The translations under genes were made by a program, and so were the position numbers. This document shows positions 1 through 44,893 of a stretch of DNA of 44,893 bases, piece after piece. How positions within the stretch are numbered: the first letter of the stretch is position 1; each line of letters begins with the position of its first letter. The DNA comes from a virus. Taxonomy: Duplodnaviria; Caudoviricetes. The notes under the pieces were generated by a model. It did no database searches and was not told the origin of the DNA. It saw only the letters and a list, made by a program, of their open reading frames with translations. The stretch is taken from IMG/VR virus record IMGVR_UViG_3300022183_000013, positions 1-44,893 of that record, one strand, 5' to 3'.

Positions 1-1
1 G

Positions 2-265
2 ATCAAGATCCCGGCGGGTTTTGAAACAGACTTTGCGTCGATCCCGAGGTTCTTTCGGGTGGTCGCATCTCCTGCCACGGGCAAGCATCGGCTAGCGGCG
101 ATCCTTCACGACAGCCTCTATACCGACCGGATCTTTTCACGCGGGCTCTGTGATTGGTATTTCCGCGACGCCATGATCCGTGACGGTGTGCCGCTATGGC
201 TTGCCTGGATTATGTGGGCGGCGGTGCGAGTAGGGGGCGGCGGTCACTTCGACGCCACTAAATAA
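2..265 (+). CDS. DUF1353-family phage protein, 5' truncated by window edge
   Basis: Open frame from base 2: IKIPAGFETDFASIPRFF...AAILHDSLY...MWAAVRVGG, the motif set typical of DUF1353. Confidence 0.8.
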   Translation: MKIPAGFETDFASIPRFFRVVASPATGKHRLAAILHDSLYTDRIFSRGLCDWYFRDAMIRDGVPLWLAWIMWAAVRVGGGGHFDATK

Positions 266-291
266 CCCAAAAATCATCGAAAGGTCTGGCC

Positions 292-969
292 ATGCTGGCT
301 CAAAGCGTGGGCGATATCATTGCGCCCGAATCTCAAACATTGGCCGACTTCTTCGCGCTGTCGGAGGCGCGGCTGAATGACCACGGGCTGAACATCGACT
401 TCCGCGTAAACGATTCCGAACCGTTCTGCGCCGCGCAACGATCTTTCCGCGTCGAGCCGTTCAAGGGCTATCAGCCGGGCGTGAGCGAAACCGTCATGTC
501 CGCCGTGGTATCGAGAGACGGTAAGCCGATCGCGACGGTGGCGGGCATCCCCATGGTCCTAGACGGCACGCTGGCCTTTCATCTTGCTTGCCACGGCATC
601 TTTCCTGGCGAGACCCAAACCCTGTGCAATGAATCGCTGGAGATTGGCGAGACGATCACGTCAGGCGCGTGCTTTACCGGCGGCTTCGCGATCACGCCGG
701 ACCTGCGCGGCACCGAGATATCCAAGGTGCTGTTCGAGGTGTTGCCGGTGGTGATCCGGGCGGCGGCTTGGGGGCGCTATCAAGTTCCGTCGTTCTTCAT
801 GGTCCCGGCGGCGGATGAGATGATCGCGGCCCCGGCGAAGTTCGCGCTCAAGTACCGTGCCGAGCACCTTGTCCCGCAGGTGATATGGTCTGGGAAAAGA
901 TTGTTGCGGTGGTTTGGCTATGCCTCGCCCGAATACACTATGGGGATGGTGCGGGGTGTGGCGGATTAG
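292..969 (+). CDS. Hypothetical protein, possibly GNAT/acyltransferase-like fold
   Basis: 225-aa ORF; GGFAITPDLRGTEIS resembles a GNAT acyl-CoA-binding motif; function uncertain. Confidence 0.5.
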   Translation: MLAQSVGDIIAPESQTLADFFALSEARLNDHGLNIDFRVNDSEPFCAAQRSFRVEPFKGYQPGVSETVMSAVVSRDGKPIATVAGIPMVLDGTLAFHLACHGIFPGETQTLCNESLEIGETITSGACFTGGFAITPDLRGTEISKVLFEVLPVVIRAAAWGRYQVPSFFMVPAADEMIAAPAKFALKYRAEHLVPQVIWSGKRLLRWFGYASPEYTMGMVRGVAD

Positions 970-1175
970 TCGCGGGCCGCGTGGCGGTTGACACCGTCCA
1001 AGAGTTCGTACCATCGGTGGGGATAAAACCCAAGCCCCGAGAGCGCCGCTGCCGCAAGCATCCACCACCCGGAGTGCCCGAGCACGAAGACCGCATAGCC
1101 TGCGCCACCGATAGTTAGTCCGCCCCAGAAAATCACGTAGATAAGATACGACCAGACTATGAATTGCGGCTTCAT
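966..1175 (-). CDS. Small two-TM membrane protein
   Basis: 69 aa, two hydrophobic segments; last gene of the leftward operon, converging on 292-969. Confidence 0.65.
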   Translation of the reverse strand: MKPQFIVWSYLIYVIFWGGLTIGGAGYAVFVLGHSGWWMLAAAALSGLGFYPHRWYELLDGVNRHAARD

Positions 1176-1178
1176 CCC

Positions 1179-1757
1179 TCAAACCCTCGCCGTAACCGAT
1201 TTTACATCATCGCCATACGGCAACAATAGCGCCGTATATTCCGTGAGCATTGGCTTCCTTTCACGGACCACGAAGCCCCGCACCTTTTCGAAGCGAGCCT
1301 CAGCCTTCATCGCGCATGTCAGCATCCTGGCCTCGCACCAAGCCCCATAAGCGGGGTCTGGCTGTTCGGCCATGGGAATATCCACGACGCGCCCTGAGAA
1401 GCCCTCCCAAAGTCCGATGCCGCGCCCTTGCTGGCGTATCCATTGTCGCCCGTCACCGCCCCTGTAGGTATCGCTAGCCCTATCCGAGGCCCATTCGGGG
1501 ATCTCGCGCCGTCCTTGTCGCCAAGCGTCCAGGGCGGCTTTCTGTCCCGGCGATGCCAGCACGACCATTCGCTTCGGCCCAAGCGTGACATTGAGGAAGC
1601 TGTGACCGGCGGGCCGCGCGGCTTCCTTCACGGCGTCATACCCTTCCTCGAATGCGATTTCACGCGCCAGCCCGACCGTCGCCGCTGCCGCGAACCCCAC
1701 CAATACACCCCGCCGCGTCACGCCGCCGGGGGTACGGGATTTCATCCGATCAAGCAT
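1179..1757 (-). CDS. Hypothetical protein with twin-arginine-like N-terminus
   Basis: RBS GGAGAGGA before ATG; TRRGVLVGFAAAATVGLA. Confidence 0.65.
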   Translation of the reverse strand: MLDRMKSRTPGGVTRRGVLVGFAAAATVGLAREIAFEEGYDAVKEAARPAGHSFLNVTLGPKRMVVLASPGQKAALDAWRQGRREIPEWASDRASDTYRGGDGRQWIRQQGRGIGLWEGFSGRVVDIPMAEQPDPAYGAWCEARMLTCAMKAEARFEKVRGFVVRERKPMLTEYTALLLPYGDDVKSVTARV

Positions 1758-1823
1758 GTCCTCTCCCTATCCATCTCAGCCGGGACGGCGGCGTTATGTC
1801 GTGGCTACGCGGCCCCGTATAGG

Positions 1824-2075
1824 CTAGGCCCGAAACAGGCGGAACAATAAGAGAAGCGCGGCCACCATAATAATTGCCCCATACCAACCTTGGGCGATGA
1901 CTTGCGCCCATTTAAAAGGATCTAGCGGCTCCGATAGGTGAGGCGATATCAGCCATGCGACTCCGGCGGCGACCCAAGATCCTGCCGCAGGAAGTCCTAA
2001 AACGAACCATGCCAGAAAATGCCACCCGTCCTTGGTCATCGTCATGTCCTCCATCGTCAGTTGTGTCTCTGGCAC
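1824..2075 (-). CDS. Small membrane protein (start may be an internal ATG near 2045)
   Basis: Two hydrophobic helices; GGAGGA RBS precedes the internal ATG. Confidence 0.6.
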   Translation of the reverse strand: MPETQLTMEDMTMTKDGWHFLAWFVLGLPAAGSWVAAGVAWLISPHLSEPLDPFKWAQVIAQGWYGAIIMVAALLLLFRLFRA

Positions 2076-2122
2076 TCACTCCCGCCGACCCTTTCTAGGT
2101 CGGCTAGGTGAGGGTCATGGGG

Positions 2123-2674
2123 TTAGGCGGCTTCGTCCGCGATTTCGGGCTCAATCTGCTCAAGGAATTTTGGCCAAACACGCTCCCAGAACCCGACGCA
2201 TTCTGAGCTTGGTTCCGTGCGCGCGATATCCATCATGTCAGGGCCGATCGCTTTCATCACGGATGGCAGGGCGTCGATGATGTGATAAAAATGTGTCGCG
2301 TTCGTTCCGTAACCCAGGTCCCATTCTTCGGCGGATCTGAGGTCATCCCAAGCCTCGCGCGCTGCATGCTTATCAAGGCCCTCATGGCGTCGATGTTCAA
2401 GGATCGTTTCGCGAAGACACTCCAATGTTTTCTCGACCGAAAACACCTTCCAGCAAGCGCCGCGCGTTTTCTCCATGAAGTAACTACGATCAACCCCAGC
2501 CAGGAATTTCTTGAGCGATATGCCCCGGTACGCTGGCGGCCATTGGTGACAAAAGCTCCCATAGTCGCTGCTACACAAGAACGACCCGGTGGCTTCGTGA
2601 AGTGCAATGTTGGCCCAGACCCACCCCTCGGAGCGACCAGCACGGATCTCGTAGAATTCAGCAGTATCTTGCAC
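2123..2674 (-). CDS. Phage hypothetical protein
   Basis: 183-aa ORF in the leftward operon, GGAG RBS, ends in AA. Confidence 0.7.
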   Translation of the reverse strand: MQDTAEFYEIRAGRSEGWVWANIALHEATGSFLCSSDYGSFCHQWPPAYRGISLKKFLAGVDRSYFMEKTRGACWKVFSVEKTLECLRETILEHRRHEGLDKHAAREAWDDLRSAEEWDLGYGTNATHFYHIIDALPSVMKAIGPDMMDIARTEPSSECVGFWERVWPKFLEQIEPEIADEAA

Positions 2675-2678
2675 GTTG

Positions 2679-3071
2679 TCATCTCCATTTGCTGGTGTCC
2701 GTCGTCTGACCGGCCTCTGGCATCGGCTCGCCGGTATTGATCACATGCTGGAGCCTAGCGCGAAGGTCGGTTTCGCCGCCGCCGCTTGCTCTGGCGATAT
2801 GCATCTCGGCGATGGCAAGCGCGATTTGGTAGTTGCCAGCACGCTTGAGGGCGGATTCGGTCTTTTCCATCCAATAGTCCGCGTCATCATTCATCTGATC
2901 ATCCGGTGCCATGATCCCGCGCACATCGGCAGCGGTGGGTAGATGCGCGTCCTTGAGTTGCGTTCGCAGCCGATCGATCTCGTCGGCGGCTTCTTTCAGC
3001 AATGCGTCGTCGTCTACGGCATGCTCGTAGAATACCGTCGCCGGGGATCGCAGTTTGGTCGCGATATCCAT
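2679..3071 (-). CDS. Phage hypothetical protein
   Basis: MDIATKLR...LKEAADEIDRLR; ATG overlaps the upstream stop (TGATG). Confidence 0.7.
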   Translation of the reverse strand: MDIATKLRSPATVFYEHAVDDDALLKEAADEIDRLRTQLKDAHLPTAADVRGIMAPDDQMNDDADYWMEKTESALKRAGNYQIALAIAEMHIARASGGGETDLRARLQHVINTGEPMPEAGQTTDTSKWR

Positions 3072-3481
3072 CACGATTCTCCTGTCTGGTGAGTGGGGGA
3101 TGCCGCTTGGACCTCGCGCAATTTCGCTCTGATATAGTCCATCAGTCGCGGGGCCCGGCGCGGGAGATCGGAAAGGCCAGTGCCTATGCCATCGCGCGCG
3201 CATACCACCTTTCCGCCACGCCGGGCGTGCTCGATTACCGGCGCGAAGTCCGCGTCGAGTATCGCGGCGCATCGGGCGAAATCATCGTCTGACCAAAAGG
3301 CGTCATCGTTGCTGGAGGGGCGCCGCTTGGTCGCGATGCCGACGGCATTTGGTTCGCCGCGACAATACTTCGCCTGCCCGCCAAGTCCGGTCCGCTGCTC
3401 ATTGTCTCCGAAAAGATAAATGGTGTCTGGATTGGCGCGTACAGCTTTCCGAGTTATCCAGACCGCATAGGCCACGCTCAT
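3071..3481 (-). CDS. Conserved phage protein (FGDN...G.GGQA family, possibly macrodomain-like)
   Basis: NPDTIYLFGDNEQRTGLGGQAKYCRGEPNAVGIATK motif; RBS AGGAG before ATG 3481. Confidence 0.7.
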   Translation of the reverse strand: MSVAYAVWITRKAVRANPDTIYLFGDNEQRTGLGGQAKYCRGEPNAVGIATKRRPSSNDDAFWSDDDFARCAAILDADFAPVIEHARRGGKVVCARDGIGTGLSDLPRRAPRLMDYIRAKLREVQAASPTHQTGES

Positions 3482-3564
3482 GATCCGTCTCCTGTAGTGG
3501 GGGAAGAGAGTTTTGTGGCGACAGCGCTCGCAGCGCCGCATGAAAACCAGGATATGGTTCTCAT
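3478..3564 (-). pseudogene. N-terminal remnant of a PAPS-reductase-family (PP-loop) phage protein
   Basis: MRTISWFSCGAASAVATKL is the characteristic N-terminal loop of that family, but the frame stops after 28 aa. Confidence 0.6.
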
Positions 3565-3732
3565 GACGCCACCCCCATTTCCAACTTCCGCCCTAACCCC
3601 TTGAGGCCGTGTGGCGGGTGGAGCGGGTCGAAAGTTGGAAATCGCGCGGATATGCCGGAGGGTGCGCGCCCTCTCACGCCGTGAACGTGGTGGGACGTCG
3701 AGGCGCGATTTAGGATGAAACGGGAACGATTT

Positions 3733-3937
3733 TCCCAAACGGGCTCCCAAATGGCCAAAACCGGCCATCGCGGCAATCCCAAAATGTTAGTGAATTCAAT
3801 GGCTGGGGAACCTGGATTCGAACCAGGACCGACGGAGTCAGAGTCCGTTGAAGACCCTTGATTTATCATGCCTTTTTCCCCAAACGCTGCTTTTCGAGCA
3901 CTATACATATCAATACCTTACCCGTTTGCTCCCAAAC
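3733..3937. promoter_or_regulatory. Putative integrase arm-type sites and IHF site around attP
   Basis: (T/C)CCCAAA(C/T/A) at 3733, 3745, 3777, 3878 and 3930; perfect IHF consensus TATCAATACCTTA at 3908-3920. Confidence 0.6.
3800..3850 (-). other. attP: attP core: 3' half of tRNA-Gln(CTG)
   Basis: Minus strand CAACGGACT-CTG-ACTCCGTCGGTCCTGGTTCGAATCCAGGTTCCCCAGCCA gives anticodon arm, T-arm and acceptor 3' end with CCA; no canonical D-arm; directly downstream of the integrase. Confidence 0.9.
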
Positions 3938-4958
3938 GATTTGTAGACATCGGAAGAATGTCCGCGCCATCTCCGAGAAGGCTTTCGCGAGAGATGTAGA
4001 CAGTGTCGAGAATGCGCCCGACGTCGGCCAACGAGTGACCGCTTGCGCCGGATATCTTCGCATGGGTCCATCCCGACACAATCGCCCATCGGGTGATCGC
4101 CGTCCCTCGTAGATCGTGGAACGTGAGGCCGACAATCCCGGCGCGCTTGGCCGCTTTCCGCCATGAACTGGAGAAGCCATGAGAGGTGTAGGGGCGATCG
4201 CTTTCGTTGGTTACCATCTGGGGGCCGCGCTTTGGTTCTGCCTCTAGCTGGGCGCGCTCCAATGCGGTCAACTCTATTGCCACGCGCGTGCCGGTCTTTT
4301 GTTGCCTTAACCGTATTGTCCCGCCTTGGTAATCGGACCATCGCAGCTTAAGGATGTCTCCTTGCCGCTGTCCCGTGGCCAGCGCGAGGAACATCGCGAA
4401 CTGGAGAGAGTGCGAAGCGTTGGCGTAGAAGGCGTCGACATCGGCTTTCGTCCATACACTGTCCGCCCTTGTCGACCGGTAGAGTTTTCGAACCCGCTCT
4501 AGTGGGTTGGCTTCAATAAGACCGCGATCATCGGCCCATGATAATACAGCCTTCAGCACGGCGATTGTGTAATCGGCCTGCCGGACAGATGACCTTGCCA
4601 GCTCGTCACGCCATTCAAGGATCACGCCTCTTGATTTCTTGGCCTTCAATGCGATCAGGGGGAGTTTGCCAAATTTGGTCTCGATTTTCTTGACGTGCTT
4701 CACGTAGTCGGATCGAGTGCGATCGGCCAGACGGGCGAAATCAGCGGAGTCTTGGTATCGCCTCAAAACATGAAATAGAACCTTGGCGGTTGATTCCGGT
4801 CTCGCCTTCGATGCGGCGGTGTAATTTTCTAGGAATTCGGGTGTGCCCGGCTCGCCATGAATCCTTGGGCCTCCCTTGCCGTAGTAGTAGTAGGTTTGCA
4901 CCGAGCCGTCGGCGAGCTTACAACGGACTCGATTTATGTTTTTGAGGTTGGCCTTCAT
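3918..4958 (-). CDS. int: Tyrosine recombinase (phage integrase)
   Basis: TGQRQGDIL (Arg), FHDLRGT (HxxR), SGHS...VY catalytic motifs; adjacent to attP. Confidence 0.95.
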   Translation of the reverse strand: MKANLKNINRVRCKLADGSVQTYYYYGKGGPRIHGEPGTPEFLENYTAASKARPESTAKVLFHVLRRYQDSADFARLADRTRSDYVKHVKKIETKFGKLPLIALKAKKSRGVILEWRDELARSSVRQADYTIAVLKAVLSWADDRGLIEANPLERVRKLYRSTRADSVWTKADVDAFYANASHSLQFAMFLALATGQRQGDILKLRWSDYQGGTIRLRQQKTGTRVAIELTALERAQLEAEPKRGPQMVTNESDRPYTSHGFSSSWRKAAKRAGIVGLTFHDLRGTAITRWAIVSGWTHAKISGASGHSLADVGRILDTVYISRESLLGDGADILPMSTNRLGANG

Positions 4959-5173
4959 TTTTCAGTCGCCAAAAGGAATTGATCCAGCGCTTGATCCGGG
5001 TTGGTTTCCACGTCCATCGCGACGCCGTCGCTGGCGTCATCGGTGGTGAGCACTTCCATTGTGCCTTCAGCGAAACCGAACCTCAGCCGCCGGATAGGAA
5101 CGCCGGCAGCAGTGACCGCGCCTAGTGTGCGCTTGATGTCGTCGACTGTGAAGGCTGCCGCGCGCCTGGCCAT
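4955..5173 (-). CDS. Probable excisionase / recombination directionality factor
   Basis: 72 aa, overlaps the int start (ATGA); MARRAAAFTVDDIKR N-terminus typical of small genes upstream of alphaproteobacterial phage integrases. Confidence 0.6.
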   Translation of the reverse strand: MARRAAAFTVDDIKRTLGAVTAAGVPIRRLRFGFAEGTMEVLTTDDASDGVAMDVETNPDQALDQFLLATEK

Positions 5174-5187
5174 GGTCTCTATCCCTC

Positions 5188-5289
5188 CCTACGTTCACCG
5201 GCCAATTTGACGGCCTCCGCACCCGCCGCGTCGTCGGCAAAGCGAACATGATACCTACGTTCACCGGCCAATTTGACGGCCTCCGCACC
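5188..5289 (-). CRISPR. Mini CRISPR-like array B: two identical 36-nt repeats, one 30-nt spacer
   Basis: Repeat (minus strand) GGTGCGGAGGCCGTCAAATTGGCCGGTGAACGTAGG at 5188-5223 and 5254-5289; spacer 5224-5253; internal GGCC...GGCC hairpin. Confidence 0.8.
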
Positions 5290-5383
5290 TGATGAAGAGC
5301 AACCGATTGATTGGCCAAAGCGATTTCGCTTCGCGGCTGGAGAATTCCTCCTCCAGCCGGTCCGCGCGGCCCCGCATGGGCCG
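5290..5383 (-). promoter_or_regulatory. Leader/structured region of array B
   Basis: Perfect IHF consensus AATCAATCGGTTG (5300-5312, minus) 10 nt from the first repeat; hairpins at 5318-5331, 5334-5359 and 5367-5383. Confidence 0.55.
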
Positions 5384-5399
5384 TAATTTTCTGCGTTGA

Positions 5400-5597
5400 T
5401 CACGCCGCCAGAGCCGGTTTCTGTGCCTCGACGGCAGGGCGATTGAGCGCCTGATGGAGCGCGACTTCTTCCGCTTTCACGGCGGCAAACCCAGCCCGCG
5501 CGGCGGCGTCCGCGTGCTCGGACGAAATCTGATCGGCCAGGCACCGCTTGCGGACTTCGGCCATATCGTTGCATACGTCTTTGAGATGTTCGTTCAT
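5400..5597 (-). CDS. Small hypothetical protein between the TnpB-like gene and array B
   Basis: 65 aa, ATG overlaps the stop of the TnpB-like gene (ATGA), ends in AA. Confidence 0.65.
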   Translation of the reverse strand: MNEHLKDVCNDMAEVRKRCLADQISSEHADAAARAGFAAVKAEEVALHQALNRPAVEAQKPALAA

Positions 5598-6982
5598 GCT
5601 GCTTTCCTTCTCTTTTTGATGGCGCGACGTGCGCTCTTTACTTCCGCCACGGCGGCGGAAATCTCTTTGCCGATGGCGGCGCGCGGCGCTTCATCCGTTG
5701 TGGATCGAAACGCAATGCCCGCTTCATTGGCCTTGTATTCGAGAAACTGAATTGCTGTACCGGGGGCTTGTTCCAGGATCGCGCGATTAACCATGGCCAC
5801 GGTTCGAACGGCGTTCCCGTGGTTTTGCTTGTCACCCTTCGCGGACTTGGTTGTTGTCTTGATGGCAGGAGCGATCAAAGTGATGTCGCCAGCGCCCTTC
5901 AATAACCCGCTTGTCCATTGATGGAGGGACTCGCGACGGATGCGTGCGGCTTTGCCGCTGGCGAGTTGCGCTCGTCTTGTCCACTCTTTCCACCGCCGCG
6001 ACCCGCGTTTGAAGCGGGTGTCGCGTTCGGATTTGATCCGGTCAGCCTTTACCGTGAGGCGGGCGGCAGCTGCCATTTGACCGACTTCAACGCCCACATT
6101 GGCGGGCGGCGGCGTTCCTGTCCCCCTGTCGTCACCGGCTATTTGACCGGCCTCAACACCCTGCTCGGCCACGAGCCGGTACCACTTCACCCTGTCGTCA
6201 CCGGCTATTTGACCGGCCTCAACACCAGATGTTGAATAAGCCGTTGAAGTAGGCTGGTGATTCGCGACTTCCGTCATTGGAAAACGCGGGGGGGACATCC
6301 CCCCATTCCGCTCAACGCGAGCGAATTCGTCGATTAGGTTCATGTGAACGGTAAGGTCATCCGAGCCGGAAACGCGCCGGGCGGGCAGTTTCACCACGGC
6401 GGATAACCACCATGCGCCCTCGCGCCACAATACCTCACATGACCGGATTTGCTCGGGCTCGGTTGGGTCGATTGGAAACCGACCACGCACCTTTACTTCG
6501 CCTATGCCGAAAAACTTAGCGCGCCAGAGCTTCCCGGCCTTGTGCATCTTCCACCCACGATCACGGAACGGTATGGACGGGTGCCGGTCAGGATGACGGA
6601 ATCTCGGGTGCCCCGCTTCGGCGAAACTCTTGCCCTCTTTCAGGCGCCGGAAGAAAGCGGCATACGCCAAGTCGACGGCCTTGATGGCAAGTGCGGCGGT
6701 TGCTGCGGACAGATCCTGAAATTCTGGGCACTCGGAACGGAGCGTTTTGACCTCTTTGGACTGATCGTAAAACGATAGCGATTTGCCGCGCCGTCGGTAG
6801 CACTCCTCGCGTTGCTGAATGGCCGCGTTCCAAATATCACCGCACAAACGCCGCTGAACATGCATCGCGTGGGCCTGGGCCTTGTTCGGGTACATTTTGA
6901 AGGTGTACCGCCGCGCGAACAATTGTTGCGAGGCTGACGGATGATTCGCTATTGTCGTTTCCGAGGAGCGAAGATCGGTCAT
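5594..6982 (-). CDS. TnpB/Cas12-family RNA-guided DNA-binding protein, predicted nuclease-dead, with an in-frame CRISPR-like insertion
   Basis: TnpB motifs RRYTFKMYPNKAQ, IWNAAIQQR, VDLAYAAFFRR..GHPRFR, WWLSAVV, RRESLHQWT, KSAKG...NRAILEQ..G..IQFLEYKA. RuvC-I reads LTVHMNL (no Asp), RuvC-II reads LIAPAI (no Glu), and the Zn ribbon and RuvC-III are missing. RBS GGGAGAG before ATG 6982. Confidence 0.85.
   Translation of the reverse strand: MTDLRSSETTIANHPSASQQLFARRYTFKMYPNKAQAHAMHVQRRLCGDIWNAAIQQREECYRRRGKSLSFYDQSKEVKTLRSECPEFQDLSAATAALAIKAVDLAYAAFFRRLKEGKSFAEAGHPRFRHPDRHPSIPFRDRGWKMHKAGKLWRAKFFGIGEVKVRGRFPIDPTEPEQIRSCEVLWREGAWWLSAVVKLPARRVSGSDDLTVHMNLIDEFARVERNGGMSPPRFPMTEVANHQPTSTAYSTSGVEAGQIAGDDRVKWYRLVAEQGVEAGQIAGDDRGTGTPPPANVGVEVGQMAAAARLTVKADRIKSERDTRFKRGSRRWKEWTRRAQLASGKAARIRRESLHQWTSGLLKGAGDITLIAPAIKTTTKSAKGDKQNHGNAVRTVAMVNRAILEQAPGTAIQFLEYKANEAGIAFRSTTDEAPRAAIGKEISAAVAEVKSARRAIKKRRKAA
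6059..6226 (-). CRISPR. CRISPR-like array A inside the TnpB-like ORF: two identical plus one degenerate 36-nt repeats, two 30-nt spacers
   Basis: Repeat (minus strand) GGTGTTGAGGCCGGTCAAATAGCCGGTGACGACAGG at 6191-6226 and 6125-6160; degenerate copy at 6059-6094 on the same 66-nt period; spacers at 6161-6190 and 6095-6124. Confidence 0.8.
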
Positions 6983-7136
6983 CACCGCTCTCCCGCCTCT
7001 GGTGACCAATCCCGCAATCGCACGGTCGACTTTCTCAACACCCAGATTGATTTAGCCGGGCATACTCCAGCCGCGCCTGCTCCGGCGACGACGGGGGTCA
7101 CGATTTTACAAACAAGCACGCCGCCAAAATCAGCCA

Positions 7137-7556
7137 TCACCGTTCTCCCGTCTCTGGTGTCTCGGATAGGGCGGTCATGCTTCGACTTCCCAAAGAAGTT
7201 TTTGCCCGAGAGGGTGCGTATCCACGCGCGGACGAGATTGAACCGACCAACTGCGCCCCGGTGCCCGTCGGCCAGCCCTCTGGTATGGGTGTCTCGGATA
7301 GGGCGGCGTCGATCATGAGACGGTAGGCGACTCTGTGCATAATGCGCTCCCCCTCATGGGCCGGTGCGGCGGCTCCCAACATCGCATCCGTCGGCTCTCG
7401 CATGGCCTTGATCATGGCGCGGGCGTGCGGGACGTAGCTTTGCCAATAATCATCGATTGGCGTGCTTGGCGTGCAATCGGAAACGCAAATCGCCCTCGCC
7501 ACGCGCTCCACCATCTCCGGGGTAGGGGTAGGGGTAGGGGTGCGGCGGGTGGTCAT
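7137..7556 (-). CDS. Phage hypothetical protein
   Basis: EMVERVARAIC...ARAMIKAMREPTDAML...MIDAAL, a common small phage family; ATG 7556 overlaps the upstream stop. Confidence 0.7.
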   Translation of the reverse strand: MTTRRTPTPTPTPEMVERVARAICVSDCTPSTPIDDYWQSYVPHARAMIKAMREPTDAMLGAAAPAHEGERIMHRVAYRLMIDAALSETPIPEGWPTGTGAQLVGSISSARGYAPSRAKTSLGSRSMTALSETPETGER

Positions 7557-7981
7557 CGTAAAAATTCCTCGATTTCGTTCCTGAGAGAGTCCTTGTCGAC
7601 GCCGGGGATAAAGTGCTTGGCAATGACATTCAGACAACTCTCGTAAAACGTCTCGAAAGCCGTCTGACCCATCTTGTGAAACGCTATCGACTTCGGGATG
7701 GCGATCATGGTGTTGCCGTCTTTGCTCGGCATAAGGTCGCAATGCCCGACCGCCGTTTTCATCGCGGCCACCATGTTCTCGACGCTCTCGTAATGTTCTT
7801 GGTTTTCGAAAACGAGGTTCATCAAGGCCCAGAATTTTCGATGGTGTGCCAAGTTCCGGGGGCGCTTGATCTCGACCTTCACCACGTCTCCGAGCTTGAT
7901 CTTGCCGAGGATCGCCGTTGCCGTGTCGCCCTCGGGCCGGAGCACTCCTAGTTCCTTGCGGAAGAATGCCGGTGCCGTCAT
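7553..7981 (-). CDS. DUF1367-family (NinB-like) protein
   Basis: RNLAHHRKFWAL...PKSIAFHKMGQTAFETFY. Confidence 0.8.
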   Translation of the reverse strand: MTAPAFFRKELGVLRPEGDTATAILGKIKLGDVVKVEIKRPRNLAHHRKFWALMNLVFENQEHYESVENMVAAMKTAVGHCDLMPSKDGNTMIAIPKSIAFHKMGQTAFETFYESCLNVIAKHFIPGVDKDSLRNEIEEFLR

Positions 7982-8358
7982 CGGTTCAACTCCATGCGTT
8001 GGCGCGCCTTGAACACCACGGCCTCGCCCTTCGCGATATCGCCGCTCACGGTCCAAAGGCGCAGCGCTACATCAAGCGGGTCTATTCCCGCCTCGCCCCA
8101 GAAAGCCAGTTCGCCGATTTCATGCTGGCGTCGGTGATCCTTGGCGCACGCGGGCACCGAGAACTTGTCATGCGGCTTTAAGCCGGTTCCGCCATCACCA
8201 GACGATCGGACGTGCGCGCATTCAGAACGGGGCGGCGCTCCGCAAATCAAGCACGGGAGCGACCGGATAAAGTCCTTGTGCGCGGCGTTCACCCGGCCCT
8301 TGAGCTTGCGCTTCTCAGGCTTGGCGGGGATTCCGGCTTTGGCGATGCGAGCAGTCAT
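7978..8358 (-). CDS. DUF968-type putative HNH-like nuclease
   Basis: FIRSLPCLICG...AHVR...GLKPHDKFSVPAC..DH..QH. Confidence 0.8.
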   Translation of the reverse strand: MTARIAKAGIPAKPEKRKLKGRVNAAHKDFIRSLPCLICGAPPRSECAHVRSSGDGGTGLKPHDKFSVPACAKDHRRQHEIGELAFWGEAGIDPLDVALRLWTVSGDIAKGEAVVFKARQRMELNR

Positions 8359-8561
8359 GGGGTATGACGCTTGGAAAAGCCCCAATGATTGACCATTTCG
8401 CCAATTTCGGGGTCGGCTTTAAATCCACGTTTTTTAAGAATCCTTTCGCGCGCCTTGGCGGCCTGCCACGATCTGTTAAGGTCATGGAATTCGGGAATCC
8501 AAGATCCGTACATCATGAGGAAGTGGTCTTCCCAGATGGTCCACCTGGCTGCCATCACCAA
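8355..8561 (-). CDS. Hypothetical protein
   Basis: Short ORF translationally coupled between ssb and the DUF968 gene. Confidence 0.55.
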
Positions 8562-9049
8562 ATCCCCCCAGACGTGACGAATGGGATGGAATCGTCGAGG
8601 TCATCTGGCGCGTTCCCATACCCACCGCCGCCGCTTGTCGCGCTGCGGTAGTCGCCAGCCGAGCCGCCTTGGTCCCCGCCGCGCGCTTCACCATCGCCGC
8701 GACCGCCAAGCATGGTCAGCTCGCCCCGGTAACGCTGGAGCACGATTTCCGTGGTGTATTTCTCGGTGCCGGATTGGTCCGTCCATTTGCGGGTCTGTAG
8801 TTGGCCCTCGACATAGACGGTCGAGCCCTTGCGGAGATATTGCTCGGCAACCTTGGCGAGGGCTTCGTTGAAAATTACACAGCGATTCCACTCGACCCTT
8901 TCGCGACGCTCTCCGGTGTTCCGGTCCTTCCACGTCTCGGAAGTGGCGATGGACAGGTTGACGATCTTGCCGCCGTCCTGATTGGTTCTAACCTCGGGGT
9001 CTCGACCGAGATTGCCCACGATGATGACCTTATTGACGCTGCCAGCCAT
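8555..9049 (-). CDS. ssb: Single-stranded DNA-binding protein
   Basis: [21 protein letters not shown]...[11 protein letters not shown]...DLDDSIPF. Confidence 0.97.
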
Positions 9050-9291
9050 TACGCGGCTCCTTCGATTGCGGGCAAGGGCGTGGTCGATTCGATCACCGTC
9101 GCAACCATCTCACGTGCCGTTTCTTGACCCGCCTCGACGACAAGATCGGCGCAAACCTCCAGAATTCGCTGCGCCATGTCTTCGTTGAGATTGAGGCTCA
9201 CGTCCCCGTGAAGGCCCTCGAAATCGACCTTGCATGAGAATTGTCTGGTGTTGCCCCAATGACGATGAATGTGAACGCTTTTGAGTTTCAT
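9049..9291 (-). CDS. Hypothetical protein
   Basis: 80 aa, GGAGG RBS, coupled to ssb. Confidence 0.7.
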
Positions 9292-9300
9292 TGTGACCTC

Positions 9301-10083
9301 CTAGGCCGCTTGGGCCGGTTGTTGGGAAAAGAACCCCTTGCGGTTGGCGAAGGCGGTTTTAATGGACGCGAATACATCTTCGTCGTTCGCGCTTAACCAT
9401 CCGTGATAGGCGGCATTCAGAGCCCAGAGTTCGTCCAACCGCTGAATGGTCGGGGCGTAAGCCGCCATGCTCTTGAGCGCGCCCGCCAGCTTTTCGTCGG
9501 GCAGCCCCATTTGGCGCACGTCGAGCTTGTCGGCGGTCCAGTTCTTGTTGGCCCATTCCGCTACGGGGTCGGGCTTGTCAGCGTCGAAGGGCGTGGGCTC
9601 GGTCTTAGTCGTCTCCCCGGCATCACCGCCATTTTCTTTGTCCAAGTCTCTCCGCAGTTGAGAGAGGTATTTGTTGTCGTCATGGAGCCCCATGTGTACG
9701 TCCGCCGACATGCCCAGAAATTTGAGCGCGTTCCCAACCGCATCGGTGAATGCCTTCTTGTAGGCCTCGTCGTCGGCCTTAAGCCCGTACTTGGTTTCCT
9801 TGGCGATCATGTCGCCGCCGACGCCGGGGACCACGTTCTCTCGACTGCCGTGCCAAACCATGACGGTGCAATAGACGGCAGTTTCCTTGCCCGCGTCCCG
9901 GACTTCGAAAACAGGCGCGCCGATGCCCCAGCCTTCGCCGCATGGGCCAAACGTCTCCGTCATCTTCCGGGTAATGTAGACCGGCTTGATGGCCGTTCCC
10001 TCGAACCCGCCGGGGCGTTTGAATTTCTTCGTGTGGGCCGGGTCGGTTTTTGCCAAAGCGTCCCAAATTTGGGTTTTAGACAT
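9301..10083 (-). CDS. Rad52/Sak-like single-strand annealing protein
   Basis: TETFGPCGEGWG...DDEAYKKAFTDAVGNALKFLGMSADVHMG; located upstream of ssb. Confidence 0.7.
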   Translation of the reverse strand: MSKTQIWDALAKTDPAHTKKFKRPGGFEGTAIKPVYITRKMTETFGPCGEGWGIGAPVFEVRDAGKETAVYCTVMVWHGSRENVVPGVGGDMIAKETKYGLKADDEAYKKAFTDAVGNALKFLGMSADVHMGLHDDNKYLSQLRRDLDKENGGDAGETTKTEPTPFDADKPDPVAEWANKNWTADKLDVRQMGLPDEKLAGALKSMAAYAPTIQRLDELWALNAAYHGWLSANDEDVFASIKTAFANRKGFFSQQPAQAA

Positions 10084-10085
10084 TA

Positions 10086-10820
10086 TCAAGCCGCCTTTTT
10101 TTCTGTATGGACGGTCACTCCCGGCACGGGGCGATTAGCCCGCACGTCGGCATCCACGAGGGTTTGAAAAAACGCCACCACCTCGGCGCGGTTGGTCAGC
10201 CAATAGTGCTTGGCAACGGCGGTGGCGTCGGTGATTTCACCGCGATAGAATGTGCGGAGAGTGACCGCCCGGCCTACGCCACCAGAAGCGCCGGCCTTAT
10301 CCTTCGCGGCCCTGGCGACAACCTTCTCGGCTTCCTTGGCGTCGTTGATGCGGCTCTCGGCATCGGCGCGGGCGGCAAGGTTGTCCGGGTCCGCCATGGC
10401 GATGGCTTCCTCGGCTTCTTTCCGCAAGCGCTCGGCTTCTTCACGGGCGGCGGCTTCCTTGGCGCGCTTTTCCTCTTCAAGCTTCTGGAGCCACGGAACG
10501 AGAGCTTTCTTGCACACGTCCGCCGCGCGATCGGCCTTCTCCAGAAGCGGCTTGTATCGCGCCTGGACTTCCTTTTTACCGTCATCGAACGGCTTGGCCT
10601 CGGTCTTGCGCGCGTCGTCGGCTCGCTTCTTCGCGTCGCGGAGCAGGTTCAACAATTCGGACACGCCATCGGCCACGCCTTGATTGTCGATCGGCTCGCC
10701 GTCCAGCCACCCCTCGGCCTCGGTGTAGAGCCCGTCAATAACATTTGTCGCCTTCTCGAACGGTGTCAGCTCCACCGGCCCTTGGTTGTGGCCAATCCCC
10801 GGCGCTTCATCATGCGGCAT
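10086..10820 (-). CDS. Coiled-coil phage protein of the recombination module
   Basis: GIGHN N-terminal motif, long helical region, C-terminal VPGV. Confidence 0.75.
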   Translation of the reverse strand: MPHDEAPGIGHNQGPVELTPFEKATNVIDGLYTEAEGWLDGEPIDNQGVADGVSELLNLLRDAKKRADDARKTEAKPFDDGKKEVQARYKPLLEKADRAADVCKKALVPWLQKLEEEKRAKEAAAREEAERLRKEAEEAIAMADPDNLAARADAESRINDAKEAEKVVARAAKDKAGASGGVGRAVTLRTFYRGEITDATAVAKHYWLTNRAEVVAFFQTLVDADVRANRPVPGVTVHTEKKAA

Positions 10821-11022
10821 GTCTCTCTCCCATATGTGCGAGCGCCATATCCCTGGACGCTCGAATCTGTTCCTCTGTCAGCATCCCCAGCGCGTAAAAG
10901 TGCTGCCACGCGGATACCTGGTTATCGTGTCGCGAGTAGCGTTCGCCGCCTCGCTCCACGGCCCATGCGTGCGGGGCGCGCCCGAACGACTGGATGGGCA
11001 CAACATCGAATTCCATCGTCAT
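10810..11022 (-). CDS. Hypothetical protein
   Basis: GGAGG RBS, overlaps neighbours in the operon, ends in AA. Confidence 0.55.
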   Translation of the reverse strand: MTMEFDVVPIQSFGRAPHAWAVERGGERYSRHDNQVSAWQHFYALGMLTEEQIRASRDMALAHMGERHAA

Positions 11023-11301
11023 CCTCCAATCCAAAGCCCGGCGATCACGCCAAAGCCAAGTCCAAGCGCCGTGACGACCGCCCACAATTTCCAGTCAAAG
11101 ACCGAGCAAGGTGGGGTGACGGTGATAGGCCGCCACCCCTTGAAGAACAGGCCTTGAACAATCCTTTTCTGGTTGGTGGTAGGGGAACTGGTCATCGGGG
11201 AATATCCAATATGCCGAGATACGCGAGGGCCAAGATCACTGAGCAAACGAGAACCCACTGTCCCGCCTCGGGGAGCACATGAAGAAACCGGGTCCAGGGG
11301 C

Positions 11302-11610
11302 TCATCCCGCACCGCCTTCCGCCTTGGTGAGGGCGGCGTTCATGGCATCTATCGTTGCTTGGGTCGGAACATCACCACCTTCCGCGTCAAAAAGGGCGGC
11401 TTTCAATGCCTCCAGCATGTCAGGCGCGGCGGCGATCAGGCGGGCGTTGGCCTCCCATTCGAACTGCTTTTCATTGGAGTTGGGCCAATGAATATCACCG
11501 CACAGCGCGATACCCTTGAATTCGCCCTCCCCCCCCTCAAAGTTTACCGGCTCAACCCAGTAATCGAGATTTGTGGTAACTTTCCAAGGCCCCGGTGTGT
11601 GCTTCGCCAT
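11302..11610 (-). CDS. Phage hypothetical protein
   Basis: MAKHTPGPW...EANARLIAAAPDMLEAL, a widespread phage family. Confidence 0.8.
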   Translation of the reverse strand: MAKHTPGPWKVTTNLDYWVEPVNFEGGEGEFKGIALCGDIHWPNSNEKQFEWEANARLIAAAPDMLEALKAALFDAEGGDVPTQATIDAMNAALTKAEGGAG

Positions 11611-11612
11611 CT

Positions 11613-11813
11613 CTACTCCGCCGCTATCGACATGGCGCGCCGACGCTCGGTAAGCGCGCTCTTGATGCATCGGGCCAAGTCCTCGGCCCCGCTATTCCTG
11701 TTCTCCAAACCGCCCGCGAGATTGCGAAGGAAGGTTGGCGTCACCATGCCGGGGTATTCGGCGCGCTCCGCGTCGGTGACGGGCTTGATGATGTCGAAGA
11801 GGTTCTCGGCCAT
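11613..11813 (-). CDS. Hypothetical protein
   Basis: 66 aa, GGAG RBS, tightly packed in the operon. Confidence 0.6.
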   Translation of the reverse strand: MAENLFDIIKPVTDAERAEYPGMVTPTFLRNLAGGLENRNSGAEDLARCIKSALTERRRAMSIAAE

Positions 11814-11818
11814 ATCGC

Positions 11819-12019
11819 TTACTCCGCCGCTTCCAAGAGGGCGGGGATGTTGCCCAGCGCATGGTCAAGGTCGGCAAGAACGTCTGACAGGCCGCGAGCC
11901 GCGTCGATAAACCCGTCAGCGGCATCCCAAGCGTGCTCGTCGTGAGAAGCCAAAGCCTCAATGCGAAGCGCGTCGACCTTGGCGCGGAAATCCGTCAGTG
12001 CGTTGAATGGGTCGGCCAT
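11819..12019 (-). CDS. Hypothetical protein
   Basis: 66 aa, GAGGGAG RBS. Confidence 0.65.
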   Translation of the reverse strand: MADPFNALTDFRAKVDALRIEALASHDEHAWDAADGFIDAARGLSDVLADLDHALGNIPALLEAAE

Positions 12020-12041
12020 GCTCTATCTCCCTCTTAACCGA

Positions 12042-12716
12042 TTAGGCGGCTTTGTCGGATTGCTCGGAGGCGACTGGCGCGGGCTGTTTTTCGAGCCAAT
12101 CGAGCGCGGACCCGACGGTCGACTTAACGTCCTCGGGGCCGTCGTAATCGTCGGAAAGCCAGTGTTCGCGGGCGTGCTCAACCGGGAAGCACCGGCATCC
12201 CGCATAGACAATCCACTCGCCGTCTTCGGCGCGGGCGATCCACGAATAGCCGCGCGGGTCGCTAACCGGCAGTTTCTTGATTGAATGCTGACCGATCAGG
12301 TCGGCCTCGCTTAGGCCGGCACCGCGCAAATCGGCCTCGCGCAGGTCGGCACCGCGCAAATCGGCGCCGCGCAGGCTGGCGCCGCGCATGTCGGAGCCGC
12401 GCAGGCTGGCATCGATCAGTTCGGCACCGTTCAGGCTGGCGCCGCGCAGGAAAGCACCGTGCAGGTCGGCATCGATCAGACAAGCACCGCGCAGGTCGAC
12501 ACCGTTCAGGTCGACACCGCGCAGACCGGCCTCGCTTAGGTCGACACCGCGCAGGTCGCAACCGCGCAGGTCGCCACCGTTCAGGTCGCCACCGTTGGCG
12601 AGCCCCCACTTAACCGCCAAGCCAATCTTGACCGAGCGAAGCGCATTTTCATCACAATCGATTTCAGCGGTGAATTGGACGTTGCCTGTCCAGCGGTTTT
12701 TGATCTCGAATTTCAC
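12042..12716 (-). CDS. Pentapeptide-repeat protein
   Basis: MKFEIKNRWTG N-terminus, a long run of (A/G)(D/S)L(R/S)G pentapeptides, C-terminal AGCRCF...AREHW domain. Confidence 0.92.
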   Translation of the reverse strand: MKFEIKNRWTGNVQFTAEIDCDENALRSVKIGLAVKWGLANGGDLNGGDLRGCDLRGVDLSEAGLRGVDLNGVDLRGACLIDADLHGAFLRGASLNGAELIDASLRGSDMRGASLRGADLRGADLREADLRGAGLSEADLIGQHSIKKLPVSDPRGYSWIARAEDGEWIVYAGCRCFPVEHAREHWLSDDYDGPEDVKSTVGSALDWLEKQPAPVASEQSDKAA

Positions 12717-12765
12717 AGGGCGTCTCCCTCTTAACCGGGCCGCGTCGTGCGGTGGTCATGGGGAG

Positions 12766-12827
12766 ATAATACGTTGCGTAATGCAACCCGTCAAGATGGG
12801 TAATAAAAAAAAGTGGCATAACGCAAC
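12766..12827 (-). promoter_or_regulatory. PL-like promoter with operators
   Basis: Minus strand TTGACG(12794-12789)-N17-TATTAT(12771-12766); operators GTTGCGTAATGCAAC at 12773-12787 and GTTGCGTTATGCCAC at 12813-12827 (minus). Confidence 0.8.
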
Positions 12828-12828
12828 A

Positions 12829-13104
12829 TTAATGGCTTTCAATGTCCTGGATCGCGGACTCTAAAAGCTGAATGTCCAGCTTCTCGCCGGGGGTTAATGT
12901 TTCTGACATTGCATGCAGCAATCTATGTCGTAAAAGATAAAGTTTTTGAACCGCCAAGCCGTTGTCGCCCGACGACCTAATGATGCCGATGACAAGCTTT
13001 CTATGCTCGGCGAAATCGCTTGGGTTATTTGGGTCTATGCTTTCGAAAGATTCCTGAGTTTTCGCGACCAAATTGTTGTAGCCGGCATTGTTGGTTATCG
13101 ACAT
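12829..13104 (-). CDS. Hypothetical protein downstream of the repressor (lower GC)
   Basis: 91-aa ORF with GGAGG RBS. Confidence 0.6.
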   Translation of the reverse strand: MSITNNAGYNNLVAKTQESFESIDPNNPSDFAEHRKLVIGIIRSSGDNGLAVQKLYLLRHRLLHAMSETLTPGEKLDIQLLESAIQDIESH

Positions 13105-13208
13105 ATCGCCGCCTCCCCCCCCCGTGCATCAGAATATATTTTGGAGCGGCGCGTTCTGCTCGTCAATGTGAATGGCAAAAATTCGCGCCTATAGGTGGCG
13201 AGATTTCT

Positions 13209-13499
13209 CTAATTTATCAGGTGTTTTTCGCAGGCGGCTAAAATTTTATTGGCGATTTCGTTGGGGAGCCCGTGCGGGATGCCGCGATAAATCCAATCCA
13301 GCGTAAATCCGTAACGGTCGCAGAATTTACTAATCCGATCCACCGGAGGGTAGCGGTTTCCATTTTCCCACCCGGTCCACGTCGACCGATCCTGAGAAAT
13401 TAAATCCGCGGCGGCCTGGTGGGAAAGCCCGACCACTTCGCGGCATATTTTTAAGCGCGCCGCAACGTCGTCAATGTTCACTGGTTTAGATGGTGCCAT
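13209..13499 (-). CDS. XRE-family HTH repressor (CI-like, no peptidase domain)
   Basis: RLKICREVVGLSHQAAADLISQDRSTWTGWENG...TLDWIYRG; divergent from the Cro-like gene. Confidence 0.85.
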   Translation of the reverse strand: MAPSKPVNIDDVAARLKICREVVGLSHQAAADLISQDRSTWTGWENGNRYPPVDRISKFCDRYGFTLDWIYRGIPHGLPNEIANKILAACEKHLIN

Positions 13500-13505
13500 G
13501 GCCAC

Positions 13506-13577
13506 AGTATAGAAAAATGGCGCGCTGTTTTGTTGTTGCGTTTTGGATTTGACTAGCTAGTTGCGTTATGCAACAAT
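13506..13577. promoter_or_regulatory. Divergent PRM/PR-like switch with operator
   Basis: Plus strand TTGACT(13549)-N17-AACAAT; operator GTTGCGTTATGCAAC at 13560-13574 and half-site at 13535; minus-strand -10 TATACT at 13506-13511. Confidence 0.7.
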
Positions 13578-13583
13578 CCGAGC

Positions 13584-13817
13584 ATGGAAAAGCAACATCT
13601 CCCATCCGATGCGGATTTAATCGACGCGCTAGGCGGGCCGCTGGCCGTTTCCCGCGCGCTTTCCCGCAACCCCGTGACTGTTCGAGGCTGGAAGGCGCGC
13701 GGCATCCCTCGGGGTGTTGAAACCCGAACCGCTTTTCGCGAGCTTGCCGACATGAAGGGCGTTGTGGTTGACCCGCGTCTTTTCCCCGCCGCCACCCAAG
13801 AGGGGGAAGCGGCGTGA
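13584..13817 (+). CDS. Cro-like HTH protein
   Basis: LIDALGGPLAVSRAL...TVRGWKARGIP. Confidence 0.8.
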   Translation: MEKQHLPSDADLIDALGGPLAVSRALSRNPVTVRGWKARGIPRGVETRTAFRELADMKGVVVDPRLFPAATQEGEAA

Positions 13818-14476
13818 GCAGCAACATGTCCCTTCCATCAAACATAAGCGTCTCCAGCGCGCGGCTCCCCGCTGCGTATGAAGCCGCTAAAACCGCGCTC
13901 GCCAATTGCGCGTCCATCGACGAATGCCAGGAATGGGCAAACAAGGCGGAAGCCCTCGCGTCCTATGCCAAGCAAGCCGATGACGACACGCTCCGCAAGC
14001 ACGCCGACCGGATACAAGCGAGGGCAGTGCGGCGGTGTGGGGAGTTGTTGAAACAGTTCGATGCTCGCCCCAGTAACGCCAGCAAACAAAATGAGGGTGC
14101 CCACACTTTGATTTCGCGTGTGGACGCCGCCCGCGATGCAGGGATGTCTGATCACCAGCGCGTCACCGCTGTCCGCGTCGCCAACGTGCCGGAACCGGAC
14201 TTCGACGCCGCCGTTGAAAGCGAAGCGCCGCCGACCGTGACGAAGCTTGCCGACATGGGCCGGGTGCCGCGTCAGCCAGATCCCGCGCCAGCGCCGCCAG
14301 GGTTTAAGGCGGCAACAAACCTCATCGGAGCCGTCAAACGCTTCGCTGAATTTTGCGAAAAAAACGACGCGATTCATGTCGCGGGCGGCGTCTACGACTA
14401 CGAGCGCGCCGAACTGAAAAAGCATGTCGGGACGATCGACCGTTGGCTCGACCGTTTCGTTATCAATCTGGAGTAG
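13814..14476 (+). CDS. Conserved phage hypothetical protein
   Basis: YEAAKTALANC...DECQEW.NKAEAL..YAKQA...RA.RRCGELL; coupled to the Cro-like gene. Confidence 0.75.
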   Translation: MSSNMSLPSNISVSSARLPAAYEAAKTALANCASIDECQEWANKAEALASYAKQADDDTLRKHADRIQARAVRRCGELLKQFDARPSNASKQNEGAHTLISRVDAARDAGMSDHQRVTAVRVANVPEPDFDAAVESEAPPTVTKLADMGRVPRQPDPAPAPPGFKAATNLIGAVKRFAEFCEKNDAIHVAGGVYDYERAELKKHVGTIDRWLDRFVINLE

Positions 14477-14479
14477 GCA

Positions 14480-14968
14480 ATGCCAAGCTATCAGGAAAAA
14501 CTTGTCGCTGAAATTAACGAACGGCTCGATGGCTTGGTCGTTATTGGTGAAACGTGGCACGCCCGCTGGATCGCGCACGCCATTTGTCAGAACCACGTCG
14601 AGGGGTTGGTTGATGGCGATGACGCTGATTTCTGGCGGCACGCGGGATATCAGACCGTGCGTGAGATGGTGACGAAAACCATCAACCGCCGCGCCGGAGA
14701 CAAGGCGCATATGGGCGCTGTTTCGCGGCAGATAGTTCTTCCCGGTTTTGAGCGGAATCATCTGCAAGATTACTACCTCGTAATCCGCGACGGCGACGAT
14801 GTCGGCTTGCCCGTGACATCTCTGACCGACCAAGAGTTGATGGGGAAGGCCCGTCGTTATCGAACGATGGGGGCCACTTGTTACGAGCACGCGGACGAAA
14901 TCGATCGTTTCCGCCAATGGCGCGAATCTCGGGGGCTCGCCGCAGAGCGAGCGCTGACCCATGCCTGA
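14480..14968 (+). CDS. Phage hypothetical protein
   Basis: 162-aa ORF with GGAG RBS. Confidence 0.7.
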   Translation: MPSYQEKLVAEINERLDGLVVIGETWHARWIAHAICQNHVEGLVDGDDADFWRHAGYQTVREMVTKTINRRAGDKAHMGAVSRQIVLPGFERNHLQDYYLVIRDGDDVGLPVTSLTDQELMGKARRYRTMGATCYEHADEIDRFRQWRESRGLAAERALTHA

Positions 14969-15130
14969 CGGTCGCAACACTCTATCCGAGATAGAGCGTG
15001 AAGCCGCCGCCTTCGTGCGCGCCAAGACGCACGGGAATTCGACAAGCAAAGCGTATCGCCGCCTAGAGAAGGCCGTGCTGAGCGCGAAGATTTTGAACGC
15101 TGACCAGCCTTTGCAAGGGGAGATGAAGTG

Positions 15131-15337
15131 ATGGGCCTCAAAAATTTCGCTGTTTACGGCGCGCGTGAAAGCTATCCCCTTTATTTTGAAACCAAGGATG
15201 AAGCGTTCGCTTCCGCCGAGAACTTGGCAAAGCAAAGCGCCGGTGGTTTCGCGGTGATCTTTCAAGTGATTGCGGAGATTTCCAGCCACCTGACCACCAC
15301 CACCACTTATCCGAACACACCCCAGGCCTTGGACTAA
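15131..15337 (+). CDS. Hypothetical protein
   Basis: Short ORF with GGGGAG RBS. Confidence 0.5.
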   Translation: MGLKNFAVYGARESYPLYFETKDEAFASAENLAKQSAGGFAVIFQVIAEISSHLTTTTTYPNTPQALD

Positions 15338-15510
15338 GGCCCGCGCCGCCATGCCGATACTCACAAACCCTTCGCATTCAATGGCTGGCTGCACCGCCAA
15401 AGCGCCGCTGTTGATAGACGGGGCCGGGTGTTCCTCCCCGCGTCCGGCCCCGTCGTCAGTTCTATCCGTATCCATGCCTGAGTATGTGGAGACAGGGGCG
15501 GGGGTGCGCG

Positions 15511-15957
15511 ATGTTTAAGTGCGGGTTGATTGAACAGGAAACTGTCGCCAAGCGCTTTCAAGACGCTCTGGCGCTATTCGTCGGCAGGAAACGTCGTTTC
15601 TCCAATGAAACGTTGGGGGAGGGGTCCGGGATCAAGCCTCGCACCATCAAGGCTTATTGCGAGGGCGCAAACACCCCCGGCCTGCACTCGTTCCTGAGCC
15701 TCGCCGCCGTCATGCCGGTGGCGTGGACCAATTCCATTCTGTCGCTTGCCGGCCTTCGCGCCGAACCCATTGGCGAAGGCGAGGGCGATGCTCCCACGGT
15801 CATGTGCAGCGTCACGAAATTCGCCGCTCGCCTAGCCGAGATGCTGGCGGACGGGCGGATTGACCACATGGAGCGCGCCGCCTTGCCCGCGATGCTCCGC
15901 TCCCTTGCCGAGCAACTTCTGGCATGGGCCAAGCAACTTGAGGACGAAGGGACCTAA
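15511..15957 (+). CDS. Putative CII-like regulator (HTH)
   Basis: N-terminal HTH-like segment; C-terminal LADGRIDHMER motif seen in phage CII-like proteins. Confidence 0.6.
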   Translation: MFKCGLIEQETVAKRFQDALALFVGRKRRFSNETLGEGSGIKPRTIKAYCEGANTPGLHSFLSLAAVMPVAWTNSILSLAGLRAEPIGEGEGDAPTVMCSVTKFAARLAEMLADGRIDHMERAALPAMLRSLAEQLLAWAKQLEDEGT

Positions 15958-16120
15958 TCCCCGGCGACGCGGGGCGGCTATCCCCATGGCCGAAGCGTCG
16001 CACGTTTCCTCCCTGTAACTCCCCTGGTGGCACGTCGTCACCAGGGGGATTTTCCCCACCCCGAACGTGTGATGGCGTCGGGGTTTCCGGGTGCAAACAC
16101 CATAACAACGGGAGACCGCC

Positions 16121-17017
16121 ATGTTGGATATGCTTTCGCGTAAACAAGAGCCGAAATTCTCATCGGGAAACTCGAAAGTTTCTTCCGGAAAAAAAATATC
16201 TTGGCTTATTGAGCAAGCGCCTTCTGAGCCAGTCAGAATGATTATTACGCCGGAAATCGCGACTGCGATGTTGCAATACAATACCGATAATCGCCCCGTC
16301 TCCGAGAGCAATGTTGATCGGCTTGCGTCGGAGATCGCCAAGGGCGCGTGGATGGAAACTCCGGTCCCCGTGATTTTTTCGGACAAGGGGCGGTTAATCG
16401 ACGGGCAGCATCGATTGCAAGCGGTGCTCAAGAGTGGGCTGGCAATTGAATCGTGGGTCGCTTTCGGAGCAAAGGACGAAGCGTTCGCCGTGATTGATAC
16501 CGGGCGCAAGAGAACGGGCGGCGATGTCTTTGCAATTCATGGCGTCCCGAACTCCAATGCAATGGCCGCAACGACGAAGTGGCTTCATGTGTACCTAAAC
16601 AACCGTTCGGCGGCGGGGGGGGTGTCGGGAGGATCTGGAGCCCAGGTTACAAACGTCGATCTTTACGCGTTCTATCTGGGGCTAAAAGGCATTCATGATA
16701 GCAGCCCCACGTATAGCCGCCTTAAAACCAACGGAATCCCCGCGCCGACCGCTGGGATGGCAGTTCACTACTTGTGCGCCCAGAAGAACAGAGCGATGGC
16801 GGACGAGTTTTTTCGGAAACTGGCGACCGGGGTTGGGTTCGAAAGCAAACGAGACCCGGCTTACAAATTACGGGAAAGATTGACGCGAACGGGGGACAAG
16901 AAGCCGAGCCCCCGATCGGTTTTCGCGTACACCGTCCAGGCATGGAATGCAGCGCGTCGGAGAAAGCGAGTCCAACGATTTGAGTTCGAAGGCGGGCCGC
17001 TTCCGAGGGTCGTCTGA
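16121..17017 (+). CDS. ParB-like N-terminal domain protein
   Basis: ITPEIA..ML..NTDNRPVS...LIDGQHRLQAV...IDTGRKRT. Confidence 0.8.
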   Translation: MLDMLSRKQEPKFSSGNSKVSSGKKISWLIEQAPSEPVRMIITPEIATAMLQYNTDNRPVSESNVDRLASEIAKGAWMETPVPVIFSDKGRLIDGQHRLQAVLKSGLAIESWVAFGAKDEAFAVIDTGRKRTGGDVFAIHGVPNSNAMAATTKWLHVYLNNRSAAGGVSGGSGAQVTNVDLYAFYLGLKGIHDSSPTYSRLKTNGIPAPTAGMAVHYLCAQKNRAMADEFFRKLATGVGFESKRDPAYKLRERLTRTGDKKPSPRSVFAYTVQAWNAARRRKRVQRFEFEGGPLPRVV

Positions 17018-17844
17018 TGCGATTAGGTCAGGTCTATGTCGATGGCCTATCTGTCGGAGAGCGACATCGATCTCTCGTGGAAAGCCGTGTTTCATCGCTT
17101 GCGGAATCCATGCGTGAAATCGGCCTTCAAAATCCCATCCATGTGTGGTCGCCAGAGCCAACGGAGGCCTATCTGGTGGCGGGGCGTCATCGCCTCGCCG
17201 CCGCCGAGTCCTTGGGCTGGGATGAAGTTCCATGCTTTTTCGTGGACATGGACGAAATCGACCGCGAGCTATGGGAGATTGACGAGAACCTGATCCGCGC
17301 GGGGCTGTCGCCAGCGGAAGAGGCGGCGCACCTCGCGAGGCGGAAGGAGCTTTTTGAGGCGCGGAATGTAGGTGGGACAAATTGTCCCACCAAGCCGCAA
17401 CATCAAAAAGCGTTCGCTCAAGAAACAGCAGAAAAGACAGGGCACCCCAAGCGAGACATCAACCGCAAGGTCGCCCGCGCCGAAGCCATTCCAGACATTG
17501 ACCGCGTGGCCGGGACATCCCTCGACAAAGGCGTTGAGCTAGACGCTCTGGCCAAGATGGGCGAGTCGGATCGCGAGGACATTATCGCCAAGGCTCAGGC
17601 GGGTGAACGGGTTTCAGCCCGCATGTCCGGCGCATCAAAACGCGCCTTAGCCGCCGAAACAAATGACCTGAAGATTGAAGCGGTTGAAAGGGTCGCCGCA
17701 CAAATCATCGATTACGTCCCAGGCGAGCAATGGGATGTTCTTAAGTCCAATTGCTACAGCGGCGGCATGAAAGCGCTTGGCGATGCGATTGCCCGTCTGA
17801 CCGGCGTTTCCGTCTTTGACAACACAAGCGCGGGCCGGGGTTAG
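17017..17844 (+). CDS. ParB/RepB/Spo0J-family protein
   Basis: LAESMREIGLQNPI...LVAGRHRLAA...EIDENLIR..LSPAE. Confidence 0.85.
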   Translation: MRLGQVYVDGLSVGERHRSLVESRVSSLAESMREIGLQNPIHVWSPEPTEAYLVAGRHRLAAAESLGWDEVPCFFVDMDEIDRELWEIDENLIRAGLSPAEEAAHLARRKELFEARNVGGTNCPTKPQHQKAFAQETAEKTGHPKRDINRKVARAEAIPDIDRVAGTSLDKGVELDALAKMGESDREDIIAKAQAGERVSARMSGASKRALAAETNDLKIEAVERVAAQIIDYVPGEQWDVLKSNCYSGGMKALGDAIARLTGVSVFDNTSAGRG

Positions 17845-17846
17845 GC

Positions 17847-18218
17847 ATGGCGGCGGTGATCACAGAACGGGACGCCGCCGCGCTCACGCTGGTGGTGCCG
17901 ATGCCCCCGAGCACGAACAGCCTGTATCGCAACGTGCCCCGGCGCGGACGGGTCAAAACCGATCGATACAAGGCGTGGCTGACCGAGGCGGGATACGCGC
18001 TCAACCGGCAATCCAGACAAGCCTTGGTTGGCGACGTGGCCCTGACGATCACTGTAGGGCCGCGCAACCGATCCAGGGATTTGGATAACTGCATTAAGGC
18101 CCCCCAGGACTTACTTCAGGCCCACGGCATCATCGCCAACGACTCTCAGGTGATCGATGTCCGCGCGCGGTGGAGCGATGAAGTCAAGGGCTGCCAAATC
18201 GACATACGGGAGACGTGA
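17847..18218 (+). CDS. rusA: RusA-family Holliday junction resolvase
   Basis: PMPPSTNSLYR...RDLDNCIKAPQDLL..HGIIANDSQV. Confidence 0.9.
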   Translation: MAAVITERDAAALTLVVPMPPSTNSLYRNVPRRGRVKTDRYKAWLTEAGYALNRQSRQALVGDVALTITVGPRNRSRDLDNCIKAPQDLLQAHGIIANDSQVIDVRARWSDEVKGCQIDIRET

Positions 18219-18221
18219 CGG

Positions 18222-18455
18222 ATGGGCCAAGTCATCCACCTCCCGACCATAGAAGAACTGGACGCCCGGCAGCCGCTCACACTGCGAACCGCCGCACTCC
18301 AAGCATACGAGGACGGAATCACGGCGGCATGGCGAGCCTATGACCGCGCGGAACCGGGCCAGCAACGGGGCGCGGACATGCTCCATGGCAAGCGAGACGC
18401 CTGGCTGGCCTTCGCGACCGAGGGAACCCGAATGCTTCATGAAGTGGAGATTTGA
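18222..18455 (+). CDS. Hypothetical protein
   Basis: 77 aa in the operon, GGGAG RBS. Confidence 0.6.
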   Translation: MGQVIHLPTIEELDARQPLTLRTAALQAYEDGITAAWRAYDRAEPGQQRGADMLHGKRDAWLAFATEGTRMLHEVEI

Positions 18456-18456
18456 G

Positions 18457-18906
18457 ATGTTTGATCGAGACAAAAGAGACGCTGAAATCGTTGCCGCATA
18501 TAAAGCCGGTGCGTCGCCCGTTGCACTGAGCAAAGCCTGGGGGTTACGGCGGGCGGCAATTTGTAAAATTCTTAATGACGCGAGGATTGCGGTTCACGGC
18601 AAGGACATCATCCGGCGCTACCAGAAAGGCGAGCGGCCAACCGATATCGCCGCCAGTCTCAAATTCACGCACGGCCAGGTCACTGGTTATTTGAAAGCCA
18701 AGAAGGCCCTAAAGCCGAAAATAATAGGCGGCATTGCAGGGCTTAATGACCGAGGCGTCAAGAAAGCCCCGGTGGACTTCGATTGGGGGCGCGGCTTTGG
18801 TCGAGACAACGTAGAGCCCGATCCGCGCGAGACGCATGGCCGCATGTGGCATGCCAGCACTCACATCCCCACGGCATCGTCCGCAGACCTAGCGGCGAGG
18901 GGTTAG
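18457..18906 (+). CDS. Putative HTH DNA-binding protein
   Basis: Two short HTH-like repeats (RDAEIVAAYKAG..., IIRRYQKGE...). Confidence 0.6.
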   Translation: MFDRDKRDAEIVAAYKAGASPVALSKAWGLRRAAICKILNDARIAVHGKDIIRRYQKGERPTDIAASLKFTHGQVTGYLKAKKALKPKIIGGIAGLNDRGVKKAPVDFDWGRGFGRDNVEPDPRETHGRMWHASTHIPTASSADLAARG

Positions 18907-18907
18907 C

Positions 18908-19684
18908 ATGGCGCGCAAATCGTTATCGAAGAAAGCCCGGTTTGAAGTCTTCAAACGAGACAAATTCCAATGCCAATATTGCGGTGAGTCTGCGCCAGAC
19001 GTGGTTCTCCATGTAGATCACATTCGGCCTGTCGCGGAAGGTGGCGACAACGAGATGATGAACCTTGTGACGTCCTGTGCCGGATGCAACTTGGGGAAGG
19101 GCGCCAAGCGCCTTGATGATCATTCCGAAGTTCAAAAACAACGTGATCAAATTGCCGAACTAGAGCAGCGCAGACAGCAGCTTGAAATGATGATGGAGTG
19201 GCGATCCGGGCTTCACGACATTGAAGACGATGCCCTATCGCGCCTAAGCGACTACATCGGCGAGCGATGGTTCTATGTCCCGAATGAATCCGGCAAAGCC
19301 GATCTCAGAAAATGGATAAAGAGGTTTTCTTTCCAGGAGATCCTTGAAGCGGCGGAGTCGGCGTTTACTGAGATCGCCGAGGTGCAAGGTGAGAGGGTTA
19401 CCAAAGAGTCTTGGGAGCGCGCCTTCAAAAAGGTGCCGGCGTTCGCGAACGTCAGAAGGCGGCAGAAAGACAAGCCGTATCTTGGCGAACTCTTCTACAT
19501 CAGAGGCATTGTCCGAAACAGAGTGCGCTGGCGCCAATACGATTGCATGGCGATTACTGAGAGCGCGTTTCTCGCGGGCGTGCCGCTGGACGCTATCGCA
19601 GACCTGGCAAGGAATATCGACAGTGTTGATGAATTTGAAGGAGGTTTGGATGACCTAAAGGCCGTCGCTGAGGGGGAGGCGTAG
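18908..19684 (+). CDS. HNH endonuclease
   Basis: RFEVFKRDKFQCQYCG...LHVDHIRPVAEGG.N..NLVTSCAGCNLGK. Confidence 0.92.
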   Translation: MARKSLSKKARFEVFKRDKFQCQYCGESAPDVVLHVDHIRPVAEGGDNEMMNLVTSCAGCNLGKGAKRLDDHSEVQKQRDQIAELEQRRQQLEMMMEWRSGLHDIEDDALSRLSDYIGERWFYVPNESGKADLRKWIKRFSFQEILEAAESAFTEIAEVQGERVTKESWERAFKKVPAFANVRRRQKDKPYLGELFYIRGIVRNRVRWRQYDCMAITESAFLAGVPLDAIADLARNIDSVDEFEGGLDDLKAVAEGEA

Positions 19685-19686
19685 CG

Positions 19687-20556
19687 ATGCCGTCTATCCA
19701 GTGGTTCCCCCTCCACATCGAAGATTACCGACGTGACACGCAAGCCCTGTCGACACTCGAGCACGGCGCCTATCTACTACTGATGCATGAATACTATTCC
19801 AGACAAAAAGCCCTTCCCGATAACGATCGGAAACTGGCGGGCATAACCAAAATGACTCTTCCGGACTGGCTGGATATCCGGCCCTCTATCGAAGAGTTCT
19901 TTCAAGTTGCTGATGGCCTCTGGAGGCATAAGCGCATTGATCTCGAAGTCGAGAAAGCGCAAAGCCTGTCGGACAAGCGTCGCAAGGCTCGCGAAGGTGC
20001 CAACAAACAGCCCACAATTGTGGGAACAATTGATAGCACAAATGACCCCACAATTGATGCCCACACGGGCGCGTCACACTTAACACTTAACACTTCCGTT
20101 TCTAACGAAACGGGCGTTCCGCCGAACTTGGATGATCCAAAGGATTGGGTTTGGAAGGACGGCCTCGCATGGCTCGCCGAGCAAACGGGGCGAACCCAGC
20201 AAGCTATCCGTCCCCAGGTCGGGCGGTGGTGCAAGCAATTTACCGAAGACGCGGTGCAAGCGGTTCTTGTTGCGACGATTGCCCGCAAGGATGGGCCGCC
20301 CGCCGATCCAATCTCATGGATTGAGGCTTGCCTGAAGCGCAAGTCGGCTGGTTCGCCCGAGCAATCCACGGGGGGCGAGCGGGAGCGTGATTGGCCGGCG
20401 CGCCTGGCCAAATACGAGATGGGTGGTTTCTGGCCGGAAAGGTGGGGGCCGCGTCCTGAAGACCTGTCTCGGAATGATTCTCAAATCCCGATGCCGGTAT
20501 TAGCCGCTTGGCGAGCCGCGAACCTGTCCGCCGACACCATGAGGGCCGCTGAATGA
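19687..20556 (+). CDS. YdaU/DUF1376-family replication initiation protein
   Basis: WFPLHIEDYRRDTQALSTLEHGAYLLLMHEYY...LPDNDRKLAGI...WRHKRID. Confidence 0.88.
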   Translation: MPSIQWFPLHIEDYRRDTQALSTLEHGAYLLLMHEYYSRQKALPDNDRKLAGITKMTLPDWLDIRPSIEEFFQVADGLWRHKRIDLEVEKAQSLSDKRRKAREGANKQPTIVGTIDSTNDPTIDAHTGASHLTLNTSVSNETGVPPNLDDPKDWVWKDGLAWLAEQTGRTQQAIRPQVGRWCKQFTEDAVQAVLVATIARKDGPPADPISWIEACLKRKSAGSPEQSTGGERERDWPARLAKYEMGGFWPERWGPRPEDLSRNDSQIPMPVLAAWRAANLSADTMRAAE

Positions 20557-20828
20557 CCAAGCTCCCAACTTTTGCCGTCCCGGATTGCTGGTTCCGGCAC
20601 GAATTCAGCATTACCCGCGCCTATGGCTGCACCCTTGCCGAGGCAAACGGCATAGCGGAGCCGAAGACGGCTTTTCAGAAGGCTGTGAGCGTCCTCGGTC
20701 CGATACGAGCATGGAAGGGCCGCGACGGGTGGATGCTGGACCAGCGGCTCGCCGCGCCTGCGGAATTCATCCGCGCGGCACAGGCGCAAGTCGACTCACG
20801 AAACAATCGGATAGCGGAGGAGGAATAG
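20553..20828 (+). CDS. Hypothetical protein
   Basis: 91 aa, ATGA overlap with the upstream gene. Confidence 0.6.
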   Translation: MTKLPTFAVPDCWFRHEFSITRAYGCTLAEANGIAEPKTAFQKAVSVLGPIRAWKGRDGWMLDQRLAAPAEFIRAAQAQVDSRNNRIAEEE

Positions 20829-20832
20829 CGAT

Positions 20833-21354
20833 ATGGGCAGGAAGTCCGCGAAGCAAAAGCAGAAAAACAAAGCCGATCGCCCGCCCGCTCTCGCATTGGC
20901 CGATGTCGGGCCGAAAGAGCGCTATCAGCATGGCGACGTAATCGAGAGGCGCGAAACCATTCAGGCCGGCGTGAAGGGCGCGAGGGTGCTCACGGTATCC
21001 ATGATCGACCGCTACCGGCACAAGAAGCAAATCACGGTCAAGCAATCGGACGCGGCGCTAAAGCTGCGGGCGGATTGGGAGATGGCGGGCCGTCAAATGG
21101 CGGTGACCGGCACCTATGGCCAGGCGGGGCAGGGCAATCCCGAGATGTCTGACATGGCCGCGCTGGCGAGTGCTCGTTATGTGAAGGCCACGCGCGCCGT
21201 TGGTGTCGAGCTATCGCCGATCCTGGTTCACGTCGCCTTGCTGGACGGCAGCGCATCGGATTGGGCAAGAGGGCGCGGCGACATCCCGCAATCGGGCATC
21301 GCGGTACTACGTCTAGCGCTTGATGCATTAGCGAGACACTATGGGTTGACATAG
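20833..21354 (+). CDS. DUF6456-like protein, probable late-gene regulator
   Basis: C-terminal VLRLALDALARHYG; position at the end of the early operon, before the packaging genes. Confidence 0.7.
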   Translation: MGRKSAKQKQKNKADRPPALALADVGPKERYQHGDVIERRETIQAGVKGARVLTVSMIDRYRHKKQITVKQSDAALKLRADWEMAGRQMAVTGTYGQAGQGNPEMSDMAALASARYVKATRAVGVELSPILVHVALLDGSASDWARGRGDIPQSGIAVLRLALDALARHYGLT

Positions 21355-21400
21355 CGTGATGCTGAGTGGCATACTTTCGTCAGTGTCCAGTGGTGACACA

Positions 21401-21443
21401 AAAATCAACCCGCTCCCGAGCAATCGGCGGCGGGTTTTTGATT
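21401..21443 (+). terminator. Intrinsic terminator-like hairpin after the early operon
   Basis: AACCCGC...GCGGGTT followed by a T run. Confidence 0.55.
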
Positions 21444-22351
21444 CCCGCTCTGAATCAGGCGCAACCTGGTAGTAGGAGCCACCCGGCGGGGTTTCGGCCC
21501 CGTCCTTCAATTCAAACGTCCTGGCACGGACACAACGACGCTATGGGGCGATGCCAGCCCCGCGCTTCCCGGCGACGGAAAACGCAAACAGCCATCCAGC
21601 GGGCTGAGGCAGGATGGGTTGGGGGATGTTCCTGGCCGGCGTCGTCTTGCGGGGTAGCGCCCCCAAAGGTGTACGCGCCCCGCTCCAGACAACCGGCGTA
21701 ATGGATGACTCATGCAAGTCCACAATGTTTGGCCCAAAGACACAAAAAAAGATAATCCTGAATGGTCTCGATTGGTCCGCCGTCGACCATTCAATGCCAA
21801 ACCCAAGCAAAGGTTTTCTATCGAGTGCAAGGCGAAAAAAATATCACGAGAAAAGCGGGCGAGAGAGTTGGGGTGGACCGAGAAGAGCGAAGCCGTGCGG
21901 CGCCAGGGCGGCAAACTCGCGCTAAGTGAAATCAACGCAAAGAAAAACCCGGCGCTCGCGTTGGAAAGCACTTTCCTCGATCGGCGGGAAGCAAACGGAT
22001 AGCGGCTCGGATCAGTTTTTTAGAGACTCGCCCCGGAATGACCCGGAGCAGTCCAAGCGCCTGGGATCTTAAACAAGGTCCACCGTCAACCAGGCGTGAG
22101 GGATATGGAGAGCGACATGAACGGCACGGAACGAAGCGGTATCGAGGGCGCAAGAGATATCCGGAATTAGGTAGCAAACGCACCTAGTCAACAGGCGTGG
22201 GCTCTTGGCTAAAAATTTGACCCAAGCCCCATAGAGATTAATTTGCTGGATGATCTGTTTTCATCGAAGGATGTCCTTCCTCTCCCCGAAAATGATCCTG
22301 AAAAGAGTTACCAGGTCCGACGAGACTTTCTCCGACGGGAGATGTTGAGAC

Positions 22352-22828
22352 ATGCAAAGAATTTTTGAGAAATTTGGCCCTATATTTGCCGCCGTCGCGT
22401 GTTTTTGTGCTTTGTATTTTGAACGTGAGATTGTGCTTGATCTGTTTGATCGGCACCAGCTGCAAACCGACGGACTGTATACCGCGATTTTTGATTGGTC
22501 GGCGATTCAGACAGGCTTTCTGTTCGGAGTTTACGGTTTTATGGCCAGTAAACGCGACGGGTTCATTGGGGAAATTAGGGAAACCTATGCTATGGCATGG
22601 TTTCTCTCGTACATTAAGCGGGCAACTTTCATCGGATTTATTTTAACATTTTCATCAATTCCTTTGATTATCATTTCGCCAAAGGTAGGGGTGGAGCACA
22701 ATCAAAGCTTTGTTTGGGTGGCGGGCTGGTTCTCCCTTTTCATTTGGGCCTTTCTGGCCTTTGCCAGGGTCGCGTATATTTTTGGGTTAATGGCCCGCAT
22801 CAAAGACAAGGAAGACCTTGGGGCGTAG
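22352..22828 (+). CDS. Low-GC multi-TM membrane protein (moron)
   Basis: 158 aa, about four hydrophobic helices, AT-rich relative to the rest of the genome. Confidence 0.75.
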   Translation: MQRIFEKFGPIFAAVACFCALYFEREIVLDLFDRHQLQTDGLYTAIFDWSAIQTGFLFGVYGFMASKRDGFIGEIRETYAMAWFLSYIKRATFIGFILTFSSIPLIIISPKVGVEHNQSFVWVAGWFSLFIWAFLAFARVAYIFGLMARIKDKEDLGA

Positions 22829-22939
22829 GTGGCATCCCGTTCAATCTTCTAGCCGAACGGCACGCTGTTCACCCTGACGGCAGCGGCAGCGATGAACCAC
22901 CCGGTTAGCCGGAAGTGGAAGGGGTATTGGCAGCGATGA

Positions 22940-23344
22940 CTAATTGGGTTGAGACGACCCCGGTGCCGATTCCTGCACCTCGTCCAAGTTTGAAAGCCAT
23001 TCGATTAGCGCCGGAATTGAAATTCCCTCAAGGGAAAGGTCTAGTTCTGAGTTTCCATCCAGTTCAAGAGTCAGGACCGGAACCCCTTCCGTCGATACTG
23101 CGCCACGCAGGCTCGTGACTTTCGGGGGGCTTGCGAGCCAGAATGCGCGACGATCTAACCCCTTAAGGCTGGATAATTGAGCCTTTTGGGCGACCCCCAT
23201 CTCTCTCAATATGCCGGAGATCAAATTAGACCATTGGGTTCCGCGAATCCTGATGGATGCTTCGGTGCCGTCTTCACCGCGGAAGAAAATCTCTGAATCC
23301 TCGCCAGTTTGCGAATGGCGCGATCTCATGCTTTTTAGGGCCAT
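22940..23344 (-). CDS. Hypothetical protein, antisense to the late operon (moron)
   Basis: GGGAG RBS before MALKS; protein-like composition. Confidence 0.6.
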   Translation of the reverse strand: MALKSMRSRHSQTGEDSEIFFRGEDGTEASIRIRGTQWSNLISGILREMGVAQKAQLSSLKGLDRRAFWLASPPKVTSLRGAVSTEGVPVLTLELDGNSELDLSLEGISIPALIEWLSNLDEVQESAPGSSQPN

Positions 23345-23498
23345 AAGGCGTCTCCCATGGGCCGGGATGAACCAAATAGCCCTGGAGTACATCGGGCATC
23401 CTCGCACCGAGGCGCTGGTCGAAGAATATCGCGCGAAGATCGCGGGTGAGTGAGGGGCTGGTAAGCCCAAGACTTCAATCGTTTGAAAGGAAGCAACA

Positions 23499-23749
23499 TG
23501 CTTTCCCAAGTAACGTATATCGAGCGCGCCGACGACGAGCCGCTGATTTTGAAGGGCGCTCTATCTGAGGGGCAAGTCCTGGAGGCGGCAATCGACGCCA
23601 CAAGCTACCGGCATTTCGGATGCACGGCCAATGGCGGCAGCCAGTCAATCCCCATCGAGGCCATCGACCGCCAAGCGCTGGGAGTGGTCGAGGAACACGC
23701 GCCGACGAAGCGCCGGGGCCGGAAGAGGGTTGAAGCGCCTGATGGTTGA
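23499..23749 (+). CDS. Hypothetical protein
   Basis: AAGGA RBS; coupled with the following ORFs. Confidence 0.55.
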
Positions 23750-23925
23750 TGCGTGGGATGGGGGCGAAATTGATAAACTTGCCCGCGACTTGTTTGGGCT
23801 CCCGCTTTGGATGCGCGCGAGGATCGTCGAGACTGGCCAGCAGGTTCGCCGGTGTAAGTCCGTGACCTTCGCCCCTCTTGACGACACGCCAAATCGCTAC
23901 GACACAACCGTGACGGTGACGTTCC

Positions 23926-24321
23926 ATGGCTGGGCGTAAACCTGCGGGTACAGCCAAAAGGCAGCTTCCGAAAGCGATGGAGGCTCATCAGTTCAAGCCC
24001 GGCCAATCCGGCAACCCAAAAGGGCGCGGCAAAGGCGTTCGCAACAAGCTAGGCGAGGCGTTCTTGGAGGCCCTCCACGAGGACTTCAACGAGCATGGCG
24101 CCGACGCGATCGTCAAATGCCGCCAGGACAGCCCCGTTGCTTACGTCAAGGTCTTGGCCAGCATCTTGCCGAAGGATCTCAATGTCACAATCAACCCGTT
24201 GGAAGAACTGACAGATGCCGAGCTTATCGAGCGGATCGGAGAACTCCGGGACGCCGTTGACTCCGCTCTTGGTGGAACTGGCGCGGCTGCAGGCGGAACG
24301 GAAGAGGCGACTAGACACTAA
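23926..24321 (+). CDS. terS: Terminase small subunit (DUF5681-like motif)
   Basis: HQFKPGQSGNPKGR; directly upstream of terL. Confidence 0.8.
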   Translation: MAGRKPAGTAKRQLPKAMEAHQFKPGQSGNPKGRGKGVRNKLGEAFLEALHEDFNEHGADAIVKCRQDSPVAYVKVLASILPKDLNVTINPLEELTDAELIERIGELRDAVDSALGGTGAAAGGTEEATRH

Positions 24322-25636
24322 CCTTCTCGCCCGATACCGGCCTTATTCCAAGCAGAAAGATTTCCACCACGAGACGGTCCGCGAGCGGCTGTTCATGGCG
24401 GGCAACCAACTCGGGAAGTCCTGGGCGGGGGCTTTCGAGTGCGCGATCCACCTGACTGGGAAGTACCCGGATTGGTGGGAAGGCAAACGCTTCAAAAAGC
24501 CTGTGATTGGCTGGGCGGCGGGAGAGACGGGCGAGGTTGTCCGCGACACCATCCAACGGTTGCTGTTGGGCCGCGTTGAGCCCTGGGGGACGGGGGCGAT
24601 CCCGCAGGCGGATGTGATCAGCGCTGATTCCGCTCTCGGCACGCCAGGTTTGAAGGGCGTCATCAAGGTTCGTCATGTGTCGGGCGGTGAAAGCCAATTA
24701 ACGCTGAAGTCGTACAATCAGGGGCGGGAGAAGTTCCAGGGCGAAACGCTCGACTTTTGCTGGTTTGATGAAGAGCCGCCGATTGACATCTTCACCGAGG
24801 GGCTGACGCGCACGAATACGACGCAAGGGCCGATTTGGATGACGTTCACGCCGCTCAAAGGTATGTCCGATGTTGTGGTGAGGTTTTTGATGGAGGAAAA
24901 CCCTGACCGCTCGGTTACTCAGATGACCATCGAGGACGCCGAGCACTATTCGCCGGAACAGCGTGAGAAGATTATCGCCAGCTACCCAAAGCACGAACGG
25001 GAAGCCCGGACGAAGGGCGTGCCGATTATGGGCTCGGGTCGCGTCTACCCGATCCCGGAAGAGGAAATCACCATCGCGCCGTGCCCGATCCCGCCGCATT
25101 GGGCGCGCATCGTGGGCATGGATTTGGGCTGGGATCACCCGACAACCGCCGTTTGGCTGGCGTGGGACAAGGACACGGATACGATTTACGTCACGGACGC
25201 CTATCGTAAGAGTGAGACTGTCCCAGCGATGCACGCGGCGACGATCAAGGCCAAGGGTGGTTGGATGCCGGTGGCCTGGCCTTCGGACGCTGGGAGCCAC
25301 GGCAGGGACGGCGCAACGCCGCTTGTCGAGCAGTATCGCGGCCACGGGTTGAAGATGCTCAAGGACCGCGCGCAATTCGATGACGGCGGCGTGTCCGTCG
25401 AGGCCGGCCTCATGGAGATCCTGGAAAGGATGGAAACGGGGCGGTTTAAGGTGTTCGCTCACCTCAATGAGTGGTGGGAAGAGTTCCGTATCTATCATCG
25501 CAAGGACGGCAAGATCGTTAAGGAACGCGACGACTTGATGGATGCGACCAGATACGCGGTGATGATGAAGCGCGAGGCCAGGACGAAGCCGGCACCTCAC
25601 AAGCCCATCAACGTCAATACAAGCTGGGTCGAGTAA
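24215..25636 (+). CDS. terL: Terminase large subunit, P22-like (start uncertain, possibly TTG 24257)
   Basis: Walker A AGNQLGKS, Walker B WFDEEPP, MTFTP, nuclease GMDLGWDHPT, DDLMDATRYA. Confidence 0.95.
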   Translation: MPSLSSGSENSGTPLTPLLVELARLQAERKRRLDTNLLARYRPYSKQKDFHHETVRERLFMAGNQLGKSWAGAFECAIHLTGKYPDWWEGKRFKKPVIGWAAGETGEVVRDTIQRLLLGRVEPWGTGAIPQADVISADSALGTPGLKGVIKVRHVSGGESQLTLKSYNQGREKFQGETLDFCWFDEEPPIDIFTEGLTRTNTTQGPIWMTFTPLKGMSDVVVRFLMEENPDRSVTQMTIEDAEHYSPEQREKIIASYPKHEREARTKGVPIMGSGRVYPIPEEEITIAPCPIPPHWARIVGMDLGWDHPTTAVWLAWDKDTDTIYVTDAYRKSETVPAMHAATIKAKGGWMPVAWPSDAGSHGRDGATPLVEQYRGHGLKMLKDRAQFDDGGVSVEAGLMEILERMETGRFKVFAHLNEWWEEFRIYHRKDGKIVKERDDLMDATRYAVMMKREARTKPAPHKPINVNTSWVE

Positions 25637-25655
25637 CGCACCCATTCCAAAGAGG

Positions 25656-25868
25656 TTGCAAATGTCTCAAGCACTAGCTGTCCGCGTTGCGCGGCTGGAT
25701 CAATCCCTCACGGCTGCGCTTGATCTGATCTCGGATCTCCGTGCGAAGTCTGCCGCTCTCGAAGAGCGCATCGAGGATCTGGAAACGCGGCCAGCCGATG
25801 TTTCTGGGGCGGTCGTTGAAATCATGCCCCGCAAGCGCGGGCGCCCGAGAAAGCTGGCCAATGTCTGA
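25656..25868 (+). CDS. Small coiled-coil protein with AT-hook-like tail
   Basis: Ends in RKRGRPRK; lies between terL and portal. Confidence 0.65.
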   Translation: MQMSQALAVRVARLDQSLTAALDLISDLRAKSAALEERIEDLETRPADVSGAVVEIMPRKRGRPRKLANV

Positions 25869-28197
25869 TTCATCCCGATCCGATAGCAAGCTTAGGGCGG
25901 CGTTATCGTCGCAACTGCGCTCGGCTATTGGGTATGACAATGACGAGCTGTCGTCCGAACGCGCCACCGCTTGGCGTTATTACATGGGCGAGCAATCGAC
26001 CCTGCCGAGCATTCCGGGACGATCGAAGGTCATGTCCCGTGACGTTTACGAGACGGTCGAAACGGTCATGCCCTCGCTTGTCCGGGTGTTCTTGGGCACG
26101 GACCAGGTGTTCCGATTTGAGCCCGAGGGAGAAGAGGACGAAGAAGCCGCGCAACAGGCGACGGATTACGTGTCGTGGTTGATGCGGCGCAACAACAATT
26201 TTAGGCAGTGTTTCGACTGGATCAAGTCGGCATTGATTTACAAAAACAGCGCGCTGCACGTCTGGTGGGAGGAATCCGAAACCGAAGTTACCGAGGAATA
26301 CACCGGCCTTAGCGTTGATGAGATGACGGAGATCGTCAACGACGAGAGCGTGACGGTTGAAGAGATTGAAGAGTACCCGGCGGAGGTTGAAATGCCCGCC
26401 GAGCCGCAAATGCCACCGCAGCCGCAAATGCCACCGCAGCCGATGGGGCCGGATGCTGGCGGCATGCCTCAAGCGCCGATGCCGGGGGATGTTGGCGGGG
26501 TTATATCGATGCAAGGGCCGACGATGCTCTTTGACATCAAGATCCGCCGCGTCAAAACCAGCGGCGAAATCAAGATGGAGGCTCTCCCGCCCGAAGAGTT
26601 CTTGACCAACAGCCGCGCCAAGTCTTTGGAAGACGCGCGCATGGTGGCCCGGCGCACGCGGGTATCGAAGAGCGACTTGTTGAAGCGCGGCTATGACGAG
26701 ACGGAAGTCGAGAGCCTGAGCGCCGACGATGATCTGTATGAGGAAACCGAAGAGCGGTTTGACGACCTCGAATACGATGACGACAACGACGCCACGGATG
26801 CGGCGGCGCAACTGTGCCGGATCTATGAGGTCTATATCCAGTTCGATTATGACGGCGACGGCGAGACCGAATGGCGGCGAGTGGTCATGGGCAACGGTCC
26901 GGACTCTCCGGTTATTTTCGAGAATGACAAGCACGAGGGATTGCTTCCGTTCTGCGAGCTAACGCCGATCATCCTGCCGCATCGCCGCATCGGGCTGTCA
27001 ATGGAGGACGGGTCGCGAGAGGTCCAGCGGTGGAAGTCGACCTTGCTGCGGATGATGATGGACGGGCTTTATCACTCCGTCTTCCCGCGCAAGATCGTGG
27101 ACATGAACCAGATCGAGCCGGAGTTCTTCAACGACGTGTTGAACCAGGCGCCGGACGCCATCATCCGCGCCAAGGGGCCGAACGCGATCGTGCCGCTCCA
27201 GACGACCTGGGAAGGCCAGCGCGCCTTTCCGATGCTCGAATATGTCGATGGTCAATTGGTCCGCCGAACCGGCGTCACCCCGATGGGGCCGGATCTTAAT
27301 CCGAACGCATTGCAGCCGGAGACGGCGGAGAAGGTCCGCGAGGATAGCAATCAGGGCCGCGAGCGAACCGAGCTTATCACGCGCGTGTATGCGGAGACGG
27401 GGTTCAAGCAACTGGCCCGGTTGATGCTCCATCTCGTGACCAAGCACCAGGACAAAGAGCGGATCATTCGCCTTCGCGGCAATTGGGTGCCGATGGACCC
27501 GCGCTCGTGGAACGCGGGTATGGACATCAAGGTGTCTGTTGGCTTGGGAACCGGCAACCGCGATCAGCAGATGCAGCGCTATATGGTGATCGCTCAGAAG
27601 CAGGAGCAGATCCTACAGGTCGCGGGGATGCAAAACCCGCTGGTCACCATGAGGAACTATTACAACACGTTGGAGAAGATGGTCGAGGCGGCGGACTTGC
27701 CGGACGTTGATATTTTCTTCACCGACCCGGACAAAAACCCGATGCCGCCGCAACCGCCGGGGCAAGATCCGAAGGCGGTTGAGGCTCAGGGCAAGATGCA
27801 AATGGAGATGCAGAAGCTCCAAATGCAGCAGCAAATGGACGGCCAGAAGATGCAAGCCGAAGCGGCCATGGCGGAGAAGAAATTACAAGCCGATTCCGCT
27901 CTTACCGCTCAGAGGCTCCAGGCGGAACAGCAGATCAAAGCTCAAGAGGCTCAGCGCAACGCGGCGATGCAAGAGCAGCAGTTCCAGCAACAGTTGGAAC
28001 AGCAACGCGCGATCGAGGGCATGAAGTTGGAGGCCGCCGAGCGCCAGGCCGAGCGCGCCCATCAATTGGATGTCCAGAAGATGACCATTGATCAGCAATT
28101 CCGCGAGCGGGAGCTGGTGATGGAGGCCGAATTGGAACAATTGAAGATGGCTGCCGGTTCGCGTGACGGTAACGCTAACATCAATGTGAGCGACTAA
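25861..28197 (+). CDS. Portal protein (P22-like, long C-terminal coiled coil)
   Basis: GRSKVMSRDVYETVETVMPSLVRVF...; Q/E-rich helical C-terminus; follows terL. Confidence 0.92.
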   Translation: MSDSSRSDSKLRAALSSQLRSAIGYDNDELSSERATAWRYYMGEQSTLPSIPGRSKVMSRDVYETVETVMPSLVRVFLGTDQVFRFEPEGEEDEEAAQQATDYVSWLMRRNNNFRQCFDWIKSALIYKNSALHVWWEESETEVTEEYTGLSVDEMTEIVNDESVTVEEIEEYPAEVEMPAEPQMPPQPQMPPQPMGPDAGGMPQAPMPGDVGGVISMQGPTMLFDIKIRRVKTSGEIKMEALPPEEFLTNSRAKSLEDARMVARRTRVSKSDLLKRGYDETEVESLSADDDLYEETEERFDDLEYDDDNDATDAAAQLCRIYEVYIQFDYDGDGETEWRRVVMGNGPDSPVIFENDKHEGLLPFCELTPIILPHRRIGLSMEDGSREVQRWKSTLLRMMMDGLYHSVFPRKIVDMNQIEPEFFNDVLNQAPDAIIRAKGPNAIVPLQTTWEGQRAFPMLEYVDGQLVRRTGVTPMGPDLNPNALQPETAEKVREDSNQGRERTELITRVYAETGFKQLARLMLHLVTKHQDKERIIRLRGNWVPMDPRSWNAGMDIKVSVGLGTGNRDQQMQRYMVIAQKQEQILQVAGMQNPLVTMRNYYNTLEKMVEAADLPDVDIFFTDPDKNPMPPQPPGQDPKAVEAQGKMQMEMQKLQMQQQMDGQKMQAEAAMAEKKLQADSALTAQRLQAEQQIKAQEAQRNAAMQEQQFQQQLEQQRAIEGMKLEAAERQAERAHQLDVQKMTIDQQFRERELVMEAELEQLKMAAGSRDGNANINVSD

Positions 28198-28198
28198 G

Positions 28199-28444
28199 AT
28201 GCAGTTCGCACGAGTTTACAACACCGCTTTTGGCCCCGTGCCGCTGGGAGAGTGGATTTCAAAAGTCCCTATGACCAAGGCTGGGCGACCTGATCGCCGG
28301 ACCAGGATCGGAAAATCCGCGATTTTGTTTTTCGAAAAAATTGATAGCGAGGCGCAGAGGGTTTGGGATCAAGGCGGGGACATGGACTCATGCGATATCG
28401 GGCTAGTGGGGCCAGGATCGTCGCATGCCGCCCCGCATTGTTAG
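28199..28444 (+). CDS. Hypothetical protein
   Basis: 81 aa with TKAGRPDRR motif. Confidence 0.5.
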   Translation: MQFARVYNTAFGPVPLGEWISKVPMTKAGRPDRRTRIGKSAILFFEKIDSEAQRVWDQGGDMDSCDIGLVGPGSSHAAPHC

Positions 28445-28489
28445 AAAGCACTCGATTGTCCGGTGGGGAGAAATGAGAGAGGCGGCGTG

Positions 28490-28819
28490 ATGGATGAATC
28501 CATTTTAGATATTTTGCGCCGAGCGAGCCTATATGGGCGGGCGGATGCAAGCGGGGGGATGAGTGACGACGTTAGAAGCCTTTATCTTTCAGGGCTTCTC
28601 GGTGCCCAGGCGCCGGCAGGTGGCGGGCTGCTTAGTGCTGATGTTGGTGCCGGGTATGGCATGGGAAGGGCGGTGGGCGATGATTACGATGTCCGATGGA
28701 ACGGCGGCGGCATAAACAACTTGGGTCTTGGATTCTCGCATCCAAAATATGGGAATTTTCGCATGGAAACCGACCCGCGTTTTGACGGCGCGATGCTTCG
28801 ATATACGCATAAATTCTAA
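28490..28819 (+). CDS. Hypothetical glycine-rich protein
   Basis: GAGG RBS; beta-strand-like C-terminus ending in F. Confidence 0.55.
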   Translation: MDESILDILRRASLYGRADASGGMSDDVRSLYLSGLLGAQAPAGGGLLSADVGAGYGMGRAVGDDYDVRWNGGGINNLGLGFSHPKYGNFRMETDPRFDGAMLRYTHKF

Positions 28820-28828
28820 GGCCTGACA

Positions 28829-29962
28829 TTGATCTACTTCATGATTGAAAACCGTGACCGGGAGTTATGGTCCCGGCTTCTGGTGGCGTCGGCGCTGCAT
28901 GATTGGGGGATATCAAGCATCATCGGAAGCCAGCGGGTTTTGGCGCCGAACCTTGAATCGCTCCCGGTGGGATGTGTCGTGTTCAAGGGCGAAAACAAGG
29001 CCATGCGCGGATGGATGGAGACGGCAAAGCGGGCCGGCCACAACATCGCGGTGATGGACGAAGAAGGGCTGGCGGTTCGGTGCCCGGTGCATTTCCGCAA
29101 GGATATATTGCGATGCCTGCCGGTCGACGTGACCTATGTCGCCAACGAGTGGCAAGCCGAACACGCGATAAATGGCAAATGGACGGGCAATCCAAGGTTG
29201 GATTTGCTTAAAAAGCCAGAGATTTACGGCGAGCCCGATCGATCAGGGTATCTGCTGGTCAACACCAACACCAGCGGGGCCAACCCCCGAGGCGGCGACA
29301 TCAAGGCCTATCACGCCATGTGTGTTTCGGCGGGGTTCTTTGATAACCGCGAGGATTTCATCGCTCATATCGAGCACGATTGGACGTGTATCAGGAAAGT
29401 GCGAGAGTTTATTGAGGCATACGACGGCGAGGTGGTGATCAGGCCGCATCCCGGCGAAAACCCGGACCCGTGGCTAAATCTATATCGAGGCGACCCGAGA
29501 GTTCACGTCGCCGTTACCGGCAACCACGTTCAATGGATGCGGGGCGCGCGCTGTGTCTTGCACACGGGCTGCACGACGGCACTTGAGGCGGCGCATATGG
29601 GCGCGCCTTCGGTATCTCTGTTGGCGGGTGATCACGATGACACTGTTTTCGCGACGAACTATCCCCCTTTCCCAGCTACCGCCGACATCGGCGAGGCGCT
29701 TGATTTGGTCGAAGCCGCCGAGGTGCCGGGCGTGGATAGCGACGGCGAGGCGCACAAGCGGATTGCGGCGGATCTTGTCCCGCGTGCTGGCGAGAGCCGA
29801 GCGGTGGAGTTGGCATATACGGCGGTCTCGGGCGTGGACCCGTATTTTCTGAGCAAGGCGAAGATGGGGTTGAACGACCTTCGTGATTTTTGCGGCAAGT
29901 GGGGCTTGGACCTGCCGATCCGCGAAATTGGTGACAGCGTTTTCGGAATTGGAGCATTGTGA
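28829..29962 (+). CDS. Surface-carbohydrate biosynthesis protein (GT-B-like)
   Basis: E..DREL.SRLL, DEEGL, TGNPRLDLL, IRPHPGEN, GCTTALEA motifs. Confidence 0.8.
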   Translation: MIYFMIENRDRELWSRLLVASALHDWGISSIIGSQRVLAPNLESLPVGCVVFKGENKAMRGWMETAKRAGHNIAVMDEEGLAVRCPVHFRKDILRCLPVDVTYVANEWQAEHAINGKWTGNPRLDLLKKPEIYGEPDRSGYLLVNTNTSGANPRGGDIKAYHAMCVSAGFFDNREDFIAHIEHDWTCIRKVREFIEAYDGEVVIRPHPGENPDPWLNLYRGDPRVHVAVTGNHVQWMRGARCVLHTGCTTALEAAHMGAPSVSLLAGDHDDTVFATNYPPFPATADIGEALDLVEAAEVPGVDSDGEAHKRIAADLVPRAGESRAVELAYTAVSGVDPYFLSKAKMGLNDLRDFCGKWGLDLPIREIGDSVFGIGAL

Positions 29963-30813
29963 TGGTCAAAGAAAGCATTTCGGCGGGCGGTCGGCGGTTT
30001 ACGCAGGCGGCGGACACATATGATGAGGCGTTAGCCAAAGCCAATCGAAATTTTGACGAAATATACTCGTTTTTCGGCGACGGCACCACCCTCGGCACGG
30101 TCACGACCGTCGATATTAACGGCGGGACGATTGACGGGGCTACGATCGGCGGGGCGACTCCTGCGGCTGGTACGTTTACTACGCTATCTTCAACAGGAAT
30201 CCTTGATATCACGACGAACAACACGGCGTTTCGGCTGAAGGATAGCGCGGGGACGATGATCCCAACGCTGTCCCTGAGTGCGTCGAACCAACTGCTGTTC
30301 GGCACCAACAGCGCGCCCGCGTCAAACGGCGACCTCATTTTCATGCGTGCTAGTACAGAACGCATGAGACTAGATGGCACGGGTTTTGGCATCGGCGCTT
30401 CAGCACCGCAACAAATGCTTCATGTCCGCAACGACAGTGCTGGAGCACAGGCGAGCGGCATGCTGTTACAGAACCGTAGTGCGACCACTGGGTCGGCTAT
30501 CGGTATCGCGTTCATCACTACCACGCAGGATTTCTCTGACAATCGGTATAGCTGGTTCGGTAAAGAGCTACAGGGAGGCGGGTCAAACGACTTCATCTGG
30601 AAAACAGCGATTGGAGCCGCTCCCGCAGAAAGAATGCGCTTGTCTAACGCTGGCGTGTTGACGGTGCAGAGTGATCTTGTTTTGGCGACAACTAGAACTC
30701 CCGCGTCCGCATCAGCGACCGGGACGACCGGAACCGTCGCGTGGGACAGTTCTTATATGTACGTTTGTACAGCAACAGATACGTGGCGGCGCGTAGCACA
30801 CGCCACATGGTGA
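29959..30813 (+). CDS. Fibre/spike-like virion protein
   Basis: INGGTIDGATIGGATPAAGTFT, ERMRLD..G.GIG repeats, C-terminal WDSSYMYVCTATDTWRR. Confidence 0.75.
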   Translation: MMVKESISAGGRRFTQAADTYDEALAKANRNFDEIYSFFGDGTTLGTVTTVDINGGTIDGATIGGATPAAGTFTTLSSTGILDITTNNTAFRLKDSAGTMIPTLSLSASNQLLFGTNSAPASNGDLIFMRASTERMRLDGTGFGIGASAPQQMLHVRNDSAGAQASGMLLQNRSATTGSAIGIAFITTTQDFSDNRYSWFGKELQGGGSNDFIWKTAIGAAPAERMRLSNAGVLTVQSDLVLATTRTPASASATGTTGTVAWDSSYMYVCTATDTWRRVAHATW

Positions 30814-30827
30814 TATAAAGGAGATTT

Positions 30828-31208
30828 ATGGTGGCTGTTGAATTCACATGGCAAGTTGAAAAGGCTGAAACCCGGCTGTCCTATGCGGGGCTGGCTGATG
30901 TGGTCGATAAGGTCCATTGGCGCTTGGTCGGAACGGATTCCGCGACCGGGGAAGCCGCGTCCGAATATGGGGAAATTCCGCTCGATCTTGACGCGATAGA
31001 CCCGGCGACCTTCATGACCAAGGCTCAACTGGAAGCCGACCCAAGCATATTGATCGGCTGGGCGACGGCGCTGATCAACGCGACCGCGCCCGACGCGATC
31101 CCCGCGATGAAGGCCCGCATCACCGATCGCATCAACGAAAAGATCGCCCCGACAGCCGGCTCATTCGGCGCGGGGCTCAGTGTCGACGACAGCCTGATTG
31201 GAGCTTGA
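30828..31208 (+). CDS. Conserved phage protein following the fibre gene (possible chaperone)
   Basis: FTWQV...LADVVDKVHWRL. Confidence 0.65.
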   Translation: MVAVEFTWQVEKAETRLSYAGLADVVDKVHWRLVGTDSATGEAASEYGEIPLDLDAIDPATFMTKAQLEADPSILIGWATALINATAPDAIPAMKARITDRINEKIAPTAGSFGAGLSVDDSLIGA

Positions 31209-31420
31209 AATTGATCACCCCCGAAATCGCTAATTCCGCCATCGCGCTGATCAACCGCGCGCAGATCTCCGGAGCCGAGGCCGAGGCCGCCGTCCAGGTA
31301 AAACAAGCGATCCTAGCCGCCGCGCAACCCAAGGATACCGATGATGAACAAGAAACTGGCGAGTATCAGGGGAAGCGACCTAACGGCAAGCGGTCTCGCG
31401 CCAAGTCGTCACCCGCTTGA
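31205..31420 (+). CDS. Hypothetical protein
   Basis: TTG start with GGAG RBS, overlaps the upstream stop. Confidence 0.55.
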   Translation: MKLITPEIANSAIALINRAQISGAEAEAAVQVKQAILAAAQPKDTDDEQETGEYQGKRPNGKRSRAKSSPA

Positions 31421-31649
31421 TGTCCCGATCTGGCGGGATGGACACCACGCAATTGTCCAAAACCGTTGCATGGCACGACGATGAACAGGAGATGGTGCTT
31501 TTTTCCATCCCGACCACGGCGGCGTCTGGCGAGCCGGGGATCACGGCGGGTATCGATTGTGAGAACCATAGGAGCGTACAATGGGCGGATTTAACCAGGT
31601 CCTCGATCGGAACGCCAAGACGCCCCTTGTATTTCAAGCGGGGTGAGCG

Positions 31650-32678
31650 ATGGGCTTGCTTGACGATAGACAGAGCGGGTTGTTGGCGATGCAGCACAAC
31701 ATCGACCCGCGATACAAGGCGGCGGCGCGAGCCCCGGCGGCTCAGGTGTTGCGCGGACTTCTAGCCCCGCAACAGTTGGCCGAGATGGCGCTGGCGTTTG
31801 CCCCTGGATCTGGCGACGCGATGGCGGTTCGCGATGGGCAACAGAATTTCGCGGACATGCGGAAGTCTATCGAGGGCGGCGACTACGGCAAGGCCGCGTC
31901 CGATGCGATATACGGCACGACGGCCTATGCGTCGGCGTTGCCTGTGTTGGGGGCGGCGATTCCGCATTTCGGGGGGATGGTCAAGGCGGTTCGCGGGGCG
32001 GGGAAGGCTGCGGATCTGCCGATGGACGAGGCGTCGAGGATGGCGCGGGCGGATGAGCATTTCCCGGTTGAGGCGTTCCACGGGACCAACAAGGATTTCC
32101 CCGAGTTTGGGGCGCGCGGAAGCGCGACAAAGGCAAAAAGCGCGAAGAAGGCATATTGGTTCGTTGAAGACCCGAAAAGCGCGGGCGGGTACGCAGATAA
32201 TGCGGCAGATTCAGACGTTCAAAAATTGATTGATGCGTCACAAGCCGCCGAGCGTAGGGGCGAATGGGACAATGCCAATTCATTGATGGTGCAGGCGGAA
32301 AAATTGGAACAGTCCACACCGCATCGCGGGCAGAGCGTGATTCCGGCGCGACTTGGTGGGAACCTAAAAGAAGTTGATATGGATGGCGTCCAATATGACC
32401 CCGACGATGTGAACTTGTCGGAGATATTGGACGGCGCGAAGTCAGAGGGTTTTGATGGTGTGAAGCTCATGAACTTCTCCGATGAGGCGGGATACGGTCA
32501 ATATAATCCGACCACCCATTATGCCGTTTTCGACCCGAAAAACATCCGCTCTCGCTTCGCCAAGTTCGACCCGAAAAACCGGAACAGTCGCGACCTTCTG
32601 GCCGGCGTGGCTGGCGCTGGGCTCTTAGCGGCACCTGTCGCCCGCGGGATGCTCGCGGACGATCAGCAGCCTTATTGA
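31650..32678 (+). CDS. Protein with an ADP-ribosyltransferase-like (ART-PolyVal type) domain
   Basis: AFHGT...YWF......YA...VIPARL...GFDGV...YAVFDPKNIRSRFAKFDP; hydrophobic/glycine-rich N-terminus. Confidence 0.7.
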   Translation: MGLLDDRQSGLLAMQHNIDPRYKAAARAPAAQVLRGLLAPQQLAEMALAFAPGSGDAMAVRDGQQNFADMRKSIEGGDYGKAASDAIYGTTAYASALPVLGAAIPHFGGMVKAVRGAGKAADLPMDEASRMARADEHFPVEAFHGTNKDFPEFGARGSATKAKSAKKAYWFVEDPKSAGGYADNAADSDVQKLIDASQAAERRGEWDNANSLMVQAEKLEQSTPHRGQSVIPARLGGNLKEVDMDGVQYDPDDVNLSEILDGAKSEGFDGVKLMNFSDEAGYGQYNPTTHYAVFDPKNIRSRFAKFDPKNRNSRDLLAGVAGAGLLAAPVARGMLADDQQPY

Positions 32679-32711
32679 CCCTGTTAAGCGGCCCGCTCAA
32701 AGGAGACGACA

Positions 32712-33605
32712 ATGCCTCGTCCTGACACCATGACAATCCCCGGCGCGGGGACGATGACCCGGCGCGGGCCTTCGATGATGCCCGGAACGAGCATCTGGCC
32801 CGAGTGGCAAAAGGGGCTCCTGTCCGACAAGCAAATGAACGAGGTCATGCCGCATTTCGCGGGCGGCATTTATGGCGAGGGCGGATACCAGGTGCGAACG
32901 CCAGCCAACCCGCAGTCTTTCGGGCTTCTCGGCGCGGGCGACCCGAGCGTCTGGGGCGGCACGGCGGCGGAAAACATCATGGCCCAGCCACAACCGGCGC
33001 AATCAATGCAGCCGGTCCAGTCACAAGGCCTGCTGGCCCAGCCCACGGGGCAAGGCGGCGGGGGACTGTTATCGAACACGCCAAGCGGCCAAGCCCAGGC
33101 GATGCCGATGGGGCAAATGCAGGGGAACCCTTCGGGGGCGCGCTCGGGCGGGCTCGACTACTTAAGCCAATTGCCGCCCGAGATGATTTCGGCAAGGATG
33201 TCGCAAGGGCAACCCCAAGGCATGGACCCGATGGCGGGCAATCAAATCCGCCCTGTCACGCCGTCCGGCATTTGGGACAACAACCCCGACCCGAGCGCGA
33301 CAGGCGAAAAGCCAGCCGAAGGCGGCGGCGCTTACACCCTGCAAGACCTAATGTCGTATGAGGCGGCGTTGCGCGGCGCGAATTTCGGTAACCAAGATCC
33401 GATCTCGGCGTTTTCGATGTTCAAGGATGCGGGCGGCGGCACCTTTGACGTGGATTATTCCACGCCTTACAGCGGGCAGGTTTTCGGAATGAACGGCTCG
33501 CCGATCCATGAATTCAACCGGCTTGATACGGGGGAGCCGTATTCCCCCGCTTCCCGCAACGAGATCATCCGGAATCGACTCTCCGGCATTGACGAAAGCC
33601 GATAG
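32712..33605 (+). CDS. Low-complexity P/Q/G/M-rich hypothetical protein
   Basis: AAGGAG RBS, 297-aa ORF. Confidence 0.65.
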   Translation: MPRPDTMTIPGAGTMTRRGPSMMPGTSIWPEWQKGLLSDKQMNEVMPHFAGGIYGEGGYQVRTPANPQSFGLLGAGDPSVWGGTAAENIMAQPQPAQSMQPVQSQGLLAQPTGQGGGGLLSNTPSGQAQAMPMGQMQGNPSGARSGGLDYLSQLPPEMISARMSQGQPQGMDPMAGNQIRPVTPSGIWDNNPDPSATGEKPAEGGGAYTLQDLMSYEAALRGANFGNQDPISAFSMFKDAGGGTFDVDYSTPYSGQVFGMNGSPIHEFNRLDTGEPYSPASRNEIIRNRLSGIDESR

Positions 33606-33606
33606 C

Positions 33607-33882
33607 ATGACCGATGAAGACGCCAAGCGTCAGCTAGAAGAGCAACAGCGCGCGGGTGAAGAGGCCCAGCGCATCCTTGGGAGCGATTTGTTCAACAAGG
33701 TGTTTGACGATCTTCGCGAGCTTTACATCCGCGATGCGGTCAGCGCTCAGGAAGCGACCGCGAGGCTGGATCGCCTGAAAGCGGTCGAGGTTCTTGAACA
33801 CGTTCGGGGCGCGCTTGGCGCGGCTTTGATGGCGGGCAAGGCTTCTCAAGCCATGCTCGGGCACAACCACGAGGTCGTCTAA
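33607..33882 (+). CDS. Small conserved protein upstream of the scaffold gene
   Basis: RAGEEAQRILGSDLF...; typical position in podovirus head modules. Confidence 0.7.
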   Translation: MTDEDAKRQLEEQQRAGEEAQRILGSDLFNKVFDDLRELYIRDAVSAQEATARLDRLKAVEVLEHVRGALGAALMAGKASQAMLGHNHEVV

Positions 33883-33924
33883 CAAGCGTCTAACAAGAAT
33901 TCCCTGCATTGACAGGGGTTAGTC

Positions 33925-33947
33925 GGCGTCCTTCGGGGCGCTTTTTT
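33925..33947 (+). terminator. Intrinsic terminator-like hairpin
   Basis: GGCGTCC-TTCG-GGGCGCT followed by a T run. Confidence 0.6.
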
Positions 33948-33988
33948 CATTTGCGGTAGCGCCCGAGGGCGTCGCAAGGAGGTTGAAA

Positions 33989-35008
33989 ATGGCAGTTGTC
34001 GGTAGCGCCTCACCAGGCGTCGATGACCTTAATCTCGACGGTTTCGAGGCGTTCGCGTCTCAGGAATTGGACGCCGAAGACGGCATCAATCGAGAGCAAG
34101 ACACCGAGACGGTTGATGGTCCTTTCGAGGGTAGCCCAGAGGCCGACGAGGGGGCAGAAGAGCAGCCAGAAGGCGATGACGCCGAAGGTTCTGAAGCCGA
34201 GGACGAGGAATCGTCCGAATCCGAAGACGATGCGACTGAAGCCGAGGGCGAAGAGAGTCCAGAACAGGCCGAGGGCGATGACCTTGAAGACTTTGTCGAA
34301 TGGGAACATCCCGTCCACGGCCCGATCCGGGTAGCTCTTGACGAACTCCGTGACGGTTACATGCGGACCGAGGATTACACGCGGAAAACCACGTCGTTGA
34401 GTGACGAGGCCCGCGCACTCCAGAACCGCGCGCAGGAATGGGAGCGGGTAAAGGATCAAGAGCTGTTGTTTCTGCAGGCAAATGCGCCTCAGAAACCGCA
34501 ATGGGATTCGGATGATCCAATCGGATCGGCTGAAGCTCAGCACCAGTATGAAGCTGTGATGCAACAGCGCGCCGCTTTCTTGCAACAGCATGAACAGCGA
34601 CACGCCCACGCTCAGGCTCAATACGCCGCCGAACAAGCGGCCTTGCTGCCCCGACGTATCCCCGAGTGGGCAACGCCGGAAGTGGCAAGCCACGAAAAGG
34701 CGGGTGTGCGAAGCATGCTTTTGTCATCCGGATACACCGAGGATGAGATTAACGGTCTAGCTGATAGCCGGGCCGTGGTCATCGCTCGCAAAGCGTATCT
34801 TTATGACCAGCATGTGGCGTCCCAAAAGTCCAAGGTTGCCCTCGCGAAGAAAAAGGTGGCCGCAAAGCCCCCGGCTCCCGTGAGGTCGACGGAAACCGCT
34901 CCGAAGCCAAGACCCGATTCCAGGAAAGCGCGCCTTGTGAAAGCACACCGCCAGAAGGGCAGTGCTGAATCAATGGCGGACATTCTCATGGCTGACATGA
35001 TGAAGTAA
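33989..35008 (+). CDS. Capsid scaffolding protein
   Basis: Acidic N-terminus, LDELRDGYMRTEDYTRKT motif, basic C-terminus; directly before the capsid gene. Confidence 0.88.
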   Translation: MAVVGSASPGVDDLNLDGFEAFASQELDAEDGINREQDTETVDGPFEGSPEADEGAEEQPEGDDAEGSEAEDEESSESEDDATEAEGEESPEQAEGDDLEDFVEWEHPVHGPIRVALDELRDGYMRTEDYTRKTTSLSDEARALQNRAQEWERVKDQELLFLQANAPQKPQWDSDDPIGSAEAQHQYEAVMQQRAAFLQQHEQRHAHAQAQYAAEQAALLPRRIPEWATPEVASHEKAGVRSMLLSSGYTEDEINGLADSRAVVIARKAYLYDQHVASQKSKVALAKKKVAAKPPAPVRSTETAPKPRPDSRKARLVKAHRQKGSAESMADILMADMMK

Positions 35009-35039
35009 CCCTTCGGCGGAGGACATAAGGAGCCTTGAA

Positions 35040-36578
35040 ATGGCTGTCCCCTCCGGAACGACTACCACGTTCGACCTCACGGGCGTTCGTGAAGACCTGA
35101 GTAACTTGATATTTAACATCTCACCAACGGAAACTCCCGCAGTGAGTAACATGAAGAAGGGCACCGCAACCAACACCTACCATGAGTAAATAGCTTGCTC
35201 ATGTAAAATCTGGCTATATGCTGGGAAGCCCTTAGAGCCCGTGAGCCTAAACAGTAGTTGGAAACGACAAGCTGCATGGTTTGAACAGTCACGGGATTGG
35301 GTAATCAGCAGGGAAGGCCGCTAAATCTTCGGACAAGCGGAACCCTCAGAGGCTAATACGCCAGACGCGCCACTTGTGGCGTGATGATAGAGTCCGACCT
35401 TGCGGGAAACCGCAAGAGGTGCCGAAGTGAAGTAGGCGCCCGCCACGAAAGTGGTCAGTAGAGGCCGGGAGTCCTCGAAAGTAACAGATTGGGCAAACCG
35501 ACTCCCTCGCCGCCGCCGCGTCGAATTCTCATCTCGACGGCGACGATTCGAGCCCGAATACCATTCAGGCGACTTCGCGCCTTGGCAATTATACGCAAAT
35601 CCTGAAGAAGACCGTCCAGGTTTCCGGCACTTCCGACGCCGTGACCAAGTCCGGTCGAGCGAAGGAAATCGCGTATCAGTTGTCTAAGAGATCGAAGGAG
35701 CTGAAGCGCGATCTTGAGCTTTCGGTGACGCAGAACAGTGCCGCGGTTGCCGGCAGTTCCGCGACGGCTCGCGCCATGGCCGGCATGGAAACGTGGATCG
35801 CGTCCAACAAGGACAATTATACCGACGGCACCACGCCGGTAACGTCCTCGGGCGCTGCCACCACGGCTCCGACCGACGGCACCACCGTTCGGACCTTGAC
35901 CGAGGCTCAACTGAAGACCGTTCTTGCTTCGGCTTGGGACTCGGGCGGCGATCCGTCGACCTTCATGGTGGGCTCGTTCAACAAGCAGCAGGCTTCGACC
36001 TTCTCCGGCATCGCGACGTTGTATCGCGATACCGCGCCGAAGGTTGGCCAGACGCAGATCATCGGCGCCGCCGATGTCTATGTGTTAAATTCCGGCACCC
36101 TCGCGGCGTAACCCGCGAGTGCAAACCAGGTGAATTGCTGGGACACCCTAACGAGTGATGTCGAGGGCAATCAGCAGCCAAGCCCCGGTGGGGAAGGTTC
36201 AACGACCATCCGCGAGGAGTAGGGCCAAGTGGTCCGAAGCGCCTGGCGCCCGAACCCGGTTGGGAGGGCGATGATATGGTCTCATCTGCATGGAGACATG
36301 CAGCCGCGAAAGCGGGCACGGCTTAACGCCCCGTGTCGAAGATAAATACGGATTTCGGTCAGCTTGCGATCGTCCCCAACCGCTTCATGCGCGGTCGGAC
36401 GGGCTTGGTGGTCGATTGGGATTACTGGAAGTTGTGCCCGCTGTCTGGGCGTTCGTTCAAGCAGGAGCGCTTGGCGAAGACCGGTGATTCCGAGAAGCGC
36501 CACATTCTAGGGGAATATACCCTTGAATGCTGCAACGAGGCCGCAAGCGGTAAGATCGCGGACCTCGCCGTAGCTTAG
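35040..36578 (+). CDS. Major capsid protein (DUF5309/SU10-like), spliced: join(35040..35187,35492..36085,36349..36578), 323 aa
   Basis: Exon 1 MAVP...VREDLSNLIFNISPTETP...YHE; splicing restores HEW|QTDSL and ADVYVS|DFGQLAIVPNRF; exons total 972 nt in frame. Confidence 0.88.
35188..35491 (+). ncRNA. Group I intron 1 in the major capsid gene (304 nt, no ORF)
   Basis: 5' exon ends in U paired to G in P1 (CATGAGT/GCTCATG); P/Q/R/S-like motifs TATGCTGGGAA, AATCAGCAGG, TCAGAGGCTA, GATAGAGTCC; terminal G at 35491. Confidence 0.9.
36086..36348 (+). ncRNA. Group I intron 2 in the major capsid gene (263 nt, no ORF, apparent terminal A)
   Basis: Motifs AATTGCTGGGA, AATCAGCAGCC, TCAACGACCA, GATATGGTC (P7 GACCA/TGGTC); internal guide TCCGGCAC complementary to the ligated junction GTGT|CGGA. 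Confidence 0.85.
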
Positions 36579-36609
36579 GGGTACACCCTACGGCTTGACG
36601 AAAGTCATT

Positions 36610-36654
36610 ACCTCCGGCACCATTGGAGTATCGAAATCGGTGCCGGAGGTTTTT
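36610..36654 (+). terminator. 12-bp hairpin plus T run after the capsid gene, containing the RBS of the HNH gene
   Basis: ACCTCCGGCACC (36610-36621) pairs with GGTGCCGGAGGT (36639-36650), then TTTT and ATG. Confidence 0.75.
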
Positions 36655-37269
36655 ATGGATAAGAGTTGTTTGGAAGAATTTTGTGATGGCCGCGCGGTGG
36701 TTCGTGGGCTTTGCTCGCGGCATTACCGCCGCCTTCAACGAGGTGGGCGCTTGGATGAGGCCCCGCCAACAGCCGGCGTGCGGAACTTGGCGGCGGGCGT
36801 TGATCTATCGCATATCAAAAAGCCGTTGGCCGAACGGTTTTGGGCCAAGGTGGATGTTCGAGGGCCGGGCGAGTGTTGGGCGTTCACCGGCAGTCCTGGG
36901 ATGCATGGATACGGGGTAATTCGTGACAAGAACAAACAGCGACGAGCGCACCGCGTATCATATGAATTGTCGAAGGGAGAAATCCCGGAAGGGATGGTGG
37001 TTTGTCATTCCTGCGATAACCCGCCTTGTGTGAACCCGAACCATTTGTTTCTGGGGACAGTTCAAGCGAACAACAGAGACATGGATAGAAAGGGGCGCCG
37101 AAATGTGGCCCGAGGCAGTGACAGGCGTGGGTCAAAGCTGACGGACGACTTGGTGCGTGAGATTCGAGCAAGCCATGAATCCAACAGAGAGTTGGCCGCG
37201 CGTTTCGATCTTCATATGAACACAATATACAATGTTCGCATTCGTAGAACGTGGCGGCACGTCGCTTAG
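36655..37269 (+). CDS. Free-standing HNH homing endonuclease
   Basis: CxxxxC...GLCSRHY N-terminus, RFWAKVD...CW, RAHRVSY, VCHSCDNPPCVNPNHL...N..DM, C-terminal HTH. Confidence 0.92.
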   Translation: MDKSCLEEFCDGRAVVRGLCSRHYRRLQRGGRLDEAPPTAGVRNLAAGVDLSHIKKPLAERFWAKVDVRGPGECWAFTGSPGMHGYGVIRDKNKQRRAHRVSYELSKGEIPEGMVVCHSCDNPPCVNPNHLFLGTVQANNRDMDRKGRRNVARGSDRRGSKLTDDLVREIRASHESNRELAARFDLHMNTIYNVRIRRTWRHVA

Positions 37270-37292
37270 CTTCATCTAAATTTTGTGAATGG

Positions 37293-37321
37293 GCGGGGGG
37301 CTTCGGCCCCCCGTTTCCTTT
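37293..37321 (+). terminator. Intrinsic terminator-like hairpin
   Basis: CGGGGGGC-TTCG-GCCCCCCG followed by TTTCCTTT. Confidence 0.65.
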
Positions 37322-37330
37322 GGAGAAATC

Positions 37331-37666
37331 ATGACCGACAAACGCTTGATTGATATCGATCCGTTGACCGGGATTCAGACGTGGTACGTCAATGAATCCA
37401 CCGACGGGGAGCAATTCCAGGTCCACGAAGTCCAGGACGTGGCCGGCATTCTAGAGGCTAACAAATACCAGGCCAACGAGGATCACGGCGGATGGAGTGA
37501 AAGCCGAGATTTTCGCAAGGTCGGCACCATCCCTCTCACGATTATCCAGCAATGGAAAACCGAGAAGGGCATCGACGTTTTCAACAAGGACCATTGGCCG
37601 GCGGTCAAGCGGCTGCTGAACGATTCCGATTGGCGGCATTTGCGGAGCGCCCATTGGAACGTATGA
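37331..37666 (+). CDS. Conserved phage protein downstream of the capsid gene
   Basis: QDVAGILEANK...KVGTIP...KRLLNDSDWRHLR; GGAG RBS. Confidence 0.75.
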   Translation: MTDKRLIDIDPLTGIQTWYVNESTDGEQFQVHEVQDVAGILEANKYQANEDHGGWSESRDFRKVGTIPLTIIQQWKTEKGIDVFNKDHWPAVKRLLNDSDWRHLRSAHWNV

Positions 37667-38997
37667 TCCAAGCGCGCCAGTTGGTCGAGGCGGGTGACCC
37701 GACCGGCGCGTTGAGCCTCTATGAGAGTTATCTGAACGATCACCCCAATGACGCCGAATGCCTGTATTGCATGGGGGCGGCGCTGTTCGACCACGGCAAC
37801 CTCGGCGTTGCGTTTCAAATGTTCCAGCAATCGATGCGGATCGCGCCTGAAAAGGCGGCGCCGCACAATGGGATTGGCCGATGCCTCTATGCCTGGCATC
37901 AGCACGAGCAAGCGGCTGAATTCTACGCCAAGGCTCTTGAACGAGACCCGGATTACAAATTCGCGCTATCGAACATGGGCACCGTTCTTCACTCGATGGG
38001 GCGGCATGACGAGGCGCTGGAATTTTACCACCGCGCCATTGAGATCGACCCGAATTCCCCCGACACGCTCGGCAATCTGGGCATGGTCTACATGACCAAG
38101 GGGGATTGGGAAAACGGCTGGCGCTGCATGCATTCCCATGTGGGGCAGCCCGAGCGTCCCGAGCGGTTTTTCGGCGACGCGGAGATGTGGATCGACGGCG
38201 GCTTCGACCGGCTAGTTGTCTATGGCGAGCAAGGCGTTGGGGATGAGGTTTATTTTGCCGCCCTGCTACATGAATTGGAGGGGCGCGATGTCGTTCTGGA
38301 AACCAACCCAAAGCTAGCTGGGTTGTTTCAAAGATCGTTCCCATGGCTGAAGGTTCGCGGCACTCGATATCAGGCTGATAAGCCCTGGCTGGCGGATTTC
38401 AGCCCGACGCATAAGATCCCGATTGCGTCCTTGCCGATGCATTTCTGGGACAAGCCGGACGATTGCCCGCGCAAGCCGTATCTGACCGCATGCCCCGAGC
38501 GGCGGAAGATGGCGCGGGCGCTTTTGGATGATTTGCCGGGGCGGAAAATCGGGCTGGCCTGGACAGGCGGCTTTGCGAAGGGCGCCGGATACGAGAGGCA
38601 GGTTGATGCTCAGTGGCTATTGGAGAAATTGGGGGTGTCCCCGTTCACAGACGGGCCGGACGTTACGTTCATCTCTCTCCAGTACAAAGAGCCACCCCTC
38701 GTTCCTGGGATTATCCATTGGCCGTTTATGGTCGAAACGCCGGACTATGACGACACGGCGGCGCTAGTCGCGGAATTGGACGCGGTGATTTCGGTTCCAA
38801 CCTCGGTGATTAACCTTGCCGGCGCGCTCGGCACGCCGACGTGGGTTTTGCTGCCGAAGACCTACCACCATTGGCGCTATGGAATAAACGAGGCCACGCA
38901 CCCCTGGTTTGGCTGCGTGAACGTCGTTCATGAGCCGTGGGATTTGAAATCGGTATTGGAGGCGACGGATGGCACTCGCGAATTACGGGCAGCTTAA
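37663..38997 (+). CDS. TPR-repeat glycosyltransferase (GT9-like/GT-B C-terminus)
   Basis: N-terminal TPRs; EQGVGDE, KIGLAW.G, FISLQY, LDAVISVPTSVINLAGALG.PTWVL, WRY...PWF. Confidence 0.85.
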   Translation: MIQARQLVEAGDPTGALSLYESYLNDHPNDAECLYCMGAALFDHGNLGVAFQMFQQSMRIAPEKAAPHNGIGRCLYAWHQHEQAAEFYAKALERDPDYKFALSNMGTVLHSMGRHDEALEFYHRAIEIDPNSPDTLGNLGMVYMTKGDWENGWRCMHSHVGQPERPERFFGDAEMWIDGGFDRLVVYGEQGVGDEVYFAALLHELEGRDVVLETNPKLAGLFQRSFPWLKVRGTRYQADKPWLADFSPTHKIPIASLPMHFWDKPDDCPRKPYLTACPERRKMARALLDDLPGRKIGLAWTGGFAKGAGYERQVDAQWLLEKLGVSPFTDGPDVTFISLQYKEPPLVPGIIHWPFMVETPDYDDTAALVAELDAVISVPTSVINLAGALGTPTWVLLPKTYHHWRYGINEATHPWFGCVNVVHEPWDLKSVLEATDGTRELRAA

Positions 38998-39604
38998 AAC
39001 GTCGATTGGCGCTGAATTGGCGCGAGATGGCGATACGGATTTCACGGCCAAGGTGCCGGATTTTGTCCGATTGTTCGAGGTCAATATCCAGCGGGATCTT
39101 CTGCATCGCCGGCAACAAACGAGCGAGACAATCGCGCTCGCGGCGAGCGGGACCAGTCTCACGCTGCCCACCGATTTCTTGAGCGCCGAGGCGGTGATAT
39201 TGCAATCGACACCGCTCAAGGCGCTGGTGAGCAAGACGATCTACGACTTGTTCCAGGAATATCCAAATACAACGACGGCCCAGCCGGTGGCCTATGCGAT
39301 CCAGGGCGGGAATATGCTCATTCGCCCGCCGTCCGATGCCGCCTATAACGTCGAATTACACTATTACCAGGCGCTAACCGTTTTGGCGGACGACGCGGAC
39401 ACGAATTGGCTTCTGACCAATTATCCGGATGTCTACCTCTACGGCTCCCTGGTGCATTCCGCGCCGTATCTTGAAGATGACGCGCGGCTCCAAGTGTGGA
39501 TTGGCCTCTATGACAGGGCGGTGGGGGCGTTGAAAGGTGAAAGCGCGCGGGCGATCTACAGTGGTTCGCCAATCAAGACTCAGCTTGACGTGGTGGTCGT
39601 ATGA
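38969..39604 (+). CDS. Head-tail adaptor protein
   Basis: MALANYGQLKTSI...LPTDFL...TNWLLTNYPDVYLYGSL. Confidence 0.8.
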   Translation: MALANYGQLKTSIGAELARDGDTDFTAKVPDFVRLFEVNIQRDLLHRRQQTSETIALAASGTSLTLPTDFLSAEAVILQSTPLKALVSKTIYDLFQEYPNTTTAQPVAYAIQGGNMLIRPPSDAAYNVELHYYQALTVLADDADTNWLLTNYPDVYLYGSLVHSAPYLEDDARLQVWIGLYDRAVGALKGESARAIYSGSPIKTQLDVVVV

Positions 39605-39870
39605 TCCCGGCCCCGACTGGTAAGGCCTGGGAGCAATGGGCGTGGTCCGTGATCCAGGTTCTCACCCCCAAGCTTCAGAACCTTGAAAACAGCAAATTCT
39701 CGCTAGGCCAGATTCCGAAAGTCGCGGCCTACACAGTGGCGACGCTTCCGAGCGCGACGACGCATTTCAATAGCGTGGTCATCGTGACGGATGAGGCCGG
39801 CGGTCGGACGCTCGCCACGAGCGACGGGACGAACTGGAAGCGCGTTAGCGACGGAGCGACTGTATCATGA
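39601..39870 (+). CDS. Small virion protein
   Basis: YTVATLPSA...SDGTNWKRVSDG. Confidence 0.7.
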   Translation: MIPAPTGKAWEQWAWSVIQVLTPKLQNLENSKFSLGQIPKVAAYTVATLPSATTHFNSVVIVTDEAGGRTLATSDGTNWKRVSDGATVS

Positions 39871-40619
39871 GCACATCGGCATCGAATTATGGTGGTTATC
39901 CCGTACAGGACGCGGGGGACAACCTGAACACATGGGGCACCGACACCACGGCGGGGCTAAACAACGCCATCCAGCAGATGTCCGAGGGCATTCACGGCGT
40001 CGTTACCCATACGGTGACCGGGGACATGGCCCTCACGTCATCAAACTATGTGAGCCAGCAGAACCGCCAGCCGGGCCATATCCTCGCGGGTTCCCCGTCC
40101 GCCGCGTTTACGGTGACGTTGGCGAGCGTCAAAAGCCGGTTTTTGTTTCACAATAAATCGGGGCAAACCGCGACGATTAAGACTTCCGGCGGGTCCGAGA
40201 CGGTCACTCTCGCGACGGGGCAGGGCGTCAGCATCGTTTGCGACGGGACTGATTGTTACGCCACCGGCCCGATTAATCTTGATGACCTGGGCGCGCCAAC
40301 GTCATCCGTTTCAATGGGGTCGCAAAAAATCACAGCGCTTGCCACGGGGACGGCAACAACGGACGGCGTGAATGTCGGGCAGATGAACACGGCCATCGCA
40401 TCGTCCGCGATTCCAGCGGCGTCCGGCGCGGTTCTGGTGAGCGCGAACGATACGACAGCTCGGTATCTGAACGGCGCTCTAGTGGCTGGTTCTGGCGTCA
40501 CGTTGACCGAAAACAATGACGGCGCGGACGAAACGCTGACCGTGGCGGCGGATACCGCCGTGGTATCCCCTGTCTCGAATCTCAATCTTAACCACGCGAT
40601 GGCGATGGGAGTGATGTAA
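39867..40619 (+). CDS. Tail/fibre-associated structural protein
   Basis: G.N.NTWG N-terminus, VCDGTDC, T/A/S-rich. Confidence 0.7.
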   Translation: MSTSASNYGGYPVQDAGDNLNTWGTDTTAGLNNAIQQMSEGIHGVVTHTVTGDMALTSSNYVSQQNRQPGHILAGSPSAAFTVTLASVKSRFLFHNKSGQTATIKTSGGSETVTLATGQGVSIVCDGTDCYATGPINLDDLGAPTSSVSMGSQKITALATGTATTDGVNVGQMNTAIASSAIPAASGAVLVSANDTTARYLNGALVAGSGVTLTENNDGADETLTVAADTAVVSPVSNLNLNHAMAMGVM

Positions 40620-41059
40620 TGGCCGCACCAACGATTTCCGGCTCAACGACGGTCAAGGAATACGGGTTTTCCGTTGCCTTTTCGTCCGCGACCACGAACC
40701 GCAACTTTCTTTCCAACACGGCGAGCAGCGGCAAACTTGTCCGGCTCGTTTCCCTGGTGGCCGTGAATAACGACGCAAGCGCGGCGGCGGTTACGGCGCA
40801 GTGCAAGCGGTACAACCAAGACGGCGCGGGCATTAACTCCGATGTCGGAGACAGCCAAGTGGCTTACGGCTCGGACACCGTTGCTGGATCATCGCTAGGT
40901 GACGTTATCCCCCTCAACGTCTCCATCGCTGCCGGCAAGGCGGTTGTGCTTGTGGACCGCAACTCGCCGATCGACGTGATGGAGGACCAATCTTTGATTG
41001 GTCAGGCGTCGGCGGCGGACGATTTGACGCTTAACGGCATCTATCAGGTGATCGGCTAA
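40619..41059 (+). CDS. Virion structural protein (hypothetical)
   Basis: MAAPTI...; coupled in the tail operon. Confidence 0.7.
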   Translation: MAAPTISGSTTVKEYGFSVAFSSATTNRNFLSNTASSGKLVRLVSLVAVNNDASAAAVTAQCKRYNQDGAGINSDVGDSQVAYGSDTVAGSSLGDVIPLNVSIAAGKAVVLVDRNSPIDVMEDQSLIGQASAADDLTLNGIYQVIG

Positions 41060-41931
41060 TGCGTAATCCCCTCATTGGCGGAGCGCTTCCCGACTGCCCG
41101 ATCCAGCATGTCGCGGATGGGGTAGCGGCGGCTACCGATGCTGCCACGACGTTCCTGGCGACCCTTGGTGATACCGCCAATCTCGAAGCCGCTTGGTTGC
41201 CGGGGTATGAGCTTTCGTATCAAACGGCAAGTGGGCGCTTATACGGGAATGCCGTCGTTGCGCCCGCGTCCGGCGTGCGCGCAAACTATTACGACATGAT
41301 TTTGGCGGATGTGCTCGGGGATACGAATCCGGCGGCATTTAATGGCACGCCAGGTGGCGCTTCGTCATCGGAATATATCAGCTTTGACGGCAGCTCGATT
41401 ATCCGAAGCGTCGCCGCGCCCTCGACATTCATCAAAAGTTTAGCCAAGGACAGCGCCAACTTCTCACTTATGATTGCCTACTATCATGCGACCGGTGGCA
41501 GTGCATCTCAACACCTGTTTGGCACGCAGAACTCCAGTGCACGACAAGGGATTCAAATTCGTATCAACGATACCGGTTGGAACACCCCGGAGTTCTTCTC
41601 TTGGAATAATTCCGGCATCGCCGTCTCTGCTACCCATAGCGGCGGTGCCCTTGCCGCAGGATGGCATATTATCGGAGTTTCCGTCGATGAGGCGGCGACG
41701 ACGGGGCATTTCATCGTTGACGGAACGGTTGATAGTTTCACGTCAACGTACTCGACGCCGACAACGTCGGACCCGGCCATGATATCAATCGGTGGCGTGG
41801 ATGGGTCGGCGGCAACGTTACCGCTCAACAGCGGAACGCGCGTTGGTGACATCATCATGTGGAACACGGCAATCGGGTCGTCCGGCTTGACGACCGCGAG
41901 CGGCGTCCTTGAATCCAAATACGGGGTCTGA
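41059..41931 (+). CDS. LamG/concanavalin-A-like domain virion protein
   Basis: YISFDG...GWHIIGVSVD...FIVDG...GDIIMWN. Confidence 0.7.
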   Translation: MRNPLIGGALPDCPIQHVADGVAAATDAATTFLATLGDTANLEAAWLPGYELSYQTASGRLYGNAVVAPASGVRANYYDMILADVLGDTNPAAFNGTPGGASSSEYISFDGSSIIRSVAAPSTFIKSLAKDSANFSLMIAYYHATGGSASQHLFGTQNSSARQGIQIRINDTGWNTPEFFSWNNSGIAVSATHSGGALAAGWHIIGVSVDEAATTGHFIVDGTVDSFTSTYSTPTTSDPAMISIGGVDGSAATLPLNSGTRVGDIIMWNTAIGSSGLTTASGVLESKYGV

Positions 41932-41932
41932 G

Positions 41933-42529
41933 ATGACTTTATATTCCTTTAATGGCGCGGTTCCGGCCCCACTCCCCAAATCGCACCTTGCGGCGGATGG
42001 CACCAACTACACGGCCCTCAATGAGTTGTCCGATGCCAAACTGGCCACGCTGGGCTATGTCGCGGCCACAGGCGCGCCGGCATTCAATCCGAACACGCAC
42101 AAGCAGTCTTGGGACGGGGCGGCATGGGCAACGGCAACCTTGACGACGGAAGAGACGGCGGCGCGGGTGGCGAGCGTCCGCGTCAAAAAACTAGACGCCC
42201 TCCGCGCCGAGTATCGCCGCCGATCTCAAGCGGGCATAACCTTCAACAGTATTCCCATTGCCACAACGCCGGACGCCGTCGCAGAGATCAAAGAACTGAA
42301 AGACGCTTACGCGGATGGGAGTTTGACCGGCACGAACAAGGTGACCACGCGCTCCGGCAAAGTGATTTCCATGACATCAGCGCTGGCGACCGCTCTATAC
42401 CAACAGGCGGTCGCGCATAAGGCGGCACATCAGGCGGCTGAAAGCGCGCACGCCGAATATATCAACGACCCCGCCCGAACGGCTCAAGAAATAGCCGATC
42501 GGGACATCACCACCGGATGGCCGTCGTAA
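41933..42529 (+). CDS. DUF4376-like tail fibre assembly protein
   Basis: LATLGY...FNPNTHKQSWDG...GITFN.IPIAT...DITTGW. Confidence 0.65.
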   Translation: MTLYSFNGAVPAPLPKSHLAADGTNYTALNELSDAKLATLGYVAATGAPAFNPNTHKQSWDGAAWATATLTTEETAARVASVRVKKLDALRAEYRRRSQAGITFNSIPIATTPDAVAEIKELKDAYADGSLTGTNKVTTRSGKVISMTSALATALYQQAVAHKAAHQAAESAHAEYINDPARTAQEIADRDITTGWPS

Positions 42530-42530
42530 C

Positions 42531-44591
42531 ATGGCGAACTTCGCCCCCCGCCTCCGTCCTGGTGTCGTTAAGGACAACTCGGAATTGTCATCCGAGGGGG
42601 CCTATACCGATGCGGACAAGGTTCGATTCCGCGTCGTGAACGGGGAGGGCCTGCCACAAATCATCGGCGGGCAGGAAAAGGCGACGCTCGACACGGTTGC
42701 CGGGAAAGCGCGCGCGACCCATGCATGGGAAGACAACGCCGGGCAGAAACTTGTCGGCATTGGCACGCATAAAAAGCTCTATGTCTACCATGACGCCAGG
42801 ATATGGGATGTCACCCCATCTCGGGCGAGCGGAGAGTTTACCAGCGGCATGGCGACCGTCGGCGGGTCAACCACTGTCACGGTCACGCACACGGCGCATG
42901 GGGTGACGGTTGGCGACGCGGCGTATTTGCAGTGCGCGGCGACGGTTGGCGGGTTGTCGATCGGCGCTTCTGGAACGCTTGGTTCGGGGCTTCTCGAAAC
43001 CATCCAGAATTCCAAATTTATGATTATCAATCACACGGCGCACGGTCTGATCCGAGGGGAATACGCGACCCTCGGAAGTTCGGCGGCGGTTGGCGGCGTT
43101 GGAACGGGGGATATTGATAAAACCCACCGGGTCTATGTTCTTAACGATGACTCGTATCTGATCCACGTCGACACCGTGGCCACGAGTTCCGCCACGGGCG
43201 GCGGGACACCAACGTACACCTACTATCACGAGCACCCGGTTGAATCTGTCACGGACGCGGACACCTATGCTTTCACCGCTCGATCGGCGGCGGATGCGAC
43301 GGCATCGGCTGCGGGAGGGGTGTCGAAATACTTCTATGAAGAGAACATTGGGCGCGAATTTGGCGTTACTCAGGCGGGGTATGGCACGGGGACTTATTCG
43401 TCAGGCTATTACTCCCGGTCATCCACCGAAAGCGACCTGCGGGCGCGGGTGTGGCATCTCTCGAATTATGGTCAAAACATGGTGGCCAACTATCGGGAGT
43501 CCCCGCTTTATCGTTGGGCCAACAATCTGAGCCAGAACGCGGCGGCGCTCTCGGCAACGGACGCCCCGGCGCAGTCCCTAAGCCACTTCATGACGCCCGA
43601 GCGGTTCCTGGTGGCCCTGGGGACAGAGGATGCGGCAACGTCGACACGGGACCCGATGCTCGCCGCCTGGGCGCTGCAAGAGGGCGGATTTACCAACGGT
43701 GACTGGACCCCGGCGGCGACGAACACGGCGGGCGATTTTAAGCTTGCCGAGGGCTCGCGCATTGTTGGCGGCATGGCGATGCCGTTCGTGAACGTGATCT
43801 GGACTGACACCGCGATGTATCAAATGCGGTATTTGCAAGACACCACCTTTGTTTTTGGCTTCGACCTCGCGGGCACCGGATGCGGTCTGATTGGCTCTAA
43901 CGCGGCGGTCAGGGTCGGGGATACCGGCGCGGTATATTGGCTCTCCACCAGTCGGAAATTCTTTGTCTGGCAGGGCGGCGCGCCGCAAGAGGTTCAATGT
44001 CCTGTGCGCGAGTGGTTCTTTGACCGGCTCGCGAATGTCCAAGAGGAATTGATTTTTGGCGGTGTCAACGGACGCTGGAATGAAATTTGGTGGTTTTATC
44101 CGGGGGCGTCGAACGAGTGCGATTCCTACCTGATTTACAACTACAAGGAAAACCATTGGTCCATCGGCACCTATGACATCTCCGCCTGGGTTGATCGCGG
44201 CGTTCTTCAGTATCCGATGGGCATCCACACCGACGGCTCGGTCTATCTTCAGGAACGCGGGGATACCGACGGCGGCGACGCGATCACCTGGCACGTCGAG
44301 AGCGGTTATATCGATCTCGGTGATGGCGACAACCTCATGATGGTGCGGCGGGTCACGCCTGATTTCGCGGATCTTGTCGGCGGGGCAACCGTCACCATGA
44401 CCGGGAAAATGTGGCCCCAAGGAACGGAGAGCGAGAAATCCTTTGGGACGCTTGGCTCAACCACAAAATACCTCGCGGCGCGGATCAAGGCGCGGCAGGT
44501 GAAGATCAGATATTCCGGATCTTCTGCTCCCGCGTCGGGACGGCTGGGCCGGATGACTTTTGATGTTCAACCGTCTGGTGAGAAGCGGTGA
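42531..44591 (+). CDS. Tail tubular / packaged-DNA stabilization protein (P22 gp10-like position)
   Basis: RPGVVKD..YTDADKVRFR...IWTDTAMY...NEIWWFYP...YNYKENHWSIG. Confidence 0.75.
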   Translation: MANFAPRLRPGVVKDNSELSSEGAYTDADKVRFRVVNGEGLPQIIGGQEKATLDTVAGKARATHAWEDNAGQKLVGIGTHKKLYVYHDARIWDVTPSRASGEFTSGMATVGGSTTVTVTHTAHGVTVGDAAYLQCAATVGGLSIGASGTLGSGLLETIQNSKFMIINHTAHGLIRGEYATLGSSAAVGGVGTGDIDKTHRVYVLNDDSYLIHVDTVATSSATGGGTPTYTYYHEHPVESVTDADTYAFTARSAADATASAAGGVSKYFYEENIGREFGVTQAGYGTGTYSSGYYSRSSTESDLRARVWHLSNYGQNMVANYRESPLYRWANNLSQNAAALSATDAPAQSLSHFMTPERFLVALGTEDAATSTRDPMLAAWALQEGGFTNGDWTPAATNTAGDFKLAEGSRIVGGMAMPFVNVIWTDTAMYQMRYLQDTTFVFGFDLAGTGCGLIGSNAAVRVGDTGAVYWLSTSRKFFVWQGGAPQEVQCPVREWFFDRLANVQEELIFGGVNGRWNEIWWFYPGASNECDSYLIYNYKENHWSIGTYDISAWVDRGVLQYPMGIHTDGSVYLQERGDTDGGDAITWHVESGYIDLGDGDNLMMVRRVTPDFADLVGGATVTMTGKMWPQGTESEKSFGTLGSTTKYLAARIKARQVKIRYSGSSAPASGRLGRMTFDVQPSGEKR

Positions 44592-44893
44592 CGCCGGAGA
44601 CTTGGGCCAAGGCCAAGCCCTTGATCGAGGCGGCGATACGGCGAGGCTTGCCCACGCACAATGCGGAAGATGTCCGCGAGGCGATCGAAGCCAAGACCAT
44701 GCGGCTTTGGTGCCACGGCGAGACAGCGATTGTTACCGAGATGGTTCAGTTCCCTCGACTGAAAGCGTGCCGGGTCGTTTTTGTCGGCGGGCGAATGGTC
44801 GATGTCGAGGAAATGAAGCCGGATATCGAGGATTGGGCGCGGTCCGAAGGGTGCGCGTTCATGTTGGCCGGTGGCCGAAAAGGTTGGGTTCGG
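44588..44893 (+). CDS. Conserved podovirus protein, possibly GNAT-like, 3' truncated by window edge
   Basis: GTG start overlapping the upstream stop; AIVTEMVQFPR...WARSEGC...GRKGW. Confidence 0.7.
   Translation, partial: MTPETWAKAKPLIEAAIRRGLPTHNAEDVREAIEAKTMRLWCHGETAIVTEMVQFPRLKACRVVFVGGRMVDVEEMKPDIEDWARSEGCAFMLAGGRKGWVR

Follow-up and report, generated by a model that had tools for sequence, protein, structure and literature searches.

A temperate phage carries a cleavage-dead TnpB relative with a CRISPR-like array inside its gene: a candidate host-programmed, RNA-guided silencer

What use does a phage make of a TnpB-family protein that has lost its catalytic residues and whose own gene contains a CRISPR-like array? 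The question is raised by a locus in a 44.9-kb virus record, which was analysed over its whole length of 44,893 nucleotides (hereafter the window) and which bears terminase, portal and recombination genes together with a tyrosine integrase; the carrier phage is temperate. The locus lies in the phage early operon, adjoining the integrase (Table 1). As the original prediction had held, tnpA, cas1 and cas2 found no match in the window, where 33 long ORFs were compared with PHROGs and 10 with Pfam, short ORFs being partly covered. The observation stands: the feature is real, selection acts on it, and its architecture is unusual. Judging from the comparisons described here, we read the protein with moderate confidence as a cleavage-dead, TnpB-derived silencer that would be programmed by its host, would bind DNA under RNA guidance and would act chiefly against rival elements.

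Table 1. Features of the effector locus and its surroundings, with positions in the window
Feature	Position	Strand	Remarks
Effector gene, 462 aa	5594..6982	(-)	WED/REC intact; no zinc finger, no RuvC-III
Predicted tracr-like hairpin A, in ORF	6288..6304	(-)	6-bp stem, loop ATGTC
Conserved GCRAATC-type motif	6259..6265	(-)	about 38 nt before repeat 1; possibly RNA scaffold or leader element
IHF-like site, leader A	6237..6249	(-)	-23 from repeat 1; 7/9 consensus positions
Array A repeat 1, 36 nt, hairpin-forming	6191..6226	(-)	reads GVEAGQIAGDDR in ORF
Spacer A1, leader-proximal	6161..6190	(-)	reads VKWYRLVAEQ in frame
Array A repeat 2	6125..6160	(-)	identical to repeat 1
Spacer A2, older	6095..6124	(-)	common to relatives L009/L010, with drift at 5' end
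Array A degenerate terminal repeat	6059..6094	(-)	26/36
Conserved 65-aa ORF	5400..5597	(-)	two-helix pattern (from alignment); overlaps effector stop (ATGA)
Predicted tracr-like hairpin B	5367..5383	(-)	loop ATGCG; complements CGTA at B repeat -6..-3, one G-U pair
Leader B	5300..5328	(-)	CGAAATC motif 5322-5328; IHF-like site 5300-5312 at -23, 9/9
Array B	5188..5289	(-)	repeats 5254-5289 and 5188-5223; spacer B1 5224-5253
Excisionase-like 72-aa ORF and tyrosine integrase	3918..5173	(-)	excisionase by position, without family match

The effector belongs to the TnpB/Cas12 superfamily, having both the WED-REC-RuvC fold and sequence similarity to its members. It passes the cut-off of the NCBIfam guided_TnpB profile (101.3 versus 100 bits), the top Foldseek match of its AF2 model (mean pLDDT 69) is ISDra2 TnpB (8h1j, E 1e-14), and a search of PDB sequences returned RdCas12n (9J09) among its matches. 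Alignment with 11 apparently active sister proteins places H213, in LTVHMNL, in the column of the RuvC-I Asp and I370, in LIAPAI, in that of the RuvC-II Glu. The C-terminus lies 47 aa past YKA and has no CxxC, and a conserved basic helix stands in place of the C-terminal half of RuvC. Residues ~228-300, which correspond to the leader and array A, are disordered in the AF2 model, and the length of the protein without this insertion is about 390 aa. The gene is coupled by overlap at both ends, its start sharing TGATG with the upstream stop and its stop sharing ATGA with the start that follows. Were translation to begin at an in-frame TTG at 7009, the protein would be 9 aa longer. The original prediction of a TnpB-family ORF that lacks the RuvC-I Asp, the RuvC-II Glu, the Zn ribbon and RuvC-III, and that is translationally coupled to its neighbours, is borne out by these results, and the fold search that it had proposed found the expected match. 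A mobile IS200/IS605 TnpB was considered and rejected: the D-E-D RuvC and the zinc finger are not intact, and no tnpA neighbour was found. At 19 homologous loci, where the neighbours are phage early genes, cas1, cas2 and tnpA likewise had no match among 106 neighbour proteins.

The loss of the catalytic residues is shared by a whole family. Searches of sequence collections gave 29 homologues, and 416 representatives at E <=1e-30. The alignment was drawn from the 150 matches listed and comprised 135 proteins of 340-620 aa and the query, 8 distant TnpBs being left out. Of the 136 aligned proteins, 125 form one clade (support 0.985 in FastTree, with one gappy row dropped and 124/125 kept), and the remaining 11 are sisters that keep the catalytic motifs. 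Among the 125 clade members in the matches listed, Asp is present at RuvC-I in 10 and Glu at RuvC-II in 4, both together in none, and a C-terminal CxxC in one; the 11 sisters have Asp in 10, Glu in 10 and CxxC in 9. By its residues, then, RuvC is dead across the effector family, and the clade has non-catalytic motifs that are conserved. The loop after RuvC-I varies widely in these same 125 members, having at most 30 aa in 40, 31-65 in 16 and more than 65 in 69. The sister proteins are best matched, among the profiles tested, by Cas12u4 (V-U4/Cas12n; E 1e-64 to 1e-69), which the window protein matches at E 9e-12 over residues 312-426 only. Several homologue genes, in the L023, L024, L026, L044 and L053 groups, contain stops or frameshifts.

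Two arrays accompany the gene, just as predicted from the DNA alone: array A, with a period of 66 nt and two 30-nt spacers, lies in frame inside the ORF, and array B, with two identical 36-nt repeats and one 30-nt spacer, begins 305 nt past the effector stop and directly abuts the ribosome-binding site of the next gene. The repeats of A and B are identical at 25/36 positions, and a repeat motif is far more frequent than chance would give, with 5 copies in the window and 0.20 on average in 100 shuffles. The 68 homologue loci examined, many of them redundant or partial, come mostly from alphaproteobacterial genomes. Among them, 19 distinct relatives have in-frame arrays; most of these occupy the same site, whereas some use a second one, within the WED domain. 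Other relatives have arrays only upstream or downstream of the effector. The frame is kept with great regularity: each of the 43 regular in-ORF units has a length divisible by 3 (66, 60, 72 or 75 nt), whereas outside ORFs this holds, by our count, for 11 of the 34 non-66 units. In the 29-nt repeat class the same holds: in-ORF units are 60 nt in 6/6, and outside ORFs multiples of three make up 4/13. Of the 40 in-ORF spacers, none has a stop codon in the ORF frame, as against 9 spacers in each of the other two frames. This count is partly favoured by the discovery of loci through protein homology, and several homologues are broken elsewhere in the gene. These regularities indicate that the in-ORF array is translated as part of the effector.

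The arrays also change. Comparison of the window with L010, whose effector is 93% identical, showed that the leader-proximal spacer of array A and the spacer of array B have been wholly replaced at the same length, B1 by an unrelated 30-mer, and that the distal A spacer is common to both; A1 is wholly different in both of the 93%-identical relatives L009 and L010. By this pattern the arrays acquire spacers, with turnover at the leader end. As far as sequence can tell, nothing turned up that would have refuted the original prediction: the fold agrees, arrays co-occur with homologues, and their spacers differ even at 93% protein identity.

How would such arrays be read out as guides? A hairpin of 5-9 bp with a 5-nt loop occurs 59-86 nt upstream of repeat 1. 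Nucleotides 2-5 of its loop, as in cassette A, complement positions -6 to -3 of the repeat, giving a predicted pseudoknot, and each of the two cassettes of the window has its own matching loop/repeat pair. When hairpins were picked blind, a full 4-bp match between loop and repeat was found in 13 of 18 arrays, a number reached by 1 of 100,000 label permutations, and 59 of 72 cells were paired in the true register compared with 22-32 of 72 in slid registers. Inspected by eye, the 5 blind misses were due to the choice of another hairpin in two cases and to a boundary off by one in two, and in the last the pairing is 3/4. The pairs covary (TGTC/GACA, TGCG/CGCA, TCTC/GAGA, CCTG/CAGG, CACG/TGTG and TGCC/GGCA), and pairing at -6 was also seen in other repeat classes (L018, L019, L021, L027, L033-35, L039, L051 and L064), so that it spans unrelated 29-36-nt repeat classes, always beside the effector. 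L004, L053 and L068 yielded no hairpin that pairs in this way, and the 400 nt upstream of 18/20 arrays held no long anti-repeat above shuffles. A common pseudoknot core is described for the guides of TnpB, Cas12n and Cas12f (PMC12216341), and the account of Cas12p places a pseudoknot between positions -1 to -4 of the crRNA and the tracrRNA (bioRxiv 2025.01.20.633832). The hairpin and the repeat of the phage arrays likely make up a split omegaRNA-type pseudoknot. Their pairing fixes the orientation of the guide, which we infer to be repeat-then-spacer on the mRNA strand, and a match of the L065 spacer that is perfect at its 5' end agrees with this orientation. A crRNA alone probably does not make up the guide, which would need the tracr-like hairpin as well.

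The leaders suggest where new spacers may come from. Scored against what we take to be the IHF consensus, an IHF-like site stands at -23 to -25 in all 18 arrays with the 66-nt period, in or out of the ORF, with a mean score of 6.8/9 against a background of 4.3 (maximum 4.9 in 1000 draws). Of 301 alphaproteobacterial genomes, 52 have a type II-C cas1; an array was found at 24 of 29 host II-C loci, with a 66-nt period in 23 of the 24, and the best IHF-like site falls at -22 to -24 in 19 of these 24 host arrays. A model built on the phage leader and repeat hit two host junctions, one of type II-C in register (L132, E 0.002) and a second at E 0.19; in 150 further alphaproteobacterial genomes, with 22 candidates scored per genome, it picked out no host array. 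Among five host assemblies checked, cas1 was present in only one, whose arrays have unrelated ATTGAAAC-ended repeats. In type I-F systems, IHF and leader motifs are described as steering Cas1 integration into diverse repeats (bioRxiv 2023.05.26.542337). Because the IHF-like site is phased as in host II-C leaders, it is likely the host Cas1-Cas2 that adds the spacers, that is, the phage arrays would borrow the adaptation machinery of host type II-C systems.

The spacers themselves point to what may be silenced. When 20 spacers were compared with the assemblies of their own hosts, 2 found a match. The L063 spacer matches at 28/30 the capsid gene of a ~10-kb element in the host assembly of its carrier, a prophage with its own portal and terminase; the element encodes an integrase, portal, protease, connector, capsid, TerL and HNH protein and has no tail gene, a set that, assigned by gene content, fits the description of capsid-forming PICIs (PMC10085698). 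The L065 spacer matches at 22/22 from its 5' end a portal gene in an element with integrase, primase, portal and capsid genes that is cut by the contig end. In the window, A1 resembles DNA of a Sel1-repeat gene (27-28/30) in 1 of 401 genomes, and it also lies on a contig without repeats whose flanks read as Sel1-like; since Sel1 genes are common, this match names a gene class and not a protospacer. No exact protospacer was found for any spacer of the window, and A2 had no target at all. The newest spacer of L002 matches its own phage's HTH_36 gene, in the replication region, at 30/30 with exact ends. Taken with the Sel1 resemblance of A1, this self-match indicates that the targets are not only competitors. 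The original prediction had the guides aimed at host or competitor genes, and two satellite-like elements, one carrier phage and one Sel1-type class fit that proposal. The 5' flanks are CC at both satellite targets and GTG at the L002 self-match; as they disagree, no PAM is established.

Placing these results into a single model, the early-operon mRNA would be processed into guides, each with a hairpin scaffold, a repeat and a spacer, the omegaRNA having been split into a tracr-like part and the repeat. Host II-C Cas1-Cas2, with IHF, would insert 66-nt units in trans, and other host systems would serve the other repeat classes of the relatives. Each in-ORF insertion would add 22 residues to a disordered loop and, as the insertion enters a coding loop, only frame-keeping, stop-free spacers would survive. 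The effector would then bind its target as a roadblock, in the manner of Cas12m and TldR, and block the transcription of rivals, chief among which would be capsid-forming satellites. The small protein encoded by a coupled ORF downstream is a predicted partner in this model.

The same RNA-guided binder might instead have been selected to regulate genes of the host or of its own phage, as TldR does, the satellite matches being incidental captures. The exact match of the newest L002 spacer to a replication-region gene of its own phage, the 28/30 match of A1 to Sel1-repeat gene DNA, and the position of the locus in the early operon beside the integrase would all fit such a role. We nevertheless hold it to be unlikely, as the spacers turn over between near-identical phages while the target of the fliC-associated TldR is described as conserved (bioRxiv 2023.11.30.569447), and as both host-assembly matches lie in head genes of small mobile elements rather than in housekeeping genes.

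That the dead protein serves to target some other activity, supplied by a small protein or a host factor, or else binds RNA and not DNA, seems quite unlikely, even though a candidate partner exists. An ORF of 65-100 aa lies at or near the effector stop, usually with an ATGA overlap, in 32 of the 48 loci with a readable 3' end. These small ORFs align as a single family and resemble unnamed viral clusters, comparison with Pfam gave no convincing family, and the coupled ORF likely encodes an accessory protein, predicted to be a partner of the effector. The replacement of the RuvC C-terminal half by a conserved basic helix would also suit this explanation, as would the antisense orientation to the target mRNA of both satellite-matching spacers, L063 and L065; against it, the L002 spacer and A1 run in the sense direction of their genes, the effector resembles the DNA-targeting TnpB most closely in fold, and the 106 neighbour proteins of the 19 loci include no integrase, sigma factor or nuclease that recurs constantly.

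Viral mini-arrays, or repeat decoys for host Cas9, might also have settled in an unrelated gene, at a loop that tolerates them. Both are known in phages, and mini-arrays, as well as the phage ICP1 in its targeting of the satellite PLE, resemble the present locus in having 1-2 spacers per array and in serving conflict between elements (PMC11656645); moreover, the 36+30 geometry and the leader phase equal those of host II-C arrays. As described there, however, mini-arrays depend on the effector of the host and have repeats copied from, and identical to, those of the host, whereas the phage locus supplies a dead effector of its own and would borrow only the adaptation; ICP1, for its part, carries a full type I-F system as opposed to a dead effector with arrays. 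The best identity of the phage repeats to 19 host II-C repeats is 13-20/36, no second repeat copy was found in 6 incomplete host assemblies of relatives, and the phage repeats fold more strongly than host II-C repeats (mean z -2.3 versus -0.8). With hairpin pairs covarying with unrelated repeat classes always beside the effector, this explanation appears very improbable. Least credible of all, a decaying TnpB relic with arrays persisting without function would account for the broken homologues, the degenerate terminal repeats and the near-duplicate spacers of L022 and L036, but hardly for at least 125 proteins that form a single clade with conserved non-catalytic motifs, covarying RNA pairs, a frame under selection and recently replaced spacers.

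If the protein is a cleavage-dead silencer, is it one already known? Cas12m (V-M/V-U1) resembles it in its inactive RuvC, in an array mostly without adaptation genes and in interference by DNA binding, and is described as enriched on plasmids and present also in some prophages (PMC11656645, PMC11013384, PMC10691335). Cas12m was rejected, as the Cas12u1 profile gave no match at E 0.01 to the window protein or to 4 insertion-free relatives. Its structures rank 21st or lower among the matches of the effector, weaker than TnpB or Cas12f; according to these accounts it uses a single crRNA without tracrRNA, whereas the phage locus has a predicted, covarying upstream hairpin, and the phage effector differs further in having no zinc finger and an array inside its gene. 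TldR proteins are likewise dead TnpBs outside a transposon context, some without the C-terminal ZnF/RuvC and none with transposon ends, and the fliC-linked clade is reported as prophage-borne (bioRxiv 2023.11.30.569447). As described in that source, TldR has one omegaRNA, a fixed guide and a constant partner (fliC_P, oppF or csrA), in contrast to the phage arrays with their turnover; none of the three partners occurs among the 106 neighbour proteins of the 19 loci. TldR was rejected too: the arrays are variable, and these partners were not seen among those neighbours. The mechanism is nonetheless likely, by analogy, to be like that of Cas12m or TldR.

Cas12n (V-N/V-U4), with a tracrRNA that overlaps the ORF and a pseudoknotted guide, resembles the scaffold predicted for the phage locus, but is described as an active nuclease with D/E/D residues and a CCCC finger, and its ORF as overlapped by the tracrRNA only (PMC12216341), whereas that of the dead phage effector is overlapped by a leader and a growing array; with its RuvC residues lost and its V-U4 match partial (E 9e-12), the window protein was not assigned to Cas12n. 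V-U24, V-U43, V-U44, V-O and V-P combine an altered or inactive RuvC with arrays, V-U24 having an associated small HTH protein, and inactive type V lineages are reported to arise repeatedly (PMC10691335, PMC12669027). An in-gene array does not figure in these descriptions, and the phage family may overlap with these groups. In the literature searched we found no dead TnpB or Cas12 with an array inside its gene, although a prior listing within V-U, V-O or V-P is possible.

A TnpB-derived effector stably linked to variable-spacer arrays is what marks type V, and the family has it. We propose, more tentatively than the silencer itself and somewhat short of even confidence, that temperate phages harbour a new lineage of type V whose CRISPR locus is housed in the gene of the effector itself. 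Between the two parts of a split omegaRNA, a hairpin and a repeat, leaders from host CRISPR systems of several types would have been plugged in; host Cas1-Cas2 would write spacers into coding sequence, and the effector with its partner would silence capsid-forming satellites that take the tails of the phage. What is new here is the covarying hairpin, the IHF-like leader, the frame-keeping units, the coupled two-helix ORF and the satellite-matching spacers; the earlier reading of the locus had recognised the ORF and the arrays, but neither the hairpin upstream of them nor the motifs of the leader nor the 65-aa ORF between the arrays.

These results may trace, in concrete form, a path by which TnpB gave rise to an adaptive system, in which the omegaRNA pseudoknot was kept, a host-type leader was inserted and the programming was left to a foreign Cas1-Cas2. 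If this is true, a CRISPR array has become subject to the constraints of coding for protein, so that reading frame and stop codons decide which spacers survive, and, as Cas1-Cas2 would be writing into coding sequence, each immunisation would rewrite the effector protein. The family would supply RNA-guided binders that are dead by nature, are about 380-400 aa long and have a loop that tolerates insertions, and an RNA-guided conflict between helper phages and their satellites is indicated in Alphaproteobacteria.

Two unrelated repeat classes were seen together in one locus in L034 and in L064, both loci of effector relatives. One class has a 29-nt repeat with a 60/61 period, presumably reminiscent of type I-E geometry, and the other a 36-nt repeat with a period of 66; the two occupy two different in-frame sites, and the predicted pairing of the upstream hairpin loop with the repeat is present for both. 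Hairpin centres in the leaders lie at -59, -70 and -80/-83, and their distances to the first repeat are grouped about one helical turn apart, a spacing that would also fit a role at the DNA level.

In the locus of another relative (L002) a stretch of 94 nt is duplicated near-exactly at 5431-5524 and 6413-6506. This duplication, which takes in coding remnants of the DQFARVER stretch of the effector, precedes the downstream array and suggests that the cassette there originated as a copy of the one within the ORF.

Coordinates of array stretches and of other features
Sequence	Feature	Position	Strand	Detail
L034	Array stretches	4761-4970, 5442-5530, 5851-6141
L064	Array stretches	1697-1905, 2226-2390
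Window	131-codon open frame	5179-5574	-	Spans array B, shows its 66-nt period
Window	Duplicated gene-start stretch	6968-7004 and 7123-7159		37 nt at 84%; around small ORFs upstream of effector
Window	Duplicated gene-start stretch	7156-7174 and 7288-7306		19 nt, exact; around small ORFs upstream of effector
Window	Tandem repeat	12297-12588		15-nt period, 19.5 copies; inside ORF 12042-12716

Among the remaining features of the window, the duplicated gene-start stretches are possibly recombination joints of gene cassettes, the open frame through array B is probably a shadow frame, and the tandem repeat is consistent with a pentapeptide-type repeat. A tRNA-like 3' fragment, spotted by eye apparently just beyond the integrase (about 3800-3900), is a candidate attP. 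In L137, genes for a PAAR-domain protein and a lysozyme/pesticin-like protein (8751-10876) adjoin the satellite-like element whose portal gene is matched by a spacer.

The two ends of one contig (L150 1-270 and L003 6715-6986) carry the same array with or without one internal 66-nt unit, a difference reflecting either population polymorphism or an assembly effect. The window (5173-5187) and L010 (5830-5860) have in common a ribosome-binding site and first codons 3' of the last array B repeat, past which L010 continues into a different gene from that of the window; judged from the two sequences, this is a module swap directly behind array B.

Follow-up and report, generated by a model that had tools for sequence, protein, structure and literature searches.

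Among the RNA-guided systems described so far, several share features with the locus reported here. For TldR, a TnpB fold with a decayed RuvC domain and a lost zinc finger has been described together with prophage carriers, an omegaRNA-like guide and an expected action by binding; in TldR, the guides are encoded downstream of the gene and are directed at conserved promoters (PMC10705468). In TnpB itself, the scaffold of the omegaRNA overlaps the coding sequence at the 3' end of the gene, a pseudoknot is located just before the guide and the guide is the DNA beside the transposon end (PMC10097598, PMC10278001). For ISDra2 TnpB, the pseudoknot is formed with the nucleotides at positions -6 to -2 relative to the guide (PMC10097598). 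The TIGR-Tas systems consist of a Nop-domain protein and a dual-spacer RNA, and their arrays lie inside the tas genes, in frame and in disordered loops. Dead effectors of this family repress transcription, a link to translation has been proposed, and the acquisition route is given as not known (bioRxiv 10.64898/2026.09.09.750476). Cas12m of subtype V-M is a non-cutting type V effector of ~600 aa with a REC roof and a zinc finger, which is found on mobile elements and has no adaptation genes and an external array of hairpin repeats giving a short crRNA without tracrRNA (PMC11013384). Furthermore, viruses carry mini-arrays or single guides of one or two spacers, which have repeats identical to those of the host and are used by the host effector (PMC11656645; 10.64898/2026.06.01.729453).

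The window, i.e., the whole stretch of DNA that was analysed, comprises the 44,893 bases of a linear virus record, in which genes for terminase, portal and integrase are present. It contains an in-frame, intragenic CRISPR-type array in a TnpB-like open reading frame without the nuclease residues, an arrangement that is real and widespread. The features of protein, carriers, guide type and expected action by binding listed above for TldR apply to this system as well, which has a TnpB that is probably nuclease-dead and a predicted guide RNA. In contrast to TldR, the guide lies inside the open reading frame, a CRISPR array with turnover and a conserved partner gene are present, and the spacers of the family vary between sister phages, with two matches in coding sequence. 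With TnpB, the fold, a scaffold overlapping the coding sequence and a predicted omegaRNA pseudoknot just before the guide are shared, whereas the nuclease triad and the zinc finger are missing, the scaffold lies in the middle of the gene and the guide is an acquired spacer. The initial annotation had known of no effector that carries a guide array in its own open reading frame; this no longer holds, because TIGR-Tas has been described in this way, and the general idea therefore has a precedent in print. With TIGR-Tas, the in-frame position of the guide array and the disordered loops are common to both, but the protein described here has a TnpB fold and its leader has the geometry of a host type II-C system.

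The likeness to Cas12m covers the non-cutting effector, the mobile context, the lack of adaptation genes and the hairpin repeats. The effector of the window is however smaller, lacks REC roof and zinc finger, ranks closer to TnpB, and its predicted guide has an anti-repeat and a pseudoknot partner outside the repeat. Like the viral mini-arrays and single guides, the system is phage-borne, has one or two spacers and would rely on host CRISPR proteins, but here the effector is supplied by the phage itself, and the scaffold covaries with the repeat. Another small TnpB-like CRISPR effector is C2c8 of type V-U2; the match to its profile NF038192 is weak (31.6 bits, below the cut-off of 350). A literature search, which covered PMC10691335, PMC12669027, PMC11013384, PMC11656645, PMC10705468, 10.64898/2026.06.01.729453 and 10.64898/2026.03.27.714800, found no published CRISPR array in frame inside a TnpB or Cas12 gene; the supplements of PMC10691335 and PMC12669027 may list the clade among the V-U variants. 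The system is a variant among the RNA-guided TnpB/type V proteins, outside V-M, V-U2, TldR as defined and TIGR-Tas.

Table 1. Features of the module in the window (positions are those of the whole stretch; RNA elements are predictions).
Feature	Position	Strand	Remark
Whole module, 1.8 kb	5168..6995	-	In other phage contexts, missing from sister phage
Effector gene, 462 aa, TnpB fold	5594..6982	-	RuvC-I Asp and RuvC-II Glu replaced, zinc finger absent
Scaffold hairpin 1	6307..6325	-	Overlaps codons just after RuvC-I
Scaffold hairpin 2	6288..6304	-	Loop 6294-6298, predicted pairing with repeat bases -6 to -3 (pseudoknot)
Scaffold hairpin 3	6263..6287	-	Predicted fold
Anti-repeat	6252..6260	-	Predicted pairing with 3' half of repeat
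IHF-like box	6237..6249	-	7/9 consensus positions, ends 10 nt before repeat 1
Repeat 1	6191..6226	-	36 nt, hairpin, z -3.5
Spacer 1, newest	6161..6190	-	Sel1-repeat gene match, 2 mismatches, same reading frame
Repeat 2	6125..6160	-	Identical to repeat 1
Spacer 2, older	6095..6124	-	26/30 common to L003/L004; no target found
Degenerate terminal repeat	6059..6094	-	26/36
Partner gene, 65 aa	5400..5597	-	Conserved, overlaps effector stop
Second scaffold	5290..5385	-	Pseudoknot hairpin 5367-5383 (loop 5373-5377), further hairpins, anti-repeat
Second IHF-like box	5300-5312	-	9/9 consensus positions
Second mini-array	5188..5289	-	Repeats 5254-5289 and 5188-5223, spacer 5224-5253; outside conserved ORFs

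The array inside the effector gene was recovered at the positions annotated initially. A recalculation gave complete identity of the first two repeats (36/36), the decayed third copy and spacings of 66 and 66 nt, and the minus-strand open reading frame spans the repeats without a stop, yielding the peptides given before. As had been proposed, the insertion site is flanked by the RuvC-I strand, which has His213 in place of the catalytic Asp, on one side and by the subsequent long helices on the other. A degenerate pattern of the repeat occurs in four copies in the window and in none of 100 shuffles; two of the four copies belong to the second, related mini-array. The repeats are near-identical and the spacers unique and of fixed length, and the polarity that had been deduced from the decayed leader-distal repeat is borne out by turnover at the leader end, in the window versus L003/L004 as well as in L035 versus L036. 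L003/L004 carry another leader-proximal spacer and retain the distal one, with an identity between window and L004 of 33% for spacer 1 and 87% for spacer 2; a further locus, L002, is identical to the window. L035/L036 and L026-L029 differ by whole repeat-spacer units, so that the protein length varies stepwise at this site, as the initial annotation had expected of homologues.

Spacers derive in part from foreign DNA, and the majority of them have no match. A search with 97 spacers within the fetched loci gave a single perfect match outside an array, that of spacer 1 of L059, which agrees at 30/30 positions with the replication-initiator gene of its own carrier phage. This is the only perfect protospacer, which is too few for a flanking motif; apart from it, the spacers of L059 and L066 gave self-matches only. 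Spacer 1 of the window matches Sel1-repeat genes in one of 401 alphaproteobacterial genomes, and contigs in the sequencing runs X11 and X15 contain its sequence between non-repeat flanks. Since Sel1 repeats are common, this match shows the origin of the spacer and not its target. For the three spacers of the window, no exact target was found in the viral contigs searched, the other two have no match, and phages and plasmids gave only weak partial matches (E 0.05 or worse). Judged by these sequence matches, two spacers, spacer 1 of L059 and spacer 1 of the window, are of foreign origin.

The position inside a gene has left a mark on the spacers. After six irregular units had been dropped, all 59 intragenic repeat-spacer units have lengths in multiples of three, compared to 15 of 35 extragenic ones. 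Without the 66-nt class, the numbers are 22/22 and 9/29 (Fisher p 1.7e-7, which overstates the independence of related loci). None of the 59 intragenic spacers contains an in-frame stop, while each of the other frames would have stops in 12-16 of them. The initial annotation had given weight to acquisitions of exactly 66 nt. The frame-keeping was observed, but the 66-nt period itself needs no special explanation, because 66 nt is the normal unit of host type II-C arrays; selection on the frame is rather evident from the 60-, 72- and 75-nt classes and from the lack of stops. On both sides of the insert, changes relative to L004 fall mostly on third codon positions (25/36 and 14/23), and the flanks are under purifying selection.

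For the family, a single protein search returned 14 matches, 10 of them within the effector family, and a scan of viral contigs with a single protein found no relative. Three scans resulted in 68 loci, duplicates included, which represents a lower bound of the family size. Both anchors flanking the insertion site were found in 55 of the 68 loci and in 54 of these within one open reading frame. An insert of 72-606 nt is present in 32 loci and in frame in all 32; 22 loci, one of them an ordinary TnpB, have a loop of 51-69 nt instead, and L019 contains a 65-nt out-of-frame remnant at the site. The arrays of the inserts have 36-nt repeats with periods of 66, 72, 75 and once 57 nt, and L030 has a period of 60 nt. 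A second in-frame site in the N-terminal half of the protein carries arrays in L065 and L021 and remnants only in L026, L028 and L009. In the insert-free L025, L033, L048, L049 and L060, arrays with periods of 60-76 nt lie outside the gene. In a tree of 39 rows, from which P0001, P0011 and the insert columns had been removed, the eight insert-free rows form one nested clade (support 95/95). This suggests that the insert is ancestral in the sampled family, with the tree rooted on four distant TnpBs, two of them of unusual composition.

The sequence upstream of repeat 1 had been annotated as a CRISPR-like leader. The assignment to an array held, but the region is not only an acquisition leader: most of it is predicted to be an omegaRNA-like guide scaffold. 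Three hairpins are predicted upstream of repeat 1 (z -3.2), and in L059 a duplicated downstream cassette starts at the same point as scaffold hairpin 1. An A-led five-base loop, found by a rule blind to the repeat, is present in 21 of 23 cassettes, and in 18 of these 21 the last four of its five bases are complementary to repeat positions -6 to -3, a location that agrees with the pseudoknot of ISDra2 TnpB cited above. Counted by cells, 73 of 84 are paired in comparison to 56 after shuffling (p 2e-5); this pattern was first spotted by eye in the same cassettes, so that the test is not blind, and the helix windows were picked after inspection of the data, so that the p values overstate independence. 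The three misses are apparently one base out of register, as judged on chosen seeds. In 16 further cassettes, mostly of other repeat classes and with the pairing position left free, the loop is fully paired in six, unpaired in one and absent in nine.

For the anti-repeat helix, 73% of 168 cells are paired compared to 61% after shuffling, with 22 double changes, and RNAalifold selected this helix unaided; two rows of the alignment are misaligned. The helix is mutually exclusive with the hairpin formed by the repeat itself, for which covariation is seen as well. A duplex test is weak when taken alone, because cognate pairs also came out ahead in one of its controls, leader -24..-2 against the 3' half of the repeat (p 0.0008); therefore, the column-wise counts carry the anti-repeat claim. 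Leader-repeat hairpins that block extra crRNAs are known (PMC13187072), and the anti-repeat helix could alternatively be read as such a hairpin, which would leave the pseudoknot unexplained. A search of Rfam gave nothing for the cassette.

The phage genome does not contain Cas1, and the remaining part of the leader points to the host. The best-scoring IHF-like box has its end 10-12 nt ahead of repeat 1 in 14 of 21 cassettes. Boxes were scored with a consensus taken to be that of IHF. For comparison, 29 alphaproteobacterial type II-C cas1 loci were examined, with one of 30, L077 (G045), left out. Arrays are present in 23 of them, nearly always with a period of 66 nt and mostly with 36-nt repeats, and in 12 of these 23 the IHF-like box with the best score stops 9-11 nt short of the first repeat. 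The repeats of the cassettes equal none of the 23 host II-C repeats, which stem from other species, nor any repeat in G004; Cas1 is present in one of five carrier MAGs, the repeats of which are unlike those of the cassette. The arrays with 29-nt repeats and a period of 61 nt look like type I-E, and their period shrinks to 60 nt inside genes. IHF has been described to guide leader integration in type I systems (10.1101/2023.05.26.542337), and type II-C arrays have been described to gain spacers at their downstream end (PMC12080349). From the geometry of the leader we infer that the host supplies Cas1-Cas2 in trans. The II-C geometry would here be used in the reverse sense, so that the newest spacer would come immediately after the scaffold and repeat 1.

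Taken together, the module probably encodes a protein that binds DNA under RNA guidance without cutting it and that has a natural single guide, reprogrammed by host adaptation and filtered by translation, a reading to which a probability of roughly two in three is assigned. RNA from the mRNA strand would fold in such a way that scaffold, first repeat and first spacer form a single guide with a TnpB-type pseudoknot. Cas1-Cas2 of a host type II-C system together with IHF would insert each spacer at the first repeat, with other host types acting in other lineages, and the newest spacer would thereby become the guide linked to the scaffold. Frame-shifting or stop-bearing acquisitions would destroy the effector and be lost, and those that survive would lengthen a disordered loop that connects RuvC-I to the subsequent helices. 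By binding DNA that matches its guide, the complex would block the transcription or replication of competing phages or of host genes. Each additional cassette, downstream as in the window or, in relatives, upstream or at the second in-frame site, would contribute one more scaffold-linked guide.

A more far-reaching version, for which the chances are put slightly below even, would combine an omegaRNA fused with a host-type CRISPR leader, the rewriting of the guide of a non-cutting TnpB by host Cas1-Cas2, a memory that is translated, filtered by the ribosome and part of the effector itself, a dedicated small subunit and a scaffold fitted to several host CRISPR types. If true, the system would represent a living intermediate between TnpB and Cas12, and the transition from an invariant omegaRNA to an adaptive array would become directly testable. 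Spacer acquisition would further be under protein-coding selection, with a measurable frame and stop filter. The non-cutting core of ~380-400 aa that the effector has without the insert is, with its predicted natural single guide, a candidate compact DNA-binding tool, in which the insertion-tolerant loop offers a natural fusion site.

The intragenic position could also serve negative feedback, as the initial annotation had proposed, in which maturation of the guide cuts the mRNA and limits synthesis of the effector and its partner. Scaffold and array lie on the mRNA strand, no sigma-70-like promoter was found in 5000-7300, active TnpB cuts the guide from its own mRNA (PMC10278001), and the insert appears to be ancestral and retained in the sampled family. 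However, this self-processing of TnpB requires an intact RuvC (PMC10278001), which is lost in the effector, and an internal promoter would be an alternative; eight relatives are insert-free, five of them with an external array, and external cassette copies are present in the same module. As an explanation of the position, feedback is therefore regarded as unlikely, and it can operate on top of non-cutting, guided DNA binding.

The initial annotation listed one cassette, correctly, and missed the second one as well as the partner gene and the mobile module. Within the first 12 kb of the window, L004 shares only 5168-6995 (93%). Runs X15 and X17 have the same module ends in another context, X17 with a single downstream repeat, and in run X11 a contig joins 5186 to 6994. 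In the RNA runs X19 and X20, parts of a sister module occur as contigs, which show neither strand nor ends and do not count as evidence of expression. The module ends were mapped and no transposase was found among the scanned neighbours; on these comparisons of sequence context, the module is one that moves between phages. Of 30 loci examined, 26 have a small protein related to the partner behind the effector (25 connected through BLAST and the window's own), and the partner gene has no match in Pfam, PHROG or the Atlas. A complex prediction of the C-terminal part of the effector with the partner scored 0.23 against a mark of 0.32 and was used neither way. A 131-aa open reading frame (5179-5574) through the second array has no family match and was not taken as a gene.

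This mobility would fit a semi-selfish passenger, whose cassette takes up spacers by mimicry of a host leader and whose effector is weakly needed. The module is present or absent between sister phages and occurs in varied contexts, several relatives retain array remnants only, and L059 tolerates its self-matching spacer. Furthermore, the effector of L003/L004 has an in-frame TAG 57 residues before its end, yet its spacers differ from those of the window, and runs X15, X17 and X20 contain the same base changes as this premature stop. The strong filtering of spacers for frame and stops, the third-position bias in both flanks, the conserved partner gene and a covariation of scaffold and repeat across proteins that are only 30-45% identical all speak against a dispensable effector, and such a passenger is considered quite improbable.

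In the reading as a non-cutting binder, the guide would come from the mRNA strand. The order spacer, repeat, anti-repeat and hairpins could instead be read on the antisense strand as a single guide or decoy for host Cas9, with the TnpB-like gene being incidental. Acquisition at the downstream end, as cited above for type II-C, would make the host orientation antisense here, phage single guides for Cas9 have been described (10.64898/2026.06.01.729453), and a terminator-like site lies on the opposite strand of the downstream cassette (5366-5384). On the contrary, GNRA loops occur in 12 of 38 cassettes when the mRNA strand is folded and in none of 38 when the other strand is, and wobble pairs favour the mRNA strand in the repeat hairpin (40 vs 7) and in the pseudoknot (5 vs 0). 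The fold energy is lower on the mRNA strand in 28 of 38 cassettes; wobbles of the anti-repeat (27 vs 15, p 0.09) do not fix the strand. The same scaffold logic is seen with 29-nt repeats of period 61, which are not II-C-like, and none of the 23 host II-C repeats compared equals that of a cassette. This role for Cas9 is thus very doubtful.

The probable absence of cutting is deduced from the effector itself. Its start was taken as the likely ATG (6982), while the ORF finder extends the frame to a TTG at 7009. The protein narrowly passes the NCBIfam TnpB profile NF040570 (101.5 bits, cut-off 100), its search against the Atlas gave generic TnpB clusters, and the best Foldseek matches of its model are the TnpB structures 8h1j, 8exa and 8iaz. 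The AlphaFold model (450 aa, alignment of 41 rows) has a mean pLDDT of 82; the insert (model residues 224-285) falls below 50, in agreement with the loop that had been anticipated. Compared to four ordinary TnpBs with an intact site, the family shows variation in the column of the RuvC-I Asp. No family row has kept the RuvC-II Glu, most having Ile or Val instead, the RuvC-III column varies and the zinc finger is absent, which makes it likely that the effector is nuclease-dead. A conserved acidic motif (Asp/Asn at +2, Asp at +5) follows closely on the position of the lost RuvC-I Asp, which leaves nuclease death short of proven. Such a motif could belong to a rearranged catalytic site, as is common in TnpB (PMC10691335), and the effector would then be an active nuclease; the state of the RuvC-II, RuvC-III and zinc-finger positions and the persistence in L059 of a 30/30 self-matching spacer in the replication gene leave this only a slim chance.

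That an ordinary protein tandem repeat was mistaken for CRISPR, a possibility to which five of six changes in repeats 1 and 2 between window and L004 at third codon positions would lend some colour, is excluded for practical purposes by the equal identity of repeat copies at the three codon positions (0.94, 0.95, 0.92), by unrelated inter-repeat segments swapped as blocks, by the same cassettes outside open reading frames and by spacers that match foreign genes. One test by which the initial annotation would have been refuted, a conservation of the repeat at the protein level, thus came out the other way, with conservation at the DNA level and unrelated spacers. Arrays inside open reading frames are probably dismissed during annotation as protein repeats, and more such systems may have been missed. 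Two further observations concern the spacers of relatives: one spacer of L065 has an 18-19 nt match to the other repeat of the replication-initiator gene matched by L059 spacer 1, and one spacer of L029 recurs at the second intragenic site.

In the related effector locus L059, the first intragenic spacer is identical, at 30 of 30 positions, to the replication-initiator gene of its own phage, and the intragenic scaffold is copied near-exactly in the downstream cassette. A single gene of L065 carries two different in-frame arrays, where the first spacer of one array holds 18–19 nt of the repeat of the other. Neighbouring spacers in L016 and L030 are diverged duplicates of one another (about 86%). 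Downstream of its effector gene, L012 has a series of short cassettes in tandem, whose repeats measure 29 nt, together with scaffold-like segments that recur.

In the sister lineage L003/L004, the effector gene contains an in-frame TAG 57 residues short of the C-terminal end. Its base changes recur identically in the sequencing runs X15, X17 and X20 and the sequence 3′ of the TAG is still conserved; the TAG may represent either a nonsense allele or read-through. All four differences between spacer 2 of the window and its counterpart in this lineage lie within nine repeat-adjoining bases. Among the insert-free relatives L041–L056, numerous contigs that are almost identical to each other have an effector interrupted within its N-terminal half, either by a stop or by a frameshift.

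Since the final repeat of the window's downstream array adjoins the ribosome-binding region of the small gene preceding the integrase, RNA processing there could influence the integration genes. This small gene is likely an excisionase; a family search with it gave no match. The tRNA-like sequence, called as tRNA-Leu by ARAGORN with a weak Rfam score, is probably the attachment site. Elsewhere, a 224-aa ORF is pentapeptide-repeat-like.

Coordinates of features in the window and in related loci
Locus	Position	Feature
Window	3800-3882	tRNA-like sequence beside integrase
Window	5173-5223	final downstream repeat and ribosome-binding region of small gene
Window	5768-5770	counterpart of L003/L004 TAG
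Window	6116-6124	variable bases of spacer 2
Window	12297-12588	some 19 tandem copies of a 15-nt unit, inside the 224-aa ORF
L012	5397-5846	tandem cassettes, 3′ of gene
L016	4759-4854	duplicate spacers
L030	2881-2971	duplicate spacers
L059	5563-5592, 7877-7906	spacer/replication-initiator identity
L065	1699-1907, 2226-2393	two in-frame arrays

Follow-up and report, generated by a model that had tools for sequence, protein, structure and literature searches.

The window, as we call the whole stretch of DNA analysed here (44,893 nt), is a single virus record from a temperate phage that encodes an integrase, a terminase and an SU10-type portal and adaptor. Two related records (L106 and L109) carry ~8 kb of further genes that link the end of the window back to its start, so the full phage genome is ~53 kb and the window lacks ~8 kb of it. 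Abutting the end of the integrase gene are 49 nt corresponding to the 3' part of tRNA-Gln(CUG), an attP-like site; a tRNA-Leu call by ARAGORN at the same place appears to be a misreading. The tRNA-Gln core was matched at one mismatch in 4 of 401 alphaproteobacterial genomes, 3 of the 4 within one order represented by 25 genomes, suggesting that the phage host is likely alphaproteobacterial. No relative of the integrase was found in this candidate order at E 1e-40, which leaves the tRNA core as the sole pointer to it. Elsewhere in the window, Rfam group I intron matches lie in the head-gene region (35178-35416 and 36076-36303) near an HNH gene (36595-37269) that L106 and L109 appear to lack, a protein with an ART-PolyVal ADP-ribosyltransferase domain is encoded at 31650-32678 in a stretch missing from L106, and a pentapeptide-repeat protein (12042-12716) contains a 15-nt tandem repeat at 12261-12626.

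Next to the integrase gene lies a cassette with two small repeat-spacer arrays, one of them inside a gene for a TnpB-like protein. The features of the locus are as follows:

3800..3848, minus strand: attP-like 3' part of tRNA-Gln(CUG), 49 nt
3918..4958, minus strand: tyrosine integrase, a temperate phage gene
5187..6993, no strand assigned: whole cassette, apparently accessory, 1.8 kb
5188..5289, minus strand: second mini-array, outside the gene, with identical 36-nt repeats at 5254-5289 and 5188-5223
5224-5253, minus strand: spacer 3, in the second mini-array, replaced in the relative L010
5290..5400, minus strand: second leader/scaffold with a strong anti-repeat (rank 1 of 14)
5400..5597, minus strand: 65-aa ORF, its start overlapping the stop of the effector gene, without a Pfam family
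5594..6982, minus strand: TnpB-like effector, 462 aa when started at the ATG (moved out to a TTG at 7009 by the ORF finder)
6059..6094, minus strand: degenerate terminal repeat 3
6095..6124, minus strand: spacer 2 (trailer), common to the relatives L009 and L010 with 4 differences
6125..6160, minus strand: repeat 2, identical to repeat 1
6161..6190, minus strand: spacer 1, leader-proximal, 30 nt, coding for a Sel1-repeat motif, in frame as effector residues 265-274
6191..6226, minus strand: repeat 1 of the intragenic array, 36 nt, with a hairpin
6227..6325, minus strand: predicted guide scaffold, a tracr-like leader with stem-loops and an anti-repeat, also protein-coding

The cassette appears to be accessory and absent from a co-occurring relative, because a contig from sequencing run X11 joins position 5186 directly to 6994; its depth was 34.9, compared to about 14 over the cassette. 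A scan for an empty-site neighbour found nothing, and no spacer resembling the flanks of the empty-site junction, as a homing reading would have it, was seen by eye. An 18-nt repeat (window 6985-7002 and 7140-7157) stands ahead of successive early ORFs and at the upstream border of the cassette, where it may mediate cassette exchange. No sigma-70 promoter match was found for the cassette, and RNA runs X19 and X20 each gave two low-depth contigs.

The intragenic array lies in frame within the effector ORF (5594-6982), a placement absent from the first-pass annotation of the spacer, each unit of 36 + 30 = 66 nt adding 22 residues in the effector frame. A 36 + 30 geometry is typical of type II adaptation. 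The repeats are identical, and the spacers are unique and of constant length. In L009 and L010, whose effector is 93% identical, the first spacer differs while the trailer spacer is common, which indicates spacer turnover at the leader end; L010 also has a different spacer in the second array. These are the hallmarks of a CRISPR array. L007 and L008 are identical to the window and were left out as independent cases. A 66-base skip at the second array in run X17 may reflect spacer loss or assembly collapse. No cas1 or cas2 was detected among the 37 window ORFs scanned, and no copy of the 36-nt repeat was present among the candidates scored in 25 attB-candidate genomes.

The best fold match of the effector was ISDra2 TnpB (PDB 8h1j and 8exa, E 1e-14), and the NCBIfam guided_TnpB profile scored 101 bits against a cut-off of 100. 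The REC-WED-RuvC fold together with this profile match places the protein in the TnpB/Cas12 superfamily. PADLOC returned weak Cas12f, u2, u4 and x1 models only and no Cas12m model, and the NCBIfam profile for type V-U2 (C2c8), NF038192, gave 31 bits against a cut-off of 350. Alignment to 19 outgroup TnpB-like proteins as a reference for the catalytic sites revealed His213 in place of the canonical RuvC-I Asp, Ile370 in place of the RuvC-II Glu, and no zinc finger. The D-E-D triad and zinc finger of active TnpB are thus lacking, with the third site aligning ambiguously. These substitutions suggest that the effector is likely nuclease-inactive, consistent with the proposal of the first-pass annotation of silencing rather than cleavage. 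We word this as likely rather than proven, because two other Asp positions near RuvC-I are conserved in its clade (215 in 91 of 123 members, 218 in 92 of 123; the effector itself has Asn at 215) and because the third site aligns poorly (an acidic residue lies near the ambiguously aligned RuvC-III column in 68 of 123). The structural model (mean pLDDT 69) showed ordered halves separated by disordered residues 228-300, which correspond to scaffold and array, and the array is accordingly predicted to be translated as a disordered loop. In L009 and L010, an in-frame TAG truncates the effector about 58 codons before its end, and their arrays keep distinct spacers; the truncated form (P0001, 12 member sequences) also occurs in runs X15, X17 and X20.

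A profile search for effector relatives recovered 416 representatives at E at most 1e-30, and 123 of the 142 proteins of at least 370 aa formed one clade (support 0.96). Within this clade the RuvC-I Asp was kept in 9 of 123 members, the RuvC-II Glu in 4 of 123 and the zinc finger in none (0 of 123). By a strict test, 59 of 123 clade members contained in-frame repeats; across all 170 proteins, 54 of 63 cases had a period of 22 aa. A derived branch of the tree (34 proteins) has no in-frame repeats. Repeat types differ between family members. At the DNA level, with one locus per identical group and periods read manually, unit lengths were multiples of three in 38 of 38 intragenic units compared to 18 of 42 outside genes, in 8 of 8 compared to 12 of 36 after removal of all 66-nt units, and, counted per array, in 16 of 16 compared to 7 of 17; the intragenic arrays had been found via open frames, and this result is partly by construction. 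Repeat types whose period varies outside genes were held to 60 or 72/75 inside them, and since such types keep the frame inside genes, the comparison suggests that the intragenic array is translated.

A single gene of locus L064 holds two in-frame arrays (L064:1699-1905 and 2226-2393) whose repeats are of different types, and the first spacer of one of them contains 19 nt of the other's repeat. Similar spacers (25/30) occur in the upstream array of L032 and L033 and at L034:5019-5048, in arrays of different repeat type, and a spacer upstream of the gene in L035 turns up again within the genes of L032, L033 and L035.

The segment of about 100 nt ahead of the first repeat, the predicted scaffold, carries stem-loops with compensatory changes. 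Across 16 leaders and 21 pairs (the third helix having been extended manually by five pairs beyond the prediction), 80.8% of cells were paired, a value reached by 0 of 500 shuffles and compared to 42-48% for slid alignments. Base pairing with the 3' arm of the repeat is predicted for the anti-repeat, at about 6246-6263. Over 14 arrays, anti-repeats paired better with their own repeat (-11.9 kcal/mol) than with others (-8.1 kcal/mol; 0 of 100,000 permutations), and control segments gave p 0.67 for one and 0.012 for another; relatedness of the sequences inflates both these pairing statistics and the covariation. Pairing of an anti-repeat with the 3' part of the repeat is the mark of tracrRNA-dependent type V (TranC) systems and is found here, with the window's intragenic pair being weak (rank only 6 of 14). 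No Rfam family matched the scaffold. In L002, the leader has been copied as a block before a second array, and a small ORF lies at the same place as the window's 65-aa ORF.

We then considered spacer 1. The first-pass annotation had read its minus-strand 30-mer as VKWYRLVAEQ, a Sel1-repeat motif in a leader-proximal spacer, without a second copy in the window. Translation confirmed the peptide, the spacer comes after the conserved leader and is the unit exchanged in L009 and L010, and a search at up to 3 mismatches returned a single occurrence in the window. Among 401 alphaproteobacterial genomes searched at no more than 3 mismatches, matches occurred in one genome only (G344), at two sites with 28/30 and three with 27/30 identities, while the reversed pattern gave 0 matches in the same genomes. 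All five sites are Sel1 repeats of two genes, with the motif register kept and on the sense strand, in agreement with the earlier statements on guide orientation and on several repeats or paralogues being matchable. The first 17 bases of the spacer were matched perfectly at 4 of the 5 sites, and the ORF with both 28/30 sites is a Pfam Sel1 protein (E 1e-50) with a 108-nt period. The neighbours of the two genes are metabolic and transport genes, and an IS transposase adjoins one of them. Two further genomes of the same order (G413 and G406) gave weaker Sel1 matches (26/30).

The likeness was quantified with a Sel1 position matrix built from 61 motifs of four genomes that the spacer does not match, with G344, G413, G406, virus G464 and merG excluded. 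Spacer 1 scored 28.9 bits. Of 80 other family spacers the highest reached 4.9 bits, and about 40,000 random window 30-mers peaked at 11.3 bits, none of them attaining 28.9. An iid model expects about 4e-5 matches at 2 mismatches or fewer over the 401 genomes. Judged from sequence, the Sel1 origin of spacer 1 is secure and the likeness is beyond chance, and the earlier claim that the spacer was taken from a Sel1-repeat gene is borne out by the G344 matches, the Pfam hit and the matrix score. Motif position 7 is Val in spacer 1; among 104 collected motifs, Ala stands there in 97 and Val in 1, so spacer 1 mismatches canonical Sel1 repeats at base 20. Either an atypical donor gene or an alteration of base 20 after capture would explain the Val. 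No exact protospacer of spacer 1 was found anywhere searched, and GenBank phages offered nothing better than E 2. The gene merG, itself a Sel1 protein, matched at 25/30 and was rejected as a target: its E value was 0.4, and spacer 3 scores an equal E on unrelated plasmid genes, so the merG match counts as motif likeness only.

The first-pass annotation had further proposed a host gene as the target, with matches expected in the genome that carries the attB tRNA-Gln and with a shared TAM/PAM beside them. The expected coincidence with the attB was not borne out: the best match, G344, lacks the matching tRNA-Gln and the attachment core, and the attP-matching genomes lack a spacer match. No shared TAM/PAM emerged at the target flanks (the 5' flank of the Sel1 site is fixed by the preceding Ala codon, and the flanks of two other family targets differ). 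The candidate order, sampled by 25 genomes (a single genome for each species, not all complete, and the host itself may be missing from the set), gave 0 matches to spacer 1 at 3 mismatches or fewer. Among the Sel1 motifs retrieved from the four genomes that match attP, the closest had 6 mismatches. Sel1 repeats themselves were present in all 5 alphaproteobacterial genomes tested, with 14-38 matches each. Spacer 3 gave 0 matches in 301 and 25 genomes at 3 mismatches or fewer, and an exact 20-mer of it was absent from the viral contigs. For spacer 2, BLAST with the cassette region revealed no target in sets of 33, 25 and 291 genomes (a weak search in the last set, where 2 candidates per genome were scored), and the L010 spacers had no target in the 25 genomes or in plasmids. 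For other family members, no spacer target was found in G003, G004 or G005, nor in four of five whole virus records (own-genome searches left out the L062 and L063 arrays, and the whole-record spacer set left out the single spacer of L001). Self-targeting by the window phage was rejected, as 7 spacers (window, L009 and L010) had no match at up to 8 mismatches in the window and L102-L180, which include the relatives covering the missing ~8 kb.

Our leading reading, held tentatively and at somewhat under an even chance, is that a dead TnpB-like effector is guided to bind, and not cut, a Sel1-repeat gene on a bacterial chromosome, dampening its transcription. We favour it because the best match of spacer 1 is cellular (28/30, G344), because Sel1 repeats are plentiful in alphaproteobacterial genomes and a relaxed Sel1 pattern matched 1 stretch of the viral collection, because runs X15 and X11, which contain this phage or a relative, each yielded a separate Sel1-like contig that aligned to 6159-6191 at 85% or more, because L002 tolerates a perfect target in its own genome, and because dead TnpBs encoded by prophages are known to repress a host gene, by the available text of 10.1101/2023.11.30.569447.

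The strongest alternative, which we consider unlikely, places the Sel1 target in a competing phage or mobile element, the same machine serving competition between viruses or control of phage replication. One virus record, G464, which CheckV rates as 100% complete, contains a 27/30 match within a Sel1 ORF. Its Sel1 repeats (L093:2620-3351) are GC-rich and very like those of G344, in a virus of 47% GC, and its Sel1 ORFs were perhaps acquired from a host. Only two other family spacers have targets, both phage genes (a small sample, most family spacers having been compared only with the collected loci or their own genome), and both fit a rival element: the leader-proximal spacer of L002 (L002:4730-4759 and L002:7044-7073, the same in L017) matches the phage's own HTH_36 replication-initiator-like gene at 30/30 on the sense strand, as a candidate for an RNA-guided switch that controls phage replication, and a spacer of L065 has a 26/30 match, 22 bases of it contiguous, to a lambda-type portal gene that lies on a different contig of its genome. 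The IS transposase beside one G344 Sel1 gene and the precedent of Cas12m and viral mini-arrays, as presented in the available text of PMC11656645, point the same way. Against this, the best match is cellular; the relaxed pattern matched only 1 viral stretch, and none matched the exact 19-mer; no Sel1 gene was found in the records of four close relatives; and nothing matched at up to 8 mismatches in the window or the ~8 kb added by L106 and L109.

It is distinctly improbable, in our judgement, that spacer 1 is a bystander of naive adaptation, harmless with a dead effector and free of in-frame stops, and that no Sel1 silencing is under selection. Sel1 repeats are abundant host DNA, the atypical Val codon may have arisen by drift once the spacer was captured, the spacers of a close relative are different and the cassette appears to be missing from a more abundant co-occurring relative, all as a bystander would have it; but spacer 1 is unchanged in runs X11 and X14, dated 2014 and 2022 and hence eight years apart, and its mismatch is distant from the 5' end, the place of the seed in TnpB-type guides (about 6 nt in TldR, according to the available text of 10.1101/2023.11.30.569447). 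Very improbable is a nuclease that remains active through a rearranged site, or an array that feeds a host Cas effector with its intragenic place incidental: the conserved Asp at 215 and 218, the acidic residue near RuvC-III, the rearranged TnpB sites described as common in the available text of PMC10691335 and the differing repeat types agree with it, but the effector has Asn at 215, the RuvC-II Glu and zinc finger are lost, L002 tolerates a perfect self-target, a covarying scaffold tied to the effector gene precedes the arrays, and the 25 attB-candidate genomes showed no repeat copy among the candidates scored.

Under the leading reading of a dead effector bound to a chromosomal Sel1 gene, the effector transcript would be processed to a guide of scaffold, repeat and spacer, with the scaffold anti-repeat pairing with the 3' arm of the repeat as a tracr-like RNA in cis. 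New 30-nt spacers would be added at the leader end by a host Cas1-Cas2 in trans, and the 66-nt unit would keep the frame, each unit lengthening the disordered loop by 22 residues. The guide would pair with the template strand inside the ORF and form a roadblock, perhaps on several repeats simultaneously, and a dead effector would make a match to self or host tolerable. A TnpB that cuts its guide from its own mRNA has been reported (PMC10278001, in its available text); cutting guides from the effector's own mRNA would here need another nuclease. Rather doubtful is the fuller version, in which the phage directs a self-updating CRISPRi against its host, the reading frame doubling as guide array, with acquired spacers translated and several Sel1 paralogues silenced. 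Weighing against the leading reading are the position of the spacer-1 site in mid-ORF, away from a promoter, the mismatch of base 20 to canonical Sel1, the stop 58 codons before the effector end in L009 and L010 despite their different spacers, and the statement in the available text of PMC11656645 that the mini-arrays of phages are mostly directed at related viruses. Should the Sel1 target prove chromosomal, a phage would be acquiring spacers against host genes for regulation, and Sel1 proteins would be factors that matter to phages. The targets found (Sel1, the own initiator-like gene and the portal gene) make binding and PAM directly testable.

In the literature covered, which includes 10.64898/2026.04.20.719267 and leaves out subscription journals and bioRxiv supplements, we found no array translated inside a TnpB or Cas12 gene and no Sel1-directed phage guide. 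Compared to ISDra2 TnpB, its best fold match, the window system lacks the catalytic Asp and Glu, the zinc finger and a transposase, and its guide region is repeated in mid-gene rather than a single 3' element. TranC and the V-U6 to V-U45 groups resemble it in having a TnpB-like effector newly linked to an array and a tracr-like RNA, and one TranC was found in a phage (available texts of 10.64898/2026.03.27.714800 and PMC10691335); the TranC systems described there are active nucleases, whereas the window effector lacks the canonical site and has scaffold and array translated within it. The comparison with V-U6 to V-U45 (PMC10691335, available text) is by description only. Viral CRISPR mini-arrays likewise have one or two spacers in a virus without adaptation genes, but by the available text of PMC11656645 they copy host repeats and use host effectors, whereas the window system has its own effector and scaffold.

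TldR and Cas12m are closest in action. TldR proteins are TnpB-sized and lack canonical catalytic residues (10.1101/2023.11.30.569447, PMC13622181), and members of one TldR clade are encoded by prophages and bind DNA to repress a host gene. As far as the available text of these sources goes, the described clades are tied to fliC, csrA or oppF with a gRNA scaffold and one guide, and 'CRISPR array' occurs 0 times in that of PMC13622181, whereas the window system has exchangeable 30-nt spacers between repeats inside a coding sequence, and its neighbours are a 65-aa ORF, a 72-aa ORF and the integrase rather than a fliC, csrA or oppF partner. Cas12m (type V-M) shares an inactivated RuvC and a CRISPR array, is carried by plasmids and prophages and blocks transcription by binding (PMC11656645, PMC11013384, available texts); its chains in solved structures are longer (516-604 resolved residues), it is only a distant fold match to the effector (rank 21 and below), which falls outside the family, and an array inside the gene is not described for it in the available text of the two sources. 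Known dead TnpB repressors have fixed guides and known dead Cas12 systems have the array outside the gene, whereas here the scaffold, the repeats and the spacers are all protein-coding and spacer exchange leaves the frame intact, making a compact single-gene programmable DNA binder of 462 aa, guide region included, the predicted product and pointing to an apparent further route from TnpB to CRISPR. The window system works like TldR or Cas12m, yet by their defining features it belongs to neither.
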